Shown: positions 1 through 64,000 of the stretch, piece after piece
Position numbering within the stretch: the stretch's first letter is position 1
How the letters are laid out: every line of letters begins with the position of its first letter
Origin: Candidatus Omnitrophota bacterium
GTDB taxonomy: Bacteria > Omnitrophota > Gorgyraeia > Duberdicusellales > 4484-171
DNA: 64,000 bases
Direction of reading: 5' to 3'
NCBI GenBank assembly: GCA_037146775.1
Contig: JBAWWL010000002.1
Span: 198,554-262,553 of the forward strand
The notes under the pieces: generated by a model
Told to the model about the DNA's origin: nothing
Databases searched by the model: none
The model's input: the letters and a program-made list of their open reading frames with translations, nothing else
Program-made: the position numbers and the translations under genes

Positions 1-1
1 T

Positions 2-1375
2 AAAGTATTAAAACAAAAAGAAAAAGATTATATTTTCCTGGAATTAACCCGCTCAATCTGCCCAGTATGTAAGAAAACTATTGATGCGCAGATCCGGGTT
101 AGGGATGAGAAAGTATTCATGTTCAAACGCTGTTTTGAGCATGGCGAATTTGAATCGCTTATTTCTTCGGATATCAATCTATACAAACACAGTCTCTCTT
201 TTAACAAGCCGGGAAAAGCCCCGCAGGAATACGGAACCGAGGTAGCCCGGGGTTGTCCGGATGATTGCGGAATCTGCCCTGACCATCAGCAACATACTTG
301 CATTGCGCTTTTAGAGATAACCGACGGCTGTAACCTGTGTTGTGGCAGTTGCTATGCTAAAGCTACCGGTAGTGCATTTCTTGATCTTACGACCATAGAT
401 TTTATGCTCAACCAATACGTTCGTTATGAAGGGCATCCCGAAGTTTTACAGATCAGCGGAGGAGAACCAACGCTGCATCCGCAATTATTCAATATAATCG
501 AATTAGCTCATTCCAAAAAAATCCGCCACGTGATGGTTAACACTAATGGTATTAGATTAGCCGAGGATGAAAGTTTTGCCAGAGAACTCTCGCACCAAGA
601 TATCGAATTGTATCTTCAGTTTGATGGTTTTGCGCCGAAGGCCTATGAGTTTTTAAGAGGCAGTACGGCAGTCTTACCGTTAAAACAAAAGGCTTTAGAG
701 GTTATCGCCAAATACAATATCCCTGCGACCTTGGTGGTTACTTTGGTCAAAGATCTCAATGACCAGCAGATAGGCCAGGTTATTGATTTCGCCATAAAAA
801 ACAGGTTTGTAAAAGGAGTAACTTTTCAGCCGATTATCTACCTAAACGATAGCGTGAGATTTGATCCTATGGATAGATTGACACTTCCCGATATCGTTAA
901 GGCTATAGAAAGCCAAACCAAATCTTTATTTAAGATATCTGATTTTATCCCTTTGCCTTGCTCGTATCCTACCTGCTGCAGCCTTACCTATGCTTTTCTT
1001 AAAGACGGCGCCGTGACTCCCATAACCAGAAAGGTTGATGTCGAGAAATACCTGGATTATTTCTGTAACAGAATCATTACCAGTCCCGCAGCTTTGCTTA
1101 GGAAGTCTTTAGAAAATTTGTGGTCTGCTTCGGCTACGCTCAACGCGCAACAGGTATTAAAGGATTTTACTTGTGTGTGCGGCTTGCCTTTTACGCCGGG
1201 CATATTGGACGAACTAAAGAACAATGTGTTCAGAATAGTGGTTAAACCTTTTATGGACGCGTATACTTTTGATTATAAAAGAGCGATGAAATGCTGTGTC
1301 CATGTGTTGCGTCCTAACGGCAAGCTGATTCCTTTCTGTGTGTATAACAATATATATCGCACTAAAGGGCTATGA
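2..1375 (+). CDS. Radical SAM enzyme with an N-terminal Cys-rich (zinc-ribbon/ferredoxin-like) region; 5' end truncated by the window edge
   Basis: The frame is open from position 2. CxxxCxxC is present (C-NLC-C-GS-C in ITDGCNLCCGSCYA), as is GGEPTLHP. The N-terminus has CPVC...C..H and CPDDCGICPDHQQHTC cysteine clusters. It overlaps the next gene by 4 bp. Confidence 0.6.
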   Translation, partial: KVLKQKEKDYIFLELTRSICPVCKKTIDAQIRVRDEKVFMFKRCFEHGEFESLISSDINLYKHSLSFNKPGKAPQEYGTEVARGCPDDCGICPDHQQHTCIALLEITDGCNLCCGSCYAKATGSAFLDLTTIDFMLNQYVRYEGHPEVLQISGGEPTLHPQLFNIIELAHSKKIRHVMVNTNGIRLAEDESFARELSHQDIELYLQFDGFAPKAYEFLRGSTAVLPLKQKALEVIAKYNIPATLVVTLVKDLNDQQIGQVIDFAIKNRFVKGVTFQPIIYLNDSVRFDPMDRLTLPDIVKAIESQTKSLFKISDFIPLPCSYPTCCSLTYAFLKDGAVTPITRKVDVEKYLDYFCNRIITSPAALLRKSLENLWSASATLNAQQVLKDFTCVCGLPFTPGILDELKNNVFRIVVKPFMDAYTFDYKRAMKCCVHVLRPNGKLIPFCVYNNIYRTKGL

Positions 1376-2241
1376 ACAAAATGCTTATAAGTTTTTTTGA
1401 ATTCTTCGTTGTCTTAAGCGTTATGTTTTTGATATTTTCTTTTCTTTCTCACCTTATCATGAGAAAAATATCTTTTAGGGAGTGGTTTTTGTTCTTACAC
1501 AACAAAATCTATGGGTTAGGGAATGTGGCGTCATCGCTTATCGGAGCAGTGACTCCTTTTTGTGTCTGCACCACTATACCGATATTCACCGGCATGATAC
1601 AAATGGGAATTAAAACTAATATCGCAATATCGTTTTTATTTTCTTCCCCGCTGATTAGTGTGTCGGCGGCAGTGCTCCTGTATTTCTTGTTTGGGATAAA
1701 ATTTTCTGTTTATTACATTGTTGCCGCGCTTATTTTCTCCGTGGTTGGGGGTTTACTGGTAGGCTGGTTGCGGCTCGATGACGCAATAAGCGAAGAATTA
1801 AAAAACAATACTGTTACCGGGCCAAAAAACGCCAATATATATCGTAACGCCGCCAGCTCTTCTTTTCGTTTATTTAGAGACCTTTTTATTCCTTTGGCGC
1901 TGGGAGCAATTATTGCGGGGTTCATCCATAATTATGTACCGGTTAAAGCGATCGAGGCTATAAACGCGTATCCTTTATGGATAACTATTCCTTTAGTAGC
2001 TTGTATTGGTTTTCCCATATACTCCAACATTATGGTGTTGGCGCCGATTTGTTTTGCATTAGCCAACAAAGGAATGAATCAAGGCGCAGTTATGACTTTT
2101 ATGATGTCGGGAGCAGGAATCAGTTTTCCTACCGTGATAGTATTAAGAAGTTTGTTGAAGACCAGGCTTTTTATATATTATGTGTTTTACACATTCATTT
2201 CTTATTGCATGATCGGTTTTATTTTTAACCTATTACGATAA
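1372..2241 (+). CDS. DUF318 / ArsP-family permease
   Basis: Polytopic membrane protein with a TPFCVCTTIP motif resembling the conserved TPFcSC motif of ArsP/DUF318 permeases. ATGA start overlap with the upstream radical SAM gene. Confidence 0.5.
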   Translation: MNKMLISFFEFFVVLSVMFLIFSFLSHLIMRKISFREWFLFLHNKIYGLGNVASSLIGAVTPFCVCTTIPIFTGMIQMGIKTNIAISFLFSSPLISVSAAVLLYFLFGIKFSVYYIVAALIFSVVGGLLVGWLRLDDAISEELKNNTVTGPKNANIYRNAASSSFRLFRDLFIPLALGAIIAGFIHNYVPVKAIEAINAYPLWITIPLVACIGFPIYSNIMVLAPICFALANKGMNQGAVMTFMMSGAGISFPTVIVLRSLLKTRLFIYYVFYTFISYCMIGFIFNLLR

Positions 2242-2243
2242 TT

Positions 2244-2783
2244 ATGTTTGAAGCATTGAAAAGATTATTTGCCCGGAAATACGAAAAGCCCAAAGGGATA
2301 CTTTTGTACGCAAGTGTGCAGGAAGTTATCCAGACCCAGAAAATGTTAGAGACCGAAGGGTTTCAGGTAAGGCTGGTGGCGCCGCCTCCGGAAGTAAGGC
2401 TGGGCTGTGATTTGGCTATTGAGTTTAATCTTATTGAGCAGGAGGCCATAGAAACCACAATAAAAAATGAAAAAAGCACTCCCTACAGAATAGTTTCAAC
2501 GAAAGAAATGCTTCCGGATATTCTTAAGCGTTCTTTAATCGTCGACATTGACGGGTATGTGATGTGTAAAGCCGGGAATATGAAGATTACCATAGATAAA
2601 AGAGAACATCGAATCGTAAATATTTCCGGAGGCGGCTGTCCCGATATCCCTTATGTCGCCGAACAGCTGCATAACCAAAGGATTGAAGAGGCGAAGAATC
2701 CCATTGAAATAGGAAATAGCCTTTGTTCGTATCTGCTGCAGATAGCTTTTGACTCGTTAAAGAAAAAGGTGATAAGCAAATGA
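2244..2783 (+). CDS. Hypothetical protein; the N-terminal ~90 aa resemble DUF3343 (small putative S/Se-carrier-like proteins found next to YedE/YeeE)
   Basis: Genomic context with a YeeE/YedE gene two genes downstream. Weak similarity judged by eye only. Confidence 0.25.
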   Translation: MFEALKRLFARKYEKPKGILLYASVQEVIQTQKMLETEGFQVRLVAPPPEVRLGCDLAIEFNLIEQEAIETTIKNEKSTPYRIVSTKEMLPDILKRSLIVDIDGYVMCKAGNMKITIDKREHRIVNISGGGCPDIPYVAEQLHNQRIEEAKNPIEIGNSLCSYLLQIAFDSLKKKVISK

Positions 2784-3634
2784 TTGTGCTAGTAGGCACG
2801 GTTCCCTATAAAACTGGTTTGTATGTGGGTAAGGCCGCTATCCAAGGCGGGGTTTTGCAGATAGGTAGCGGTTCTTTTTCTATTGAGCGAGGAACTGCGG
2901 CAATGGCAGCTTCGTGCGTGCAGGTGTGCAGTTTTTATAATACAGAGATGCCTTTATGTATTTTTGGAGGAGATATTTCCGACGGAAAAGGAACGGACTT
3001 GATGTTTCAAGAAGTAAATACCAATATCGATGCCTACAAGCCCGATCTGGTTACGCTGCATTATATGTTTCCGAAAGTTAAGTATGGTCAGCCGTTTATA
3101 AATAAAATTGAATCTTTGCAAAAAAAACCACAACTTATAGCTGACGCCGGCGGCATGTATTTGATGAAAACCATCAATAAGGCGCATTTTTTTGATGTGT
3201 TTACTCCGGATTGGGGAGAGTTGTATTTTTTAGCCGACGAATTTGCGCCGCACCCCTTATACGTAAGGAGCGAATTACTCGAGAAAAATGTTTCCTTGCA
3301 ATCTTTGGTGGATGCCGCTTACAAAAAGAATAATACTGCTAAAACCACTATCGTTAAGGGTGTCGTAGATCATCTGTATGCTGATAATATTAAAATAAAG
3401 GAGCTTTCCCAGCCCAACATCCCGGCAATGGAAGCGATAGGCGGTACCGGAGATACTATTACCGGTATGCTTTCTGCGTTAAGGTATATGGGATGCTCCG
3501 ACGCGGATTACAAGGCGCTTACGATAAATCGTCTTATTGGCGAAGAAATCAAATGTAGTCCGGCAACCCAAATAGCCGAATTTATAACAGCGATTCCGAA
3601 AGTTTTAGCTCAGTATGAAAAAAAGATATCTTAG
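2780..3634 (+). CDS. Hypothetical protein with a GGTGDTITGML motif reminiscent of YjeF_C / ribokinase-fold carbohydrate kinases
   Basis: AIGGTGDTITGMLSALRYMG resembles the GGsGDvLaG nucleotide-binding loop. 4-bp overlap with the upstream gene. Confidence 0.25.
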   Translation: MIVLVGTVPYKTGLYVGKAAIQGGVLQIGSGSFSIERGTAAMAASCVQVCSFYNTEMPLCIFGGDISDGKGTDLMFQEVNTNIDAYKPDLVTLHYMFPKVKYGQPFINKIESLQKKPQLIADAGGMYLMKTINKAHFFDVFTPDWGELYFLADEFAPHPLYVRSELLEKNVSLQSLVDAAYKKNNTAKTTIVKGVVDHLYADNIKIKELSQPNIPAMEAIGGTGDTITGMLSALRYMGCSDADYKALTINRLIGEEIKCSPATQIAEFITAIPKVLAQYEKKIS

Positions 3635-4736
3635 ACATTGGTCGTTTCTGGCTACAGGCCCGCTGCTTTCTTTTTTGCTTATTTTGTTTTGGTTCTTTAA
3701 TCAAAATTATTTATCGCAAACAAAAGGGCCTGTCGTGTTGCTGTTGGAAAATCCGCTCATAACCTTTGGCTTGATTATTTTTGGCGCTTTTGTCAGCGCT
3801 TTTATCTTTGGGGAATACAGTATTAAAACCCCGGTTACTTACGAGCCTTTGATTTTTTCATTCATAGGAGGAATATGGATGGGCTGCGGAGCGGTTATCG
3901 CGGCCATGTCTACTCATTCCATTGTGTTGTTTAATTTAGCGGGGATATTTAACCTCACGGCATTTATGATTACTAAAGGCTGGATCTATGCCGCGAGCAT
4001 GATTGTAGGAGGATTCGCAGGGTCAAAAGTATTTTCTTTCCTTATTTTGAAGACTGGCCATCTTAAAAAAGATTTTTTTATTCCGCCCGCATTGATGCTT
4101 AGAAAAAACCAAAAAATTATTTTCTTTGTATTGCTTGGTTTGTTTATTCTTTTTATTTCTGCTGTGGTTTTCTTCTCGGTGCTTACCGCCCAGGAGAAGG
4201 CAGGTTTCCTTTTCGCCGTTATACTGCTTTTTTTGTTCGGCATACTTGTTGAGCGAGGTACTATTTGTATGTCGAGCATGCTAAAAGAGTGGTTCCTCGC
4301 GCATTCTGCTTATGTCTGGCGCAGCGTATTATTTACTGTTATGTGTTTGGCGATTCTTTATCAGGTAGGGCTAAAATTATTTGCGTTTGAGCCGATACAA
4401 TTAGAAAGACATATCCAGAATGTAAGTTTACTCGTGGGAGGGTCTTTTCTTATGGGTTTCGGATTCATATTTGCCGATGGATGCTTCATCGGCAGTTTAT
4501 GGAAAGCCGGGCAGGGCAATATTATAAACATTGTTGGTATTCTGGGAACGTTAATAGGGATAGGGGCGTCAAAGATGGCCGCTAAATTTATCATCATCAA
4601 GCAGCCAGCCGTTCTCGGCCCACAAATTACCAACTATCTTAATATTATTATTCACCCTTTTGTGTTTATTGCCCTCTTGTGGGTTCTGGGCATATTATCG
4701 TTGATAATTTTTAGGCAGAAACACTATCGTTATTGA
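3615..4736 (+). CDS. YeeE/YedE-family (thiosulfate/sulfur-compound) transporter
   Basis: Two-repeat membrane protein with conserved Gly/Cys motifs (FIGGIWMGCGAVIAAMS and FIFADGCFIGSLWKAG), as in YeeE/YedE. Confidence 0.55.
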   Translation: MKKRYLRHWSFLATGPLLSFLLILFWFFNQNYLSQTKGPVVLLLENPLITFGLIIFGAFVSAFIFGEYSIKTPVTYEPLIFSFIGGIWMGCGAVIAAMSTHSIVLFNLAGIFNLTAFMITKGWIYAASMIVGGFAGSKVFSFLILKTGHLKKDFFIPPALMLRKNQKIIFFVLLGLFILFISAVVFFSVLTAQEKAGFLFAVILLFLFGILVERGTICMSSMLKEWFLAHSAYVWRSVLFTVMCLAILYQVGLKLFAFEPIQLERHIQNVSLLVGGSFLMGFGFIFADGCFIGSLWKAGQGNIINIVGILGTLIGIGASKMAAKFIIIKQPAVLGPQITNYLNIIIHPFVFIALLWVLGILSLIIFRQKHYRY

Positions 4737-4777
4737 ACTGCGTGTGATATCGTATTCTTATAGCAAGGAGGTTTGAA

Positions 4778-5521
4778 ATGATCGTTTCCGGACTTAAAGC
4801 TTTTCTGACAACGCTGGAGCACTTTTTATTAGCCGCCTGCCTTTATATTTTTGCCATAGTAACCACCGGTTTAGCGCTTTTCCCCAGCGTATTGTTCATA
4901 CATTACGTATGGACACACACTCTTGGCTATTATTTTATTGTGCGTTTATTGCTGATTTGCTTCAGTCTGGCGGCAGCTTATTTTGTATATGGTTTCAGCT
5001 TGATCTTAATAGTCGGTTTTTTAAGGACCGCGTTAAGGCTAAATCTCAAAGAAGGGGAGTATCATGTAACTTCAATGGGCATGATGAAATGGATGTTTGT
5101 TAACGCACTTTATATACTGGTAGCAATTACTTTTATGGATTTTATTCTCCTTACGCCTTTTGCGGCATTTTTCTTTCGCATTATGGGAGCCAAGGTTGGA
5201 CGCAACGTCCAAATCAATTCTAAAAATTGTGCAGATGTATCTTTACTTGAGATTGGCGACAATACCGTTATCGGCGGCCACGCCACAGTGATCTGTCATT
5301 CTTTTGAGCGTGGCAGGTTGATATTACGCAGAGTAAAGATTGGCAAAAATGTGGTTATAGGGCTAAACTCGGTAATTTTGCCTGGCGCCGATATCGGAGA
5401 CGGCTCCTTTATTACCGCAGGCGCGGTGCTGGGCAAAAATAAACAAGTTGAGCCGCATAGCGTTTATGCGGGAGTTCCTGCTGAATCGACAAAAGAAAGA
5501 AGAGAGCACGACAAACAATGA
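4778..5521 (+). CDS. Membrane-anchored hexapeptide-repeat (left-handed beta-helix) acyltransferase
   Basis: N-terminal TM helices followed by hexapeptide repeats (IGDNTVIGGHATV, IGKNVVIGLNSVI, IGDGSFITAGAVLG). Confidence 0.5.
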   Translation: MIVSGLKAFLTTLEHFLLAACLYIFAIVTTGLALFPSVLFIHYVWTHTLGYYFIVRLLLICFSLAAAYFVYGFSLILIVGFLRTALRLNLKEGEYHVTSMGMMKWMFVNALYILVAITFMDFILLTPFAAFFFRIMGAKVGRNVQINSKNCADVSLLEIGDNTVIGGHATVICHSFERGRLILRRVKIGKNVVIGLNSVILPGADIGDGSFITAGAVLGKNKQVEPHSVYAGVPAESTKERREHDKQ

Positions 5522-7230
5522 AAAAAAGAGTAAGTTTAAAAACCATCACTATTATTGACATCATGGAGGCCATAAATAAAAACTATGGCGATATTACTGC
5601 CGTGCAGATGAAAGAAAAAGACGGAACATTTAGAAAGATCTCTTATGTGGAATTAGGCAGGAGAACGGTTGACGTTTCTTCCCATCTTATTAAGTTGGGT
5701 ATAGGCAAGGGCGACAGGGTTGCAATATATTCAGAGAACAGGCCGGAATGGCCTGTGGCTTTTTTTGGAGCTATTTCTGCCGCGGCCATAGTTGTGCCTA
5801 TAGATAGCAAATTGAGCGAAGCCGAAGTGCGGTTTATTTTAAGCAATAGCCAGGCTAAGTGCATATTTGTTGGCGGAAAATATCTAAGCGTTATCGATAC
5901 CATAAAGACGGGCTTACCGGATTTAAAATATATCGTTACCTTAGATAGCAGTAGCCGGCAAGATATCATTAAGTTGGAAGATTTAAAGCTGGTAAGCGAA
6001 GAAAACAAGAATCGTCCTTTGCACGAAGAGGATACCGCGCTCATAATCTATACCTCCGGTACTACCGGCGTAGCCAAAGGGGTTGAACTTACGTACCGCA
6101 ATCTTATGTTTCAGGTGAGGTGTTTGAGCGAAATAATAGATTACAAGATTCAGGACCAATTTCTTTCCATTTTACCCTTAAACCACACGCTCGAATTAAC
6201 CGGCGGGCTCATCGCTCCGTTGTATGCCGGAGGATGTATCACGTATTGCGATAGCCTAAAGCCCACACATATGCTTTCTTTGATGCAGCACACGCATACC
6301 GTTATGATGATTTGTGTGCCCCTGGTCATCAAAATGCTGCACGAGGGTATTATGGGCCAGATTGCCAAGATGTCTTCTTATAAACAGAAAATATTTAACC
6401 GGTTGTTATGTGTGTCCAAATGGTTATTAAAATATAATATCAGGGTAGGACGTATATTATTTTTTGGGCTGCACAAGCAATTTGGCGGACGGCTGCGTGG
6501 TTTTGTAAGCGGAGGTGCTCCGTTAGATAAAGAAGTCGAGATAAATTTTAACGCCCTGGGTTTCCGGGTATTGCAGGGCTATGGGCTTACCGAAACATCG
6601 CCGGTCATAGCAGTCAACACATACAAAGTTTACAGGTTTGGTTCCGTAGGAAAGCCTTTGCCGGGCGCCCAGGTAAGTATAGTAAAAGAAAATAGTACGT
6701 CGCAGGAAGGCGAAATTATCACCAAGGGAGATCATATAATGAAGGGTTATTTTCAAAATGCCGACAAAACCGTCGAAGTTATCAAAGACGGATGGCTGCA
6801 TACCGGAGATATCGGCCACTTGGATAGAGACGGTTTTCTTTATATAACAGGCAGAATAAGAAATCTTATTGTGCTTGGTGCGGGCAAGAAAGTATTTCCG
6901 GAAGAAGTCGAGCAGGTGATGTCGCAAAGCCCGTTCATAAAAGAAATCTGTGTTTTGAGCAGGATTGCTACGAAAGGTTTACGCAAGGGATGTGAGGAGG
7001 TTTACGCTGTTATCGTCCCAAATCTGGATGCATTTGGAAAACTTGAGCGTGCGAATGAGCAGACAATCAAGGAGGCAATCGCCCAAGAGCTTTCCCGTCT
7101 TGGCGGAAATTTAGCAGAATACAAGCGAATAATGGATTTCGATGTGTGGGATGGGGAGTTGCCAAAAACAGCCACCAAGAAGGTTAAAAGACAAGTTTTG
7201 CTCGAAATGATTAACAAATCCGTAACTTGA
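5518..7230 (+). CDS. AMP-dependent acyl-CoA synthetase/ligase (long-chain fatty-acid-CoA ligase-like)
   Basis: AMP-binding signature IYTSGTTGVAKGV, a GYGLTETS motif and a C-terminal lid domain. 4-bp overlap with the upstream gene. Confidence 0.8.
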   Translation: MKKRVSLKTITIIDIMEAINKNYGDITAVQMKEKDGTFRKISYVELGRRTVDVSSHLIKLGIGKGDRVAIYSENRPEWPVAFFGAISAAAIVVPIDSKLSEAEVRFILSNSQAKCIFVGGKYLSVIDTIKTGLPDLKYIVTLDSSSRQDIIKLEDLKLVSEENKNRPLHEEDTALIIYTSGTTGVAKGVELTYRNLMFQVRCLSEIIDYKIQDQFLSILPLNHTLELTGGLIAPLYAGGCITYCDSLKPTHMLSLMQHTHTVMMICVPLVIKMLHEGIMGQIAKMSSYKQKIFNRLLCVSKWLLKYNIRVGRILFFGLHKQFGGRLRGFVSGGAPLDKEVEINFNALGFRVLQGYGLTETSPVIAVNTYKVYRFGSVGKPLPGAQVSIVKENSTSQEGEIITKGDHIMKGYFQNADKTVEVIKDGWLHTGDIGHLDRDGFLYITGRIRNLIVLGAGKKVFPEEVEQVMSQSPFIKEICVLSRIATKGLRKGCEEVYAVIVPNLDAFGKLERANEQTIKEAIAQELSRLGGNLAEYKRIMDFDVWDGELPKTATKKVKRQVLLEMINKSVT

Positions 7231-7379
7231 AAATTACCACTTTTGTAAAAGACAAAAATCAATAACATAATGTTATTCTGTATACAGAGGATTATCCAGA
7301 TGATATAATTTTGTTTACGAATCACGTTCCTCGGCCCACGAGAATTAATTTTTAAGACCAGGTAGGAGGGAGAACATAG

Positions 7380-8435
7380 ATGCCTAAAATAGGTATTCTT
7401 ACGAATCGTTCAGATACGTCTTACGTTTTCATGCACAGTGTGTACGACTTTGAAGATTGCATTGTGAAGGCCACGGGGGGCGAATTAGTTTACGTTCCGC
7501 CGAGAAAGTACGATCTTGTGAACAAATGTAAACGCAAAGTTAAATTAGACGGTGTTCGCCTAAAAGATTCCTATGATGTGTTGTTTTGCGTGAGCCTTAA
7601 TTTTGGCACGGCCCTGGAAGATGTTCTTAACTGGCGTGACCGCTGCAAGTACTGTATATGCTATATTTACGATACCTGGCCGAATATTACTAAATATGAT
7701 GAGGCAGCTATACGCCGTACTCTGAAGCATGTTGACCTATTGTGTTTTTCTTTCCCGGAATCTATCAGTTATTTTAAAATCTTACTTAACCCTCTTCCTT
7801 TCTGGGTTCCCCAGGCTATCAATCCGGACAGATTCTACTATGTTCCCAAGCTTGATCGCGGGGTCGGTGTGTATATGTTTGGCAGACAACCGCAAGGTGT
7901 CTTTGAGAAAGTGAAATCTTACTGTATGAGCCGTAATTTTTTGATGATGCAGCATAATAGGTTGCCTTTCCCCGAAGGAAAAGTGTTGGATTGGGAAGAT
8001 GCCTACACTATGCATGCCCAGCTGCTGTTGCACGCGAAAGTTACTTTAAACTGGACAATGCAGTTAACCCATCCTTCGAGAATAATTTCTTCGACCACCA
8101 CGAGGTGGTTTGAGCCGGCTGCCACCGGCTGTTTGGTGATAGGCAACGAGCCCAGCGATGGAGAGTTCCAAAAGCTTTTTCCTATCCCCGGATTTGTCCG
8201 CAAAGTAGATAACGATTTTGGAAACCTAACTGCGCTCATAGAAGAAGCGATCCAGGATAAAGACAGCGAAGATCTTCGCAGACAATTGGCTGAGCATACC
8301 AGAAACCATCATACGTGGTATCATCGAATTGCGCGTATGCTTAACAGGGCTAAGTTAAGCCATTTGCTCAAGTCCGAATATCAGAAATATCTGACAGAAG
8401 ATGGCTTGGGAAATATAGCCGGCCCCCAAGATTAA
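7380..8435 (+). CDS. Putative glycosyltransferase (CgeB-like GT-B C-terminal domain)
   Basis: Strong SD (AGGAGGGAG) upstream. The C-terminal TRWFEPAATGCLVIGN resembles the Glyco_trans_1_2 (CgeB) motif. Confidence 0.3.
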   Translation: MPKIGILTNRSDTSYVFMHSVYDFEDCIVKATGGELVYVPPRKYDLVNKCKRKVKLDGVRLKDSYDVLFCVSLNFGTALEDVLNWRDRCKYCICYIYDTWPNITKYDEAAIRRTLKHVDLLCFSFPESISYFKILLNPLPFWVPQAINPDRFYYVPKLDRGVGVYMFGRQPQGVFEKVKSYCMSRNFLMMQHNRLPFPEGKVLDWEDAYTMHAQLLLHAKVTLNWTMQLTHPSRIISSTTTRWFEPAATGCLVIGNEPSDGEFQKLFPIPGFVRKVDNDFGNLTALIEEAIQDKDSEDLRRQLAEHTRNHHTWYHRIARMLNRAKLSHLLKSEYQKYLTEDGLGNIAGPQD

Positions 8436-8453
8436 AAAGCATCAATTTTTAAA

Positions 8454-9161
8454 ATGAAAATACGTACCATGAAAGTCTTTTTTTCGTTAAGTATTTTCTT
8501 GGCCTGTTTTTTATGGCCCGGTTATCTCGTGGCCCAGGACGCCGCAGAGAAGATTGTGTATGAGGTATCTCCGCTTTTAGGAGTCTCGGAATATCAGGAC
8601 ATGGGCTTGGTTGATTTTCATGGACGGCGGGTGAACCTGACAATTTTCTATACCAATGTAGCAGGCTTAAAAGATACGGAAAAAATCTACAGCGATCCCA
8701 AGACTAACCTGCCGCTGTGGGTAGAGCGGGATGTCTCTTTGTGGTTGAGGAGGGAATATCTGACCGAAGAGTACGTTTCCTCTGAAAACCGATTAACCAT
8801 AACCAAATTTGTAAGAGGTAAAGAAATAGCAAAATATTCATATCAGGGAAAAGGCCCGATACATAACGCAATACTTCTTCCCTTTGTACTGCGCAAGATG
8901 CCCGAATTGAAACCCGGTTGGTCGTGTAAGATAAGGTTCCCCAATGAATTTACGGTAAAGTTCGTTGGCATAGAGGATGTGAGTGTTCCTGCGGGAAAAT
9001 TTAAAGCCTATCATATTACCAGCACGCCGCATCAATTCGAGATTTGGATCAGCGCCGATAAAGAGCGGTTGCCGGTGAAAATAAAAGGCATCGGAGTATT
9101 TTCTTATACTTTGGCGATGAAACAGCGTATTGTTGGAACGAAAGAGGGGCAGGCGCGTTGA
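8454..9161 (+). CDS. Secreted hypothetical protein (signal peptide)
   Basis: N-terminal signal peptide MKIRTMKVFFSLSIFLACFLWPGYLVAQD. No recognisable catalytic motif. Confidence 0.3.
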   Translation: MKIRTMKVFFSLSIFLACFLWPGYLVAQDAAEKIVYEVSPLLGVSEYQDMGLVDFHGRRVNLTIFYTNVAGLKDTEKIYSDPKTNLPLWVERDVSLWLRREYLTEEYVSSENRLTITKFVRGKEIAKYSYQGKGPIHNAILLPFVLRKMPELKPGWSCKIRFPNEFTVKFVGIEDVSVPAGKFKAYHITSTPHQFEIWISADKERLPVKIKGIGVFSYTLAMKQRIVGTKEGQAR

Positions 9162-9631
9162 AATGGAAGTTTAAGAAAATTCTTGTCCGATTGTTCAAGT
9201 TGAATAATACGCCGCAGGAAATTGCACTGGGAACCGCGATAGGAGTTTTTATCGCCATTCTGCCGGTTTACGGGCTGCATACCGTGATGGTCATTGTTGC
9301 TGCTATCCTGGTCAGGCCAGCCAATAAAATCGCTATTCTTTTAGGAACGAACATTTCTTTACCCCCGACCGTTCCTTTTATAACCTGGGCAGGCTATGAA
9401 ATCGGTAGGCTTATCTTAAAGGGTAATTACGAACCCTTGGCCTGGTCGGATTTCAAAAATATAACATTCAAAAATATCTCCAGCCACTATAAACCGCTAT
9501 TTTTAGGCAGCGTAATTCTAGGGATTATCTGTGCGATTGTATTTTACTTTCTCATCTTTTTTTTAGTGCGGAAGATAAAAAACAGAAAGAAGCATGCCCG
9601 AAGAACCAAAAATACATATCAGAAAGTTTGA
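9158..9631 (+). CDS. DUF2062 family membrane protein
   Basis: The N-terminus with TPQEIALGTAIGVFIAILPVYGLHT is the hallmark of DUF2062. Confidence 0.5.
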   Translation: MKWKFKKILVRLFKLNNTPQEIALGTAIGVFIAILPVYGLHTVMVIVAAILVRPANKIAILLGTNISLPPTVPFITWAGYEIGRLILKGNYEPLAWSDFKNITFKNISSHYKPLFLGSVILGIICAIVFYFLIFFLVRKIKNRKKHARRTKNTYQKV

Positions 9632-10247
9632 AGTAAAAGACCGCCAAGTCGTCAGGTCTATCATCCATGATGCTGCGCTTATGGGAGATTCTGCCTCGCT
9701 GTTTTTCGAAGGAAGGGAGATTATCAGCGATGCGCTTAGCCTGTACTTCACCGATTACGAGCCGGAGTCTTGTTTTGTCGCCGAGGTTAACTCGGTTGTC
9801 GCCGGCTGCTTAATTGGTGCGAAAAATAAAACTGTTTCGGAAAAAGTCATTGCCGTAAAAATTTCTCCTCGTTTATTTTGGAAAGCCTTGAATATGGGCG
9901 CTTTCTTACAGAAGAAAAATATTATTTTTATCTTTCGCTGTGTGTCCGGATTATTTACCGACGGCCTGAAGACTCCGGATGTGACCAAAGAATATCCGGC
10001 TACCTTGCATATCAATATAAAAAAAGAATTCCGCGGCCTTCACGTTGGTTCAAACCTGATGGGCGCTTTCCTGGAGTATCTTAAAGAAAATAAAATTTCC
10101 GGTGTGCATTTAGCTACGATGTCCGATGCGGCGGCGAACTTTTTCTCTAAACATGGTTTTGAGTTGCTTTATAAAGGTAAGAGATCTTATTTTCGGCACA
10201 TATTGCACAGAGATGTGCCTCTTTATCTGTACGGCAAGAAGCTATAA
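9594..10247 (+). CDS. GNAT-family N-acetyltransferase
   Basis: The N-terminal IRKFEVKD start and an acetyl-CoA-binding-like region (LHINIKKEFRGLHVGSNLMGAFLEYLKENKISGVHLAT). Confidence 0.4.
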   Translation: MPEEPKIHIRKFEVKDRQVVRSIIHDAALMGDSASLFFEGREIISDALSLYFTDYEPESCFVAEVNSVVAGCLIGAKNKTVSEKVIAVKISPRLFWKALNMGAFLQKKNIIFIFRCVSGLFTDGLKTPDVTKEYPATLHINIKKEFRGLHVGSNLMGAFLEYLKENKISGVHLATMSDAAANFFSKHGFELLYKGKRSYFRHILHRDVPLYLYGKKL

Positions 10248-10274
10248 AATTTTCAAACATAAAAAGATGCGTTT

Positions 10275-11405
10275 ATGAAAATATCCAGGTTAGCTTTTTG
10301 TGCGGTTATAATAGCTTTGGTATTATACGCGTCTGTTGTTAACGTTAGCGTGCAATGTCCAGTTGTCTCCCGGATGGCTATGCCAAAGGGCTCGGAAATT
10401 TTAAAGGTCAAGCCGGCTCAAGTATGCAAATTTCTATCTTTTTCAACTATTGTCTACGCTCAAGAAACAGGAATAAATCAGGAAGAAGCTTTTCTTAAAA
10501 AGATGCCGCAGGATATTTTAGAAAGAATCGCCGAAAAGGGCCGGCCCGACGTAAGGGGTATGCTTGATCGTAATCGTCAAGGCTGGTTGCATCCCAGATT
10601 CCAGATGCCTGCGGCATTGTATCTTATTGTTGCTGCGTCTCAAGGTTCAGAGAGCCGCGCCAATGACGCCTGGCGGGCAATCGACGCGGTATTTGAGCGT
10701 CAAACAGAAGCGGGGAATTTTCAGCTTGGCTCTTTCAACGGGAAAAAGCCGGGCAGAATGGATGATTTATCCGGAGTTTCTTTTTGGCTCAACAGCCTTT
10801 GCCATGCTATTTTAGTGGTTCAGCAAAGCGACATGGCTGCGGCTTTTGATGAACGCATTAAAGTGTTGATGCCGAAGATCAAGAAAACAGCATATTGGCT
10901 GGCTGACGGATGCGACGAGCTTAAGAGCTATGACGTTCAGGCGGCAAATCGTCTTTTTCATGATGCGAATGCTTTCGGCTTTTCCGGGCTCTTGCTTAAT
11001 GACGAAAATCTTAAAAGTATAGGTAGAGATTTTTTGGAAGCAGGCTTAAAACTTCAACGTGAAGACGGCGTGTTTATGGAGAAGGGAGGGCATGATTCCG
11101 GTTACCAAGCGGTTTCTCTTATGTTGTTGCAATCCTATGCCATATATTTTCCGGAAGAAAGACTCAACCAGGCTATAGAACGGGGTATTAAGTGGGAGTT
11201 AAGCCGCGTAAAAGATAACGGCGAAATAGAAGTCGCAGGCAACACACGTACCGGATTAGGGCAGGAAGAATTCTTTGGAAAAATTAAAGATGTTAGTTAT
11301 GAATCGGCAGTCTTGGCATTTTTATATTATGCCGGCCGCACCGGCAGCCAAGATACAACCGCTACGGCAGAACGGATATATAAGTATGTTACACTGAAAA
11401 GATAG
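10275..11405 (+). CDS. Secreted hypothetical protein
   Basis: Signal peptide. No motif assigned. Confidence 0.3.
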   Translation: MKISRLAFCAVIIALVLYASVVNVSVQCPVVSRMAMPKGSEILKVKPAQVCKFLSFSTIVYAQETGINQEEAFLKKMPQDILERIAEKGRPDVRGMLDRNRQGWLHPRFQMPAALYLIVAASQGSESRANDAWRAIDAVFERQTEAGNFQLGSFNGKKPGRMDDLSGVSFWLNSLCHAILVVQQSDMAAAFDERIKVLMPKIKKTAYWLADGCDELKSYDVQAANRLFHDANAFGFSGLLLNDENLKSIGRDFLEAGLKLQREDGVFMEKGGHDSGYQAVSLMLLQSYAIYFPEERLNQAIERGIKWELSRVKDNGEIEVAGNTRTGLGQEEFFGKIKDVSYESAVLAFLYYAGRTGSQDTTATAERIYKYVTLKR

Positions 11406-11530
11406 GCACGGCTTTCAGTGGTGAAACGCTTTTAGCTTCCAATCAGTTGTCCGATTTCTAGCCCGCAACAACAGAAATAATTAGACCGCAAGATAGCCAG
11501 GATAAACCTTTCTTCTGGCCGTAAATATTC

Positions 11531-11559
11531 TTGCTATCACCACGCATCCTGGATATAAT
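11531..11559 (+). promoter_or_regulatory. Sigma70-like promoter (TTGCTA-17 nt-TATAAT) feeding a ~230-nt leader before the DUF4126 gene
   Basis: TTGCTA at 11531-11536, a 17-nt spacer, TATAAT at 11554-11559. Confidence 0.35.
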
Positions 11560-11794
11560 TAATTTATAAGTGCAGAGAGTAAGTATTTTTAGAAAAGTAT
11601 TTTGTTATTGTTCGATATCGTAGGGAGAGGAATTTGACCGCAAACTCCAGCGTACGTAACGGTAAAGAGTTTATCAAAATTGCTGCTTTTTCCATCAGCC
11701 CCGTGCGGAATTTCAAAATTTTAATTTCTAACCATAGGATAAGCGTGTTTCCAAAATTACGTTTCTGCCTTAAAGCCGGTTGGCGAGGTCTGTG

Positions 11795-12403
11795 ATGGAT
11801 GTGTTGAGCTCTGTCGGTGTTTTGTTGGGTAGCTCCTGGGCATCAGGCATCAATCTTTACATGACCGTCGCCGGTTTAGGTATCGCCCAGCGCATGCATT
11901 GGATTAATTTGCCCGGAGAGATGAATGTACTGGGTAACCCTTTGATTATTCTGGTGGCAGCAGCCATGTATGTGGTGGAATTTGTGGCAGATAAGATCCC
12001 TTTATTCGATTCAGTCTGGGATAGTGTACATACTTTTATCCGTCCTGTCGGCGCAGCAGCCCTTGGTTACATGGCTACTTCTAATATCGGCCCGGCGGCC
12101 CAGATTCCTGTCGCCTTGGTTAGCGGAGCGGTATCGCTTGACGCACATTTAACTAAAGCTACCTCGCGCGTCGCAGTTAACAGCACGATTCCCCTGGGAG
12201 TTAACTCGGTGGTCAGCCTCGGCGAAGACGCTTTTGTTTTAGGCGTACTTTATCTGATTATTAAGCACCCCGTTATTGCCGCGATATCGGTTATTCTCTT
12301 CATTATATTTTCTATCTGGTTTTTAATCATGATGTTTAAATTTTTAAAGAAAGTATTGCGTTTCATCTTCAGGTCAGGCGAGAAACCATATCAACCCGCA
12401 TGA
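11795..12403 (+). CDS. DUF4126 family membrane protein
   Basis: MDVLSSVGVLLGSSWASGINLYMTVAGLGIA... is typical of DUF4126. The ATG at 11795 is preferred over the TTG at 11780. Confidence 0.5.
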   Translation: MDVLSSVGVLLGSSWASGINLYMTVAGLGIAQRMHWINLPGEMNVLGNPLIILVAAAMYVVEFVADKIPLFDSVWDSVHTFIRPVGAAALGYMATSNIGPAAQIPVALVSGAVSLDAHLTKATSRVAVNSTIPLGVNSVVSLGEDAFVLGVLYLIIKHPVIAAISVILFIIFSIWFLIMMFKFLKKVLRFIFRSGEKPYQPA

Positions 12404-13347
12404 GAAAATATATTTTGACTGTGACGTTGAATCCCGCCATAGATAAGACCGCCAGAGTAGATCGTCTTCGATTGGGCCGTGACCACAGGGAAGAGGAACT
12501 GCATGTAAGTGCCGGCGGTAAAGGGGTCAATGTTTCTCGTTCGCTGGCTATATTAGGAGAGCCTACTTTAGCCACAGGTATTGTGGGGGGCCATACCGGC
12601 AAGTACCTGATCGCGCAATTAACAAAAGAAGGCATTAGAAATGATTTCCTCGAAACCGAAGGCGAGACCAGGGTAAATCTTACCGTTATTGATTCTTCTT
12701 CGTACGCTATTACCCGTATTATAGAGCGCGGCGTGCCGGTTACGCAGAAGATATTCGCGGCGTTTAAAGAGAAATACAAAAAACTTGTGCAACGAGCGAG
12801 CTATGTTGTTTTCTGCGGGGCTAACGCGTATGGTTTAGACGATAGAGCCTACGGTGAGCTTATCGCCATCGCGCATCGAGCGGATGTGGCGACAGCTCTG
12901 GATACACGCGGTGAATCTTTAATAGCCGGCCTTGCGTCGAAGCCTTTTATGGTAAAGCCTAATATTGAAGAAGCCGGATATATCGTGGGCGAAAAGCTTA
13001 CTACTCTTTCAAAAATAAAGAAAGCAGCGCGCTCTATAGCGGAGCAAGGTGTGCAGATAGTGCTTATCACTATGGGCTCAAGGGGTGCGCTGGCTTATAA
13101 TGGGAAAGAGGTGATATATGCTGCTCCCGGAGCTCTGACTTGTGTTAACCATGTCGGCTGCGGAGACGCTTTTCTCGCGGGGTTCATATCTTCACACAAA
13201 AGTCGGCTGTCTTTTAAGGATTCGCTCCGGAGGGCAGTAGCTGTTGGCTCAGCCAGCGCTTTGACTAAACAGCCCGGAGATTTTCGGATGAATGATGCTA
13301 AAGAAATTTTTGCCAAAATAAGAGTAAATACGCGGTTGTGTGCGTAA
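12400..13347 (+). CDS. PfkB-family sugar kinase, 1-phosphofructokinase/tagatose-6-P kinase-like
   Basis: N-terminal TVTLNPAIDKT, GGKGVNVS, and C-terminal GCGDAFLAGF anion-hole/ATP motif. Confidence 0.75.
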   Translation: MRKYILTVTLNPAIDKTARVDRLRLGRDHREEELHVSAGGKGVNVSRSLAILGEPTLATGIVGGHTGKYLIAQLTKEGIRNDFLETEGETRVNLTVIDSSSYAITRIIERGVPVTQKIFAAFKEKYKKLVQRASYVVFCGANAYGLDDRAYGELIAIAHRADVATALDTRGESLIAGLASKPFMVKPNIEEAGYIVGEKLTTLSKIKKAARSIAEQGVQIVLITMGSRGALAYNGKEVIYAAPGALTCVNHVGCGDAFLAGFISSHKSRLSFKDSLRRAVAVGSASALTKQPGDFRMNDAKEIFAKIRVNTRLCA

Positions 13348-13397
13348 TGTTTTGTGGCAAATTTTTTAGAAGATTGTTTCTGTAAAAAGAGGTTTTT

Positions 13398-14189
13398 ATG
13401 AGAAATTTTAGAAAAACCACGCAGCCTATTTTTGTATTATTTCTTATTTTGGTTTTAATTTCAATTTTTCTATGGCAGTTATCCCGGGAAAATAACAGGG
13501 ATATTCTTTATCAGGTTTCCATGATCGGCGCTCTAATGAAAGGCGGCTACGACACAGCGGCAGATATAAAAACACTAAAGAGCCATGGGGATTTTGGGAT
13601 AGGTACGTTTGATGCTCTTGATGGAGAAATGGTCGCCTTAGCCGGAAATTTTTACCAAGTCAGATCTGATGGCAGCGTTCATGTGGTGCTTGATGCTGCC
13701 AAAACCCCCTTTGCTTTAGTTACCTTTTTTGACGTTGACAGAAAAACCGTATTAGATAAACCGCTTGATTTGGAAAACATGAAAAAGTTTATCGACGGCC
13801 TTCTTCCTACCAAAAATATTCCCTATGCAATTAAAATCGAGGGCAGGTTTGATCACGTTAAAACCCGTAGCGTCCCGCGCCAGGAAAAACCCTATCGTGG
13901 CCTGAATGAGGCAGTTAACGAGCAGTCTGTTTTTGAATTATCTAACGTCGAGGGTGTTGTTGTTGGTTTTATAATCCCCGGTTATATGCAGGGGCTGCAT
14001 CCTTGCGGATACCACTTACATTTTTTAAGCGCAGACAGAAGATTCGGGGGTCACCTCCTGGAAGCAAAGCTTGCCCGCGGCGTTGTCAGTATCGATGATA
14101 CGTATCAGTATCACGTTACGCTGCCGAAAAATAACCAGTTTTCGCAGCTTGACCTTTCTGTCACCGACGCAGCTGCAGTAGAAAAATAG
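13398..14189 (+). CDS. Alpha-acetolactate decarboxylase
   Basis: QVSMIGALMKGGYDT..GDFGIGTFDALDGEMVAL signature of the ALDC family. Confidence 0.8.
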   Translation: MRNFRKTTQPIFVLFLILVLISIFLWQLSRENNRDILYQVSMIGALMKGGYDTAADIKTLKSHGDFGIGTFDALDGEMVALAGNFYQVRSDGSVHVVLDAAKTPFALVTFFDVDRKTVLDKPLDLENMKKFIDGLLPTKNIPYAIKIEGRFDHVKTRSVPRQEKPYRGLNEAVNEQSVFELSNVEGVVVGFIIPGYMQGLHPCGYHLHFLSADRRFGGHLLEAKLARGVVSIDDTYQYHVTLPKNNQFSQLDLSVTDAAAVEK

Positions 14190-14226
14190 ATTTTTCTTAT
14201 TAGAATTTTTTCATTAAGCTTAATTT

Positions 14227-15048
14227 ATGTGCGTTAAATCTCGGATATATCTTACTGCTTTATTAGTCTTGGTAATGGGTTGTGCAACTCTACCTAATGC
14301 CGGTCAGTTTGCCCAGTCCCATGGATTTGAGAAAAAATACCTCAAAACAACGCACTTTAGCCTCGCGTCTCAATACCGTTTCGCTAAAGTCGGTGAGCCT
14401 ATTACTATTTATATCGAAGGCGATGGCTGCGCCTGGGTTAACCGCAATCAGGTATCAAGCGACCCTACTCCTAAGAATCAATTAGTCTTAGCGCTTGCTG
14501 CGATAGACCCCGCAAGCAACGTAGCTTATCTGGCCAGGCCAGGGCAATATCCTGAATCCGGAAAGCCGGATTGCGCTTTAACCTACTGGACTGATAAACG
14601 TTTTTCGGAAGAGGTGGTTAGCTCGATGAACGAGGCTATAGATCAGCTTGCGTTCCGTGTTCAGGCAAATAAAATAAATCTTGTGGGGTATTCGGGAGGA
14701 GCGGCAGTGGCTGTTCTGATAGCTTCAAGGCGTAACGACGTTATAAGTTTGCGGACCATAGCGGGTAACCTCGATCCCAACGCCCTAAACCGTTATCATA
14801 AGGTGAGTGAACTTAAAAATGCGCTTAATCCTATGGATGTGGCAGAAAAAGTAAAAAATATACCACAACGTCACTTTGTAGGCTCACAGGATAAGATTGT
14901 ACCTGTTTTTATCGCGGAATCTTTTGTGAAGCGTATGGGCGAAAAAAATATACTGCTTGTTATCGTGGTCGATGGTGCTACCCATGCAACGGGCTGGCTC
15001 AAGCAATGGAAAAAACTTCTCGATTATCCTCTTGGAGAAGCGTGGTAG
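14227..15048 (+). CDS. Lipoprotein, alpha/beta-hydrolase fold
   Basis: Lipobox LVMGC. GxSxG nucleophile elbow (GYSGGAAVAV). Confidence 0.45.
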   Translation: MCVKSRIYLTALLVLVMGCATLPNAGQFAQSHGFEKKYLKTTHFSLASQYRFAKVGEPITIYIEGDGCAWVNRNQVSSDPTPKNQLVLALAAIDPASNVAYLARPGQYPESGKPDCALTYWTDKRFSEEVVSSMNEAIDQLAFRVQANKINLVGYSGGAAVAVLIASRRNDVISLRTIAGNLDPNALNRYHKVSELKNALNPMDVAEKVKNIPQRHFVGSQDKIVPVFIAESFVKRMGEKNILLVIVVDGATHATGWLKQWKKLLDYPLGEAW

Positions 15049-15194
15049 TCGCAGGGTCGTTATCCGGAGATTTCTATTTTGACATCTTTCTAATTCCGCA
15101 GTAAAGTAGATAATATATAGCTTTTTTAAACTAAGCTTTCCACGATAGGCAGACAAAGCTAAGCATTTAAACAAATCATAAAGGAGATTGCCAG

Positions 15195-16235
15195 ATGACA
15201 GCAAAGGAAAAATTAGATTTATCCGCCATCGCCGAAGAAGAGCTTTTGAAGCTGCGCGTAAAAGACTTGCCTTTAAGTATAGAGGGTACCTGGCTTGCCG
15301 ATTGCGTTCAGCAGTTTTACCAGGAACTAGAATCAAAAGGTATAAAATTTAAGCCTGTTTGTTATCTGGCTGATGAATGGTTTGCTCCTGATCAAGAGCC
15401 GGAAATCAGCATACCGTTCTTTTTGGCCCACCCCGCGCTTATAAAACTTGAAAAGAAAATGATGCGTGAGGCTGAAGGAGAAACCAAGTCTTGGTGTATG
15501 CAGCTTTTACGCCATGAAGCCGGACACGCTATCAACTATGCGTATAAATTATATCAATTACCGGAATGGAAAAAAATATTCGGCCAGTTTTCCAAAGAGT
15601 ATGGAGATGCGTACAGGTTTCGGCCTTACAGTAAGAGTTTTGTCAGGCATTTGGAAAAGTATTATGCACAATGCCATCCCGACGAGGATTTTGCCGAAAC
15701 CTTTGCGGTGTGGCTTACTCCGGGTTTGGATTGGCAAAATCAGTATAAAGGCTGGAAGGCTTTAGGTAAGCTCCAGTATGTTGACAGAATTGTGCAGGAA
15801 ATTAAAGACAAGCCGCCTCTGGTTAAAAAAGGCCAAAAATACCGCAAGGCGTCTTTGTTGAAACTTACCTTGGCGAATTATTATAAAAAGAAAAAACATA
15901 TTTATGCCGAAGATTTTCCTGATTTTCACGACAGCAACCTCACCAAGATATTTTTTGATCAGCATAAGGATGATACGAAACTTCCCTATGCTTACAGCAT
16001 AATCAAAAAGTATAAAGATACAATCGGCGATAACGTTTCAATCTGGACCGGAGAAAAAAAATTCATCATAAACGATTTGCTCGAGACATTGATCGCAAGG
16101 TGCAGGCATCTCGGTTTGTTGAATCCGATTTCTGAGCAGCAGGCAATACTTAAGGTTTCGGTTTACGTTACCGCGCTGATAATGAACTATGTGCATACCG
16201 GAAGATTTTTGAGGAAAGAATGGAAAAGAAGTTAA
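15195..16235 (+). CDS. Putative zinc-dependent metallopeptidase-like protein (HExxH)
   Basis: HEAGHAINYAY motif. No other assignable features. Confidence 0.35.
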   Translation: MTAKEKLDLSAIAEEELLKLRVKDLPLSIEGTWLADCVQQFYQELESKGIKFKPVCYLADEWFAPDQEPEISIPFFLAHPALIKLEKKMMREAEGETKSWCMQLLRHEAGHAINYAYKLYQLPEWKKIFGQFSKEYGDAYRFRPYSKSFVRHLEKYYAQCHPDEDFAETFAVWLTPGLDWQNQYKGWKALGKLQYVDRIVQEIKDKPPLVKKGQKYRKASLLKLTLANYYKKKKHIYAEDFPDFHDSNLTKIFFDQHKDDTKLPYAYSIIKKYKDTIGDNVSIWTGEKKFIINDLLETLIARCRHLGLLNPISEQQAILKVSVYVTALIMNYVHTGRFLRKEWKRS

Positions 16236-17242
16236 AAGTCCTCTTGGTTTTTGACTGTCCTTATCATACCGAGCGCGGTTATGACTTTGCCAAGGAATTC
16301 AAAGAACCGGATTGGGATACCCAGCTTAATGTGTACGAGGCGCTCAAAGAAAACGGCCACGAGGTAAGCTTGCTTGGGGTGCACGACGATACCATCGTAT
16401 TGGTTGAAGAAATACGCCAGAATAAACCCGACGTGGTGTTTAATATTATGGAGGGATTTAGAAAAAAAACCAATCTTGAAAGAAATGCTGCCTGGTTGCT
16501 TGAGATGCTGAATCTTCCTTTCACTGGCGCAGGAGCGAGCGCGCTTCTTATTTGTAACGATAAAGCTATCAGTAAAAAGATCTTAAGTTTTCATAAAATA
16601 CGCGTGCCGAATTTCCATACTTTTTATCGAAACAGAAAAGTAAAGCCCATCAAGCGGCCTAAGCTGCCTTTGATTGTTAAGCCTTTATGTGAAGAGGCTT
16701 CTGTGGGTATATCACAGGCGTCGGTGGTAGACAGCACGGAGGCCTGTGTTGAGAGGATAAAATTCATTCATGAAAAAAATAACATGGATGCTATTGTGGA
16801 AGAATATATTGCCGGAAGAGAATTCTACGTAAGTGTGGTAGGCAATAAAATGCTTGAAGTTTTGCCCATACGGGAAATGAAATTCGGCGAGATCGCCGAA
16901 CCGGAAAGTAGAATTGCCACCTACAAGGCAAAGTGGGACAATGATTACCGCAAAAAATGGGGGATACAAAATGTTTTTGCCAATAACATGCCTGAAGGGT
17001 TAGAAAAAAAGCTTACGCATATTTGCAAAACTGCCTACCGGGCGTTACAACTGAATTCTTATGCCCGCTTTGATGTGAGAGTTACCGCTGACGGGCGTAT
17101 TTATGTTTTAGAGGCCAACGCCAATCCTTGTCTGGCTAAAGATGATGAGATAGCCCAGTCTGCGGAGAAAAGCGGCACCCCCTACAATAAACTCATCCAG
17201 AAAATAGTCTCCCTCGCGTTAAATAATATCGATAATGCGTAA
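16220..17242 (+). CDS. ATP-grasp enzyme of the D-alanine-D-alanine ligase family
   Basis: A Ddl-like N-terminal domain and an ATP-grasp C-terminus (FDVRVTADGRIYVLEANANPCL). Confidence 0.55.
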   Translation: MEKKLKVLLVFDCPYHTERGYDFAKEFKEPDWDTQLNVYEALKENGHEVSLLGVHDDTIVLVEEIRQNKPDVVFNIMEGFRKKTNLERNAAWLLEMLNLPFTGAGASALLICNDKAISKKILSFHKIRVPNFHTFYRNRKVKPIKRPKLPLIVKPLCEEASVGISQASVVDSTEACVERIKFIHEKNNMDAIVEEYIAGREFYVSVVGNKMLEVLPIREMKFGEIAEPESRIATYKAKWDNDYRKKWGIQNVFANNMPEGLEKKLTHICKTAYRALQLNSYARFDVRVTADGRIYVLEANANPCLAKDDEIAQSAEKSGTPYNKLIQKIVSLALNNIDNA

Positions 17243-17374
17243 TCCCTGATGTGTGCATACAATCTCTTTGCGTGAGAATATTTTTTTCAAAAAGCGGTGT
17301 TTATGGCGCAGGTATTACGCGCGGGGTTATTGCGGCGAATTTTTCTGTTACGTGTATTTAAAGAAATATAATAT

Positions 17375-18382
17375 ATGGAGATGAACCAACCAGGTAGTAA
17401 TAATCGAGACGGGCAGATGATGATTAAGGGTTTTGTAACGCCCGAAAAAGCTAAATTACAGGCAGAAACGCTGGCGAATAGTCTTCGTAAGAGGCTCAAG
17501 CATTTATCTAAACGCTTCAAGCGTGAGGGGATTGATTGTTTTAGGCTTTATGATTGGGATAGTCCGGATATTCGTGTGGTTGTTGACTGGTATGCGGGGC
17601 ATATAGTTGTTGCGGAGTACGAGCGTACCCAAACCGGCCCCGAATATCTGCCTCAGATGGCTCTTGCGGCGGCAGAAGCTCTGTGCGTTTCGCCGGACAA
17701 GGTTCATATTAAGCGCCGGCATACAAATATCGAGCACGGCCCCCGTTATACGAGGATGGATTCTCGTGGACAACGTTTCGTAGTACGCGAAAGGAATCTG
17801 CGGTTTTGGGTAAATATGAGCGATTTTCTCGATACCGGTCTTTTTTCCGATCATCGCGATACACGTGTTATTATCGGTAAACTTGCCCAGGGTAAAGATT
17901 TCTTAAATTTATTTGCGTATACGGGAACGTTTACATGTGCGGCAGCGTCAGGCGGAGCGCGGACAACCGTGACCGTTGATCGTTCTAAGACTTACATTGA
18001 TTGGGCTAAAGAAAATCTTTTGTTAAACGGACTTTCGGGAGAACAGCATACATTCACTCAGTCGGACGTAATGAAGTATGTATCGAATGCGTTTGGCCAT
18101 ACGCGGCGTTTCACTTTGGCGTTTATTGACCCGCCATCTTTTTTTAAAGACCAGAATGCGCGGGTATCATTTGATATAAACCGCGACCATCCCGCATTGC
18201 TTCGCAATGTTGTAAAACTTATGAAGCCGGGTTCCGATGTATTTTTCTCGACAAATCACCAGCGTTTCCAGCCTCGCTTTAATGAAATTACGGTGAAAGA
18301 AATCATTGCCTTGACTCCTAAAACAATACCCGAAGATTATCGTAATCGCGGTATTCATGCGTGTTGGCACATGAAAGTATAA
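17375..18382 (+). CDS. Class I SAM-dependent RNA methyltransferase (RlmI/RlmK-like)
   Basis: NLFAYTGTFTCAAASGGA (motif I), the FIDPPSF (DPP) motif, and the usual domain order of RlmI/RlmK/YccW enzymes. Confidence 0.5.
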   Translation: MEMNQPGSNNRDGQMMIKGFVTPEKAKLQAETLANSLRKRLKHLSKRFKREGIDCFRLYDWDSPDIRVVVDWYAGHIVVAEYERTQTGPEYLPQMALAAAEALCVSPDKVHIKRRHTNIEHGPRYTRMDSRGQRFVVRERNLRFWVNMSDFLDTGLFSDHRDTRVIIGKLAQGKDFLNLFAYTGTFTCAAASGGARTTVTVDRSKTYIDWAKENLLLNGLSGEQHTFTQSDVMKYVSNAFGHTRRFTLAFIDPPSFFKDQNARVSFDINRDHPALLRNVVKLMKPGSDVFFSTNHQRFQPRFNEITVKEIIALTPKTIPEDYRNRGIHACWHMKV

Positions 18383-18457
18383 TGATTGGCAGATTCAGTT
18401 TACAAATAAAAATTTGCAGGGGGTTGAGAGCCGGTATCAACAAAAGAGGAGGAGAGG

Positions 18458-18898
18458 ATGAATAGGATAATTCTTTTTCCACTCGGTATTTTTTTGATGG
18501 CGTGTATGTCTTTGCAGGTATTGGGCAAGGCAATGCCCGTGGCAGATCTTGTCGAAGAGTACGGCCTTGGCGATACCAATAAAGTGACTGTGAGCGCGGT
18601 TGTATTGATTACGAAATTAAAAAACGTCGAAAAACCGCACGTGATCGAGATAGACAAGAATGATATACCTTTACTGTTGGCTGCCTTGCATAAAGTATCT
18701 TTTGAGCAAGGCGTTTACCACAAATGTTTAGGCGATTACAATGTCAGTTTTTATAGCGAGAAAGGCACACATATTTTAAATCTCGGCCATAAAACCATGA
18801 TTCAAACACAAAAGGGGATATACCATCTTGGCGATGATTTCGTAGCGATAATGAAAAAATATTTACCGCAATACTATTTAGATAAGGAGGCAAAATGA
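18458..18898 (+). CDS. Secreted hypothetical protein
   Basis: Signal peptide. SD GAGGAGAGG upstream. Confidence 0.3.
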   Translation: MNRIILFPLGIFLMACMSLQVLGKAMPVADLVEEYGLGDTNKVTVSAVVLITKLKNVEKPHVIEIDKNDIPLLLAALHKVSFEQGVYHKCLGDYNVSFYSEKGTHILNLGHKTMIQTQKGIYHLGDDFVAIMKKYLPQYYLDKEAK

Positions 18899-19320
18899 AA
18901 CGAGTAACCAAGGCGGCCCTTGTAATAAGTTTTGTCGTAGTGTTAAGTTTGCCTGTCTATGCGCGCAGTTTCATAGGTATAGGCACAGTAGGTATTTTTG
19001 AGCCGCAGATAGAGCCGGAATTACTTGCTCCTGTTACTGAAGAGGTTGATCTTTCCGGGAAAGATTCACTCGAGTTCAAATGGTTGCGCCGGTCATTGAT
19101 AGGCGTTGACCATTATGATTTTAGATTGTACAAAGGATATGATATGTATGGTTCGAATTTAATTCTTCAAGAAAAAGTACCGTACAATGCAGGCTCAATC
19201 AAGGTCAAGGCAGATTTATTTGAGATAGATCAAGTGTATACCTGGTCTCTGGTGCGCGTTGCGGATAACGGCAATAAAAGCGAGAAGAGTTTCTACTCAT
19301 TTAGGGTAGCGAAGAAATAA
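18895..19320 (+). CDS. Secreted hypothetical protein
   Basis: Signal peptide ending in the AxA-like site VYARS. 4-bp overlap with the upstream gene. Confidence 0.3.
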   Translation: MKRVTKAALVISFVVVLSLPVYARSFIGIGTVGIFEPQIEPELLAPVTEEVDLSGKDSLEFKWLRRSLIGVDHYDFRLYKGYDMYGSNLILQEKVPYNAGSIKVKADLFEIDQVYTWSLVRVADNGNKSEKSFYSFRVAKK

Positions 19321-19351
19321 GAATAAAATACGGAGCAGTTGAAATTGCTCC

Positions 19352-19474
19352 GGGTAGTTAAAGGGGTCAGACCCATAATTAAAGGGGTCAGATCTTCAGA
19401 TGTCAGATAAATTGCGGAAGGTAGTTAAAGTAATTAAAGGGGTCAGACCTTCAGATGTCAGATAAATTGCGGAA
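19352..19474 (+). repeat. Tandem (~57-bp unit x2, first copy shortened) REP-like element containing the 30-nt core AAAGGGGTCAGACCTTCAGATGTCAGATAAATTG
   Basis: Core copies at 19358-19374 (partial), 19381-19417 (one mismatch) and 19436-19472. The same core recurs at 24280-24313 (+) and 29981-30008 (-). It contains the small palindrome GGTCaGACC. Confidence 0.6.
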
Positions 19475-19500
19475 AGGTAATGTTTTCCTAGGTAGTTCTT

Positions 19501-19529
19501 TTGACAGATTTTCCATTTCGCGGTATATT
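19501..19529 (+). promoter_or_regulatory. Sigma70-like promoter TTGACA-17-TATATT directly downstream of the REP-like repeats
   Basis: TTGACA at 19501-19506, a 17-nt spacer, TATATT at 19524-19529, about 8 nt before the ATG at 19538. Confidence 0.35.
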
Positions 19530-19537
19530 TAAGAATC

Positions 19538-19876
19538 ATGAATGGATCCAAACATCAGTGGTTGCGCGCGTTTGTCCTGGGCGCTATGCTTAGCTTCCTG
19601 CTAATAATTGCTATAATTCTTTTGTGGCGGGTACGTACAAGCGGTTTTGCATTTACAGGTACAGGCATAAAACATTTCGGCGAATTGTTTCAGGGAAACC
19701 TACTCCTGCATATTTTTCTTGGTTTTTTTATTTCAGTTTTTAGCTCCACCATTTTTGTTTATTTTCTGGGCTGGTTTATTATAATTAGTATAGGAAAGTA
19801 TATTGTGAGGTCCTCGCAAAGATGTTGTGGGTTAAATTTATGGCTTACTATCACACGATTTCTACGTATCCTTTAA
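19538..19876 (+). CDS. Small hypothetical membrane protein (doubtful)
   Basis: The ORF follows a good promoter but has no SD and no similarity I can recognise. Confidence 0.2.
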   Translation: MNGSKHQWLRAFVLGAMLSFLLIIAIILLWRVRTSGFAFTGTGIKHFGELFQGNLLLHIFLGFFISVFSSTIFVYFLGWFIIISIGKYIVRSSQRCCGLNLWLTITRFLRIL

Positions 19877-19889
19877 GGATAAGTAGCTT

Positions 19890-20369
19890 ATGAAACGTGA
19901 TTATCGTTATTTAAAAGAAATTGCAGAGAAAGGTGTCTTCAAAGAAGGCCAGGAGGTAGAGGCAGTGGTATATGCTTTTACTGACTTAGGCGTCAAGGTT
20001 GCAATTAATGATATGTATAGCGGGCTTGCTTACAAAAATGAAATTTTTGACGATCTCGACTGTGGCCAACAGCTAAAGGCCTTTATAAAATGTATAAGAG
20101 AAGACGGTAGGATTGATGTTTCGCTGCGGCCGCGGGAAGGAAAGCAAGTTTTGGATACGGCAGGGAAAATTCTCAAATTGCTTAATGAAGCGGGTGGGCG
20201 ATTATCATTTAATGATAAGAGTTCCCCCGAGGATATTAAAAAGCACTTTCAAACAAGTAAGAAAGTTTTTAAAAAAGCAATCGGAGTGCTCTATAAACAG
20301 CGCAGAATAAAAATCACAACCACCGGCATTGAAATGGTTCCTGCGAGTAATTGTGATCGGCAAAAATGA
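19890..20369 (+). CDS. S1-like RNA-binding domain plus C-terminal winged-helix protein (short CvfB/YitL-like)
   Basis: The C-terminal SKKVFKKAIGVLYKQRRIKI resembles the CvfB winged helix. N-terminal S1-like beta-barrel region. Confidence 0.4.
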   Translation: MKRDYRYLKEIAEKGVFKEGQEVEAVVYAFTDLGVKVAINDMYSGLAYKNEIFDDLDCGQQLKAFIKCIREDGRIDVSLRPREGKQVLDTAGKILKLLNEAGGRLSFNDKSSPEDIKKHFQTSKKVFKKAIGVLYKQRRIKITTTGIEMVPASNCDRQK

Positions 20370-20427
20370 TATTGAACGTCTATGCAGGAAAGATTAAAAC
20401 CCCGTTGCGTACAGCGAGGCAAAGTGA

Positions 20428-21159
20428 ATGGATATGCCAGAAGATCAAGCTCATCTAGGCGGTTATTTTAAAGGGGATCCGAATGCGTGGTGTCCGGATC
20501 TTTGGAATCTTGTGCATGATAAGCTGCATGTGAAATCGGTTTTGGATGTCGGCTGTGGCATAGGACGCTCTACGGCTTATTTTAAAAAGATAGGTTGTGA
20601 AGTGTTGGGGGTTGACGGCAGCCCCGAAGCCAAGCACGAAAGTCTGATCCCGGAGTTTCATATAGTCCATGATTTTACCAAAGGCCCCTTTATCCCGCCC
20701 AAAAAATATGACTTGATTTGGTCCTGCGAATTTGTAGAACACGTGGAAGAGCCATGTCTGGATAATATCCTTCAAACATTTGGCAGTAGTAACAAATATA
20801 TAATGATGACGCATGCGCAGCCGGGGCAAATGGGTTATCATCATGTGAATTGTCGGTCCGGAGTGTATTGGATAACAAAATTATATAAAATCGGATTTAA
20901 GATCGATTTTTGTTTAACAAAGGAAGCCAGGAAGGTGGCCGGCCATGGTTATTTTAAAAAAGACGGTTTAGTCTTTATCAGGCAGCAAGGCGCGACGGGA
21001 TCAGTTCCTGTGGTTTTTTATGTGTCAGTATTATTGCACCAGTGTATCTGGTATATGCAATATATTATTAGTTTCTGTAAAGAAAAAGGGTTCCCGGAGA
21101 CAATAAGAAAATTATACGGTAGGTTGTTGAGGGTAGGTTTTCTATGTTCCCAAAAGTAG
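20428..21159 (+). CDS. Class I SAM-dependent methyltransferase
   Basis: Motif I VLDVGCGIGRST and an acidic residue after beta-2 (VLGVDGS). Confidence 0.55.
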   Translation: MDMPEDQAHLGGYFKGDPNAWCPDLWNLVHDKLHVKSVLDVGCGIGRSTAYFKKIGCEVLGVDGSPEAKHESLIPEFHIVHDFTKGPFIPPKKYDLIWSCEFVEHVEEPCLDNILQTFGSSNKYIMMTHAQPGQMGYHHVNCRSGVYWITKLYKIGFKIDFCLTKEARKVAGHGYFKKDGLVFIRQQGATGSVPVVFYVSVLLHQCIWYMQYIISFCKEKGFPETIRKLYGRLLRVGFLCSQK

Positions 21160-22823
21160 CGGTTATCATCCTTAATTATAACGGTAAAGACGATACCTTG
21201 GAATGCTTGGAGTCCGTTGATAAGATCGATTATCCCCATCTTGAAGTGGTTGTCGCGGATAACGGTTCGGCCGATGGATCCCTCGAGGCTATCCGCCATA
21301 AATTTCCGCAAACAAAAAACATTGCTCATAACGTAAATTTAGGATATGCCGAAGGAAATAACCGTGCAATTCTTGATGCGGTGTCACGGGGCGCCGAGTA
21401 CATTCTTCTTTTAAATAATGATGTCGTTGTCGATGCGGGAATCGTCGGTTATTTGATGCACGCGATAGAAAAGTTGCCTCAAGCAGCGTTTCTAAGCCCG
21501 AAAATATATTATTTTGCAGAGCCAAATAGAATTTGGTTTGCCGGTGGGTACTGGTCATCTAGGTGCGCTAATATTATTTCATCGGGATACCAACAAATAG
21601 ATGATTGCGTCAGTTGGGAGGAAACCAAAGAAACGGAATTTGTATTTGGCTGCGCCATGTTTTTTAAGGCCGATATTATCAAACATATTAATTTAATGTC
21701 TTCGGAATATTTCTTGGTGTGGGAGGAAAGCGATTGGTGCATGCGGGCCAGAAAGTTAGGATATAAGTGTTATATTGTGCCGGCGGCCAAAGCCTGGCAC
21801 AAGATTGAAGCTTCTTTCCGGAAGGCATCCGATGGGCTCTTACGGTATTATTTTTGGAATAGAAATCGGCTGCTTTGGATGGAACGAAATATTTCATGGT
21901 CAGAAAGACTATATGTTTTATCGGTAATTGTTATACCCCAAATATTTAAAAATTTCGTTGGACTGTTTGACTTTCAAGCCTGGTCGCTGAGGCGGCTACG
22001 TTGTAAGGTTTATATGTGTGCGGTACATGACTATGTATTTCGCAGATTCGGCGATGCTCCGGGTGAGCTTTACAAGATGCTAAAAAACTTTATTGCCCAG
22101 AAGCCCGAAACTTTGATTATTATAACACCTACATATCCGCGTGCTAATCGGATTGCTTGTCTCGATCGATGTGCAAATGTTTTTAAAAAAGTTGATGAAT
22201 TATTATGGATTGTTATCGAGGACGGAGCTGCCTTGAATGAGGAAGTTACGCAGCTGCTTAAACAAAGCGGCATCAACCATATATATCTGCATTTTGGTCC
22301 GACGCGTTGTTGGGGCAATGAACAACGTAATCATGCTCTGGAATATATCAGAGATAATAACATAAAAGGTATTGTGTACCTGGCCGATGACGATAACTAT
22401 TATGATCCTCGTTTGTTTACCGAGATTAGAAAAACAAAAAAAGTTTCCATTTTTCCTGTCGGTAATCTCGGTCCCAATGGTATAGAACGGCCGGTTATCT
22501 CGGGCGGAAAAATAATTGGCTGGGATGCCCATTGGCTAGACCGTAAGTTCCCCGTTGATATGGCTGGTTTTGCATTTAACGCTGATATACTGCAAGGTTT
22601 AGAAGGACAACCTTGGAATTATTGTCCAGCAGATAAAAGACGCGGCGGGGAAAGTGAGTTCCTGGAGCGGCTGGTTGCTACAAGCGATGAATTGGAGGTG
22701 CTGTGCGACTCATGTACAAGGTGCTATGCGTGGCATAATTTACCGCTTGACGTGAATCCACTATGGGCTGTTATTCATGCGCGATTATGGAAATTTCTGA
22801 AGCGCATGATTTCTAAGATGTGA
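21144..22823 (+). CDS. Bidomain glycosyltransferase: N-terminal GT2 (GT-A) fused to a C-terminal GT43-like (beta-1,3-glucuronyltransferase-like) domain
   Basis: GT2 signature: VAVIILNYNGKDDTLECLESV..VVVADNGSADGS. The C-terminal half has IIITPTYPRANR, WIVIEDG and VYLADDDNYYDPRLFTEIR, which closely mirror the GT43 motifs (I.VVTPTY.R, WIVVED, FADDDNTYS..LF). Confidence 0.6.
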   Translation: MFPKVAVIILNYNGKDDTLECLESVDKIDYPHLEVVVADNGSADGSLEAIRHKFPQTKNIAHNVNLGYAEGNNRAILDAVSRGAEYILLLNNDVVVDAGIVGYLMHAIEKLPQAAFLSPKIYYFAEPNRIWFAGGYWSSRCANIISSGYQQIDDCVSWEETKETEFVFGCAMFFKADIIKHINLMSSEYFLVWEESDWCMRARKLGYKCYIVPAAKAWHKIEASFRKASDGLLRYYFWNRNRLLWMERNISWSERLYVLSVIVIPQIFKNFVGLFDFQAWSLRRLRCKVYMCAVHDYVFRRFGDAPGELYKMLKNFIAQKPETLIIITPTYPRANRIACLDRCANVFKKVDELLWIVIEDGAALNEEVTQLLKQSGINHIYLHFGPTRCWGNEQRNHALEYIRDNNIKGIVYLADDDNYYDPRLFTEIRKTKKVSIFPVGNLGPNGIERPVISGGKIIGWDAHWLDRKFPVDMAGFAFNADILQGLEGQPWNYCPADKRRGGESEFLERLVATSDELEVLCDSCTRCYAWHNLPLDVNPLWAVIHARLWKFLKRMISKM

Positions 22824-22904
22824 AAATGGATAGCAGGACGAAACCACGCGAAAAAATCATAAACGATACCGTCTTTGTTAAATTATATACAAAAATAGAT
22901 TGAA

Positions 22905-24309
22905 ATGGCAAGAATATTATTGATTTCAGTATATGATATTAATGCAGAGGGGTTGAGAAGCCTATCTGCTCTGTTGAAGAGTAAAGGACATCAACCGTAT
23001 ATCGTATTCCTTAAGCGATACGGAAAAAGCGGCTCTTTTGTCTTTAATTGGCGAGGTCAAGCCTGAGCTTATCGGTATTTCAGTAACAACGCCGTTAAGA
23101 AAAAAGGCAGTCGAAATATCGCTATTGATAAAGAACATATATGCTATACCGATTGTTTGGGGAGGTCCAGATCCAACTATAAGCGCACAAGATTGCTTAG
23201 CGTATTGTGACTTCGTATGTGTCGGTGAGGGAGAAAAAACTATTATTGATATTGCTTCGGCGCTTGATGTAAAGGATGACATCAAGAAAGTGAATAATAT
23301 CGCGTATATGGCAGCTGATAGATGTGTTCGAAATCCTCTGAATCCTTTGGTAATCGATTTAGATAGTCTTCCTTTTAAAGATATAGATAAGGATAATAAG
23401 TTTTTGATAGAAGATAATATGTTGATAAGAAATTTCCATGAAGTAAGCAACACATTAAATTATAAATATCATCTGATAGGTGCGCGAGGGTGCCCCTATG
23501 GCTGTTCGTATTGTTGCGAAGATTTCTATAAAAAATTGTACGATAAACAAGTTTTTTTAAGAAGAAGGTCTGTTTCTCACATAATACAAGAATTAGAAGA
23601 AGCAAAGATAATACGCTACAAATTTGTTCAATTTGAAGATGAAGTTTTTTCTTATGACTATGATTGGTTATTGGAATTTAAAGATAGGTATAAAAGCGAG
23701 ATTAACCTTCCATTCACATGTTATATTTATCCAAATAAAAATATCGAAAGGCAATTGAAAATTTTGAAAGAAACAGGTCTCACTCGCACATGCTTGGCAT
23801 TGCAATCAGGTAGTGGTAGGATAAACAAACAAATATTTAATAGAGTTTTCGATAGAGAACTTTTTATAAAAACAGCTAGGTTGCTGAAATCAATGGATAT
23901 AGAGTATTACGTTGATGTTATAACGTTTAATCCTTTCGAGACAGAGGAAGACCTGCGGTTAACCTTGGACGTTCTCAATGAACTGCCGAGGCCATTCTGG
24001 TTGTGTATTAACAAGCTATATGTTCTCAAAGGTACAAAAATATATACTTTGCTTAAAGATTATAAAAAAACAATAAAGAGTGCGATTCCGGAAAGACTTT
24101 TTACCTACTACAGCCTTCTATTTTGGCGGACAACAGAGTATCATAAAAACCTGGTCAAGTTTATATATGCGATAAGAATATTTAAGTATTTTCCAGCTTT
24201 GTTTAATTATACATCAAAAATATATTCCTGTATTCGTAATCCCAGAGATATTCCTAAAAGAATAAAACGAAAGTTCATCAAAGGGGTCAGACCTTCAGAT
24301 GTCAGATAA
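22905..24309 (+). pseudogene. B12-binding radical SAM enzyme interrupted by a +1 frameshift in a T-run (~23036-23039), with its C-terminus replaced by a REP-like repeat
   Basis: The ATG at 22905 encodes MARILLISVYDINAEGLRSLSALLKSKGHQPYIVFL..., a typical B12-binding-domain start, and stops at 23055. Frame +1 from TTG 23038 continues with ..KPELIGISVTT.. and the radical SAM CPYGCSYC motif. The last 9 codons (KGVRPSDVR*) are encoded by the 30-nt repeat at 24280-24309. Confidence 0.5.
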
Positions 24310-24313
24310 ATTG
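24280..24313 (+). repeat. REP-like 30-nt element copy (AAAGGGGTCAGACCTTCAGATGTCAGATAAATTG) immediately upstream of the transposase gene
   Basis: Exact match to the core at 19436-19472. Lies 32 bp upstream of the transposase (RAYT-like) start. Confidence 0.6.
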
Positions 24314-24344
24314 ACAAAGCATTAACAAATGTTATCATACGTTC

Positions 24345-25289
24345 ATGGCAAGACCTTATAGAATCCAAGGTGAAAATTGTCTTTACCATATAACCAGCCG
24401 CGGCGATGACCGCAAGAAAATTTTTATCAGCGAAGTAGACTACACAAAATTCCTCGAATATTTAAAGTCAGCTCAAGCAAAATTCAAATTTTATCTTTAC
24501 GCCTATTGTTTGATGGACAATCATTACCATCTTTTCCTGGAAACCGCTCAGGCTAATCTTTCAAGGATAATGCAATATATCAATACTTCCTATACTGTGT
24601 ATTACAACGTAAAACGTAAGAAATGCGGGCATTTGTTTCAGGGGAGGTATAAATCTATCCTGGTGGAGGCAGACAGTTATTTTCTCGAATTAACCCGCTA
24701 CATTCACTTAAATCCAGTCAGGGCTAAAATAGTTACTGATCCGGAAGCATACAGGTGGTCGAGCTATAACGAATATATCAAAAAAACAAAAGATAACCGT
24801 ATAGACAAAGAACAGCTACGCAAATATTATAAGCTATCTTGTGGTAGCTATAAAACATTTATACTTGATGGCATAAATAAAGAAGAATCGCCTCTTAGTA
24901 ACTTATATGCCGGCTGCATCCTGGGAAAAGAAAAATTCATCAAAGATACGCTTGCTGCTTTAAAAATTACTGTCGAGAGCAAAGATTTTTCTCATAAGAA
25001 GACACTCAGTGGTGTAGATCCAAAAATAATAATTCAAGAAGTTGCTGACTATTACAAAAAAGAGCCCGAGGTGTTATATAAAGCCGCAAAGAAACCTGTG
25101 TTGGCAAAAAAGATAGCAGTATATTTATTGAAAAAATTAACCGGTTTAACCAATAAAGAAATAGGTGATATGTTTGGTATAGGATATTCTGGGGTAAGTT
25201 GGATTGCCCAGAACGTTGAGGGAATAATAAGCCGAGACACTAAGGTAAAAGAAGACATCGCGAGACTTATCTTACGTCTGAAGGCCTGA
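24345..25289 (+). CDS. HUH (Y1) transposase of the IS200/IS605-TnpA/RAYT type with a C-terminal DnaA-domain-IV-like HTH
   Basis: HUH motif in CLMDNHYHLFLE. The N-terminal MARPYRIQGENCLYHITSRG is typical of TnpA_IS200/RAYT. The C-terminal KIAVYLLKKLTGLTNKEIGDMFGIGYSGVS resembles the DnaA C-terminal HTH. Confidence 0.65.
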   Translation: MARPYRIQGENCLYHITSRGDDRKKIFISEVDYTKFLEYLKSAQAKFKFYLYAYCLMDNHYHLFLETAQANLSRIMQYINTSYTVYYNVKRKKCGHLFQGRYKSILVEADSYFLELTRYIHLNPVRAKIVTDPEAYRWSSYNEYIKKTKDNRIDKEQLRKYYKLSCGSYKTFILDGINKEESPLSNLYAGCILGKEKFIKDTLAALKITVESKDFSHKKTLSGVDPKIIIQEVADYYKKEPEVLYKAAKKPVLAKKIAVYLLKKLTGLTNKEIGDMFGIGYSGVSWIAQNVEGIISRDTKVKEDIARLILRLKA

Positions 25290-25321
25290 TCCCGCGGGTG
25301 CAAACTTTTCAATAACAACTC

Positions 25322-26305
25322 ATGTCTAAAAGAATTAAGAATTTATTAAAAAAAATCATAAGGAGCAATCCTGCGGTATTTAATTTTTATAGTTCCATCT
25401 ATCGTAAAATAAACCCCTTACAAGTTGAGTATGGATGGGGAGCATTGCCAAAATTAGTAATGATTGAACCTACAAACGTTTGTAATTTTTCTTGCGTTAT
25501 GTGTCCAGGCAAATTAATGAAACGCAAGCGCGGTTTTATGGAATTAAAACTATTCAAGTTGGTCCTTGATAAGGTCCAGGAAGCAGGAATTTCTCACATT
25601 ATCCTTCATACTGTAGGAGAGCCCTTAATGCACCCAAAATTTTTAGAAATGCTGAAGCTTTCTGTTTTGTGTCCTACGATTAAAAAAGTAGAATTCTACA
25701 CAAACGGGTCATTATTGGATGAAACATATATGAAAGAGATATTGAATATGAAGATATGCAGAGTTTATGTTTCATTCAGCGGCTGGGATAAGAAAAGTTA
25801 CGAAACGAGATATTGCGGCGGAGTGTTTGAAGATATAGTTAAGAAGCTAACAATGTTTAATCAAATGATACGTGCTTACGGGGCACCCTTGCAAACACTT
25901 ATGATAAGCGGGCTGGTGGATGAAGAATGGGAAAAAGAGAAAGTAATAATTTTTTTAAAAAATATCGGCTTGGAAACCAGTCAAGTCAGTCTTTTGCATC
26001 CTTTCAATTGGATTGGTTTTATTTTGAACAGCTATAACTGTAGCATTGACGGGCACGACAATACTAAAAGTAAACAGCGAGCCTGTTATTTTATCCGTGA
26101 TAACCCCGGCATTTTGCATGATGGTAAAGTAACAGCATGTGGTTGCCATGATATTAATGGCGAGCTTCTTATCGGCGATATTCAAAAACAAAGTATATCG
26201 GAAATCAGGAAAGGAGCATATTTTAAAGAAATTGTATGTAAACTTAAGCAAGGGAATTTGGGCGGTCTGGTTTGTCACAAGTGTGACGCTGTTGAAAGAT
26301 GGTGA
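25322..26305 (+). CDS. Radical SAM enzyme with a C-terminal SPASM/twitch-like Cys cluster
   Basis: CNFSCVMC (CxxxCxxC). Glycine-rich GEPLMHP. C-terminal cysteines ACGCHD...CHKCD. Confidence 0.7.
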   Translation: MSKRIKNLLKKIIRSNPAVFNFYSSIYRKINPLQVEYGWGALPKLVMIEPTNVCNFSCVMCPGKLMKRKRGFMELKLFKLVLDKVQEAGISHIILHTVGEPLMHPKFLEMLKLSVLCPTIKKVEFYTNGSLLDETYMKEILNMKICRVYVSFSGWDKKSYETRYCGGVFEDIVKKLTMFNQMIRAYGAPLQTLMISGLVDEEWEKEKVIIFLKNIGLETSQVSLLHPFNWIGFILNSYNCSIDGHDNTKSKQRACYFIRDNPGILHDGKVTACGCHDINGELLIGDIQKQSISEIRKGAYFKEIVCKLKQGNLGGLVCHKCDAVERW

Positions 26306-26461
26306 TAGCCAGGGTTAGCGGAATTATGGGTAAGCAAATATTAAAGGGATTTATGTATCCCGAAAATCTACCGCTTTTGATATACCGATGGATGTGAATC
26401 TGTGGAGGATTACAAGGGTTCGACGTAGCTGGCCACCAGAGAGATTGAAAAGGAGAAGGCG

Positions 26462-27967
26462 ATGAAAGTAACATTAATTTACCCAAATATAAATAATATT
26501 CCGAGTTATAGTTTTGGATTGGGCATTATTGCCGCTTACTTGAAGCAAAACGGCCACAAGGTCCAGGGGTTCTATATAGATTCAGAGACAGAAGAAGATA
26601 TCGACTTGGTGAATATTGAAAAACAGATAAAGAAATTCAATCCAGGGTTAATAGGATTTTCATCTGTCTCCAACCAATATAACTTTGTAAAACTGATCGC
26701 AAGGCACTTAAAGCGTAGTGGCATAAATGCGAAGATTATCGTTGGGGGGGCTCATCCCACGATTGCTCCCGAGGAAGTTATAAAAGAAAATTTTATTGAT
26801 ATGGTTTGTGTGGGCGAAGGAGAAGACGCAATCCTCGAATTAGTTAATAAATTAGACAAAAAAGAGGATATCTCGAATGTAAGAAATATTTGGTTAAAGA
26901 AGGGTGATAGAGTATTAAGAAATGGCTTAAGGCCTTTGATTAAAGATCTAGGGAGGCTGCCTTTCGCCGACAGAAATTTATTTGATTTCAGAAATATTTT
27001 AGAAAAAAGGAGAGGTTGGGTCAATATTTTAGTTAGCCGCGGTTGCCCATTTCAGTGCAGTTATTGTATTAACCATTATCTTGGAAAGATAAATAAAGAA
27101 AAATTCACAATTAGGATGAGGCCGATTGATCATGTTTTGTCAGAAATTGCTGAGATTGAGAAAGGGCAGGAAATAAAAATGGTTAACTTTGCCGACGATG
27201 CCTTTACGGTCAACAAAGAATGGACATTGAAATTTTGTAAAGAATATCCTAAAAAGTTTAAAAAATACCCTTTTGCGTGTAATGCGAGGACAACCAACTT
27301 TGATGAAACATTAGCATGTGCTCTGAAAAAAGCCGGATGTGCTGAAGTTAAGATGGGTCTTGAGTCCGGTTCAGGAAGGGTAAGAGAGGAGATTTTGAAT
27401 AGATCTATGACGAATGGACAGATTGAAAAAGCATTTAGTGTAGCAAAAAAATTTGGGATAAGAACATGGGCATTCAATATGATTGGAATACCTACGGAAA
27501 CAAAAAATGAATTATTAGAAACAATTAAGTTAAATGCTAAGATAAGACCCTACATATTATGGTGCTCCATACTATTTCCATATAAAGGTACAAAGCTTTA
27601 TGAGCGGTGTCTTAAAGAAGGGATAATTGATAAAAATAAACAATTTAAATATACTTCCTATTTTAACGGAACAATATTAAAATTGAAAGATTTCACCGAG
27701 GCCGATATTGTGAGATATAAAACAATGTTTAGGTGGTATGTTGATGCCTACAGTAATATTGAGGTTGCGCCCCTTTACAAAGGGCTTGTAAGTTTGTTCG
27801 AGGCCTTACCAAGTAAAATGTGGATGACTAAAGAAGCCCAGAAATTATTCAAGGAGCTAGATGGTAATGTCGATGATTTATTAAAAATATTAAAAAAAGA
27901 ACATTATAGTTCAAGGGGTCATCTTTATTTAAATTTTTCTGCGGCAACGAATTGGGAGTTGCCCTAG
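26462..27967 (+). CDS. B12-binding radical SAM enzyme (class B radical SAM family)
   Basis: N-terminal B12-binding domain (MKVTLIYPN..GLGIIAAYLKQNGHKV..GFSSVSNQ). Radical SAM VSRGCPFQCSYC. Confidence 0.75.
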   Translation: MKVTLIYPNINNIPSYSFGLGIIAAYLKQNGHKVQGFYIDSETEEDIDLVNIEKQIKKFNPGLIGFSSVSNQYNFVKLIARHLKRSGINAKIIVGGAHPTIAPEEVIKENFIDMVCVGEGEDAILELVNKLDKKEDISNVRNIWLKKGDRVLRNGLRPLIKDLGRLPFADRNLFDFRNILEKRRGWVNILVSRGCPFQCSYCINHYLGKINKEKFTIRMRPIDHVLSEIAEIEKGQEIKMVNFADDAFTVNKEWTLKFCKEYPKKFKKYPFACNARTTNFDETLACALKKAGCAEVKMGLESGSGRVREEILNRSMTNGQIEKAFSVAKKFGIRTWAFNMIGIPTETKNELLETIKLNAKIRPYILWCSILFPYKGTKLYERCLKEGIIDKNKQFKYTSYFNGTILKLKDFTEADIVRYKTMFRWYVDAYSNIEVAPLYKGLVSLFEALPSKMWMTKEAQKLFKELDGNVDDLLKILKKEHYSSRGHLYLNFSAATNWELP

Positions 27968-28173
27968 TTTTCTGTCGTTTAGAGACCAAGATTTTCTTGT
28001 TGAAATAGAAGTAGATGCAGTGGGTATAATCTAAAAGAATCGAAATCTTGCAAAAATGTGCTTAAGAAAGTCTGTATCCGGGCATCCGGCCGGTGATTGA
28101 TTGTAATGGCGCAAGATGATTAGTCTATCTGCAGCCGATTGCAAAAAATAAAGTTATAAAAGAAAAAAGGGAG

Positions 28174-29838
28174 ATGTCTATGCAAAAAAACCGTAAGTCC
28201 ACCGTTGCTACCTATCTTATAAAGCGTCTTGAGCAAGCAGGGCTAAAGCATATCTTTGGTGTCCCGGGAGATTATGTGCTCACGTTTTTTGATTATCTTG
28301 AAAAGAGCAATCTGAAGGTGGTTTGTAATTGTAATGAACTGAACGCCGGCTACGCGGCTGATGCTTACGGACGGTTAAGCGGCCTATCGGCTGTTTGCGT
28401 TACATATGGCGTAGGTGGGTTTAGTCTTTTTAACGCGGTTGTGGGCGCATTTGCAGAGCGTATACCACTTGTTGTTATAAGCGGAGCACCAAGGATTTTC
28501 GAACGGGCTCATCATCACCTGTTGCACCATACTACCGGCGACATAAATCTTCAGTACAGCATGTACGAAAAAGTAACCGTTGCCTCATGTGTGTTGACCA
28601 ATCCAGAACAAGCTCCCGCCCAAATTGATAAGACTATTGAGGCTTGTTTGAAGTTTAAGCGTCCGGTTTATATCGAAGTCCCTATTGATATTGTTCATTG
28701 TGCGTGTCCAGAACCGGGGTCGTTTGCTATGGATACAATTATCACAAGCGATAGGCCATCTCTTGACGAAGCCGTTTCCGAGGCAGTCACGTTACTCCAG
28801 GAGGCCGCACAGCCGGTGATTCTTGCTGGCGTCGAGACTCATCGTTTTAGAATTCAGCGCCAACTGCAAAATCTTATAGAGCATAGCGGGTATCCATTTG
28901 CTTCGTCGTTATTAGGAAAAACGGTCCTCCCCGAAGAGCATCCGCAATTTGTAGGTGTGTATGGAGGGGTTGCCAGCTGGGAAAGTGCGCGTAAAATAGT
29001 TCAGCGGGCAGATATTATTTTGTGTTTGGGTACGATCATGACTGATATAGAAATAGGAGGATGTAAACCTTTGCTTGATCCCGGCCGGATGATCATCGCT
29101 AATTCCGACAAGGTCCGCATTAAACACCATGTGTATAATCACATAAGTCTCAAGGATTTTATGGTCGGCTTGAAGAGTAAGCTAAAAAAAGGTAAAGTCG
29201 TTAAAGTTTCAAATTCTTACCATCCGTCCAGCGCACTGAAAACGGAATATAAGGTGCAGTCCGGACAGAAAATTACGGTGAAGCGTTTTTATCAAAGGAT
29301 GAATAGTTTCATAGACAGGAAATCGATTGTACTTGGGGAATCGGGAGATTCTTTATTTAATGTAGCAAGCCTCTTTTTACCGAAAGGAGCATCTTGTATT
29401 GATCAGGCGTTTTATCTTTCTATCGGTTATACTGTGCCCGGTACGCTTGGTGCCGGCCTTGCCGCCCCGGATTCGAGGGTAATAACTTTTGTGGGAGACG
29501 GCGCGTTCCAGATGACTGCCCAGGAAGTGTCCACGATTATCAGAGAGAAGTTAAATCCTATTATTTTTGTTATGAATAACGATGGGTATACCATTGAGCG
29601 TGTCATGGTTGATGGCGCCTTTAACGATATTCAGATGTGGAAGTATTCCGAACTGCCAACTGTTTTTGGCGGCGGGTGGGGGTGTGTTGTCAAAACAGAA
29701 GATGATCTTGAAGCTGCTTTATTGGAAGCAAGGCGGCGCAAAAACGAGTTCGCGCTTATCGAGGTGCGGTTGGATAAATTTGATTGTTCTGAGGCCGTAC
29801 GAATGTATGGTATAAAATACAAAGCAGCAAAGCAGTAA
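28174..29838 (+). CDS. Thiamine-diphosphate-dependent 2-keto-acid decarboxylase (pyruvate/indolepyruvate decarboxylase family)
   Basis: N-terminal GVPGDYVLTFFD (PYR domain). C-terminal TPP motif GDGAFQMTAQE...NNDGYTIER. No FAD-binding middle domain typical of acetolactate synthase. Confidence 0.75.
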   Translation: MSMQKNRKSTVATYLIKRLEQAGLKHIFGVPGDYVLTFFDYLEKSNLKVVCNCNELNAGYAADAYGRLSGLSAVCVTYGVGGFSLFNAVVGAFAERIPLVVISGAPRIFERAHHHLLHHTTGDINLQYSMYEKVTVASCVLTNPEQAPAQIDKTIEACLKFKRPVYIEVPIDIVHCACPEPGSFAMDTIITSDRPSLDEAVSEAVTLLQEAAQPVILAGVETHRFRIQRQLQNLIEHSGYPFASSLLGKTVLPEEHPQFVGVYGGVASWESARKIVQRADIILCLGTIMTDIEIGGCKPLLDPGRMIIANSDKVRIKHHVYNHISLKDFMVGLKSKLKKGKVVKVSNSYHPSSALKTEYKVQSGQKITVKRFYQRMNSFIDRKSIVLGESGDSLFNVASLFLPKGASCIDQAFYLSIGYTVPGTLGAGLAAPDSRVITFVGDGAFQMTAQEVSTIIREKLNPIIFVMNNDGYTIERVMVDGAFNDIQMWKYSELPTVFGGGWGCVVKTEDDLEAALLEARRRKNEFALIEVRLDKFDCSEAVRMYGIKYKAAKQ

Positions 29839-29980
29839 ACAGATAAAGACAGTAATTGAAAATCAGGAAGGAATTGCTGCCGAAGAATGATCTTAATTTA
29901 TCAAGAAATAATGAATAATTGGTCGGCTGTTACGCGTGGCGAGCCAATGCAACAGCATGGAAAATAAAGGCGTTTTAGGG

Positions 29981-30008
29981 TTTATCTGACATCTGAAGGT
30001 CTGACCCC
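29981..30008 (-). repeat. REP-like 30-nt element copy in inverted orientation
   Basis: TTTATCTGACATCTGAAGGTCTGACCCC is the reverse complement of the core GGGGTCAGACCTTCAGATGTCAGATAAA. Confidence 0.6.
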
Positions 30009-30042
30009 AAAGCCAAAGTAGGACACTAGTGAAAGTAGGAAG

Positions 30043-31089
30043 ATGATGTATAAAGCAAAAATGAGTGATTATAAACCGCGAGTTGAGAAAGGTGGCCAAA
30101 GACTTGGTGCGCCTTTCTTCGCGAGAATAGCGGTATTTTTAATCATAGGATTGGCATTAAGTATGGCTGTCTCCGGTCTTTATAAAAATCAGCGTCACGG
30201 AAAGGTTCGGCATACCATAGGCCGTAACTCGGAGAGAACTTTTGTATCGCCGGGACCTCGTCATAGAGAACAAAATGCACAATCCCTGCATCTGGCCGCG
30301 AAATCTTTAATAAATCAGGGCAGGTATCAAGAAGCAGAACGCCAAGCCCAAAAAGCTTTAAGCATTGATAACAGGTTTTACCGGGCATACATGGATTTAG
30401 GCGTTGTTTATTCAAGCTACGGCGATTATATAAAAGCAGAGAAAGCATTTAAGTCAGCGCTTGAATTTGTCGGTAATGATATTTTCGATCTTGAGATTAT
30501 TTACGCAGATTTTGGTCTGCTTTACTATGTTGAAAAAAGATTCGATGAAGCATGGGAATATTTGCGCAAAGCTTACGAAAGGAAAAATTATCTGGGGAAA
30601 AACTTTTGGGCTGATCACCGATTGATATATGTCGTCAAAAACGACAAAAACAAATTTATCGAACAGGCGATGAACGATAAAAAGCTTCCCCGCGAAATAT
30701 ATCAAAGGAAACAAAGAGTGAGCGCTTTTTTGGGAAGAAATAACGATGCAGCAATACGAGATTGTGAACAATTTATAACCGATAACCCCGGCTCCGTGTA
30801 TACGTATGTATTCCGCTCGATCATCGTAACGGCGCTGGAGAGAAAACAGGAGTATGAAAAAGCGCTTGATGAGCTCAGGTTGGTCGAGGCAGCAAATGTG
30901 CCGCCACACTATATTCCCTGGATAAAACATACCTATGCGTATATATACGATGCGAAAGGGGAAAAGCAAAGGGCCATTGATTATTTAAAAGATATTATTG
31001 CACATCATCCTGATTATGAATCGTTAGATAGAGTCAAAGAGAGATTGCATGAGTTGGAGGGTGAACATGGAGTCAAAAAAACCGACTAG
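30043..31089 (+). CDS. TPR-repeat protein with an N-terminal transmembrane anchor
   Basis: TM helix (AVFLIIGLALSMAVSGL) followed by several TPR-like units (AYMDLGVVYSSYGDYIKAEKAFKSALE...). Confidence 0.5.
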   Translation: MMYKAKMSDYKPRVEKGGQRLGAPFFARIAVFLIIGLALSMAVSGLYKNQRHGKVRHTIGRNSERTFVSPGPRHREQNAQSLHLAAKSLINQGRYQEAERQAQKALSIDNRFYRAYMDLGVVYSSYGDYIKAEKAFKSALEFVGNDIFDLEIIYADFGLLYYVEKRFDEAWEYLRKAYERKNYLGKNFWADHRLIYVVKNDKNKFIEQAMNDKKLPREIYQRKQRVSAFLGRNNDAAIRDCEQFITDNPGSVYTYVFRSIIVTALERKQEYEKALDELRLVEAANVPPHYIPWIKHTYAYIYDAKGEKQRAIDYLKDIIAHHPDYESLDRVKERLHELEGEHGVKKTD

Positions 31090-32182
31090 CCTGAAAGTCG
31101 CAGGCATAGCTGCAATTGTCTATGGCCTGGTTGTTGCCTGGTTAATCTTTGGTTTTATGTCGGGAGAAAGAGGACACGCTTCTTATGTACACTTTGCGCC
31201 GCTGGTGGCACTTTATATTATTGGGGGTATAGAGATATTATTTGTACGGAATTGGGCGAGAAAACTTCTGGTTTGGTCTTTTCCGATTTCCGTTTTTTTG
31301 CTGCTCATATTTTGTTTCGGCAGTGCGGGAATTACAAAAGGTTTAGCGCTTTTTGCCTTAGCCATGTTTGTGGTATGCATAAATCCTTTATTGGTTGGTC
31401 CGCCAGTAGTATTTTTAATCTATTTTTCCCGAAAGCAGGTGAAAAAAATTTTTCTTCAACAGAAACAAAATGCACCAACAACACAAAAACAATTACCTAC
31501 CACAGAAATCGCATTAATTGTATTAGTGAGCGCAGGAACGTATCTTTTCTTTTCTTCGATGCATTCAGCAGTTGTTGAACACGATCTTTGCAGGTTACGC
31601 GCTTCTGACTTTAGGCCGGCAGAGTTCCCCGGTGATTATAGGGTTATCGAGGTTATAGACGGCAAGACCCTGAAACTTTCAAACGGCGAGACCGTAAGTC
31701 TTGCAGGTGTTATGGCCCCCATGATCAAACTGAGAGGAGAAAAGAGAATGGGCCAAGATTTGGATCAGGTAGTTCGCATGGGCCGCGAATCAAAAAGGTT
31801 TGTCGAGGAATTGATAAAAGGTAAGAAAGTTAGTTTATCCTATGAAGATAAAAAACGAGATGACAATGGATATTTGTTAACTAAGGTGTATATCGTCGGG
31901 TTTACCAAAGATGAGATAGTAAAACTAATCGGCCGCGGCACCGTATCTTATGAATGTCTTATTGATGACAGTATGGATACATCCGGATTAAGCAGAAAAG
32001 AAAAATTGCAACATGCCAGTTTTCGGGTCGATCTCAACAACACCATATTAAGCTCAGGCTATGCCGTTACCTCAAGTGATGCTTCTGAGGAACAAAAGTC
32101 TTACTCCCAACAAGCGTGTGAGGACAAAATAGGATTATGGAAAAGAAACGACCTTGAGAGTATCATTTATGGAAAAAAATAG
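31049..32182 (+). CDS. Polytopic membrane protein with a C-terminal thermonuclease (SNase)-like domain
   Basis: About four N-terminal TM helices. VIEVIDGKTLKLSNGETVSLAGVMAP resembles the SNase motif (V.DGDT..v....vRL.GIDAPE). Confidence 0.4.
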   Translation: MSWRVNMESKKPTSLKVAGIAAIVYGLVVAWLIFGFMSGERGHASYVHFAPLVALYIIGGIEILFVRNWARKLLVWSFPISVFLLLIFCFGSAGITKGLALFALAMFVVCINPLLVGPPVVFLIYFSRKQVKKIFLQQKQNAPTTQKQLPTTEIALIVLVSAGTYLFFSSMHSAVVEHDLCRLRASDFRPAEFPGDYRVIEVIDGKTLKLSNGETVSLAGVMAPMIKLRGEKRMGQDLDQVVRMGRESKRFVEELIKGKKVSLSYEDKKRDDNGYLLTKVYIVGFTKDEIVKLIGRGTVSYECLIDDSMDTSGLSRKEKLQHASFRVDLNNTILSSGYAVTSSDASEEQKSYSQQACEDKIGLWKRNDLESIIYGKK

Positions 32183-32438
32183 CGATACTGCCCACGCCGC
32201 TCACTTTCATTACCCTTGCGAATGGGAATATCGGATTATCGGCCCTAGCGAACAGGCGCTTAAGTCCGCAGTATCGCAGATTTTCTGTACCAAGAAATGC
32301 GATTTGTCCTTTTCGCACAAAAGCAGTACCGGAAAATATATTTCTCTGATACTGAAAACAGTTGTTGAAAGCGAAAATGAGCGTAACAATATTTATATTG
32401 CATTACGTAAACACGCGGCCATAAAGAGCGTGCTATAA
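32154..32438 (+). CDS. DUF493 / YbeD-family small protein
   Basis: FHYPCEWEYRIIGPS and the C-terminal ...GKYISLILKTVVESENERNNIYIALRKHAAIKSVL align well by eye with E. coli YbeD (LEFPTPFTYKVMG ... [35 protein letters not shown]). Confidence 0.5.
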   Translation: MRVSFMEKNSDTAHAAHFHYPCEWEYRIIGPSEQALKSAVSQIFCTKKCDLSFSHKSSTGKYISLILKTVVESENERNNIYIALRKHAAIKSVL

Positions 32439-32481
32439 AAATATTTATAGTTAACGATAGTAATACATAGGGAGGTATCGT

Positions 32482-33723
32482 ATGAAACATTCTTTTGGAG
32501 TTAAGCAATTTAGCTCAGGCTCCTGCTATTCTTATATTATTTCATCAGAAAACCAAGCCTTAATCATTGACCCGCATATCAGTTTATTTACAGAATATAG
32601 CGGCTATTTGAAAAAAAATAAATTACAACCCGTGTACGTTCTTGATACCCATACCCACGCAGACCATTTTTCTCTCGCCGCAGTGTTAAAGAAAGAATTT
32701 AAAGTTCCGGTATTAATGTATCAGAAGGCCATCTCAGAGGTAGTTAGCCGGCGCCTCAACGACAACGAAGAAATCAAGCTTGGGGCAGGTAGTTTCAAAG
32801 TTTTATACTCCCCGGGCCACACCGACGATTCCGTAAGTATCTATTGCACAGGTATGTTATTTACCGGTGATGTGCTTTTGATCGGCAGTGTCGGCCGGAC
32901 AGACTTCCAAAACGGTTCCCCTGAATCTATGTGTGATACTCTAGAGAGGTTAAAAACTTTGCCGCAAGAGACAATACTATACCCCGGTCACGATTATCAT
33001 GGTATGCGTTCTTCTGTATTGCGCAAAGAGAAGGAAATCAATCCTTTCTTGCGTGAGACAAATAGAGAAGCGTTTGTCAAAAATATGCGCGCTAAAATTA
33101 TACCTAAACCATTCAATATCGATAATATCGTTCGCGTAAACCAGAAAGGCGAGGCCGTATCCTTAGAGATGATCTCGCCTCGCAACGCGCAAGAGTTGCG
33201 CGTCAAAGATGCAAGTGTAAAGTTTTTGGATGTACGCTCTGCATTGGAATTTACTCAAGTTCATATTAAAGATTCCGTGAATGTCCCCATTGATCTGCTC
33301 ACGGCAAAATTAAACGAACTTTCTAACCAAAAGCAAACCTATATTGTATTCTGCCGTACCGGCAACCGTTCTCCTATGGCCGCGGACATGCTTATGCAGT
33401 CGGGGATCCATCCGGTAAAAATAATGAGCGGCGGCATTACCCGTTGGCAAAAAGAAAAACTGCCTGTCATAAAAGGAGAAGGCGGGATGTCCTTAGAACG
33501 GCAAGTACGAGCTATTGCGGGAAGCCTGGTCTTGCTTGGAATACTATTGTCTTGGTTTATCCACCCCTGGTTTATTGGTATTTCTATTTTTGTTGCCTGT
33601 GGGCTTATGTATGCGGGATTAACCGATAATTGTTTGATGGGAATGTTACTGATGAAACTTCCTTACAACAAAAAATTATACAAAACAAAATTAGGCGGCG
33701 GAACATGTTCCGTGGGTAACTAA
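32482..33723 (+). CDS. Fusion of a metallo-beta-lactamase-fold persulfide-dioxygenase-like domain, a rhodanese domain and a C-terminal DUF2892 (YgaP-like) TM domain
   Basis: LDTHTHADH metal-binding motif. Rhodanese active-site loop CRTGNRS. Two C-terminal TM helices with a conserved Cys (FVACGLMYAGLTDNC). Confidence 0.65.
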   Translation: MKHSFGVKQFSSGSCYSYIISSENQALIIDPHISLFTEYSGYLKKNKLQPVYVLDTHTHADHFSLAAVLKKEFKVPVLMYQKAISEVVSRRLNDNEEIKLGAGSFKVLYSPGHTDDSVSIYCTGMLFTGDVLLIGSVGRTDFQNGSPESMCDTLERLKTLPQETILYPGHDYHGMRSSVLRKEKEINPFLRETNREAFVKNMRAKIIPKPFNIDNIVRVNQKGEAVSLEMISPRNAQELRVKDASVKFLDVRSALEFTQVHIKDSVNVPIDLLTAKLNELSNQKQTYIVFCRTGNRSPMAADMLMQSGIHPVKIMSGGITRWQKEKLPVIKGEGGMSLERQVRAIAGSLVLLGILLSWFIHPWFIGISIFVACGLMYAGLTDNCLMGMLLMKLPYNKKLYKTKLGGGTCSVGN

Positions 33724-33761
33724 AAAATGTAATAACGTGATTCGAGAATCATTTACGCGCT

Positions 33762-34055
33762 ATGCCGGTATACATAATAATCGAAATCAAGATCAAAGAT
33801 AAAAAACCGTATCTTAAGTACATTGCGCAGGTCCGTTCTATAGTGGAGAAATATAAAGGCCGTTACCTGGTGCGAGGCGGCAAGATTACCCCGCTTTTTA
33901 ATAGTTGGAATCCTGAGAGGATCATTGTTATTGAATTTCCTTCCAGCCAGGACGTGAGCTGCTGGTTGAACTCCCCGGAATATAAAGCGATCGCTGGATT
34001 ACGGCAAGATTCTACCGTAACTAAAGCGATTATGGTTGAAGGCTGCGATAGGTAG
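33762..34055 (+). CDS. DUF1330 family protein
   Basis: MPVYIIIEIKIKD...YLVRGG is typical of the DUF1330 family, which has a dimeric alpha/beta-barrel fold. Confidence 0.5.
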   Translation: MPVYIIIEIKIKDKKPYLKYIAQVRSIVEKYKGRYLVRGGKITPLFNSWNPERIIVIEFPSSQDVSCWLNSPEYKAIAGLRQDSTVTKAIMVEGCDR

Positions 34056-34145
34056 GCATTTTCAGGCAGCTGCAAGTTTGATTGTATTTTTTCTTTCTCG
34101 CAGTACAATATATTCGTAAAGGGAGCCGGCAATAAGGAGGAGAAT

Positions 34146-34493
34146 ATGAAATGTCCGATGTATGTTGATTATACACGAGGGTGTCTTGAAAAAATAGACT
34201 TCCTGCCGCAGAATACTCTTGCCTATTGTGAAACAGCCAAGCACAAAGAATGCCCATTTTATAGAACTTTAAATAACGTAGGTTTGTGCTGCGAATATAT
34301 TCGAACATGCGCCGCCTATAAGCATTTTGGTATACATGATTTTGAACAGTTTGTAAAAACAGCGAAAGAGTATTGTCTTTCCGAAAACAATCTTAAGTGT
34401 GAACGGTTTAAGCTTAAGAAAGCCGGTAAAACCGTTTCGGAAGTGCTGCTCCCGGACGGAAATACCATAGAAAAGAGGCGCAGGCAAGATTAG
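34146..34493 (+). CDS. Small Cys-rich hypothetical protein
   Basis: Ten cysteines in 115 aa (CPMYVDYTRGC...CETAKHKECPFY...LCCEYIRTC). SD AGGAGGAG upstream. Confidence 0.3.
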   Translation: MKCPMYVDYTRGCLEKIDFLPQNTLAYCETAKHKECPFYRTLNNVGLCCEYIRTCAAYKHFGIHDFEQFVKTAKEYCLSENNLKCERFKLKKAGKTVSEVLLPDGNTIEKRRRQD

Positions 34494-34781
34494 AAAGTAT
34501 TCTTCTTCGGCTCATCCGCACGCAGCATATTCTTCCACAAAAGAATTACTTCCCAGAAAGAAACCGCTCATTTCTCGAAACTTTCAGTAGAAAAATCGAA
34601 GTAGTTCAAGATATTCCATGATCGCTAGTTGCATTTTTCTGTCTTCTATTTTATAATTTATATATTTGCAAGACTAAGAAAGTACGTAGTATATAGTACA
34701 GCGTATATAGTATGGAATTGATTGTGTATCTTCGCGATATACGATATACGATGTACTCCTTTTGTTAAGTAAGGTAAAAAA

Positions 34782-36206
34782 ATGACTAAAAATCAAATCT
34801 GGATTCTTGGCGGGGTCGCTTTCTACATGCTTGCGATGCTGCTTATTGGATACTGGGCAAGCAAAAGGGTGAAGAACGCCAGAGATTATATAGTTGCCGG
34901 CGGAAGGCTTGGCTGGATGCTTTCTGTCGGTACTATCTTTGCGACATGGTTTGGCGCGGAAACCTGCATGGGTTCTTCCGGTACTGCTTTTAAAAAAGGA
35001 ATCCTTGGTGTCATCGTCGATCCTTTCGGTGCAGGGCTTTGTCTTATCATATCGGGGTTATTCTTCGCGAAATATTTTCGCAAGCTAAACATCGAAACAA
35101 TCGTTGATTATTTCGAAATGCGTTACGGCAAGCGTGTATCTTGGTTTTTGGGGCTTATTTATATCCCTGTATATTTAGGCTGGATAGGTGCACAACTTCT
35201 TGCTTTTGGTTATATCCTGAATTCACTTACCGGACTTTCTCTCGTGATTTCTATTTTGATTTCGACGGCAGTAGTTATCATCTATACGTATTCCGGCGGC
35301 ATGTGGGCGGATACTATGACTGATTTATTCCAAGGCATCTTGCTCATTGTCGGGCTTCTGATTCTATTTCCGATTTTAATAAAAGACATAGGTGGGTTGG
35401 CGTTTGCGAAAGCAAACACACCCCGGGAATTTCTATATTTTTATCCGCATAGTACCTCAAGGCTTGATTGGTTAAATTATTTTCAGGCGTGGATCATTGT
35501 CGGATTAGGGTCTTTACCGGCGCAGGATCTGTTCCAGCGTACCATGGCGGCGAAGAGTGCAAAAGTAGCCAAGTGGGCGTCAATCCTTTCGGGAGTTTTA
35601 TATATCGTTATCGGTCTTATGCCGGTATTTCTTGGCATATTCGGCCGGCTGGCGTTTAAAGAAAGCTCAGGAGAAAATATACTTATCGAATTATCGTTGC
35701 GTTATCTTTCCGCGCCACTGGTGGCTTTGATGGTGGGCGCGCTTTTATCTGCCATCATGAGCAGTGCGGACAGCGCGCTCCTGGCACCCGCGAGTATCAT
35801 CGGGCACAATATCATCCCTTCCTTGAAACCAGACGCGAGCGAAGAGTTGCAGCTTAAATGGTGCAAACTGGGCGTGCCGCTTTTAGCTGTGCTTTCTCTT
35901 GCGCTTGCGCTTTATTTCAAAAATATCTATAAACTTTGCCAGGAATCATGGGGAGTGCTGCTTGTTGGTCTTGTCGCACCGATGATTGCAGGCGTTTATT
36001 GGAAGAAAGCAAATACTCAAGGCGCTATAGCCGGAGCAATAGGCGGCGTGGTGGCATGGATACTGTTTAAAATTTTTACTCCGGAAAATTTTCCGCATAA
36101 TTTATTTGGATTTGCCGTTTCCTGCGCCGTACTATGCGTTGTCAGTCTGCTCACACAAAAGACAAAAAGTTTACTTGAGGTAACAGAAAAAAGCGTGTTG
36201 CGGTGA
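34782..36206 (+). CDS. Sodium:solute symporter family (SSF) transporter
   Basis: The N-terminal ...DYIVAGGRLGWMLSVGTIFATWFGAETCMGSSG and 13 predicted TM helices are typical of SSF. Confidence 0.7.
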   Translation: MTKNQIWILGGVAFYMLAMLLIGYWASKRVKNARDYIVAGGRLGWMLSVGTIFATWFGAETCMGSSGTAFKKGILGVIVDPFGAGLCLIISGLFFAKYFRKLNIETIVDYFEMRYGKRVSWFLGLIYIPVYLGWIGAQLLAFGYILNSLTGLSLVISILISTAVVIIYTYSGGMWADTMTDLFQGILLIVGLLILFPILIKDIGGLAFAKANTPREFLYFYPHSTSRLDWLNYFQAWIIVGLGSLPAQDLFQRTMAAKSAKVAKWASILSGVLYIVIGLMPVFLGIFGRLAFKESSGENILIELSLRYLSAPLVALMVGALLSAIMSSADSALLAPASIIGHNIIPSLKPDASEELQLKWCKLGVPLLAVLSLALALYFKNIYKLCQESWGVLLVGLVAPMIAGVYWKKANTQGAIAGAIGGVVAWILFKIFTPENFPHNLFGFAVSCAVLCVVSLLTQKTKSLLEVTEKSVLR

Positions 36207-36394
36207 TCTCGGAATAATCATTCTTTTGATTACTGGCTAATGAGATTGATTCCTATACTTGGCCTCTATTTTATGGTAATATTATTGATGTAGCAACACC
36301 GCTTGAAATCTAAAAATCCTTTAAGTTTAATCGAAGCATAAAAATTACCGGCCTCTAGGCCCGGGAAATCCATACTAAAAAAATAAAGGCAGGC

Positions 36395-37522
36395 ATGTCC
36401 TCAGAAAAAATTATCTTTGACTATTCCACGCCAAAAACATTGCATCTTAAATTGCAGGGTGATTGGCGGATTACTTCAGGTCTTCCGGCAGTTACACGCA
36501 TTACTTCCGAGCTCAAAGTTCGCAAAGACATCAGCCAGATTACTTTCGATATGTTACAGATGCAGGAGTGGGATAGCGGGTTTGTGTCTTTCCTGTTACA
36601 GCTGTTTAGGGAATGCGAACATAAGAATATTCATATTGCTCGCGAGGGGCTTTCCCAGGGAGCGCAAAAACTGCTTACTCTCGCGTTGGTGGTGCATGAA
36701 AAAAACCTATCTCGTCAAAAAACTCGTGAGCCTTTTTTCGGAAGGGTCACGGATCGTGTTACAAAGACGGAAGAAAATATACGCTTCTTGCTTCATTTTT
36801 TAGGTGAGATTGCTGTTTCTTTTGGCCGCCTGCTGGTGGGTAAAGCTTATTTTCGTTGGGATGAATTTGTTTATATCGTGCAGAGATGCGGAATTGACGC
36901 GCTGCCCTTAGTTTCTTTGATTAGTATGTTGGTGGGCATGATTCTTGCTTTTATCGGAGCCATACAGCTCAAATTATTTGGGGTTCAGATTTTTATCGCT
37001 GACATCGTTGGAATTGCCGCGGTACGCGTAATGGGGGCGGTTATGACCGGTATTCTTATGTCAGGCCGTACCGGAGCTTCGTTCGCGGCGGAGCTCGGGA
37101 TTATGCAGGTGAACGAAGAAATCGACGCGCTTAAAACTTTAGGAGTTTCTCCGATTGATTTTTTAGTCCTGCCGCGTATCTTGGCTTTAGTTGTCATGAT
37201 GCCGCTTTTAACTCTCTATGCCGATCTGATGGGTATCGTGGGCGGTTTTGTTGTCAGTACCGGTATGCTTGGCCTTAATCCGGTAGAATATTTAACGCAC
37301 ACTCATGATGCAATAAAGATCAGTTATCTGTGGGTGGGGCTTGTGCATAGTTTTGTTTTTGGCATCATTATCGCGATTACCGGATGCCTTCGCGGAATTA
37401 AATGTGAGCGTAATGCTGCTGCAGTGGGAGAAGCGACCACCTCGGCGGTGGTTTCCGGGATTACCGCCATAGTGATTGCTACTGCAATTATTACCTTTGT
37501 GTGCCAGGTTTTAGGAGTGTAG
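36395..37522 (+). CDS. MlaE-family ABC permease with an N-terminal STAS (MlaB-like) domain fused
   Basis: An N-terminal ~120 aa STAS-like region. The C-terminal part is an MlaE/YrbE-type permease (DUF140). Confidence 0.65.
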   Translation: MSSEKIIFDYSTPKTLHLKLQGDWRITSGLPAVTRITSELKVRKDISQITFDMLQMQEWDSGFVSFLLQLFRECEHKNIHIAREGLSQGAQKLLTLALVVHEKNLSRQKTREPFFGRVTDRVTKTEENIRFLLHFLGEIAVSFGRLLVGKAYFRWDEFVYIVQRCGIDALPLVSLISMLVGMILAFIGAIQLKLFGVQIFIADIVGIAAVRVMGAVMTGILMSGRTGASFAAELGIMQVNEEIDALKTLGVSPIDFLVLPRILALVVMMPLLTLYADLMGIVGGFVVSTGMLGLNPVEYLTHTHDAIKISYLWVGLVHSFVFGIIIAITGCLRGIKCERNAAAVGEATTSAVVSGITAIVIATAIITFVCQVLGV

Positions 37523-38293
37523 TTGATGGAAGCGACACCGATTATCCAAGTGACTAATCTTGATTTAAGCTACGATGATTATGTAGTGATGCGTAATCTT
37601 TCTTTTTCTGTGTATAGTGGCGACATTTTTATTGTTATGGGCGCAAGCGGCTGCGGCAAGAGCACGTTACTGAAAGCTCTTATTGGGCTTCAGGCTCCAG
37701 TCGGAGGAGAGGTTTTGTACAGCGGCAAGAATTTTTGGCAAGTGCAAGAGCAGGAACAACTGGCTATTATGCGCCGCTTCGGAGTCCTGTATCAAGGCGG
37801 TGCGCTGTGGAGTTCTTTGACTTTGGCCGAGAATGTTGCGCTTCCTCTACGGCTATACTCACATTTATCTTCCGAGCAAATACGGGAAGTGGTGGCGTTG
37901 AAGCTTTCGCTGGTAGGGCTTGGAGGTTACGAAGATTTTTATCCTTCAGACATAAGCGGAGGCATGCGTAAACGTGCCGGCCTTGCGCGGGCCATCGCGC
38001 TTGATCCGGATATCATATTTTTTGATGAGCCATCGGCCGGCCTTGATCCGGTAAGTGCGCGCCTTTTGGATGATTTGATTTTGCAGCTTAGGGACACCCT
38101 AGGCGCGACAATCGTGATTGTCACACATGAGCTCGCCAGTATTTTTACCGTGGGTAATAACGCGATATTTCTTGATGCGGAAAGTAAGACCATGATTGCT
38201 TCCGGCAATCCAAGGGATTTATTGGCTCATTCCAAAGATCCCAGGGTCATTCAGTTCTTAACCAGAGGAGAGAAACAAGGAGTTGGAAGATGA
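37523..38293 (+). CDS. MlaF-like ABC transporter ATP-binding protein
   Basis: Walker A GASGCGKST, signature ISGGMRKRAGLARA, Walker B IIFFDEPSAGLD. 1-bp gap after the MlaE gene. Confidence 0.8.
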   Translation: MMEATPIIQVTNLDLSYDDYVVMRNLSFSVYSGDIFIVMGASGCGKSTLLKALIGLQAPVGGEVLYSGKNFWQVQEQEQLAIMRRFGVLYQGGALWSSLTLAENVALPLRLYSHLSSEQIREVVALKLSLVGLGGYEDFYPSDISGGMRKRAGLARAIALDPDIIFFDEPSAGLDPVSARLLDDLILQLRDTLGATIVIVTHELASIFTVGNNAIFLDAESKTMIASGNPRDLLAHSKDPRVIQFLTRGEKQGVGR

Positions 38294-38994
38294 GTAGAAA
38301 AGCGAACAAAACGGCGATAGGTATGTTTGTGGTAGGGGCGACAGCGCTGCTTGTCGTAGCCATCTTGGCTTTTGGTTCAGGAGCGTTTTTAAAAAAGTCC
38401 GATAAGTATGTTTTATTTTTTGACGGCTCTATCCAGGGCCTGTCTGTGGGCGCGCCGGTAATCTTCCGGGGAGTCAAGATCGGCAATGTTGCCGAAATTA
38501 GCCTGCTGTATGACCCGAAGAGCAAAGAAATCTTAATTCCTGTAGTTGTGGATGTGGAGCTTGCCCGCGTGAAAGGCGCTCCCGAGACATTCGGTTACGC
38601 CAGTTACGAGCAATTCATCCAGGAGGGCCTGCGTGGCCGGCTTGAGGTGGAGAATTTTATCACCGGTCAACTTATGCTTTCTTTTGATTTTTATCCGGAT
38701 AGGCCGGCAAAAATATACGATATTGAAACCGCATATCCGGAGTTGCCCGCGCTTCCTATATCGCCGGATATTTTTAAAGTCATGCGGGATATTCCTATCA
38801 AAGAAATTTCGGATAATTTAGAGCAAGTTGTCGCGGGGATCAATAAATTGATCAGCTCGGACGGTTTTTACGGAGTTAACAGCACGCTTCAGGAAGTTTC
38901 TCAGACCGCGCGTTCTTTGCGTTTGTTCGTGGAATATCTCGAGCAGCATCCGGAAGCATTTTTGAAAGGGAAACCAAATTCTAAAGGAGAGTAA
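38290..38994 (+). CDS. MlaD/PqiB-like MCE-domain protein
   Basis: N-terminal TM anchor then an MCE domain (FDGSIQGLSVGAPVIFRGVKIGNVAEISL). Confidence 0.7.
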   Translation: MSRKANKTAIGMFVVGATALLVVAILAFGSGAFLKKSDKYVLFFDGSIQGLSVGAPVIFRGVKIGNVAEISLLYDPKSKEILIPVVVDVELARVKGAPETFGYASYEQFIQEGLRGRLEVENFITGQLMLSFDFYPDRPAKIYDIETAYPELPALPISPDIFKVMRDIPIKEISDNLEQVVAGINKLISSDGFYGVNSTLQEVSQTARSLRLFVEYLEQHPEAFLKGKPNSKGE

Positions 38995-38995
38995 T

Positions 38996-39655
38996 ATGAA
39001 GCAGAAAAGTTTTGTTTTTTGTGCGGGTGTAGTTTGTGTATTTTTTGTTTTGGCCTTGTATGGATGTATCTCTGTTGCTAATAGTCAAACGCCGCGATTT
39101 TATACGCTTCGTGCCATCGCTGACGACCAAGTAAGTAAAAAATTCAACATTTCTTCCCAAGTGATTATCGGTATAGGCCCGGTCGAAATTCCGGAATATC
39201 TTAATCGGCCGCACATGGTGACTCAGAATAAAGACCGGACGCTTAACTTTGCTCAGTTTGATCGCTGGGGAGAGTCTCTCGACCTTGCTTTCAAGCGCCT
39301 GGTTCACGAAGACTTAAGTGCCATGATCGGTGGAGCAACCTTACAGATGTTTCCCTGGAGTTTTGCTATTCCGGTCAAATATCAGGTGGTTGTGAGTGTC
39401 ATGCAATTAGAAAGCGCGCTTGATAAGGACCTGTTCTTTGTAGCGCAATGGTCGATTATCGATTTGGAAAGAAAAGAAATGGTTTTTACCAAAAGGTCAC
39501 AGTTTCGTCAAGCTATTAACCCCCATTCGTACGCTGGTTTAGCCCAAGCGCTCAGTGAGGTGTGTGTATCGCTTAGTAGTGAGATTGCCGAGGAGCTTGC
39601 TTCGCAAGCAGTTAACACTAATACCAGGAAAAAGAACCCTGCATCCAGAAGATAA
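38996..39655 (+). CDS. Lipoprotein, probable ABC-transport auxiliary component (PqiC/DUF330-like)
   Basis: Lipobox LYGC. Position directly after the MCE gene. Confidence 0.45.
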   Translation: MKQKSFVFCAGVVCVFFVLALYGCISVANSQTPRFYTLRAIADDQVSKKFNISSQVIIGIGPVEIPEYLNRPHMVTQNKDRTLNFAQFDRWGESLDLAFKRLVHEDLSAMIGGATLQMFPWSFAIPVKYQVVVSVMQLESALDKDLFFVAQWSIIDLERKEMVFTKRSQFRQAINPHSYAGLAQALSEVCVSLSSEIAEELASQAVNTNTRKKNPASRR

Positions 39656-39732
39656 GTTTATTTTTTCTTCAAGATAGATGCGTGCTGGCCTTATATATAG
39701 GAAAGAGAAATATTAGCCATTCCCGCCAAAAG

Positions 39733-40575
39733 ATGTTAAAGCGATACATATCAAAAAAAATAATCCAGACTTTACTGCTGTCTTGTATCTGTGGCATTCT
39801 TTGTATCTCCCAGGTACTCGCCGGTGATATTGTTATCTACGGAGATAGCCAGTTTAGTAATGATGCCCAGCGTAAAGTAGTAAGAGCTATCCTAGAATGC
39901 AAGCCCGCAATAGTTTTCCGGGTAGGGGATCTTACGGCAGACGGTCGCAGCCTAAAACAATGGGAAACCTTTCATAAAATCAATGATAAGCTTATACAAA
40001 GTAGCGAATACTTCCCCGCGCTTGGCAATCACGAATATAATTCTGCGCTCTATTTTAGTAATTTTAATCTAGCGCTTGATAAACGGTGGTATTCAGTCCA
40101 GCGCCAAGGCATCCATTTCATTGTCTTAGATAGCAATTCCAGCCTCGATAAAGATTCAGAGCAATACAAGTGGTTAGAGCGAGACTTAAGCAACGTCGGG
40201 AAAGATATCAAATTTCGTATTGCGCTCTTTCATCATCCGTTATTTGATACCGGCTGGCACAAGGAAGACGAGAAAGGGCTAAAGCCTGTTCTTATTCCTT
40301 TATTCGAGAAGTATGGTGTGTCTGTAGTGTTTTCCGGCCATGATCATAATTATCAGCGCTTTAGATATAATGGCATCTTTTATATTATTACCGGCGGAGG
40401 AGGAGCACCTCTTTATGGCCGCCTGCGTAAGAGTTCGTATCTTGAGAAATTCGCTCTCGCATATCATTTTTGTCTGTTGTCTGTAACAGATAATGTGCTG
40501 AAGATTAAAGTGCTTGATACTAAACTGCAAGTTCTTGACGAATTTGATATCAAAGAGAAAGTATATAGTCGATAG
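39733..40575 (+). CDS. Secreted calcineurin-like metallophosphoesterase
   Basis: GDLTADG, GNHEY and FSGHDHNYQR metallophosphoesterase motifs. The ATG at 39733 gives a signal peptide and is preferred over the GTG at 39682. The last codons overlap a GTATATAGT repeat array. Confidence 0.65.
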   Translation: MLKRYISKKIIQTLLLSCICGILCISQVLAGDIVIYGDSQFSNDAQRKVVRAILECKPAIVFRVGDLTADGRSLKQWETFHKINDKLIQSSEYFPALGNHEYNSALYFSNFNLALDKRWYSVQRQGIHFIVLDSNSSLDKDSEQYKWLERDLSNVGKDIKFRIALFHHPLFDTGWHKEDEKGLKPVLIPLFEKYGVSVVFSGHDHNYQRFRYNGIFYIITGGGGAPLYGRLRKSSYLEKFALAYHFCLLSVTDNVLKIKVLDTKLQVLDEFDIKEKVYSR

Positions 40576-40685
40576 TATATAGTCGTGAGTATTGAGTACT
40601 GAGTATATAGTGGGGGAAGGACGTATATAGTATAGAGTACATAGTATATCGTAAACAAACTGGGCGGAGGGTAACGGGGAACTCG

Positions 40686-40764
40686 GTGGACGGTTGCGGT
40701 TACTCGCCTCGATTTGCTCGGCGAAGCGGGCGAAGCTCGTCTCGGTTACGTCTAACGGTAACGT
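40686..40764 (+). repeat. GC-rich ~80-bp element, left copy of an inverted pair bracketing 40.7-45.6 kb
   Basis: ACGGTTGCGGTTACTCGCCTCGATTTGCTCGGCGAAGCGGGCGAAGCTCGTCTCGGTTACGTCTAACGGTAACG is ~90% identical to the reverse complement of 45532-45615. Confidence 0.55.
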
Positions 40765-41065
40765 TTTATAATAAACTCTAAACCAAAATATTTCAAACTC
40801 AAAACACTATTGTTTAGGATTTTGAATTTATGATTTTGGATTTGTTTAGGATTTAGTCCTTCGACTTCGCTCAGGACTAATGGCGAGCACAGTCGAACCA
40901 TTAGAGTTTTCCACCTCCATAATGCACTTATTATGGTGGATCCGCCTAAGTTTTAACGGTGGCGGAAGTGTTTAGGGTTTATTTACCACAACCTCACGAC
41001 TACATACTCTATACTACATACGACATATTATCTCCCTACTGCAATGCTTGACAAGATAATCTGTT

Positions 41066-41644
41066 ATGGTACTTTATTACCATAAACATGGTGACAATAT
41101 GATATCCTTACGTTCAAAAGTGGCAATAAAATTACTGGACTACTATTTTCTTAATCCGGATACTCATGCGTACATCAATGAATTGGCCAGGACATTAGAG
41201 CTTGATCCTAAAAATACCGAAACTAAACTTAAGGAATTTGAGAAAGAAGGCCTTTTTAAAAGCGAATTCCGCGGAAAAGAAAGATATTTCTTTCTCGCAA
41301 AGGATAACCCCGTTTTGGAGCATTACCGCCAGATTTTTCTAAAGACCTATGGTATAGAAAAGAGGCTTCAAGATATGCTGCGGGGGATTAAGGGGCTTAC
41401 GGAAGCATATCTATTCGGTTCATATGCAAGTAACAAGATGAACTCTTCAAGCGATATTGATATCCTAGCTATTGGCACGCACTCTGTTTTAGAATTGCAA
41501 AGATTCATCGCAAAATTGCAGAAAGATGTCGGTAGAGAATTCAATGTAACGAATTTAAACCTAAAGGAATTCGAGGCAAAGAAAAAATGTAAAAACCCTT
41601 TTATAAATAGCGTTTTTAAAACTAAGACTATAAGGCTTATATGA
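41066..41644 (+). CDS. Nucleotidyltransferase (MNT-type antitoxin-like) with an N-terminal winged-helix region
   Basis: The GS...SDIDIL nucleotidyltransferase motif (LFGSYASNKMNSSSDIDILAIG). 4-bp overlap with the downstream HEPN gene. Confidence 0.6.
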   Translation: MVLYYHKHGDNMISLRSKVAIKLLDYYFLNPDTHAYINELARTLELDPKNTETKLKEFEKEGLFKSEFRGKERYFFLAKDNPVLEHYRQIFLKTYGIEKRLQDMLRGIKGLTEAYLFGSYASNKMNSSSDIDILAIGTHSVLELQRFIAKLQKDVGREFNVTNLNLKEFEAKKKCKNPFINSVFKTKTIRLI

Positions 41645-42039
41645 TTAATTTTGAAAGTCAATACTTTCAGAAACTGGCATTTAAAAAGGAGCAAATTGAC
41701 CAATTCGTAAGGTCCGCCCTTCATGATCTTAAGATAGCTCAAAATTCGGATATTGTGGATGTTATCTTTAAGTTCAGTTACGATGCGCTCATAAAATTAG
41801 GTATTGCGCTCATTGCTAAGAAAGGGTACAAAATAAGGAGCACAATCGGTCATCATGTTAAGATACTTGAGAAACTGAGCCAAATACTTGGAGAAGAGGA
41901 TGTCCTCGTGCTTGGCAATAAGATGAGACAGGAACGTAATGTTAATCTTTATGATGGCGGTTTCTTTATTGGAGAGAAAGACAGCCGCGAATATTTGGAT
42001 TTTGTAAAGAAAGTTTTTAAGAAAGCAAGCATAGAATAG
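41641..42039 (+). CDS. HEPN-domain protein (toxin partner of the MNT)
   Basis: Rx4H motif (KIRSTIGHH). All-alpha HEPN-sized protein coupled to the MNT gene. Confidence 0.6.
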   Translation: MINFESQYFQKLAFKKEQIDQFVRSALHDLKIAQNSDIVDVIFKFSYDALIKLGIALIAKKGYKIRSTIGHHVKILEKLSQILGEEDVLVLGNKMRQERNVNLYDGGFFIGEKDSREYLDFVKKVFKKASIE

Positions 42040-42060
42040 TTAGCAAGCACCAACAAGCAT

Positions 42061-42290
42061 TCTTTAATTTTTCTCCCCTTACTATGTACGACATACTCTG
42101 TACTACATACTTTTTTATGTTTAATTTTTCTCCCTCCCATTATCTTTTCCCCGGTTTCAATTTTTAATATTTAATTTTTCTTTTACTCTATACTCATTAC
42201 TCAATGCTCACGACTACATACTATGTACTACATACTCCATGCTACCCATTATTGCCTAATAACCTACCAACATAATAACCTATCAACCAT
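42061..42290 (+). repeat. G-depleted degenerate short-repeat array (TACTACATAC / CCTA(A/C)CAACAT units)
   Basis: ctatgtacgacatactctgtactacatac...cacgactacatactatgtactacatactccatgctacccattattgcctaataacctaccaacataataacctatcaacc. Related arrays occur at 40981-41015, 45340-45480, 45621-45700 and 51170-51250, and on the opposite strand at 34681-34760 and 40561-40655. Confidence 0.5.
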
Positions 42291-42308
42291 TCCAGCTTTC
42301 ATGTTCTC

Positions 42309-42337
42309 TTGACAAAAAGCTACCGTTTATTTACAAT
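42309..42337 (+). promoter_or_regulatory. Sigma70-like promoter TTGACA-17-TACAAT upstream of the P-type ATPase with a ~250-nt structured leader
   Basis: TTGACA at 42309-42314 and TACAAT at 42332-42337. The leader contains hairpins, e.g. GGAACTG-13 nt-CAGTTCC at 42382-42408. Confidence 0.4.
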
Positions 42338-42585
42338 AAACTCCAACAAGGAAGAACAGGTTCTCATGCCGGGTCATTAAATGGAACTGCTGCGTTTCGT
42401 AACAGTTCCTAAATTGGCAGTAGCTTCATGCTACGGGACTTCCTTCAGTTTCAGGTGCCCGGTTTATATATGAGAACAAGTTTTTCCTTTTTATTTTTTA
42501 TCCGCCTTGGTGTAGAAAACTGCAGATATTCATCTTAGCTTTTGCTTGGTGAAGCGGATAAGTTCGTGGAGTTTCATTTAAGTTA

Positions 42586-45177
<2,592 letters not shown>

Positions 45178-45531
45178 AAGAGTGCTTAATATAATAACTA
45201 AAATGGAGTATGCTCCATTATGGTAATACTAATATGGAGGGTGTTTTTACGGGCACTGTGGTCCGGGAAAATAATTTAAGTAGAGGATAGCTGTCCCAAC
45301 CTTTTCTGCATATCAATTCGCTAATCCTTTAACCCTTCCTGTCCTTATATATCCATTTTTAATATTTGATATTTAATATTTAATTTTTCTCCCCCCTTCT
45401 TGCCTAATAACCTATCAACATACCAACCTATCAACCTATATCCTTTTCCCCCCCCTGCTATGTACTACATACGCCATACTACATACGATCTTTCTTTATG
45501 TTTCGCACACGTCATCCGTTATGATGTATGA

Positions 45532-45615
45532 GCCGTTGCCGCTAAACGTAACCGATACGAGCTTCGCCTGCTTCGCCGAGGGAATCGAGGCGAGTAACCG
45601 TAACCGTTCGCCAAG
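45532..45615 (-). repeat. GC-rich ~80-bp element, right (inverted) copy
   Basis: Its reverse complement GCTTGGCGAACGGTTACGGTTACTCGCCTCGATTCCCTCGGCGAAGCAGGCGAAGCTCGTATCGGTTACGTTTAGCGGCAACGG matches 40686-40764. Confidence 0.55.
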
Positions 45616-45919
45616 CTTGCCTACTATGTAATCTATACTCCGTACTACCCATTATTGCCTACTAACCTATCAACATACTCACCTATTAACCATTATAGTT
45701 AATTCATAAAAAAACTATTGACATCTTTTTATATAATGTTAAATTAAAGTAACGGTTTTTTTTAATGAGGCAGCAACTTTTCAAGCCTATAGGCAAAGAA
45801 AAATTGCTTAGCCGAATTAATCCGACGAGGCTGCTAAAATTATGGTAGAGGATTTTAGCGTATGTAAGTCCGAGTCGGGATATGTACAGAAATTATATTA
45901 AGGATAAAAAAGGAGGGGT

Positions 45920-46534
45920 GTGATGATAAAGGGTAATTTAAGGATTGGTTTTGTTTTCTTGTTTGCTTTACTTCTTACCGTAAGCGCTGTGTATGCAGAA
46001 ATTAATCTTTCCACTTCCGGCGGAAAGTTAGGTATTAAAGCCGCAGGTAAAACTACTAATTTAGATAGTAATACCACTGAAACCACCGTTTCCGATTCAT
46101 CAGGAGCAAAAGTTGATATAAATTATAATGCCGCAGAAGGTACTGCTAGTTTAGCTTCTAGCACAGGCACCGCCACCCTCACGTATAATATCGCAAAAAT
46201 ATTTTTAGATAACGGTGAATCTGCTGACGTAGGCCCTACCGGCCCATACGGAAGTTTTTATATTACCAATACTTCAGGTGAGGGAAAGATTGTTGTAATA
46301 TTCCCCGACAACTCGAAAATCACCATGCCTCCAAGTGCGAAAGTTTCTCTCACTTTTCTTGCTGACGACAATTTTAATTTAAAAGTATTAGAGGGAACGG
46401 TTGAATATGTTGACGCGAAAGGTAACGCGCAGATGCTAACGCCAAACTCTCCTGCGATATTCGTAAAGGGTTTCGGCCAGGTTCCTGGCTGGCGTAGCAT
46501 TGAACCTGACAGGTTACATCCTGCAACCCCATAG
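45920..46534 (+). CDS. Secreted Thr/Ser/Gly-rich hypothetical protein
   Basis: Signal peptide. SD AAGGAGGGG upstream. First gene of the glycan locus. Confidence 0.3.
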   Translation: MMIKGNLRIGFVFLFALLLTVSAVYAEINLSTSGGKLGIKAAGKTTNLDSNTTETTVSDSSGAKVDINYNAAEGTASLASSTGTATLTYNIAKIFLDNGESADVGPTGPYGSFYITNTSGEGKIVVIFPDNSKITMPPSAKVSLTFLADDNFNLKVLEGTVEYVDAKGNAQMLTPNSPAIFVKGFGQVPGWRSIEPDRLHPATP

Positions 46535-46600
46535 TTTATTATTTTGTAATTTGAATTTTGTTATTTGTCATTACCAAAGAGGAGGATGAACGTGGAAAAG

Positions 46601-47764
46601 ATGAAGTTAAGTAAATGTTTTATCGTAGTGGCTGTTTTATTATTGCTCGTTGCGCCTTATGCCCGTGCAGAATTTATGGTTAAGCCTGTTAGGGGCACTC
46701 TGCTGGTTTCTGAAGGCATGCTTTATAATAGTAACCCTGGCTATGCTGATGTTGGTGCCCGCGAACATGACTGGGCAAACCAGATGTCTGCAGGGTTATC
46801 TCTTGAAGTTCCTTTTGGCCAGATCCATAAATACACCCTTAATTCAAACACCACATGGATTAAATATTTTACCAATCATAAGTTTAACCAAGTTAATAAT
46901 AATCTTACTCATTCTGTGGATTTTACTTTTAACCGCTGGGCGTTGAATATTCATCAGAATTTTGATGCTAGCTCTGTGCCTGATACTAACGAAATGCCTA
47001 TTGTTTCAAAAGAACTTCTTCGTAAACGTATAAATGCTCCTGGTTTTGCTGTCAGGGGAGATTTAGGTAAACTTAAATTATCCGGCGGTTTTGATTACCA
47101 AGATTATGATACAAACGATGAATATAAAATATTACAGAGAAAAACTTATACACCTTACCTAGAAGGTGCCATGCAGATAACCCCGCTTCTTGATGGTTTT
47201 ATGCGTTATACCTATACTCGCACAATTCGAGCTGAGAATGTGTTAAACAATAGCCATGGTAATGATGTCAAGGTTGGTTTACGTGGAAACTTAACCCCTT
47301 ATCTTACCGGTGAAGTAGGGATTGGCTATGACTGGACTGATTTTAGTCAATCTGGTACTACCGGTGATCAAAGTAATTATCATGGTCTTGTTTACTCAGG
47401 AGGCCTTACTAATCGCCTGTCAAAACACACCACACAAAAGATTTCTTTCTCGCTTGAACCGGAACAAGGTTACAGCGATGCTAACTACTATAAGTGTTGG
47501 ACCACAGAATATATGCTTTCCCATACTTTAAATACCAAAGTTGACGTGAACGCTTCTGTGGGGTATATTCTTAGCAATGAGTCAGGACATGCTTACGATA
47601 TGGAAAAGTCAAATATTTGGCAGTTTGGCACCGGCTTTAATTATCATTTGGCCAAAAATTCAGATTTAGTAGTGGGTTATAATTTTAGTGATAAAAGTTC
47701 TAACAGGCCCGGTAAAAATTACAAACAACACGCTCTCTCTACGAGCGTAAATTACCGATTCTAA
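46601..47764 (+). CDS. Outer-membrane beta-barrel protein
   Basis: Signal peptide, alternating amphipathic beta-strand pattern and a C-terminal ...VNYRF with terminal Phe. Start at ATG 46601 or GTG 46592, after AGGAGG. Confidence 0.5.
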   Translation: MKLSKCFIVVAVLLLLVAPYARAEFMVKPVRGTLLVSEGMLYNSNPGYADVGAREHDWANQMSAGLSLEVPFGQIHKYTLNSNTTWIKYFTNHKFNQVNNNLTHSVDFTFNRWALNIHQNFDASSVPDTNEMPIVSKELLRKRINAPGFAVRGDLGKLKLSGGFDYQDYDTNDEYKILQRKTYTPYLEGAMQITPLLDGFMRYTYTRTIRAENVLNNSHGNDVKVGLRGNLTPYLTGEVGIGYDWTDFSQSGTTGDQSNYHGLVYSGGLTNRLSKHTTQKISFSLEPEQGYSDANYYKCWTTEYMLSHTLNTKVDVNASVGYILSNESGHAYDMEKSNIWQFGTGFNYHLAKNSDLVVGYNFSDKSSNRPGKNYKQHALSTSVNYRF

Positions 47765-47851
47765 ACCCGATTCGGAGTATATGCAGAAAACGCCACTGGA
47801 TATGTTTGTGGCATCTACTTGTCTTCGTTTCGATTAAACTAATAAAAACTA

Positions 47852-48529
47852 ATGCAAGGTTTCTACTACGTGAGAGATTTTTGTTTGAAAATTTTTACCT
47901 ACCTTTTTCTAGGAATAATAGTTCTATATAGTTTAACTTATTTCCTGCCTATTTCTGTTTTTGCCCAAGCTGAGCAAAAACCCAGCCAGGTTATCGCAAA
48001 AGGCGATAAGCTAACCATAAAAGTTTTAGAGCAAGAAGATTTAAACGGAGCATATACAGTTTCTTCCGAGGGTGCAATAGAATTCCCTCTTATCAATGAA
48101 CGCATTCCTGCCGTAGGTCTTACTTATGATGAGCTCGCCCAAAAAATCAAAGAAAAGTTAGAAGAAAAATATTTCTATAAAGCGACAGTCATTGTTTCTG
48201 CTTTTACCGGCGAAGAAATTCGTACTAACAATGCATCTTCTGTTGGAGGAGTTATATATGTATATGGAATGGTGGGTAATCCTGGCGCAATTAATATTCC
48301 GGAAGGAGAAGTGCTGACGGTAAGTAAAGTACTTATTCGTTGTGGCGGATTTAAGGATTTTGCTAATAAAGGAAGAATAAAACTTATTAGAAAATCTCAA
48401 GCAACCGGTAAAGCTCAGATTACTTATCTGAACATGGTAGATATTATAGATAAAGGAAAAGTCGAAAAAGATATTGTAGTACGCGATGGCGATTTAATCG
48501 TAGTTCCTGAGAAATTTTTTAATTTTTAA
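47852..48529 (+). CDS. Polysaccharide export protein (Wza/GumB-like Poly_export + SLBB)
   Basis: IAKGDKLTIKVLEQEDLNGAYTVSSEGAIEFPLI (Poly_export). C-terminal RDGDLIVVPE. Confidence 0.6.
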   Translation: MQGFYYVRDFCLKIFTYLFLGIIVLYSLTYFLPISVFAQAEQKPSQVIAKGDKLTIKVLEQEDLNGAYTVSSEGAIEFPLINERIPAVGLTYDELAQKIKEKLEEKYFYKATVIVSAFTGEEIRTNNASSVGGVIYVYGMVGNPGAINIPEGEVLTVSKVLIRCGGFKDFANKGRIKLIRKSQATGKAQITYLNMVDIIDKGKVEKDIVVRDGDLIVVPEKFFNF

Positions 48530-48551
48530 TTATATTTAATAAAAATTTAAT

Positions 48552-50825
48552 ATGCATTTGCCAGAAGATAATATACTTATAAGTAAGATTGATTTTAAAC
48601 AATATTTAGAAATACTTCTTAACCGCAAAGACGTATTTATTATTTCTGTATTAGTGTGTTTGATTGTGGGGACAGGTTTTGTTTTGGCAACGAAGCCAAC
48701 CTATCGAGCATCGGCGCAACTGCAGGTTAATACCGGCGTTAACATGCCCATTGCTTCTTCTGTTTATCGAGATAGGCCCGAAGATTACTACTATCTTTCT
48801 AACCAAATAGAGCTTTTACAGGGCAAAACCCTGAAAGATAATGTGTTGAGCGCTCTTTCGTCGTGGGTAGATAAGGTTCCAAAGAAATTTTTGGAACCAA
48901 AGCTTAAAGTTGAAACCGCACGTGGTAATGTTATCTCTATATTGGCAGATAGCCCTTATAAGGAATACGCCTTAGCTTATGTTGAAACGTTGATGAAGGA
49001 ATATATGACCTTTAAGACAGGGCAAAAGGAAAAAAGTTCAAGCTTTGCTCTTTCAAATCTTACAAAGCAGGCCAGCCAGTTAAATGATAAGATTACCGGT
49101 ATGCAGAAAGAAATTCTTAAATTTAAAGAACAGCATAATGATATTTTACTTGATGATTATGGTAACTTTTCAAACAGTTATCTCATGACTTTGACTCGGA
49201 AACAATCCGAGATAAGGTCAGAGATGATTTTAATTGAAAAGAAGATCCAGGCGTTAGAAGGGAGCGAAGATCCTTCTTTCTGGATTTCTGTCATTGATGA
49301 TATACAGCGTGGTACCGTGACGCCGACTATTTCAAAGGAGGCTCAGCCGGAAGCAACGCTTAGTTCCATGCCGAGTACCAACTCTAAATTTTACGGTCAA
49401 GGTAAAACCGGAACCCCCAGTCAGTCGGTTAATAGCATTCAAGTTGAACAACTTCCTTTTGTTTTTATTCTTGAAAAAGAACAAAGTAAATATTGGCAAG
49501 ACTTAAAAGTTCGTTACGGAAAATTAAAATCCGAATATGCTCGGATAGCGAAGCTATATAAGCCCGAGCATCCTTACTTAAAACAGGTATCCGATGACTT
49601 AAGTACAGTAAAGCGAGACATGGCATCAGAAGTTGGCTCATTACTTGAGAAATTTAAGGCAAAATATGAAGGGCTAAAACTCGAAGAGCAAGCCGTAGAT
49701 GAAGAGTTAAAACGTTGGCAATCCACATCCCTAACTTCGTCTTCAGTGGTAAACCAATTTTCGGCGCTTAAAGATGAAGAACTCAGGTTGAAGAAATTAT
49801 ATCAGGCGCTTGTGGACAGGATAGAAGAAATATCAGTAACCTCTGATTTTGGTCTTGAAACTGTCCAGATAGTTCAGAACCCGCGGGTTGATCGGCTTCC
49901 TTTTAAAAAACTATTTAATCTCTTAATGGTTATTGTTGTAAGTTTCATGGGTGGATGCGGAGTCGTTTTTGCGGTCGAGTATTTAGATGATTCAATAAAA
50001 TCTTCCGATGATTTAAGAAAATATACAGGATTGGCTGCCCTCGGTATGGTTAATGCTATAGATTGGAATCAGGGTGATGTTGCAGGACACAAAATTACAT
50101 TTTTAAAGGATAGTCATGTTGTGGAGGCGTACCGCTCTATACGTACTAATATTCTTTTAGCCAAGCCCGAAAGCGTTCTTAAAACTATCTTAATTACGAG
50201 TGCGGTTCCATCAGAGGGTAAAACTACCTCTTCGGTGAATACTGCTATAGTGTTAGCGCAAAGTGGGCTTAAAGTACTTTTGATTGACGCGGATATGCGG
50301 CGTCCTACTATCCATAAGGTTTTTAGTCTCAAAGATAAAAATGGATTATCCGCTGTTCTTGCAGAAACTGAGTCATTTGATAGTTGTGTGCAAAAAACTG
50401 ATGTGGAGAATCTGGATTTGTTGCCGGCAGGCCATATTGTGAGTGATCCTCCTAAACTACTTCACGCGAGCAAAATAAAAGAATTATTCCAAGCTCTTTG
50501 TAAGCGCTACGATAGAATAATTATTGACAGTGCCCCTGTGCTAACCGTTACCGATAGTGTTATCTTGAGCGATCTAGTTGATGGAATAATATTTGTTGTT
50601 TATGGTGGTAAAACCTCAAGGCTTGCTCTTATTAGGGCAAAAGAAGTATTGTTAACAAATTCTACTAAAATATTTGGCACAATTATCAATAATCTATCGA
50701 TTAAGAAAATGTCTGGTTATTACTATTCGTATTATGGGTATAAATATAAATACCACTATGGTTACGGTAAAGAGAATTCTTCGAGCAAAAAAGAAGATAA
50801 AAAGACCGAAGAGGTAATATTGTAA
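48552..50825 (+). CDS. Polysaccharide co-polymerase / BY-kinase (Wzc/GumC-like)
   Basis: N-terminal Wzz-type domain with two TM segments, a coiled-coil periplasmic region, a C-terminal P-loop (SEGKTTSSVNTAIVLAQSGLKVLLIDADMRRP) and a C-terminal Tyr cluster YYYSYYGYKYKYHYGYG. Confidence 0.75.
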   Translation: MHLPEDNILISKIDFKQYLEILLNRKDVFIISVLVCLIVGTGFVLATKPTYRASAQLQVNTGVNMPIASSVYRDRPEDYYYLSNQIELLQGKTLKDNVLSALSSWVDKVPKKFLEPKLKVETARGNVISILADSPYKEYALAYVETLMKEYMTFKTGQKEKSSSFALSNLTKQASQLNDKITGMQKEILKFKEQHNDILLDDYGNFSNSYLMTLTRKQSEIRSEMILIEKKIQALEGSEDPSFWISVIDDIQRGTVTPTISKEAQPEATLSSMPSTNSKFYGQGKTGTPSQSVNSIQVEQLPFVFILEKEQSKYWQDLKVRYGKLKSEYARIAKLYKPEHPYLKQVSDDLSTVKRDMASEVGSLLEKFKAKYEGLKLEEQAVDEELKRWQSTSLTSSSVVNQFSALKDEELRLKKLYQALVDRIEEISVTSDFGLETVQIVQNPRVDRLPFKKLFNLLMVIVVSFMGGCGVVFAVEYLDDSIKSSDDLRKYTGLAALGMVNAIDWNQGDVAGHKITFLKDSHVVEAYRSIRTNILLAKPESVLKTILITSAVPSEGKTTSSVNTAIVLAQSGLKVLLIDADMRRPTIHKVFSLKDKNGLSAVLAETESFDSCVQKTDVENLDLLPAGHIVSDPPKLLHASKIKELFQALCKRYDRIIIDSAPVLTVTDSVILSDLVDGIIFVVYGGKTSRLALIRAKEVLLTNSTKIFGTIINNLSIKKMSGYYYSYYGYKYKYHYGYGKENSSSKKEDKKTEEVIL

Positions 50826-50830
50826 ACTGT

Positions 50831-53533
50831 GTGGTGTGCAGAGAAGATTTCAATCAATCCTCACGTAAATCCAATTCTTTCATATTTAAAATCACCTTAT
50901 TCAGTGCTATTCTTCTAATTCCACTTGTTGCCTCTACTGAATATCTTTGGGCAATCAGCTTCATCATTCTTTTAGGAAGTATTACCTTATTGGTGATTGC
51001 CTTGGATATTTTTCATTCCAAGCGCATTGAATTTATTCCAACCTTCATTCTTCCCCTTATTTTATTTTTACTCATCTATTTTCTCATCACCCTAATATCT
51101 CTCCCAGCCTTTATTTTGCAATTTCTCTCCCTCCGTGCCTTCGCTATCTATAGCAACTATTTGCCCCCCGCTTCGCCTACCAACCTACCAACATCTTTGT
51201 ATACCAACATACCAACATATCAACCTACTAACCTATTTACCCTTTATCCTATTAGCCTATACCCACACAATACGCTCGTAGGCTTAGGTGTAGCACTATC
51301 TTTTTTCGCCATATTTCTATTCCTCATTAATAATCTCGACAGTTTTCGTTTAAGGATAAAGATAGTAAAAACAATTATTTTTTCTGCTACTCTCGTAACT
51401 TGCTTAGGAATTATTAATATGCTAATTCAGAATAAAAAATTGTTCTGGTTTATAGATATAATATCCGGTACACCCACAGGCCCTTTTATTAATACCATTC
51501 ACTTCGCCTCATTCGTGGCGCTCTATATACCTTTGGTATTGGGCATATGGGTTGGTAAAATTGATTTTCATATAAAAGATTGTAAATTCGGCAAAGCTAA
51601 GTCAATGCTCTATAAGTTCATAATATTTATAAAAAATTCAATTATCTATTTACTCCCGGCTTTGTTGATGATATTCGCTTTATTTAAGTCGCTTTCCCGC
51701 GGAGCAATGTTAGCTTTTTGTACTTCAATGTTTATCTTTGTATTGCTTATAGCTTTTAAATCAAAAACTCGTCTACGCGCTATCATTCTTCTAGTTTTTA
51801 CTTTTTCGTTTTTAGCTTTGACTTTCTATGTCGACTCGTTTAATATCAAATCCAAAATATTGTCATTAACCAATAGTCAAGGCGAAAACGCCATATTCAA
51901 CCAAGATATAACAGAAAGAATTTCTACACTTAAACACCCGTTGCAAACCGATAGTGCAAAGACGCGTTTTAGTGTTTGGCGTGATACTCTTAAGATATTT
52001 TCTGATTTTCCGTTATTTGGCACAGGCCTAAATACTTTTAGCATTATTTTTCCTAAATATAAGACTATCTATGGTTCTGGAAAAATGTTTTTTACTCACT
52101 CCGAGAATGATTATGTTGAAACTCTATCTGAAGTTGGTTTATTAGGTATAATACCAATATTATTAATCTTGATAATCTTTTTAAGAAACACATTCATAAA
52201 TTTTAAATTAGAAACCGACTCTCTAAAAATTGGTATTATTTCTGGTGGCATCGCTTCCGTTTTTGCGCTTCTTTTTTGCGCATTAACCGATTTTTCTTTC
52301 CATATCCCTTCTGTTAGTTTTATTTTTATGCTTATCTGTTTCGTAATTTGGCCAAAGACAAAAAAAAGAAAAATTATCTCATTTAATGATATGGTGGGCA
52401 GGAAGAAACCTATAGCTATTGTGGTATTGCTATTTTTAGTGGCAATATTTATGTTTATATTTTCTGTTCAACTATTATTAGGCGAAATATATTTCTATAA
52501 ATTTAATTATTCTCAAGATAGCTTTCAGGTTAAACAAAACTATATTAAAAAAGCTGTCTTTTTTAATAATGGTAATGCGGAATATAGGTACTCTTTAGGA
52601 AAAATTTATTTTGATCAAGCGACTTTGCTAAGGAATAAAGATGAAGCTGCAGCTTTAGAGCTTATCAAACAGGCGAAAACAGAATTTGAAAAAGCGATAA
52701 TTTTGCAACCTACTCATTGGAAGTACCATTTTTTTAACGGCTCAGCTGAACTTATTCTTGTTTCTTCTCGGGTCAAGGGCTATTCTTTTAACAATGCTGA
52801 ATCTTCCTTTGAAAAAGCCTTAAGTCTAAATCCTACAGAATACGATATATACGGTTATTTAGCTAATTACTATTTGCCTTTTGATTCAGAAAAAGCATTT
52901 AAGTATTATCGTAAGCTTATCATGCTTAGGCCATATTATTTAGGTAGTATATTAGATACTATTTGGAAAATAAACAATAATCCTGACTTTATCCGAGAAG
53001 CCATTCCCAGTACTCCAAGGTTAATAGCGCAATACGCTGATTTTTTAAAATCTAAAGGTATCAATTCTGCTAAATTCTATAAAGAATCTGCTTTTCTCGC
53101 GTCTCCTTCCGCAAAAAATAAAGAAGACCAACTTGCTATCGCCCAAAAGCTCGCTCTTTCCAATGGTTTCAAGGACGCTTTTGATTATTTCCTTGATTCT
53201 TTACAGTCAAGTAGCTTTTTCCAAAAGAATAAAGAACAATTTATCATCCCGACATATTCTAGTGAACAACTTATAAAAGAAGAGGAGAATGTCAGCACAT
53301 TACAAAAAACACTTTCTCCCGACGATCCTCAGCTAACATATAAATTAGCCCTTTTCCATTATCAGCTAAAGGACTATAATAAAGCTTCTGAATACTTTAT
53401 GAAATTACTAAAAATCTCTCCCAACAACCCCTTTCTGCGCTTCCACCTCGCTATGGCATTGTATAAGAGGGGAGAGCATAAAGAGGCGTACGAGGAGCTC
53501 AGGCAGGCTATTACTTTGATTAATGACAGATGA
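50831..53533 (+). CDS. O-antigen ligase/polymerase-like (Wzy_C) polytopic membrane protein with a C-terminal TPR domain; start uncertain
   Basis: Many TM helices then a TPR-like C-terminus (YFMKLLKISPNNPFLRFHLAMALYKRGEHKEAYEEL). The first ~140 codons include a repeat-derived low-complexity stretch (PTNLPTSLYTNIPTYQPTNL) encoded by the CCAACMTA array at 51170-51250. Confidence 0.55.
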   Translation: MVCREDFNQSSRKSNSFIFKITLFSAILLIPLVASTEYLWAISFIILLGSITLLVIALDIFHSKRIEFIPTFILPLILFLLIYFLITLISLPAFILQFLSLRAFAIYSNYLPPASPTNLPTSLYTNIPTYQPTNLFTLYPISLYPHNTLVGLGVALSFFAIFLFLINNLDSFRLRIKIVKTIIFSATLVTCLGIINMLIQNKKLFWFIDIISGTPTGPFINTIHFASFVALYIPLVLGIWVGKIDFHIKDCKFGKAKSMLYKFIIFIKNSIIYLLPALLMIFALFKSLSRGAMLAFCTSMFIFVLLIAFKSKTRLRAIILLVFTFSFLALTFYVDSFNIKSKILSLTNSQGENAIFNQDITERISTLKHPLQTDSAKTRFSVWRDTLKIFSDFPLFGTGLNTFSIIFPKYKTIYGSGKMFFTHSENDYVETLSEVGLLGIIPILLILIIFLRNTFINFKLETDSLKIGIISGGIASVFALLFCALTDFSFHIPSVSFIFMLICFVIWPKTKKRKIISFNDMVGRKKPIAIVVLLFLVAIFMFIFSVQLLLGEIYFYKFNYSQDSFQVKQNYIKKAVFFNNGNAEYRYSLGKIYFDQATLLRNKDEAAALELIKQAKTEFEKAIILQPTHWKYHFFNGSAELILVSSRVKGYSFNNAESSFEKALSLNPTEYDIYGYLANYYLPFDSEKAFKYYRKLIMLRPYYLGSILDTIWKINNNPDFIREAIPSTPRLIAQYADFLKSKGINSAKFYKESAFLASPSAKNKEDQLAIAQKLALSNGFKDAFDYFLDSLQSSSFFQKNKEQFIIPTYSSEQLIKEEENVSTLQKTLSPDDPQLTYKLALFHYQLKDYNKASEYFMKLLKISPNNPFLRFHLAMALYKRGEHKEAYEELRQAITLINDR

Positions 53534-53542
53534 CAAGATATA

Positions 53543-53566
53543 CAATGACAAATTACAAAGCTCAAA
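53543..53566 (+). repeat. Left arm of a ~24-bp inverted repeat bracketing 4HB gene 1 (partner at ~54016-54039)
   Basis: AATGACAAATTACAAAGCTCAAAT versus the reverse complement of downstream ATTTGAATTTTGTACTTTGTCATT (21/24). Additional ATGACAA copies upstream and TTTGTCAT copies downstream. Confidence 0.5.
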
Positions 53567-53615
53567 TGACAAATAATATCAGACTAACAAAAGTCACTTA
53601 ATAACAAAGGTCAAA

Positions 53616-53987
53616 ATGGAAATGACAAAAGGTATAGTTGGAGATAATAAATTTGACCTTGAAGGTAGAACGTTGATTTTTGCTAAAAATTGCATTGATT
53701 TGTGTAAAATGTTGATGTGCGACACTATAAACAGGGAATTAATAAGCCAGCTTGTAAGGGCTTCTGGCTCAGTAGGTGCAAACTATCGAGAAGCGAACGA
53801 AGCTCTAACAAAAAAAGATTTTTTCCACCGCATTGGAATATGCAGAAAAGAGGCTAAGGAAAGCAAATACTGGTTAGAATTATTGTCACATACTAATCCA
53901 AAGCTTTCTAATAAAATTGAGGTATTAGCTGACGAAGCATTGCAATTAGCGCGTATTTTCTCAGCTATAGTAAAAAAACGCGTCTAG
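53616..53987 (+). CDS. Four-helix-bundle protein (PF05635/TIGR02436 family: 23S rRNA IVS protein / DGR Avd-like)
   Basis: QLVRASGSVGANYREA..KKDF...CRKEAKESKYWLELL matches the family consensus. It is paralogous to 55638-56003 and 57310-57711. Confidence 0.65.
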   Translation: MEMTKGIVGDNKFDLEGRTLIFAKNCIDLCKMLMCDTINRELISQLVRASGSVGANYREANEALTKKDFFHRIGICRKEAKESKYWLELLSHTNPKLSNKIEVLADEALQLARIFSAIVKKRV

Positions 53988-54127
53988 TTTTTCCTTTCGT
54001 ACTTTTTTGTTATTTGAATTTTGTACTTTGTCATTAACCAATATTTGACATTTGAATTTTGTAATTTGTTCTTAGTTCATTTGTCCTTTGTGCTTTGTCA
54101 TTTGTCATTTTAACCGTAGGTTAACCC

Positions 54128-55519
54128 ATGTTCATAAGTAGTCGTAAATCGTTTCTCACCGGCAAGTCCAAGCTTATCTTCATCGATATTCTGGCTCTGT
54201 GTCTTTCTGTTTATTTAGCAACTATTATTCGAATTGGCTGGGAAGACGCAAATCGTTATATCAGCTTAAAGCTCTTGCCTCTTGGTTTCGGTATTTTTAT
54301 CTTTCTTACCTTATTTTATCTTCATGGTTTATATGAACTGCATTTTTTTGATACTTACTTAAAGCTTATCTCACGAGTAATATCTGCAGTTCTCCTTGGT
54401 ATTTTAATCTATACTTTTATTTTTTATGCTGTATTTACGTTTGCTATAGGTAGAGGTGTATTTACCTTAATGGCATTGCTCATCGCTACATTTGTTTTTT
54501 TCCCCAGAATATTTTATATCTCGGTTGCCAAAAGAAATATTTTAGGTGAAAAAGTAATTATAGTAGGTACTGGTGAAGCAGCTTTTGACATCATCAATAT
54601 TATAGATAAGCACCCCACTTGTCCTTATAGAATAATCGGTGTTATTAGTGAAAAAGAAAAAGAAACTATCTCTAGCTTTGGGCACCATCAACTTATGGGT
54701 TCCATTGATGATATTGATCAAATCGCCGAGCAAAATAAAATTGACACAATCATAATTACAACTCTAGAGCCAAGGCGTTCCAAAATATTAAAACATTTAA
54801 GAGTATGTCGTTATCATGGTGTGCGTATTATCGATAGTGTTTCTTTATATGAAGAGATTGAGGGTAGAGTTCCTCTGCAATATATAGATGATGAATGGCT
54901 ATTTTCTTCCAACATGAATTATTCTAACTTTCACATCAAAAAATTAAAAAGGTTAATGGATATTATTGGTTCTTCGATTGGTATTATTCTCGTTTTCCCT
55001 TTATGCCTTGTCGTGAGTATTCTTATCAAGTTTGATTCAATCGGGCCTATTTTCTATCGACAAAAAAGATTAAGTCGAGATGGCAGGATTTTTCGCTTGC
55101 TCAAATTTCGCTCAATGATTCATCGTGCCGAGCGAGGATTGGGCGGTCCGGTGTGGTCACAAACAAATGATAACCGTATCACTCGAGTGGGTAAATGGAT
55201 GCGTAAAACTAGAATTGATGAAATTCCCCAGCTTATTAATGTGTTTTTAGGCCACATGAGTCTAGTGGGTCCTCGACCTGAACGCCCCGCTTTTATTAAA
55301 GAACTATCTGAAAAAATTCCCTTTTACTTAGAAAGGCTTTACGTTCAACCTGGCTTAACCGGCTGGGCGCAAATTAACTATCCTTATACCGCTACAATAG
55401 AGGAGTCAAGAATAAAACTGCAATACGATTTATACTACATCAAACACGTCTCCTTTTTGTTAGACTGCCTTATTCTATTGAAAACCATCAAAATCGTCCT
55501 TCTCAGCCGCGGCCGTTAG
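54128..55519 (+). CDS. Undecaprenyl-phosphate sugar phosphotransferase (WbaP/WcaJ-type priming glycosyltransferase)
   Basis: Five TM helices, then a C-terminal bacterial sugar transferase domain ([25 protein letters not shown]...[21 protein letters not shown]). Confidence 0.8.
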
Positions 55520-55602
55520 CTATTTACCCATATAAACCCTGTCTTATTTCCGACGTGGATTGTATTGACGCATTGTGATATGTTATGATATAATTAAAAC
55601 TT

Positions 55603-55616
55603 AAAAGTAAAAAGTC
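55603..55616 (+). repeat. Left arm of a 14-bp inverted repeat bracketing 4HB gene 2 (partner at ~56022-56036), with further TTTTAACTTTT / TTTACCTTTTTCGTTTTAAC tandem copies downstream to 56180
   Basis: TTAAAAGTAAAAAG upstream. CTTTTTACTTTTAA downstream. Confidence 0.45.
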
Positions 55617-55637
55617 AAAACTAAAAATATAAGTTAA

Positions 55638-56003
55638 ATGGAGAATAAAGTTTACGATTTAAAGAAACGTACGTATGTGTTTGCTTTAGATGTTATTAGG
55701 TTTCTTGAAAGTTTACCAAAGGATTATATTTCTATTGTTATCGGGAAACAGTTGTTACGCTCAGCAACTTCTGTGGGAGCGAATGTGGTCGAGGCGCAGG
55801 CTTCTAGCTCCAAGAAGGATTTTATAAATTTCTATAATTATTCATTAAAATCCGCAAACGAAACAATATTCTGGCTAAGTTTACTTAAGGATGCAAATAG
55901 AGATCCTAATCAGAAAATACCTCTTCTTCTAAGCGAAACACAGCAGCTCTCAAAAATTCTTGCTGCAAGCATTCTGACAATGAAAGGAAAGAGAAAGCCT
56001 TGA
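55638..56003 (+). CDS. Four-helix-bundle protein (PF05635 family), paralogue 2
   Basis: QLLRSATSVGANVVEAQ..SKKDF..NETIFWLSLL. Confidence 0.65.
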   Translation: MENKVYDLKKRTYVFALDVIRFLESLPKDYISIVIGKQLLRSATSVGANVVEAQASSSKKDFINFYNYSLKSANETIFWLSLLKDANRDPNQKIPLLLSETQQLSKILAASILTMKGKRKP

Positions 56004-56182
56004 ATTTAAATTTTCGCTCTAACTTTTTACTTTTAACTTATTTTATTCAGTGGATTACTTTTTCGCGTTTTGATTTTTAACTTTTACCTTTATTTCGTTT
56101 TACCTTTTTCGTTTTAACTTTTAACGTTTCTGTTCAAAGTATTCACTTTTACCTTTTTCGTTTTAACTTTTAACTTAATAAT

Positions 56183-56419
56183 ATGACCGTCAACGATAAT
56201 GAAATCTACACCTTAGAAGAAGCTCAGTCTATATTAAAGATCAGTCGCTCCACCCTATTGCGTCTTATCAAGAAAGGTCTAATTAAAACCGCAAAAGTCG
56301 GCCGTCAATATCGAATCTGGGGTAATGAAATTCTGCACATCATGTCCCCATCTTTAGAAGGCAAAGTCCGTAAAGAGTATAGGAAAAGTAGGGAATGGTT
56401 GTATAAAGGCATAAGTTGA
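56183..56419 (+). CDS. Excisionase-family / MerR-like helix-turn-helix DNA-binding protein
   Basis: YTLEEAQSILKISRSTLLRLIKKGLIKTAKVGRQYRI matches the excisionase-family DNA-binding domain pattern. Confidence 0.5.
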   Translation: MTVNDNEIYTLEEAQSILKISRSTLLRLIKKGLIKTAKVGRQYRIWGNEILHIMSPSLEGKVRKEYRKSREWLYKGIS

Positions 56420-56452
56420 TAGGCCTTATGTTTTTAGGCATAGGAGGTTAAT

Positions 56453-57286
56453 TTGGACAACACTTCGCAAAAAACTATTGTTATCGAAGCAGGCCGGACG
56501 AGGGGATTATATTGGAGAGATCTTTGGCATTATCGTGCATTATTTTATTTCTTATCTTGGCGGGACATTCTTGTCAGGTATAAACAAACAGTTATTGGTA
56601 TTGCTTGGAGCGTTATCAGGCCATTGCTTACCATGGTTGTCTTCACTTTTGTATTCAGCAAATTAGCGAAATTTCCTTCTGAAGGCGTTCCATATCCTAT
56701 CCTGGTCTTTACCGCTATGCTTCCTTGGCAATTTTTTGCGAATGCTCTTAGCGAAAGCAGTAATTCCCTTATTACTAACGCTAATATGCTTACCAAAGTT
56801 TATTTTCCGCGGCTCATCGTTCCCGTAAGCACCATTATCGTTTGTCTAGTTGATTTTATTATATCATTGTTACTTCTTGTTGTGCTTATGGTGATATATA
56901 AGTTTACCCCTTCTTTAAATATTTTAATACTGCCACTATTTCTTCTTCTGTTGCTGATTTTTTCTCTTGGTCTAGGTCTTTATATATCAGCATTAAATGT
57001 AAAGTATAGAGATTTCCGTTACGTCGTTCCTTTTATCGTCCAGTTCGGACTTTATATTTCACCCGTTGGTTTTAGCTCAAGCGTTGTTCCTGATAAGTGG
57101 AAATTATTTTATTATTTGAATCCAATGGTAGGAATAATTGATAGTTTCAGATGGGCAATCCTTGGAGAGAGTGTTCATATCTATTGGCCGGGATTTATCC
57201 TTTCTATTATCTTATCTGTAGTTATTTTCATTTTTGGTTTACTGTATTTTCGTAAAACCGAACGCACGTTTGCTGATATTATATAA
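56453..57286 (+). CDS. ABC-2 type polysaccharide export permease (Wzm/KpsM-like)
   Basis: GLYWRDLWHYRALFYFLSWRDILVRYKQTVIGIAWSVIRPLL and six TM helices. Confidence 0.7.
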   Translation: MDNTSQKTIVIEAGRTRGLYWRDLWHYRALFYFLSWRDILVRYKQTVIGIAWSVIRPLLTMVVFTFVFSKLAKFPSEGVPYPILVFTAMLPWQFFANALSESSNSLITNANMLTKVYFPRLIVPVSTIIVCLVDFIISLLLLVVLMVIYKFTPSLNILILPLFLLLLLIFSLGLGLYISALNVKYRDFRYVVPFIVQFGLYISPVGFSSSVVPDKWKLFYYLNPMVGIIDSFRWAILGESVHIYWPGFILSIILSVVIFIFGLLYFRKTERTFADII

Positions 57287-57300
57287 TGAATTCTTTGTTA

Positions 57301-57326
57301 TAGTTACCAATGTCCAATGAGCTAAT
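57301..57326 (+). repeat. Left arm of a ~25-bp inverted repeat bracketing 4HB gene 3 (partner at ~57757-57781)
   Basis: CAATGTCCAATGAGCTAATGACGAAT versus the reverse complement of downstream ATTCGTCATTCGGATTTGGACATTG, which is CAATGTCCAAATCCGAATGACGAAT. Confidence 0.55.
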
Positions 57327-57711
57327 GACGAATAAAATATCAATGATTCAAGCCAACAATAGTAAATACGATTTACGTGAGCGAACAGCAAAGTTTGGCG
57401 AAAATGTCATTAATTTTGCTAAAAGAATTCCAGAGTCTACTATAAACCGGCCCTTGATAAGTCAGTTAGTAAGAGCGGCTACAAGCGTGGGCGCAAATTA
57501 CTGCGAAGCAGATGATGCTACCACTAAGAAGGATTTCCTATACAGAATTGCTGTGTGCAGAAAGGAGTCTAAAGAGTCCAAGCATTGGTTGCGGATGGTA
57601 ACGATGGCTATTCCGGCGTTGAAGGATGAAGCGAATTTGTTATCTAATGAAGCGCAGGAATTGAATCTTATTTTTTCTGCGATTATCAATAAAGGAAAAG
57701 CTAAATCTTGA
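57310..57711 (+). CDS. Four-helix-bundle protein (PF05635 family), paralogue 3
   Basis: QLVRAATSVGANYCEA..KKDF..CRKESKESKHWLRMV. Confidence 0.65.
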   Translation: MSNELMTNKISMIQANNSKYDLRERTAKFGENVINFAKRIPESTINRPLISQLVRAATSVGANYCEADDATTKKDFLYRIAVCRKESKESKHWLRMVTMAIPALKDEANLLSNEAQELNLIFSAIINKGKAKS

Positions 57712-57810
57712 TAGGCTAATTTGTCATTTTGACTTGTTCATTGGGATTTCAGTATAGTTCATTCGTCATTCGGATTTGGACATTGTGATTTTAGTTTAGA
57801 CTTTAAGTTT

Positions 57811-59070
57811 ATGAGTACGGTCATCAAAGTCGAAAATCTAGGCAAAAGATACGTTATAAGTCACCAAGAGCAACAGCGCTATCGGACTCTTCGTGATGTT
57901 GTTACTAATAAGTTTAAATCATTCGGCAAGAAGACGGCTTCGACCAAAGAGGAAATATGGGCGCTCAAAAATGTTTCGTTTGAAGTAAAGCAAGGAGAAA
58001 GAGTTGGCATTATCGGAAGGAACGGCGCGGGTAAATCCACTCTGTTAAAGCTATTAAGCAGAATAACCGAACCAACGAAAGGTAAGATTGGGCTGTGCGG
58101 CCGTGTGGGGAGCCTTCTTGAGGTTGGCACCGGTTTTCATCCTGAGTTGACCGGGAGGGAGAATATATATCTTAATGGCGCCATCCTAGGTATGTCAAAA
58201 TCGGACATACGCAAGAAATTTGATGATATTGTTGCTTTCGCGGAAATTGATAAATTTCTTGATACGCCAGTTAAGCGGTATTCGTCAGGAATGTATGTCC
58301 GGCTTGCCTTTGCCGTTGCTGCCCACTTGGAACCAGAGATTCTTTTGGTGGATGAAGTTCTTGCCGTTGGTGACGTCTCATTCCAGAAGAAATGTTTAGG
58401 AAAAATGGAGGATGTGTCTCAAGAGGGCCGGACCCTCCTATTTGTAAGCCACGATCTGGTGGCGGTCAGAAAACTTTGTAAAAGAACTATCCTTTTATGT
58501 GATGGAAAAATAGAGAAAGATGGTTTTACCGACAGCGCTATTGATGCATATTTGAATTATTCCAGGAACGCGACAGAAGGATTGTATTGCTGGAATGAGC
58601 CTGCGGGTCGTCAGAAAGTTTGGCCTGTGCAATTAGAGATATTAGATGAATCGATGAATCGAATATCCAATATTCCTTTCGATAGTGCTGTAACCATAGC
58701 GCTAAGAATTAAAGTGTATGAAGCGTTTAGCTTCCAGGTGAGCCTTCGCATCACTAACAATCTTGCGATTCCCATCTTTTCTACTGAGCCAAGTCAAGAG
58801 CTTATGTTTTATAATCGCGGTTATTATAATTTCTCTCTTAAGTTGCCGTTCGCTTTATTGTCGCCAGGTTATTATCGTGTTGCGTTGGGTATCCATGATC
58901 CAGGAACAGAGGTATTTTTTTTCGAAGAGCAGATATTGTCGTGGCAAGTAATCGAGACGGGTACAAATATGGCAAAATACAAGAAATATCATGAAACAGG
59001 AGTAATTATTGTTGATATTCCCTGGGAAATAATTTATAACAAACAGGATGGCAAAATTGAACCGTGTTAA
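57811..59070 (+). CDS. Polysaccharide ABC exporter ATP-binding protein (Wzt-like) with a C-terminal glycan-binding domain, copy 1
   Basis: Walker A GRNGAGKST, signature YSSGMYVRLAFA, Walker B LLVDEVLAVGD, plus a ~200-aa beta-rich C-terminal extension (Wzt_C-like). Confidence 0.8.
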   Translation: MSTVIKVENLGKRYVISHQEQQRYRTLRDVVTNKFKSFGKKTASTKEEIWALKNVSFEVKQGERVGIIGRNGAGKSTLLKLLSRITEPTKGKIGLCGRVGSLLEVGTGFHPELTGRENIYLNGAILGMSKSDIRKKFDDIVAFAEIDKFLDTPVKRYSSGMYVRLAFAVAAHLEPEILLVDEVLAVGDVSFQKKCLGKMEDVSQEGRTLLFVSHDLVAVRKLCKRTILLCDGKIEKDGFTDSAIDAYLNYSRNATEGLYCWNEPAGRQKVWPVQLEILDESMNRISNIPFDSAVTIALRIKVYEAFSFQVSLRITNNLAIPIFSTEPSQELMFYNRGYYNFSLKLPFALLSPGYYRVALGIHDPGTEVFFFEEQILSWQVIETGTNMAKYKKYHETGVIIVDIPWEIIYNKQDGKIEPC

Positions 59071-59145
59071 GTATATCTGCATTCCTCTGTGTTCCAATGT
59101 ATCTGTGTTTAATAAATCTGCGCCAATCTGTGTTTTAAAAAAGGT

Positions 59146-60390
59146 ATGTCAGTAGTCATCAAAGTCGAAAATCTAGGCAAAAGATACGTTATAAGTCACC
59201 AAGAGCAACAGCGCTATCGGACTCTTCGTGATGTTGTTACTAATAAGTTTAAATCATTCGGCAAGAAGACGGCTTCGACCAAAGAGGAAATATGGGCGCT
59301 CAAAAATGTTTCGTTTGAAGTAAAGCAAGGAGAAAGAGTTGGCATTATCGGAAGGAACGGCGCGGGTAAATCCACTCTGTTAAAGCTATTAAGCAGAATA
59401 ACCGAACCAACGAAAGGTAAGATTGGGCTGTGCGGCCGTGTGGGGAGCCTTCTTGAGGTTGGCACCGGTTTTCATCCTGAGTTGACCGGGAGGGAGAATA
59501 TATATCTTAATGGCGCCATCCTAGGTATGTCAAAATCGGACATACGCAAGAAATTTGATGATATTGTTGCTTTCGCGGAAATTGATAAATTTCTTGATAC
59601 GCCAGTTAAGCGGTATTCGTCAGGAATGTATGTCCGGCTTGCCTTTGCCGTTGCTGCCCACTTGGAACCAGAGATTCTTTTGGTGGATGAAGTTCTTGCC
59701 GTTGGTGACGTCTCATTCCAGAAGAAATGTTTAGGAAAAATGGAGGATGTGGCGAGGCAGGGAATGACCGTTATTTTCGTAAGCCATAATATGGGAGCAA
59801 TTGAGAATTTATGCCAACGTACTATATTGATTGACGCCGGAGCGGTGAAAAGGGACGATGATACATCGACAACGATTGCGTTATATTTAGAAAATATTTC
59901 TACGAATATTTCAACTGTGTCGCTGTTGGAGCGTAAAGATCGCTCAGGATCAGGAATCGTTAAATTCTCTGATTTTCGAATAGAAGATTTGCTGGGTAAT
60001 TCGTTGAATGTTGTTCATAGTGGGCAAGATATTGTCTTTATTTTTGATTTTGCCTCGACAAATTCCGCAAACTCGCTTAACGTAGATGTCGGTTTTGGTG
60101 TTTTTTCTCCCATGGGTCAACTTCTTTTTGTTCTTTATAGTAGCTATACTGGAGAAGAATTTAAAGAGCTTGCCATACAAGGGAGTTTTTGTTGCAGAGT
60201 TAATAAATTACCATTGATACCTGGACGGTATAGAGTAGGGGCACGAATTGTGGTGGGGCAGGATGAGTCTGATTGGCCGGCCGACGGTATCGGTTATTTC
60301 GATGTTGAGGCTGGTGATTTTTACGGTACAGGGAGTATGGGGTTTGGCCAGTGTCCGATATTAGTTGACGGTTCGTGGTTTTTGAAATAA
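59146..60390 (+). CDS. Wzt-like ABC ATP-binding protein, copy 2 (5' 610 bp identical to copy 1, different C-terminal domain)
   Basis: Nucleotides 59152-59762 are identical to 57817-58427. Divergence begins after ...KKCLGKMEDV. Distinct C-terminal beta-rich domain. Confidence 0.8.
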   Translation: MSVVIKVENLGKRYVISHQEQQRYRTLRDVVTNKFKSFGKKTASTKEEIWALKNVSFEVKQGERVGIIGRNGAGKSTLLKLLSRITEPTKGKIGLCGRVGSLLEVGTGFHPELTGRENIYLNGAILGMSKSDIRKKFDDIVAFAEIDKFLDTPVKRYSSGMYVRLAFAVAAHLEPEILLVDEVLAVGDVSFQKKCLGKMEDVARQGMTVIFVSHNMGAIENLCQRTILIDAGAVKRDDDTSTTIALYLENISTNISTVSLLERKDRSGSGIVKFSDFRIEDLLGNSLNVVHSGQDIVFIFDFASTNSANSLNVDVGFGVFSPMGQLLFVLYSSYTGEEFKELAIQGSFCCRVNKLPLIPGRYRVGARIVVGQDESDWPADGIGYFDVEAGDFYGTGSMGFGQCPILVDGSWFLK

Positions 60391-61079
60391 ACACAAATTG
60401 TGTTATGGTAATACTTGGTGTTTTAAGGAAAAAAATTACAAAGATATGGCGCAATATTTTAAAGCATATCCCGTTTACCACTTTGAATAGTTTTGGCAAA
60501 GCTTATTCGAAGATAAGCCCTATTAAGGGATTTCTTACTCCAGGGCAGGAAGAATGGATGTTTACAGTAGCGAAGAGACTTCCTCCATCAGCGAATATTT
60601 TAGAAATTGGTTGTTATCTTGGTCGGTCGACCGCGAGTTTTGCTTCAGGATGTGTTGGTACCAATAAGCGGGTTTATTCTATTGATATTTTTGGCGGTTT
60701 GTATCAGGATGTGATTAATGACTCTGACCTTAGGGAGGCATTTGGTTCTGATTTCTTTGAGAAATGGCGGCGCAACATGAAAGATGCGGGGGTCGCGGAT
60801 TACGTCTTACCCTTAAAGGGGGATTCAAAGAATATTGCACAGATTTGGCGTGCGCCAATACATCTTTTATTTATTGATGGCTCTCATGTTTACGACGATA
60901 TCATCGCTGATTTTAATAATTTTTTTACGTATGTCGTATCGGGTGGTATCGTCGCTTTCCATGACGTGCTTCCAGCGTGGTCAGGTGTGTATAAGGTGTG
61001 GCATGATGTTGCGAAATATCAATTGGTACGAATAGGCAATTGTGATTCGATTTGTTATGGTAGTAAACCGAGCGAATAA
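60375..61079 (+). CDS. Class I SAM-dependent methyltransferase (CmcI/TylF-like, Methyltransf_24-type)
   Basis: LEIGCYLGRSTASFASG (motif I) and the FIDGSHVYDDIIADF pattern. The start may be ATG 60405 rather than 60375. Confidence 0.55.
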   Translation: MVFEINTNCVMVILGVLRKKITKIWRNILKHIPFTTLNSFGKAYSKISPIKGFLTPGQEEWMFTVAKRLPPSANILEIGCYLGRSTASFASGCVGTNKRVYSIDIFGGLYQDVINDSDLREAFGSDFFEKWRRNMKDAGVADYVLPLKGDSKNIAQIWRAPIHLLFIDGSHVYDDIIADFNNFFTYVVSGGIVAFHDVLPAWSGVYKVWHDVAKYQLVRIGNCDSICYGSKPSE

Positions 61080-61085
61080 ATACTG

Positions 61086-61964
61086 ATGAGAAAGCGAATA
61101 GCTGCTATTTTTAGACAGGCGATGGGTGTGGCGAAGATGAAGCTATTTGTGATTGGAATTTACCTTAAAAGATTATTCAGGCGGCATGCGATTGTTGTTG
61201 AGGATGTTTATGACATTAAATTTATATATTATCCATGGGAAAAGAGGTCCTTACGCACGTTGCTTCGTAAGGAGTATTACAGGGAAGAATTTCAGGCATT
61301 GGAGAAGTTGATTCGTCCTAAAGACACAGTGTTCGATGTTGGTGCTAATGTTGGAATATTCAGTGTTTTCTTAAGTCGTTTAGCGATGGAGGGCGGGAAG
61401 GTTTTTGCTTTTGAACCTGTCCCTGAGACGTATTGGCGGTTACGTGAGAATCTTGCGCTTAACCGGTGTTTAAATGTACTGTCTATCCAGATGGCAGTTT
61501 CTGACAGAGAGGGTGTGGTGGCGATGAACATATTCCCTAAAGAATATTCAGATTGGAATACGATGGGTAAGCCTGTTATGTCCAGTCCAGAAGGCGACAT
61601 CGTTCCCTGTGAATCTACCGCCGTTACTGCTGTTACGCTAGATGATTTCTGTAAGAAAGAAAATATTGATCATATAGATTTTCTTAAGGTTGACGTAGAA
61701 GGTTTTGAAAAAAATGTATTTCTTGGCGCGCGGCAGCTTTTAAGAGAAAAGCGCATCGGTTATATTTGTTTTGAGATATCAGAAGAGCCACTTAAGGGTG
61801 CCGGCATTGCCGCCCGCGATGTGTTTGCTCTTCTTGAGAGTTATGAGTATCTTGTTTATAAATTTGATCATGCACACGATGTCTTTCAAGGGCCTATCCA
61901 TAGTTCCAGTGAGTATTATGCGAATTATTTCGCTTCATGGAAAAATTTGAATGAGGTAAGGTAA
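61086..61964 (+). CDS. FkbM-family methyltransferase
   Basis: VFDVGANVGIFSVFLS...GKVFAFEPVPETY and FLKVDVEGFE are typical of Methyltransf_21 (FkbM). Confidence 0.65.
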   Translation: MRKRIAAIFRQAMGVAKMKLFVIGIYLKRLFRRHAIVVEDVYDIKFIYYPWEKRSLRTLLRKEYYREEFQALEKLIRPKDTVFDVGANVGIFSVFLSRLAMEGGKVFAFEPVPETYWRLRENLALNRCLNVLSIQMAVSDREGVVAMNIFPKEYSDWNTMGKPVMSSPEGDIVPCESTAVTAVTLDDFCKKENIDHIDFLKVDVEGFEKNVFLGARQLLREKRIGYICFEISEEPLKGAGIAARDVFALLESYEYLVYKFDHAHDVFQGPIHSSSEYYANYFASWKNLNEVR

Positions 61965-61973
61965 CCATTTAAC

Positions 61974-64000
61974 ATGCGATTAATGTTAATATACCATCAC
62001 GGAGCGTTAAAAAGTTCGATGTTTCTTTATGACGCATTGGCAAATATTGCTGGCATTGAACTGTTTGTTGTCGTTCCAGAAAAAATAAAAGTAGATACAG
62101 TTTACGAGGCAACCGAATGGCTAACTCCAGCCCATGTGCGCAGTCATCAAAGATATGAGTTAATTTCCGTTCCATTAAAAGACCCGGCTCGGTATAATTT
62201 GGGCTTTGATAATAAAAAGATGTGGCTGGCAATTCGAGCCAAAAAGCCAGATATCATACATGTATTGGATGAACCATATTCACAATTTCTCTTTGAGACA
62301 ATTTTTCTTAAGCTGACCGCTTGTTTTCGTTCGCGGGTCATTTTTTATGGATATGACAATCTTCCCTTGCAGATTGCTGGCTTGAGATCTTCGTTACGAT
62401 GGAGATTCGTGCGTTCTCAGCTCGCTGGAGGTGTCGTTGCTAACAAAGAGGCTTTAGAGAATATTAGAAAGGAAGGATTTTCCAAGGATAAACCTCTTGA
62501 GCGCATTTTTTGGGGTGTGCCTACAGAACTATTTAAACCAATGGACAAGGAGGTATTACGCAAAGAACTATCTCTTAATCATGAATTTATAATAGGTTAT
62601 ATCGGCAGGCTCTTGTCGGAAAAGGGGATTTCAGTTTTACTGGAAGCGATGAGGCAATTGTCGCACGGTATGGTTTGTTTGATTATTGGTAATGGTGTGA
62701 TGAAGAGTGAACTTAAAGAGCGGGCTAAAGAACCTATCTTGCAGGGAAGAGTTTTAATATGTGACGCTATGGAACCGGAACGATTAGTGAAATATTTGAA
62801 TTGTATGGATGTGTTGGTTTTACCATCACTTACTACATCACAATGGAAGGAGCAATATGGGCGCGTAATTAGTGAGGCGATGGCTTGCGGTATTCCGGTG
62901 GTAGGCTCTGACTCGGGGGCTATCCCTGAAGTTATCGGTAATTGCGGTTTTGTTACTCGGGAAAACGACGCGGTAGCCTTAGCGGCCGCGATTCTAAAAA
63001 TTATTGAGGATCATGATTTACGTAAGCTGTTTATCAAGAAATCACTGGTACGTGTCGAGACGGAATTATCAACTCAAGTCATGAGCAATAAGTTTAACAT
63101 TTTTTATCAGAGTATTTTAAGGCAGCCACTATTTCGATTACACAGTATAATTTATCCGTTTCGCATTATAAAATATATCATACGTTATGTTTATCGAATT
63201 ACAGTCAACTATAGCAGGTATTTTGTGATTATGCCGATTAGGAGGTTTATCGAACGAAAATATTTCCGCGCTATCAAACGTAGCTATCGTGAGCAATGTT
63301 GGTGTGGCGGCGATATTATTCCGTTTGTATACCATGGTAGTTATAGTGTGTGTAAGATTTGTGGAACATATGTAAATCAGCACCCACCGATGCTGCACGA
63401 ATTAAAAAAGCTTTATACTTTCGATTTGTATTGGCACACAAAGCAAAGATTTAAAGGCCATCCTACAATAGAGAAACGTACCAAGTATGACCGTGTTGAC
63501 GGACGGTTGGAATATTGGTTAAATTTAATCGCACGATATGTGCCACTGGGATGTAACGTGATTGAAGTTGGGTGTGCACATGGTGCTTTGTTGGTAGAAT
63601 TAAATAAGCTGGGCTACAGATGTATTGGGATTGAACCTGATGAATGTACTGTTCAGTGGGTTAGAAAGAATACAGGATTAGATATCCGAGGGGGATTTTT
63701 CCCCCATGTCGATCTACCGCCATGCGATTTGTTTCTTGCTTTCGATGTTCTTGAACACGCTCCTGAGCCTGAAATCTTTATGCGGGGCGTCGCGCGTTTA
63801 TTAAGACCAGGTGGAACAGCTATTATCCAGGCCCCGACTGACAGAAGCGATTCCAGGCCTCCTTTTGGACGTTGTTTTAGGGATACCTTCGATGATACAG
63901 AGCACTTGTTTATTTATACCGACCAGGCAATGAAGGAGTTAGCAAAGAGATCAGGATTGTATGTTGTGAGCTTAACTGAACGATTATCGGTGCATCAAGA
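61974..64000 (+). CDS. GT4-family (GT-B) glycosyltransferase fused to a Cys4 zinc-ribbon and a C-terminal class I SAM methyltransferase; 3' end beyond window (absent from the ORF track because there is no stop)
   Basis: Manual translation from ATG 61974 is open to the window end. EAMACGIPVVGSDSGAIPEVIG (Glycos_transf_1), CWCGG...CKICG, then VIEVGCAHGALLVELNKLGYRCIGIEPDE (motif I) and FDVLEHAPEPE..LLRPGGTAII. Confidence 0.6.
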   Translation, partial: MRLMLIYHHGALKSSMFLYDALANIAGIELFVVVPEKIKVDTVYEATEWLTPAHVRSHQRYELISVPLKDPARYNLGFDNKKMWLAIRAKKPDIIHVLDEPYSQFLFETIFLKLTACFRSRVIFYGYDNLPLQIAGLRSSLRWRFVRSQLAGGVVANKEALENIRKEGFSKDKPLERIFWGVPTELFKPMDKEVLRKELSLNHEFIIGYIGRLLSEKGISVLLEAMRQLSHGMVCLIIGNGVMKSELKERAKEPILQGRVLICDAMEPERLVKYLNCMDVLVLPSLTTSQWKEQYGRVISEAMACGIPVVGSDSGAIPEVIGNCGFVTRENDAVALAAAILKIIEDHDLRKLFIKKSLVRVETELSTQVMSNKFNIFYQSILRQPLFRLHSIIYPFRIIKYIIRYVYRITVNYSRYFVIMPIRRFIERKYFRAIKRSYREQCWCGGDIIPFVYHGSYSVCKICGTYVNQHPPMLHELKKLYTFDLYWHTKQRFKGHPTIEKRTKYDRVDGRLEYWLNLIARYVPLGCNVIEVGCAHGALLVELNKLGYRCIGIEPDECTVQWVRKNTGLDIRGGFFPHVDLPPCDLFLAFDVLEHAPEPEIFMRGVARLLRPGGTAIIQAPTDRSDSRPPFGRCFRDTFDDTEHLFIYTDQAMKELAKRSGLYVVSLTERLSVHQ

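Follow-up and report, generated by a model that had tools for sequence, protein, structure and literature searches.

A four-helix-bundle gene cassette bounded by inverted heptamer arrays at the wzm-wzt junction of a Candidatus Omnitrophota bacterium

The 64-kb stretch of Candidatus Omnitrophota DNA analyzed here (the window; 40.6% GC, with AT-rich spacers) contains, between the wzm and wzt genes of a polysaccharide-export operon, a small cassette (cassette 3) in which an open reading frame for a four-helix-bundle (4HB) protein is enclosed by inverted arrays of ~7-nt units. By analogy with the homologous elements of 23S rRNA genes, it is probably an intervening-sequence (IVS)-type 4HB cassette located outside rRNA, with a hairpin most likely cut by RNase III (a probability of about 0.6). 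It belongs, in a somewhat degraded form, to a conserved class in which a 4HB ORF sits in a hairpin of inverted AAT-N4 heptamers, placed co-directionally in an operon junction, and it links the 4HB gene family to the equally unexplained heptamer repeats. To our knowledge, the function of PF05635-type genes has remained unexplained since the description of the Leptospira IVS in 1993.

Cassette 3 lies between wzm and wzt and not in a 23S or 16S rRNA gene. The two genes are 524 nt apart, compared with 6 and 12 nt in two orthologous loci (L087 and L088) that encode Wzm proteins 77% and 73% identical with the same C-terminus, followed by the same Wzt N-terminus. Because the orthologous gaps are so short, cassette 3 is, on this sequence comparison, an insertion of ~510 nt that fills the junction. 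A further locus (L081) was dropped as an empty-site comparator, its Wzm being only 29% identical, and L087 and L088 were used instead. The window has three 4HB ORFs only, all in consecutive junctions of one co-directional polysaccharide cluster with the order Wzy_C/TPR - cassette 1 - Bac_transf - cassette 2 - HTH_17 - wzm - cassette 3 - wzt - wzt2 - methyltransferase (Table 1). No Rfam family matches anywhere in the 64-kb window, which gives no rRNA hits, and rRNA signature motifs are absent from all of the related loci fetched. The interval 53300-58000 has no terminator-like sites (0 versus 3.3 expected), with no T-run after the cassette 3 stem. A putative promoter for cassette 3 at 57729-57758 matches at 10/12 positions, yet the region has fewer promoter-like sites than shuffled sequences; sigma-70-like sites are not in excess in the region as a whole. 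The top sigma-70-like match of the region (55565-55594; TTGACG-18-TATAAT with an upstream TG, 11/12) abuts the left array of cassette 2.

Two further features of the host genes were observed. The wzt gene has a tandem second copy (59146-60390); their DNA is the same over nt 9-605, the ATPase domain, beyond which the two genes part into different carbohydrate-binding Wzt_C ends. This looks like a recent duplication or recombination changing glycan specificity. In a Candidatus Brocadia contig (MWTE01000097.1; locus L089, Wzm 75% identical) the wzm-wzt junction is occupied by a HEPN and nucleotidyltransferase pair (1804-2615), and small selfish modules seem to land at this junction repeatedly.

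The ORF of cassette 3 has alternative in-frame starts at 57325 and 57343, with the conserved core beginning at about 57364; the NCBI entry 100% identical to the protein uses the start at 57325 (128 aa). By its profile matches the product is a predicted '23S rRNA intervening-sequence / four helix bundle' protein (PF05635, 46.5 bits with a cut-off of 33.8; TIGR02436, 66 bits with a cut-off of 24), and it is a relative of the solved four-helix-bundle structure PDB 2RLD (E = 7e-12). It has 6259 homologues, and residues S59, V60, G61, N63, E66 and A67 are invariant in the homologue alignment (motif S-x-G-A-N-x-x-E-A). The protein has a pI of 9.45, and the 4HB proteins are basic (pI 9.1-9.8; >8.5 in 97% of 120 homologues). 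The 'MSNE..MTNK..M' N-terminal extensions of cassette 3-type proteins are AATGNC arm units translated, which explains the odd M-S/T-N-D/E extensions produced by gene callers.

The inverted repeat of cassette 3 is real and exceeds chance. The left arm core CAATGTCCAATGAGCTAATGACGAAT (57308-57333) covers the ATG at 57310 and the further in-frame one at 57325, in agreement with a preliminary description that had placed the upstream arm over the start codon region. A repeat finder pairs 57308-57317 with 57776-57785 (10/10 complementary) and 57324-57340 with 57754-57770 (17 nt, 88%), the latter including a second perfect 10-mer; between the two perfect 10-bp segments is a bubble of TGAGCT opposite CGGAT (6x5 nt, previously given as 5-6 nt). 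The same description called the repeat a near-perfect 25-bp one, of which the repeat itself stands, with only 20 of 25-26 positions paired and the pairing much longer; it also put the wzt start 30 bp past the right arm, the distance to the ATG at 57811 being 25 nt. The word that it had found in common with cassette 1, TTTGTCATT (57720-57728), is present 8 times in the window versus 1.3 expected, and all copies are in cassette-type flanks, with six in those of cassette 1, one in cassette 3 and one in a solo array at 46564. Exact 10-mers of the cassette 3 arms have no further copy within the 64-kb window.

Pairing of the arms, which had been proposed for checking by RNA folding, is predicted by two approaches. 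The MFE fold of 57287-57812 joins them (z = -2.97, 0/100 shuffles), and RNAduplex of the wzm-side and wzt-side spacers gives -41.5 kcal/mol, compared with -23.9±3.7 for shuffles (z = -4.8, 0/300). The paired span extends from 57287-57357 on the left to 57728-57806 on the right, which is the whole wzm-wzt spacer and well beyond 25 bp. The left arm pairs best with its own right arm, the duplexes with the right arms of cassettes 1 and 2 reaching -26.3 and -20.1. The arms are 427 nt apart, and the stem is interrupted with its inner part decayed; the local inverted-repeat score of 30 (family median 40.5) places cassette 3 among the weaker examples of the family. Its units are degenerate with spacings of 7, 8, 7 and 10, and TRF makes no call on them. 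A stem with its ends precisely at the wzm stop and the wzt start, coupling the translation of the two genes, was considered and rejected: in RNAduplex, shuffled and non-cognate controls reach the ends nearly as often, with an overhang sum of 24 observed versus 22 shuffled.

Table 1. Coordinates of the cassettes, their parts and the adjoining genes (positions in the window, except for the hairpins of locus L049, which are numbered within that locus).
Feature	Coordinates	Strand	Description
Cassette 1	53517-54112	+	Left array AATGACA-type 53517-53629; ORF 53616-53987; right array TTTGTCA-type 54003-54112
Cassette 2	55596-56176	+	Left array AAAAGTN/AAAACTN 55596-55637; ORF 55638-56003; right array TTTTAAC/TTTTACC 56000-56176
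wzm, upstream host gene	56453-57286	+	ABC-2 permease, PF01061; orthologues 73-77% identical, with wzt 6-12 nt after
Outer left spacer	57287-57307	+	Weak pairing with 57786-57806 (MFE fold, RNAduplex); extension no better than controls
Cassette 3 left arm	57308-57357	+	Units AATGTCC / AATGAGCT / AATGACG / AATAAAATATC / AATGATTC; homologous left arms in 7 close relatives
4HB ORF of cassette 3	57310-57711	+	133 aa from first ATG; PF05635, TIGR02436, 2RLD
Inner right flank, degraded units	57712-57760	+	TTTGTCATT 57720-57728; TTCATTGGGATTT 57738-57750; pairs with 57334-57357
Cassette 3 right arm	57761-57785	+	ATTCGTCATTCGGATTTGGACATTG; repeat finder
Spacer before wzt start	57786-57810	+	25 nt
wzt, downstream host gene	57811-59070	+	ABC ATPase with Wzt_C domain; PF00005, PF14524
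ORF-less hairpins of L049	1204-1317, 2402-2498, 5400-5592, 6098-6217		AATxxCT words, common central CTAATCAAT

The hairpin architecture extends across the family. A scan of one genome per species yielded 80 loci with proteins 51-67% identical, in Omnitrophota, many Patescibacteria, Planctomycetota, Gammaproteobacteria, Verrucomicrobiota, Cloacimonadota and others; no relatives were found in viral contigs, and phage records gave two weak matches only. When the 160 nt upstream of the conserved core were compared with the reverse complement of the 160 nt past the stop, 94% of 82 cassettes had cognate flanking inverted repeats above the 95th percentile of shuffles. Median scores were 40.5 for cognate, 23.5 for non-cognate and 17 for shuffled flanks, such that arms match their own partner best, yet words are common between loci. 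The ORF-in-inverted-heptamer-hairpin architecture of the rRNA IVS is thus the rule outside rRNA too.

The arms consist of ~7-nt units arrayed in inverted orientation, and the units have a conserved AAT-N4 skeleton; the preliminary description, supported as to pairing and conservation of the cassette, had missed this make-up, which in cassette 3 has become degenerate. Units across the loci include AATGACG, AATGTCT, AATTTCT and AATTGACCT, with their complements downstream. An AAT-to-AAT spacing of 7 is seen 214 times versus 16.6 in shuffles, and an unbiased period search gave 7 as the best period for 57/88 flanks on the upstream side and 60/88 on the downstream side. Of the consensus heptamers, 22/24 from upstream arrays include AAT and 27/30 from downstream arrays include ATT; C predominates at position 6, and the remaining positions are variable (16 distinct words in 22 arrays). 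The motif (AAT-N4)x3 has a density of 4.09/kb within 130 nt upstream and its ATT form 4.87/kb downstream, compared with 0.13/kb over the remainder of these loci (31-fold less) and 0.04-0.07/kb inside the ORF. This conservation of the AAT skeleton goes beyond what pairing alone explains. Homologues on cyanobacterial plasmids (30-37% identity) have perfect arrays in inverted orientation: (AATTCAA)4 on the left and (TTGAATT)4 on the right in Nostoc flagelliforme, (TAATTCG)4 and (CGAATTA)4 in Dolichospermum, (CAATTCG)4 and (CGAATTG)4 in N. punctiforme, and AATCCCC/AATCGTA with their complements in Planktothrix. In the locus with the closest Omnitrophota relative of cassette 3 (L081), outer inverted arrays (TTATCAG... 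and ...CTGATAA, at about 2900-3000 and 3450-3520) surround the AAT-type arms, and this double layer suggests nested hairpins.

The cassettes are oriented with their surroundings. Long neighboring ORFs are on the same strand upstream in 70/78 and downstream in 67/78 loci (about 88%), and every annotated example is co-oriented (csx2-[4HB]-cas1, DrmD-[4HB]-PglX, helicase-[4HB]-methyltransferase and KAS III-[4HB]-M20), which fits an element dependent on read-through transcription. Polysaccharide, CRISPR, DISARM/BREX, ATP-synthase and other operons contain them. Eighteen such four-helix-bundle genes were earlier reported inside cas loci (PMC3936711), a location attributable to cassettes of this type sitting co-oriented in operons. 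Their nature as hairpin cassettes explains the apparent 'association' of 4HB genes with unrelated operons, as well as the assembly breaks beside these genes.

The arms of cassette 3 are also conserved in sequence. Eight cassettes encoding proteins 66-78% identical form a subfamily in unrelated host contexts (wzm/wzt, a glycosyltransferase/epimerase cluster, an ATP-synthase operon, peptidase M28, OprB and a solute-binding protein), and their arms are homologous, with ...AATGACCAATGTCCAATGAtttAATGACGAATGAAATCcCAATGAc... on the left and TTGGG.ATTGGGATTTGGACATTCATTCGTCATTcGGATTTGGaCATTG on the right. A segment of 28 nt that includes the cassette 3 right arm (57758-57785; TTCATTCGTCATTCGGATTTGGACATTG) matches the right arm of L098, the cassette in the ATP-synthase operon, without a difference. 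Arms are therefore conserved in homologous cassettes, as the preliminary description required of them, both in architecture and in subfamily sequence. Identity within the subfamily is 86% at codon positions 1+2 and 50% at position 3, placing the protein under purifying selection; the arms (77% for the left and 68% for the non-coding right) are conserved above the neutral level given by third positions, with unit-level slippage making column-wise alignment of these arms unreliable. Three short metagenome contigs with cassette 3-type cassettes (L098, L099 and L100) end 29-145 nt past the 4HB stop, in or just beyond the right arm, as would be expected if assemblies break at a dispersed repeat.

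The two sister cassettes have period-7 arrays that are called by TRF. The arm duplex of cassette 1 is strong (-67.5, z = -6.6), and that of cassette 2 is not significant against shuffles (z = -1.3) because both of its arms are of low complexity. The cassette 2 protein is more divergent, and its array has an AAAA-N3 skeleton instead of AAT-N4. A solo array of the cassette 1 right-arm type (ATTTTGTAATTTGAATTTTGTTATTTGTCATT; 46541-46572), with neither a left arm nor a 4HB gene, separates ORFs 45920-46534 and 46565-47764 and takes up the 30-nt spacer there.

Hairpins of the same kind are found without an ORF. In L049 a hairpin of roughly 100-190 nt spans each junction in a run of co-directional genes, from stop to start (Table 1), and one hairpin (2951-3432) has the 4HB ORF in its loop; ORF-less paired AAT/ATT arrays are present within 3 kb in 7/80 loci. 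The arms therefore have a life apart from the ORF, and the L049 pattern resembles the relation of an autonomous element to MITEs or of RAYT to REPINs, in which a gene between inverted short repeats is likewise accompanied by dispersed ORF-less hairpins. The 4HB protein differs from RAYTs and transposases in having no recognizable transposase or nuclease fold, and the arms differ from REP/REPIN sequences in being 7-mer arrays and not a single palindrome. The hairpin architecture outside rRNA, the range of operons that contain the cassettes and the same-word ORF-less hairpins in neighboring spacers together provide a testable model for the gene family and the heptameric repeats.

Over-represented heptameric repeats have been described in Xanthomonas (GGGAATC, with 70-75 convergent, or inverted, pairs per genome) and Nostoc (GGGGATT; Rehm et al. 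2015, PMC4692102), and in the Beggiatoaceae (TAACTGA; PMC4679880). These and the cyanobacterial STRR sequences share with the cassette arms a 7-nt period, an intergenic location and frequent convergent pairs; the published words, like the arms, contain AAT/ATT, and GGGGATT is the complement of AATCCCC, the Planktothrix left arm. Head-to-tail 7-nt units in intergenic positions are found family-wide, and cassette 3 differs from the published repeats in having degenerate units that are not in perfect tandem. Neither PMC4692102 nor PMC4679880 links heptamer repeats to PF05635 genes, and no description of a hairpin architecture for non-rRNA PF05635 copies was found in full-text literature with few subscription journals covered. 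A speculative extension, to which we give rather long odds, is that PF05635 genes would be the ORF-bearing 'autonomous' members of an AAT-N4 hairpin family, with the encoded basic oligomer recognizing the arrays and being needed for their spread, maintenance or processing. If true, this would tie together the rRNA IVSs, the ubiquitous four-helix-bundle genes and the heptameric repeats (STRR, GGGGATT, GGGAATC), with hairpins punctuating operons and stable-RNA genes in a relation like that of RAYT and REPIN.

The ORF-containing IVSs in the 23S rRNA of Leptospira, Coxiella burnetii, Brucella and Xanthomonas resemble cassette 3 in having a PF05635 'S23p' protein in the loop, an ORF in the sense of the host transcript, and terminal complementary sequences that form a long stem. 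In the Coxiella IVS the terminal stem measures 28 bp, and RNase III cleaves it in vitro, the mapped ends lying within the stem; this IVS also has tandem heptamers just upstream of the S23p ORF, as in cassette 3-type cassettes, and a poor Shine-Dalgarno sequence; RNase III cleavage is likewise reported for the Leptospira IVS (PMC4990558). Cassette 3 has the stem enclosing a sense ORF but lies between protein-coding genes of a polysaccharide-export operon, and not in helix 25 or 45 of 23S rRNA; it would work like a 23S rRNA IVS, yet fails the test of location that defines one. We propose that cassette 3, which is co-oriented with the operon and lacks both a terminator and a convincing promoter, is read through within the operon transcript, in which its arms would pair to form a long imperfect stem around the ORF, burying the three candidate start codons. 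RNase III, already considered in the preliminary description, would then cut this stem, and the cut would free the cassette RNA from the polycistronic transcript, making the insertion tolerable to the host. The proposed cleavage follows from the homologous 23S rRNA elements, which are bordered by complementary sequences and excised by RNase III, excision having been demonstrated for rRNA IVS elements only. The 64-kb window has no visible RNase III signature, and the cleavage of cassette 3, its effect on wzm and wzt expression and its mode of spread are what we infer.

The arms could alternatively act as DNA, either as the terminal inverted repeats of a mobile element or as its hairpin or cruciform, serving insertion or excision or having their identity kept by recombination, with the RNA stem as a by-product. 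Arm mismatches show no G·U excess (79 G·U-type and 96 A·C-type), and the duplex energy is the same for the sense and the antisense strand (-43.9 versus -44.8 kcal/mol; 39 versus 43 cassettes), such that no selection specific to RNA can be detected. A·A and T·T at unit centers are the most frequent mismatches, and this pattern together with the strand symmetry gives the complementarity the look of a genuine inverted repeat in DNA, which concerted evolution may maintain. The empty site in orthologous loci, the spread of 55-67% identical proteins over unrelated phyla and operons, the dispersed ORF-less copies with homologous arms in L049, and the frequent contig breaks at the right arm all agree with a DNA-level role. 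However, there is no consistent target-site duplication and no direct repeat at the borders of cassette 3 or of the perfect cyanobacterial cassettes, and the genes from 50.8 to 61 kb include no transposase or integrase; a transposase could still act in trans from beyond the 64-kb window. Multiple copies in Nostoc flagelliforme were considered as a sign of discrete mobility, but they share about 200 nt of flank and are thus segmental duplicates. The fixed polarity of AAT upstream and ATT downstream of the ORF, together with co-orientation, argues for a strand-specific function, and we consider a purely DNA-level role doubtful next to the RNA stem.

Polarity also enters into another proposal, that the arms are binding-site arrays for the encoded basic 4HB oligomer, which would contact AAU triplets with 4-nt variable spacers in the single-stranded 5' arm in a TRAP/GAG-like manner; competition between binding and stem formation would give autoregulation of translation or processing. 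This is a tentative possibility, rated slightly above a DNA-level role, and is compatible with an IVS-type cassette cut by RNase III. The conserved AAT (plus position-6 C) skeleton among otherwise variable words, a period of 7 that differs from the helical repeat, and the basic character of the proteins are as expected for such arrays. Avd, which is related to the 4HB proteins, binds nucleic acid. The 4HB homologues crystallize as pentamers (cited in PMC4990558 and PMC10053308). The divergent cassette 2 protein goes with a different skeleton, although protein and word would be expected to co-vary through common descent as well; moreover, arm complementarity needs a separate explanation, and the window contains ORF-less AGT/ACT arrays without a matching protein. 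A chance match in AT-rich low-complexity DNA, or an ordinary intrinsic terminator or attenuator, is highly improbable for the cassette 3 repeat. The AT-rich spacers and the cassette 2 duplex could be taken that way, but a chance match is refuted by the family-wide architecture, the absence of any equally stable duplex among 300 shuffles and the arm conservation above neutral, and the lack of a terminator-like site or T-run and the wide separation of the arms are contrary to a terminator.

Two known systems were compared and set aside as identities for cassette 3. Avd of diversity-generating retroelements has a homologous four-helix-bundle fold and is basic (PMC10053308), but the neighbors here are Wzy_C/TPR, Bac_transf, HTH_17, ABC2_membrane, ABC_tran and methyltransferase genes, and neither a reverse transcriptase nor a template/variable repeat pair adjoins any of the three cassettes. 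Integron cassettes are similar in their promoter-less small ORFs, co-directional insertion and imperfect inverted repeats; however, both attC arms are 3' of the ORF and IntI and attI are required, whereas cassette 3 has one arm on each side of its ORF and no integrase in the vicinity.

The window contains a second class of heptamer/octamer arrays (40556-41030, 42080-42290 and 45358-45700), with AGTATAT/AGTCGTG on one side and ACTACAT on the other and the additional words AACCTATC and TTTAATA. Its skeleton is AGT/ACT and not AAT, and it has no Rfam match. It forms an ORF-less inverted-repeat element with arms at 40561-40645 and 40993-41022, and a GC-rich core (40682-40763) that has a reverse-complemented copy at 45534-45615 (71/82 identical). 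A nucleotidyltransferase gene (41066-41644; PF18765/PF01909) overlaps a 132-aa ORF without a Pfam match (41641-42039); the pair is flanked on both sides by ACTACAT-type arrays and has a toxin-antitoxin-like arrangement (MNT/HEPN style). A direct duplication of ~50 nt (19387-19470; GGGGTCAGAyCTTCAGATGTCAGATAAATTGCGGAA) is located upstream of the gene at about 19.5 kb and appears unrelated to the cassettes.

Follow-up and report, generated by a model that had tools for sequence, protein, structure and literature searches.

Tandem wzt genes of an Omnitrophota bacterium share a nucleotide-identical ATPase head and carry different carbohydrate-binding modules

Two adjacent wzt genes, wztA and wztB, in a 64-kb stretch of Omnitrophota DNA (the window, meaning the whole stretch analyzed) share an identical 'head' that gives way, inside the ATPase domain and ahead of the H-loop, to a variable module that differs between the two proteins (Table 1). 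This bears out the preliminary description of two tandem wzt genes with a common ATPase head and different C-terminal domains beside wzm and methyltransferase genes. We consider it rather probable that a single Wzm channel works here with two alternative Wzt subunits, which stem from old paralogues whose heads were recently homogenized by gene conversion. One membrane channel probably serves two differently capped polymers.

Table 1 Features of the tandem wzt locus, with positions counted from the first letter of the window
Feature	Position	Strand	Description
HTH_17 protein	56183–56419		78 aa; sole DNA-binding candidate in the Pfam scans of 53.6–64 kb
wzm, ABC-2 type permease	56453–57286	+	Pfam ABC2_membrane PF01061, 5.5e-23
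23S_rRNA_IVP-family gene	57310–57711	+	Small four-helix bundle; Pfam PF05635, 4.9e-12; between wzm and wztA
wztA	57811–59070	+	419 aa; ABC_tran 2.9e-23; ATPase plus predicted divergent Wzt_C-fold carbohydrate-binding domain
Repeat copy 1, shared head	57820–58416	+	Codons 4–202 of wztA
wztA variable module	58417–59070	+	H-loop (His214), H-loop helix, hinge helix, linker, CBD type A
wztA–wztB spacer	59071–59145	+	75 nt; unrelated to the sequence upstream of wztA
wztB	59146–60390	+	414 aa; ABC_tran 2.6e-23; ATPase plus canonical Wzt_C domain
Repeat copy 2, shared head	59155–59751	+	Codons 4–202 of wztB
wztB variable module	59752–60390	+	H-loop, H-loop helix, hinge helix, linker, CBD type B
Methyltransf_24 methyltransferase	60375–61079	+	Pfam 4.4e-21; overlaps the wztB stop; candidate capping/modifying enzyme
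FkbM-type methyltransferase (Methyltransf_21)	61086–61964	+	Pfam 4.4e-25; candidate maker of the type B cap
GT4 + Methyltransf_23 fusion	61974–64000	+	Glycos_transf_1 3.2e-32, Methyltransf_23 1.9e-18; ORF leaves the window

Exact-run computation and alignment place the two copies of the head in direct orientation at an offset of 1335 nt, with 100% identity over 597 nt and no indels; they are the sole long repeat within the window, and an exact match of this length cannot have arisen by chance. An earlier placement of the repeat at 57817–58427 and 59152–59762 (611 nt) was right about a perfect direct repeat and about the motif in which identity ends, ...GGAAAAATGGAGGATGTG, and wrong about the limits, which were 3 nt too long at the 5' end, where ACG faces GTA, and 11 nt too long at the 3' end, where TCTCAAGAGGG faces GCGAGGCAGGG. 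The codons that differ ahead of the tract are codons 2–3 (AGT ACG, Ser-Thr, in wztA; TCA GTA, Ser-Val, in wztB) and not 3–4, and the parts outside it make up 52% of each gene instead of 60%. In wztA and wztB alike, the tract begins and ends at the same codons, in frame. The first three 30-nt blocks past the 3' break each show 53% ungapped nucleotide identity, and the variable modules are 42% identical in amino acid sequence over their first 52 residues, with no similarity detectable further on. GC and GC3 of the head and of both tails lie inside the range of the window's genes. The spacer between the two genes contains no promoter or terminator signals above shuffled controls.

WztA and WztB are complete Wzt subunits made up of an ABC nucleotide-binding domain (NBD), a linker and a Wzt_C-fold carbohydrate-binding domain (CBD). 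Both ORFs are intact and full length, are annotated by NCBI as the consecutive proteins MEI8349014.1 and MEI8349015.1, match PF00005 (E-values in Table 1) and have all ATPase motifs (GRNGAGKST, YSSGM, ILLVDE, AVGD and VSH(D/N) in the translations). The shared head carries Walker A (aa 69–77), the signature YSSGM (157–161), Walker B (177–182) and the D-loop (185–188), and also takes in most of helix 189–204. WztB scores 42.4 bits (9.1e-11) against Pfam Wzt_C (PF14524), above the 30.4 cut-off, and WztA falls under it with 22 bits. WztA nevertheless aligns to the Aquifex aeolicus Wzt through residue 363 by phmmer and through profile position 395 by the family profile, with both NBD and CBD matched, and its AF2 model (pLDDT 85.5) has 8DL0 and 7K2T as top Foldseek matches, with E-values of ~1e-36 to 1e-37 over 389–407 aligned columns and an all-beta C-terminus. 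WztB (AF2 model pLDDT 83.8) matches 7K2T and 8DKU over both domains. Both CBDs are modeled as confident beta-sandwiches with block-mean pLDDT of about 86–96 over most of the domain, and profile matches and predicted structures together point to a Wzt_C-fold CBD in WztA as in WztB. The C-terminal domains, which had been called unrelated, are so in pairwise sequence but by fold and family appear as divergent members of one Wzt_C-fold group. Likewise, 'NBD-identical' holds for the head and fails for the last ~45 NBD residues, those of the H-loop, H-loop helix and hinge helix, which are only 42% identical.

The position of the seam suggests what the two parts of the protein do. The best match to WztA and WztB in both sequence and fold, over NBD and CBD, is the A. 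aeolicus WzmWzt transporter (PDB 7K2T, 8DKU, 8DL0; PMC9445017), at about 32–34% identity overall and 42–44% for the NBD alone. Its Wzt recognizes a methyl cap, and the docking site of the CBD dimer is made up of the H-loop, hinge and elongated helices of the NBD (PMC9445017); A. aeolicus, however, has a single Wzt and one cap type. With a shift of 15 residues, the helices predicted here at 189–204, 216–222 and 240–253/257 line up with the 'elongated helix' (174–189), 'H-loop helix' (201–207) and 'hinge helix' (226–240) of A. aeolicus, the three NBD helices that face the CBD dimer by cryo-EM (PMC9445017). Two of these three, the H-loop helix and the hinge helix, lie in the variable module and so stay joined, with the H-loop and the linker, to the binding domain. 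The A. aeolicus hinge helix contributes to the O-antigen pocket, with its Tyr233 touching the O antigen (PMC9445017). The Wzt CBD is essential, dimeric and able to act in trans, and a 2005 paper by Cuthbertson cited in the same work states in its title that the C-terminal domain sets O8/O9a specificity (PMC9445017).

The perfect identity of the heads is best explained by gene conversion, a possibility raised at the outset, given the diverged tails and the independent start and spacer of copy 2. In the history we propose, two old, diverged wzt paralogues would already have stood side by side, and a recent homology-guided conversion would have overwritten one head with the other over codons 4–202. 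The tract fits such an event in being fully identical inside, in dropping to ~53% nucleotide and 42% amino acid identity at its 3' flank, and in having 5' codons that differ yet still encode a Wzt-type N-terminus. To judge from the 42% amino acid identity of the NBD tails, the tails are old. Copy 2 keeps its own wzt-like start, ATG TCA GTA (Met-Ser-Val), in which all three bases of the Ser codon differ from copy 1, and since the spacer upstream of it is also unrelated, a pre-existing second gene is indicated; junctions at the same codon and in frame in both genes fit a homology-guided exchange. Several points count against our reading of the locus. The layout is known from a single contig of a single metagenome-assembled genome, and the A-type CBD scores under the Pfam Wzt_C threshold. 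As to the conversion itself, heads that probably shared only ~75% of their nucleotides would be expected to convert rarely, and the 5' end of the tract all but coincides with the point where coding homology begins, something that conversion by itself would not demand.

In a different origin, which we regard as unlikely, the whole gene would have been duplicated and foreign DNA would then have taken the place of one tail, and perhaps of the downstream genes, through one crossover in the conserved head near codon 202, with no conversion between resident paralogues. Swaps of wzt together with downstream terminator and glycosyltransferase genes are documented in the Pseudomonas syringae TET operon (PMC7820976), head/tail mosaics are common in the Wzt family, and each CBD type tends to be accompanied by downstream enzymes of its own. 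A duplicate should, however, keep the first codons and the upstream sequence of its parent; the unrelated codons 2–3 within a typical Wzt N-terminus, along with the unrelated spacer, instead point to an independent older gene. Neither tail, moreover, is unusual in GC or GC3.

We also weighed an assembly artefact, in which the assembler or polisher made the tandem layout or the perfect identity by stitching together two strain alleles or by homogenizing the copies in polishing. The source is a contig of a metagenome-assembled genome, each protein forms a singleton cluster in a 15-billion-protein collection, a 28-mer taken from the end of the repeat was sought in JGI metagenomes and gave no exact match, identical heads in tandem wzt genes are absent from all 162 comparable loci, and a Wzt homologue (P0240) on another public contig has a perfect internal duplication resembling an assembly loop. 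We still consider an artefact quite unlikely. In the assembly, the repeat is entered twice, from different wzt-like starts, and left twice, and no linear path other than the assembled order takes in all four of these distinct junctions; in particular, the run from tail A through the 75-nt spacer and ATGTCAGTA into the head demands a molecule with a second wzt start after tail A. Strain alleles would reconverge downstream, not loop back to a head, and polishing could remove a few SNPs but not make 100% identity beside 53%. A dual-Wzt architecture is independently present in another genome (L047, below), and the GC3 of all parts fits the contig. Assembly collapse, which had been suspected, is ruled out as the cause of the tandem layout by the different 5' junctions and the unique tail A–spacer–start junction, and could at most have hidden a few SNPs.

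In E. coli O8/O9a and Klebsiella O12, the Wzt C-terminal domain reportedly decides which capped glycan is exported. By analogy with the A. aeolicus WzmWzt structures, the shared head of WztA and WztB would be the part that binds ATP and docks on Wzm, so that either Wzt could power the same channel, and the variable module would comprise the CBD plus the NBD helices that hold it, so that each Wzt would recruit a polymer with a different non-reducing-end cap. Export of two differently capped glycans is plausible for this locus. The wzm gene is encoded alongside both wzt genes; in 47 of 57 genome loci wzm lies within 1.5 kb upstream of wzt. A tblastn search with the Wzm protein finds no second wzm in the 64-kb window, and a further one may be present on the rest of the 328-kb contig or in another part of the genome. 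The 23S_rRNA_IVP-family gene between wzm and wztA is context and no part of the transporter, and tblastn with its protein gives zero matches across 80 genome loci.

The genes downstream offer candidate capping enzymes. The three methyltransferase genes noted earlier as neighbors are confirmed as three methyltransferase domains directly downstream, the third fused to a GT4 glycosyltransferase. Relatives of the B-type CBD usually have an FkbM methyltransferase directly downstream, and the two adjoin in the P0123 contigs and in L021, L049, L165, L167 and L168; by tblastn, FkbM is present in five of eight B-type loci vs 13 of 72 others (Fisher p=0.012). The most likely ligand of type B would be a methyl cap that the downstream FkbM methyltransferase adds. 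The neighbors of A-type CBD relatives are mixed (sulfotransferase, acetyltransferase, methyltransferases, GT4).

That the genes are real and yet form no dual-specificity device, one of them being redundant, decaying or in the service of a permease elsewhere and the identical head a functionless accident of recombination, is very unlikely: the A-type CBD does fall under the Pfam threshold, and wzt without wzm within about 10 kb in five of 57 genome loci means that Wzt–Wzm pairing need not be local, but both ORFs are full length with intact ATPase motifs, both CBDs are predicted to fold confidently as beta-sandwiches, and a 597-nt direct repeat should readily delete the wztA tail unless selection keeps it. 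Such repeats make the wztA tail prone to RecA-type deletion, which would leave a single wztB-like gene.

The suggestion of a recombination-driven switch does not survive as a reversible device. An invertible segment or shufflon would call for inverted repeats or recombinase sites around the variable part and for a site-specific recombinase nearby. A reversible switch is unsupported, since the orientation of the repeats is direct and no recombinase gene is detected by Pfam scans of ORFs of at least 60 aa in 53.6–64 kb; if the copies recombined with each other, the outcome would be no more than loss (or amplification) of the wztA tail. The neighboring 23S_rRNA_IVP genes belong to an Avd-like family, from which the idea of a diversity-generating retroelement arose, and we rejected this candidate on finding identical copies in place of adenine-mutated ones and no reverse transcriptase in the scanned ORFs.

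A family-wide comparison of head, NBD tail and CBD in 238 homologues is consistent with separate histories on the two sides of the seam. NBD-tail identity tracks CBD identity (Spearman 0.53, partial 0.52), whereas head identity does not (Spearman 0.12, partial -0.02), and a nearest neighbor with the opposite type of CBD is seen for 36% of the heads, for 4% of the NBD tails and for none (0%) of the CBDs. Protein-guided look-ups yielded cyanobacterial examples of head-only similarity. L164 and L165 are 93.3% identical in nucleotide sequence over 674–675 nt, beginning 1 nt before the ATG, L166 and L167 are 91.8% identical over 691 nt, and in both pairs the flanks on either side of the head block are unrelated. 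Between the pairs the heads are only 74–77% identical at the nucleotide level, and the tails follow CBD type; heads thus group by pair and tails by CBD type, an incongruence seen at the level of the family, the Omnitrophota genes having no close relative. Dolichospermum members occur in the protein clusters of both L164 and L165. An all-against-all megablast of the first 163 loci recovered no head-only mosaics, only duplicate contigs. For the Omnitrophota proteins, the nearest sequences found are about 83% identical in amino acids over a partial head, 79–80% over the whole head and 63–65% over the full protein; head identity is 75% to A-type vs 72% to B-type relatives, a difference confounded by hit selection. 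We infer that the Omnitrophota locus is an extreme of the family pattern, in which heads are exchanged or homogenized apart from a module of NBD tail plus CBD.

Concerted evolution by gene conversion is known for duplicated genes such as tufA/tufB in Salmonella. Tandem lpl paralogue units in S. aureus are a further example (PMC2568036). As in the wzt pair, an identical tract between paralogues is bounded on either side by diverged sequence, and the evolutionary unit runs from the 3' portion of one gene across the spacer into the 5' portion of its neighbor. The wzt case differs in that the converted tract is only one functional half of a two-module protein, and the other half would thereby keep a different specificity.

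Among export systems, the E. coli O8/O9a Wzt (Cuthbertson, Powers & Whitfield 2005; Cuthbertson et al. 2007; Mann et al. 2019) is likewise an ABC ATPase fused to a C-terminal CBD, which recognizes the non-reducing end by its cap and so determines export specificity. Its variants are, however, alleles of different serotypes, one per genome, whereas the modules here stand in tandem behind one wzm with nucleotide-identical heads, and the swap point lies inside the ATPase before the H-loop and not at the NBD–CBD linker. In the P. syringae CPA 'TET' operon the variable unit also starts at wzt and includes a terminating methyltransferase and a glycosyltransferase, with wzm and the upstream genes conserved and recombination or horizontal transfer inferred, but replacement is between strains with one wzt each, and no breakpoint inside wzt or tandem copies are described (PMC7820976). 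Closest in layout is a locus of a Pyrinomonadaceae metagenome-assembled genome (L047, DASTQB010000375.1) with one wzm, two CBD-bearing wzt genes with unrelated C-terminal domains and a methyltransferase directly downstream. It differs in its order, wzt–wzm–wzt, and in heads that are only 68% identical in amino acid and 77% in nucleotide sequence and have thus not been homogenized recently. In our literature searches we came upon no account of Wzt paralogues that stand in tandem and share a head. A 'wzt2' is named in genome papers on Burkholderia and Vibrio, as far as their gene names go, and Massilia violaceinigra is listed with two wzt genes, only one of which has a verified domain in that account.

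The locus is a tidy variant of a known system and not a revolutionary one, and its practical weight is limited by an uncultivated organism and a layout from one assembly. It offers a natural chimera pair within a single genome, where earlier work concerned alleles from different strains and engineered chimeras. A broader proposal, which we put forward only tentatively, is that Wzt consists of a separately evolving 'core' for Wzm fit and ATP and a plug-in 'reader', with the seam just before or after the H-loop, that in genomes with several readers repeated gene conversion keeps the cores fitted to a Wzm used in common, and that the Omnitrophota locus is the cleanest natural example. The reader unit may comprise the H-loop region, the hinge helix and the CBD, and mixed WztA/WztB dimers might form. 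If our reading of the locus is right, a single Wzm channel can be common to alternative cap readers, the natural exchange unit would be the CBD together with the H-loop region and hinge helix of the ATPase and not the CBD alone, and glycoconjugate production would gain a rational seam at which to engineer export specificity. A concrete hypothesis for the uniformity of Wzt heads across paralogues would come with it.

Both WztA and WztB contain an ABC ATPase domain (PF00005, about 1e-23 in each by Pfam). The Wzt_C carbohydrate-binding domain (CBD) of WztB scores above the Pfam threshold and that of WztA below it (22 vs 30.4 bits); WztA on its own, and likewise a profile from 71 WztA homologues, aligns to full-length Aquifex aeolicus Wzt (7K2T/8DKU) through the CBD, and WztB also aligns over the full length with its CBD included. 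The AlphaFold models of the two proteins are confident (pLDDT 85.5 for WztA and 83.8 for WztB) and both have all-beta C-terminal domains, and their top PDB matches are full-length A. aeolicus Wzt chains (E 1e-35 to 1e-37). Pairwise comparison of the WztA and WztB C-terminal domains detected no similarity, and the last 45-50 ATPase residues are 42% identical. The two NCBI protein entries are consecutive (MEI8349014.1 and MEI8349015.1), on a 327,864 bp contig of a Candidatus Omnitrophota metagenome-assembled genome.

Exporter genes in the window
Gene	Position	Strand	Remarks
wzm permease	56453-57286		upstream of wztA; lone copy in window
wztA	57811-59070	+	intact ORF, 419 aa
wztB	59146-60390	+	intact ORF, 414 aa; adjoins wztA

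No second wzm was found in the window by tblastn. Immediately 3' of wztB are, in order, a Methyltransf_24 gene, an FkbM-type methyltransferase gene and a GT4 + Methyltransf_23 fusion whose ORF extends past the window end; Wza-, Wzc-, Wzy_C/TPR- and WbaP-like genes lie farther upstream of wzm. Dispersed among the polysaccharide genes are three small paralogues of the 23S_rRNA_IVP/four-helix-bundle family (53616-53987, 55638-56003 and 57310-57711; mutually 36-51% identical), the third of which sits between wzm and wztA and had no tblastn match in 80 related genome loci. An AT-rich stretch (55598-56188) carries a 40-nt imperfect inverted repeat (75% complementary) on both sides of the second paralogue, followed by about six arrayed copies of a TTTTCGTTTTAACTTTTAAC-like motif directly 5' of an HTH_17 gene (excisionase-type DNA-binding; 56183-56419, 78 aa). 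Farther away, an 89-nt inverted repeat (40682-40770/45527-45615, 84% complementary) and a 73-nt direct-repeat family (42219-42291, 45367-45439, 45622-45694) bracket a P-type cation ATPase gene (42586-45177), pointing to a small intergenic element, mobile or repeated. A 44-nt intergenic repeat, TAATTAAAGGGGTCAGA(T/C)CTTCAGATGTCAGATAAATTGCGGAA, occurs in tandem at 19376-19419 and 19431-19474 and again 4.8 kb off at 24275-24318.

An exact-run computation at offset 1335 showed that 57820-58416 and 59155-59751 are the same 597 nt with zero differences; in the first three 30-nt windows past this tract, ungapped identity is 53% each. The preliminary description had reported a perfect repeat at 57817-58427 (611 nt), a range that overshoots by 3 nt on the 5' side and by 11 nt on the 3' side; the end motif that it quoted is correct; the differing codons, which it placed at 3-4, are codons 2-3 (AGT ACG in wztA vs TCA GTA in wztB). 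The tandem-repeat observation is thus confirmed in substance with corrected coordinates, and the 64 kb window contains no second long repeat besides this pair. In wztA, a short GC-rich hairpin, GAGGG-CCGGA-CCCTC (58423-58437), starts 7 nt after the identical tract ends on its 3' side; it comes from a terminator scan whose overall site count does not exceed that of shuffled sequence and may be a coincidence.

The identical block spans the Walker A motif (aa 69-77), the signature YSSGM (157-161), Walker B (177-182) and the D-loop (185-188), and includes helix 189-204 except for its final two residues. By phmmer alignment, WztA/WztB numbering equals the 8DKU chain index plus 14, and we take native A. 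aeolicus numbering to differ by one more residue, assuming that the catalytic glutamate is E167. With an offset of 15, predicted helices 189-204, 216-222 and 240-253/257 match three A. aeolicus helices: the elongated helix (174-189), the H-loop helix (201-207) and the hinge helix (226-240). In the A. aeolicus cryo-EM study, these three helices of the nucleotide-binding domain (NBD) face the binding-domain dimer (PMC9445017). From the position of the break and this helix match, the variable module consists of the CBD together with the H-loop and two of the three CBD-facing helices. The shared block binds ATP and, judging from general ABC architecture, presumably also docks on Wzm.

How could two such different tails come to share a perfect head? 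An assembly artefact behind the tandem layout keeps some weight because no second example of the arrangement turned up in the public data reached. Against this, the repeat has two distinct entries and two distinct exits; the junction tailA-spacer-ATGTCAGTA-head demands a molecule with a further wzt start 3' of tail A, and the single linear path through all four junctions is the assembled order. Alleles from different strains would reconverge downstream rather than return into the head, and polishing could at most erase a few differences between heads already near-identical. A Pyrinomonadaceae MAG also contains an independent locus (DASTQB010000375.1, 9661-13867) in the order wzt-wzm-wzt, then a methyltransferase; its two Wzt_C-bearing ATPases have unrelated C-terminal domains and heads 68% identical in aa (77% in nt), with a lone wzm within about 10 kb. 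This is an independent case of one permease with two cap readers. Separately, a Wzt homologue on a 79,308 bp ENA metagenome contig has about 100 ATPase-head residues perfectly duplicated in tandem (ETFWALKDV...FAELE twice), which is either genuine or the product of an assembly loop.

Duplication followed by foreign replacement of a tail, the main evolutionary rival, agrees less well with the independent start region of wztB. There the spacer is unrelated, codons 2-3 give the family-typical Met-Ser-Val, and the serine codon differs from that of wztA at all three bases. Both junctions fall at equal codons in the two genes, in frame and with zero indels. These features fit recent gene conversion between old paralogues, in which two long-resident genes had their heads lately homogenised by a homology-guided process. 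Neither tail looks freshly imported, since the head and the two tails all have GC and GC3 values inside the range of the window's genes. The closest database proteins share about 83% of aa with part of the head and 79-80% with all of it, too little to point to a donor copy. Plain duplication with later divergence is excluded, because tails this different could not then adjoin a head with zero substitutions.

A similar pattern is seen across the family. We aligned 238 full-length homologues from two protein searches (118 per binding-domain type), taking aa 203-248 as the NBD tail. NBD-tail identity correlates with binding-domain identity (Spearman 0.53, partial 0.52 given the head); for head identity the values are 0.12 and -0.02. 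The nearest neighbour is of the opposite binding-domain type for 36% of heads, 4% of NBD tails and 0% of binding domains. In 324 pairs the head cores are at least 95% identical and the binding domains less than 50% identical, with change-points at residues 214-229; in wztA/wztB the change-point is at 202. At the DNA level, two such pairs, from freshwater and other metagenome contigs, have wzt genes of differing type, several without an adjoining wzm. L164 (type A, like WztA) and L165 (type B, like WztB) share 93.3% identity across 674-675 nt from 1 nt 5' of the ATG, and L166 and L167 share 91.8% across 691 nt from 5 nt 5' of it; no alignable sequence flanks either shared block upstream or downstream. 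Dolichospermum members occur in both the L164 and L165 protein clusters. With 92-93% identity within pairs, merely 74-77% between heads of different lineages, and unrelated flanks, heads track lineage and tails type, which is the mark of exchange or concerted evolution limited to the head. At 100%, the pair from Omnitrophota is the extreme of this pattern.

A reversible switch of specificity was rejected: the two repeat copies have the same orientation, and no recombinase gene was among the ORFs of at least 60 aa scanned with Pfam in 53.6-64 kb. Recombination between the copies would remove the wztA tail, the spacer and one head, leaving one gene equal to wztB bar residue 3 and a 1335-bp circle, and is thus a route to one-way loss or amplification.

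The components are ordinary members of Wzm/Wzt-CBD systems. Work on O8/O9a specificity in E. coli, the structures from A. aeolicus and the replacement of TET operons in P. syringae (PMC7820976) provide close precedents for wztA/wztB. What is new is the tandem pair behind one wzm with a nucleotide-perfect shared head and a seam within the ATPase and, as far as literature searches show, the family-wide decoupling of the head from the NBD tail and CBD.

With two intact Wzt proteins, one wzm and adjoining capping-type enzymes, we infer that both Wzt proteins can use the same Wzm channel, each recruiting a polymer with a different non-reducing-end cap. The FkbM enzyme probably makes the type B cap by adding a methyl group. 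An FkbM methyltransferase lies directly 3' of type B relatives (on the contigs encoding homologue P0123 and in loci L021, L049, L165, L167 and L168), and the window's own FkbM, as a tblastn query, matched 5 of 8 B-type loci vs 13 of 72 others (Fisher p=0.012). The neighbours of type A relatives vary (sulfotransferase, hexapeptide acyltransferase, methyltransferases, GT4) and suggest no single ligand. A wzm is missing within about 10 kb of wzt in 5 of 57 genome loci, which makes it plausible that dispersed Wzt paralogues more generally use a common permease.
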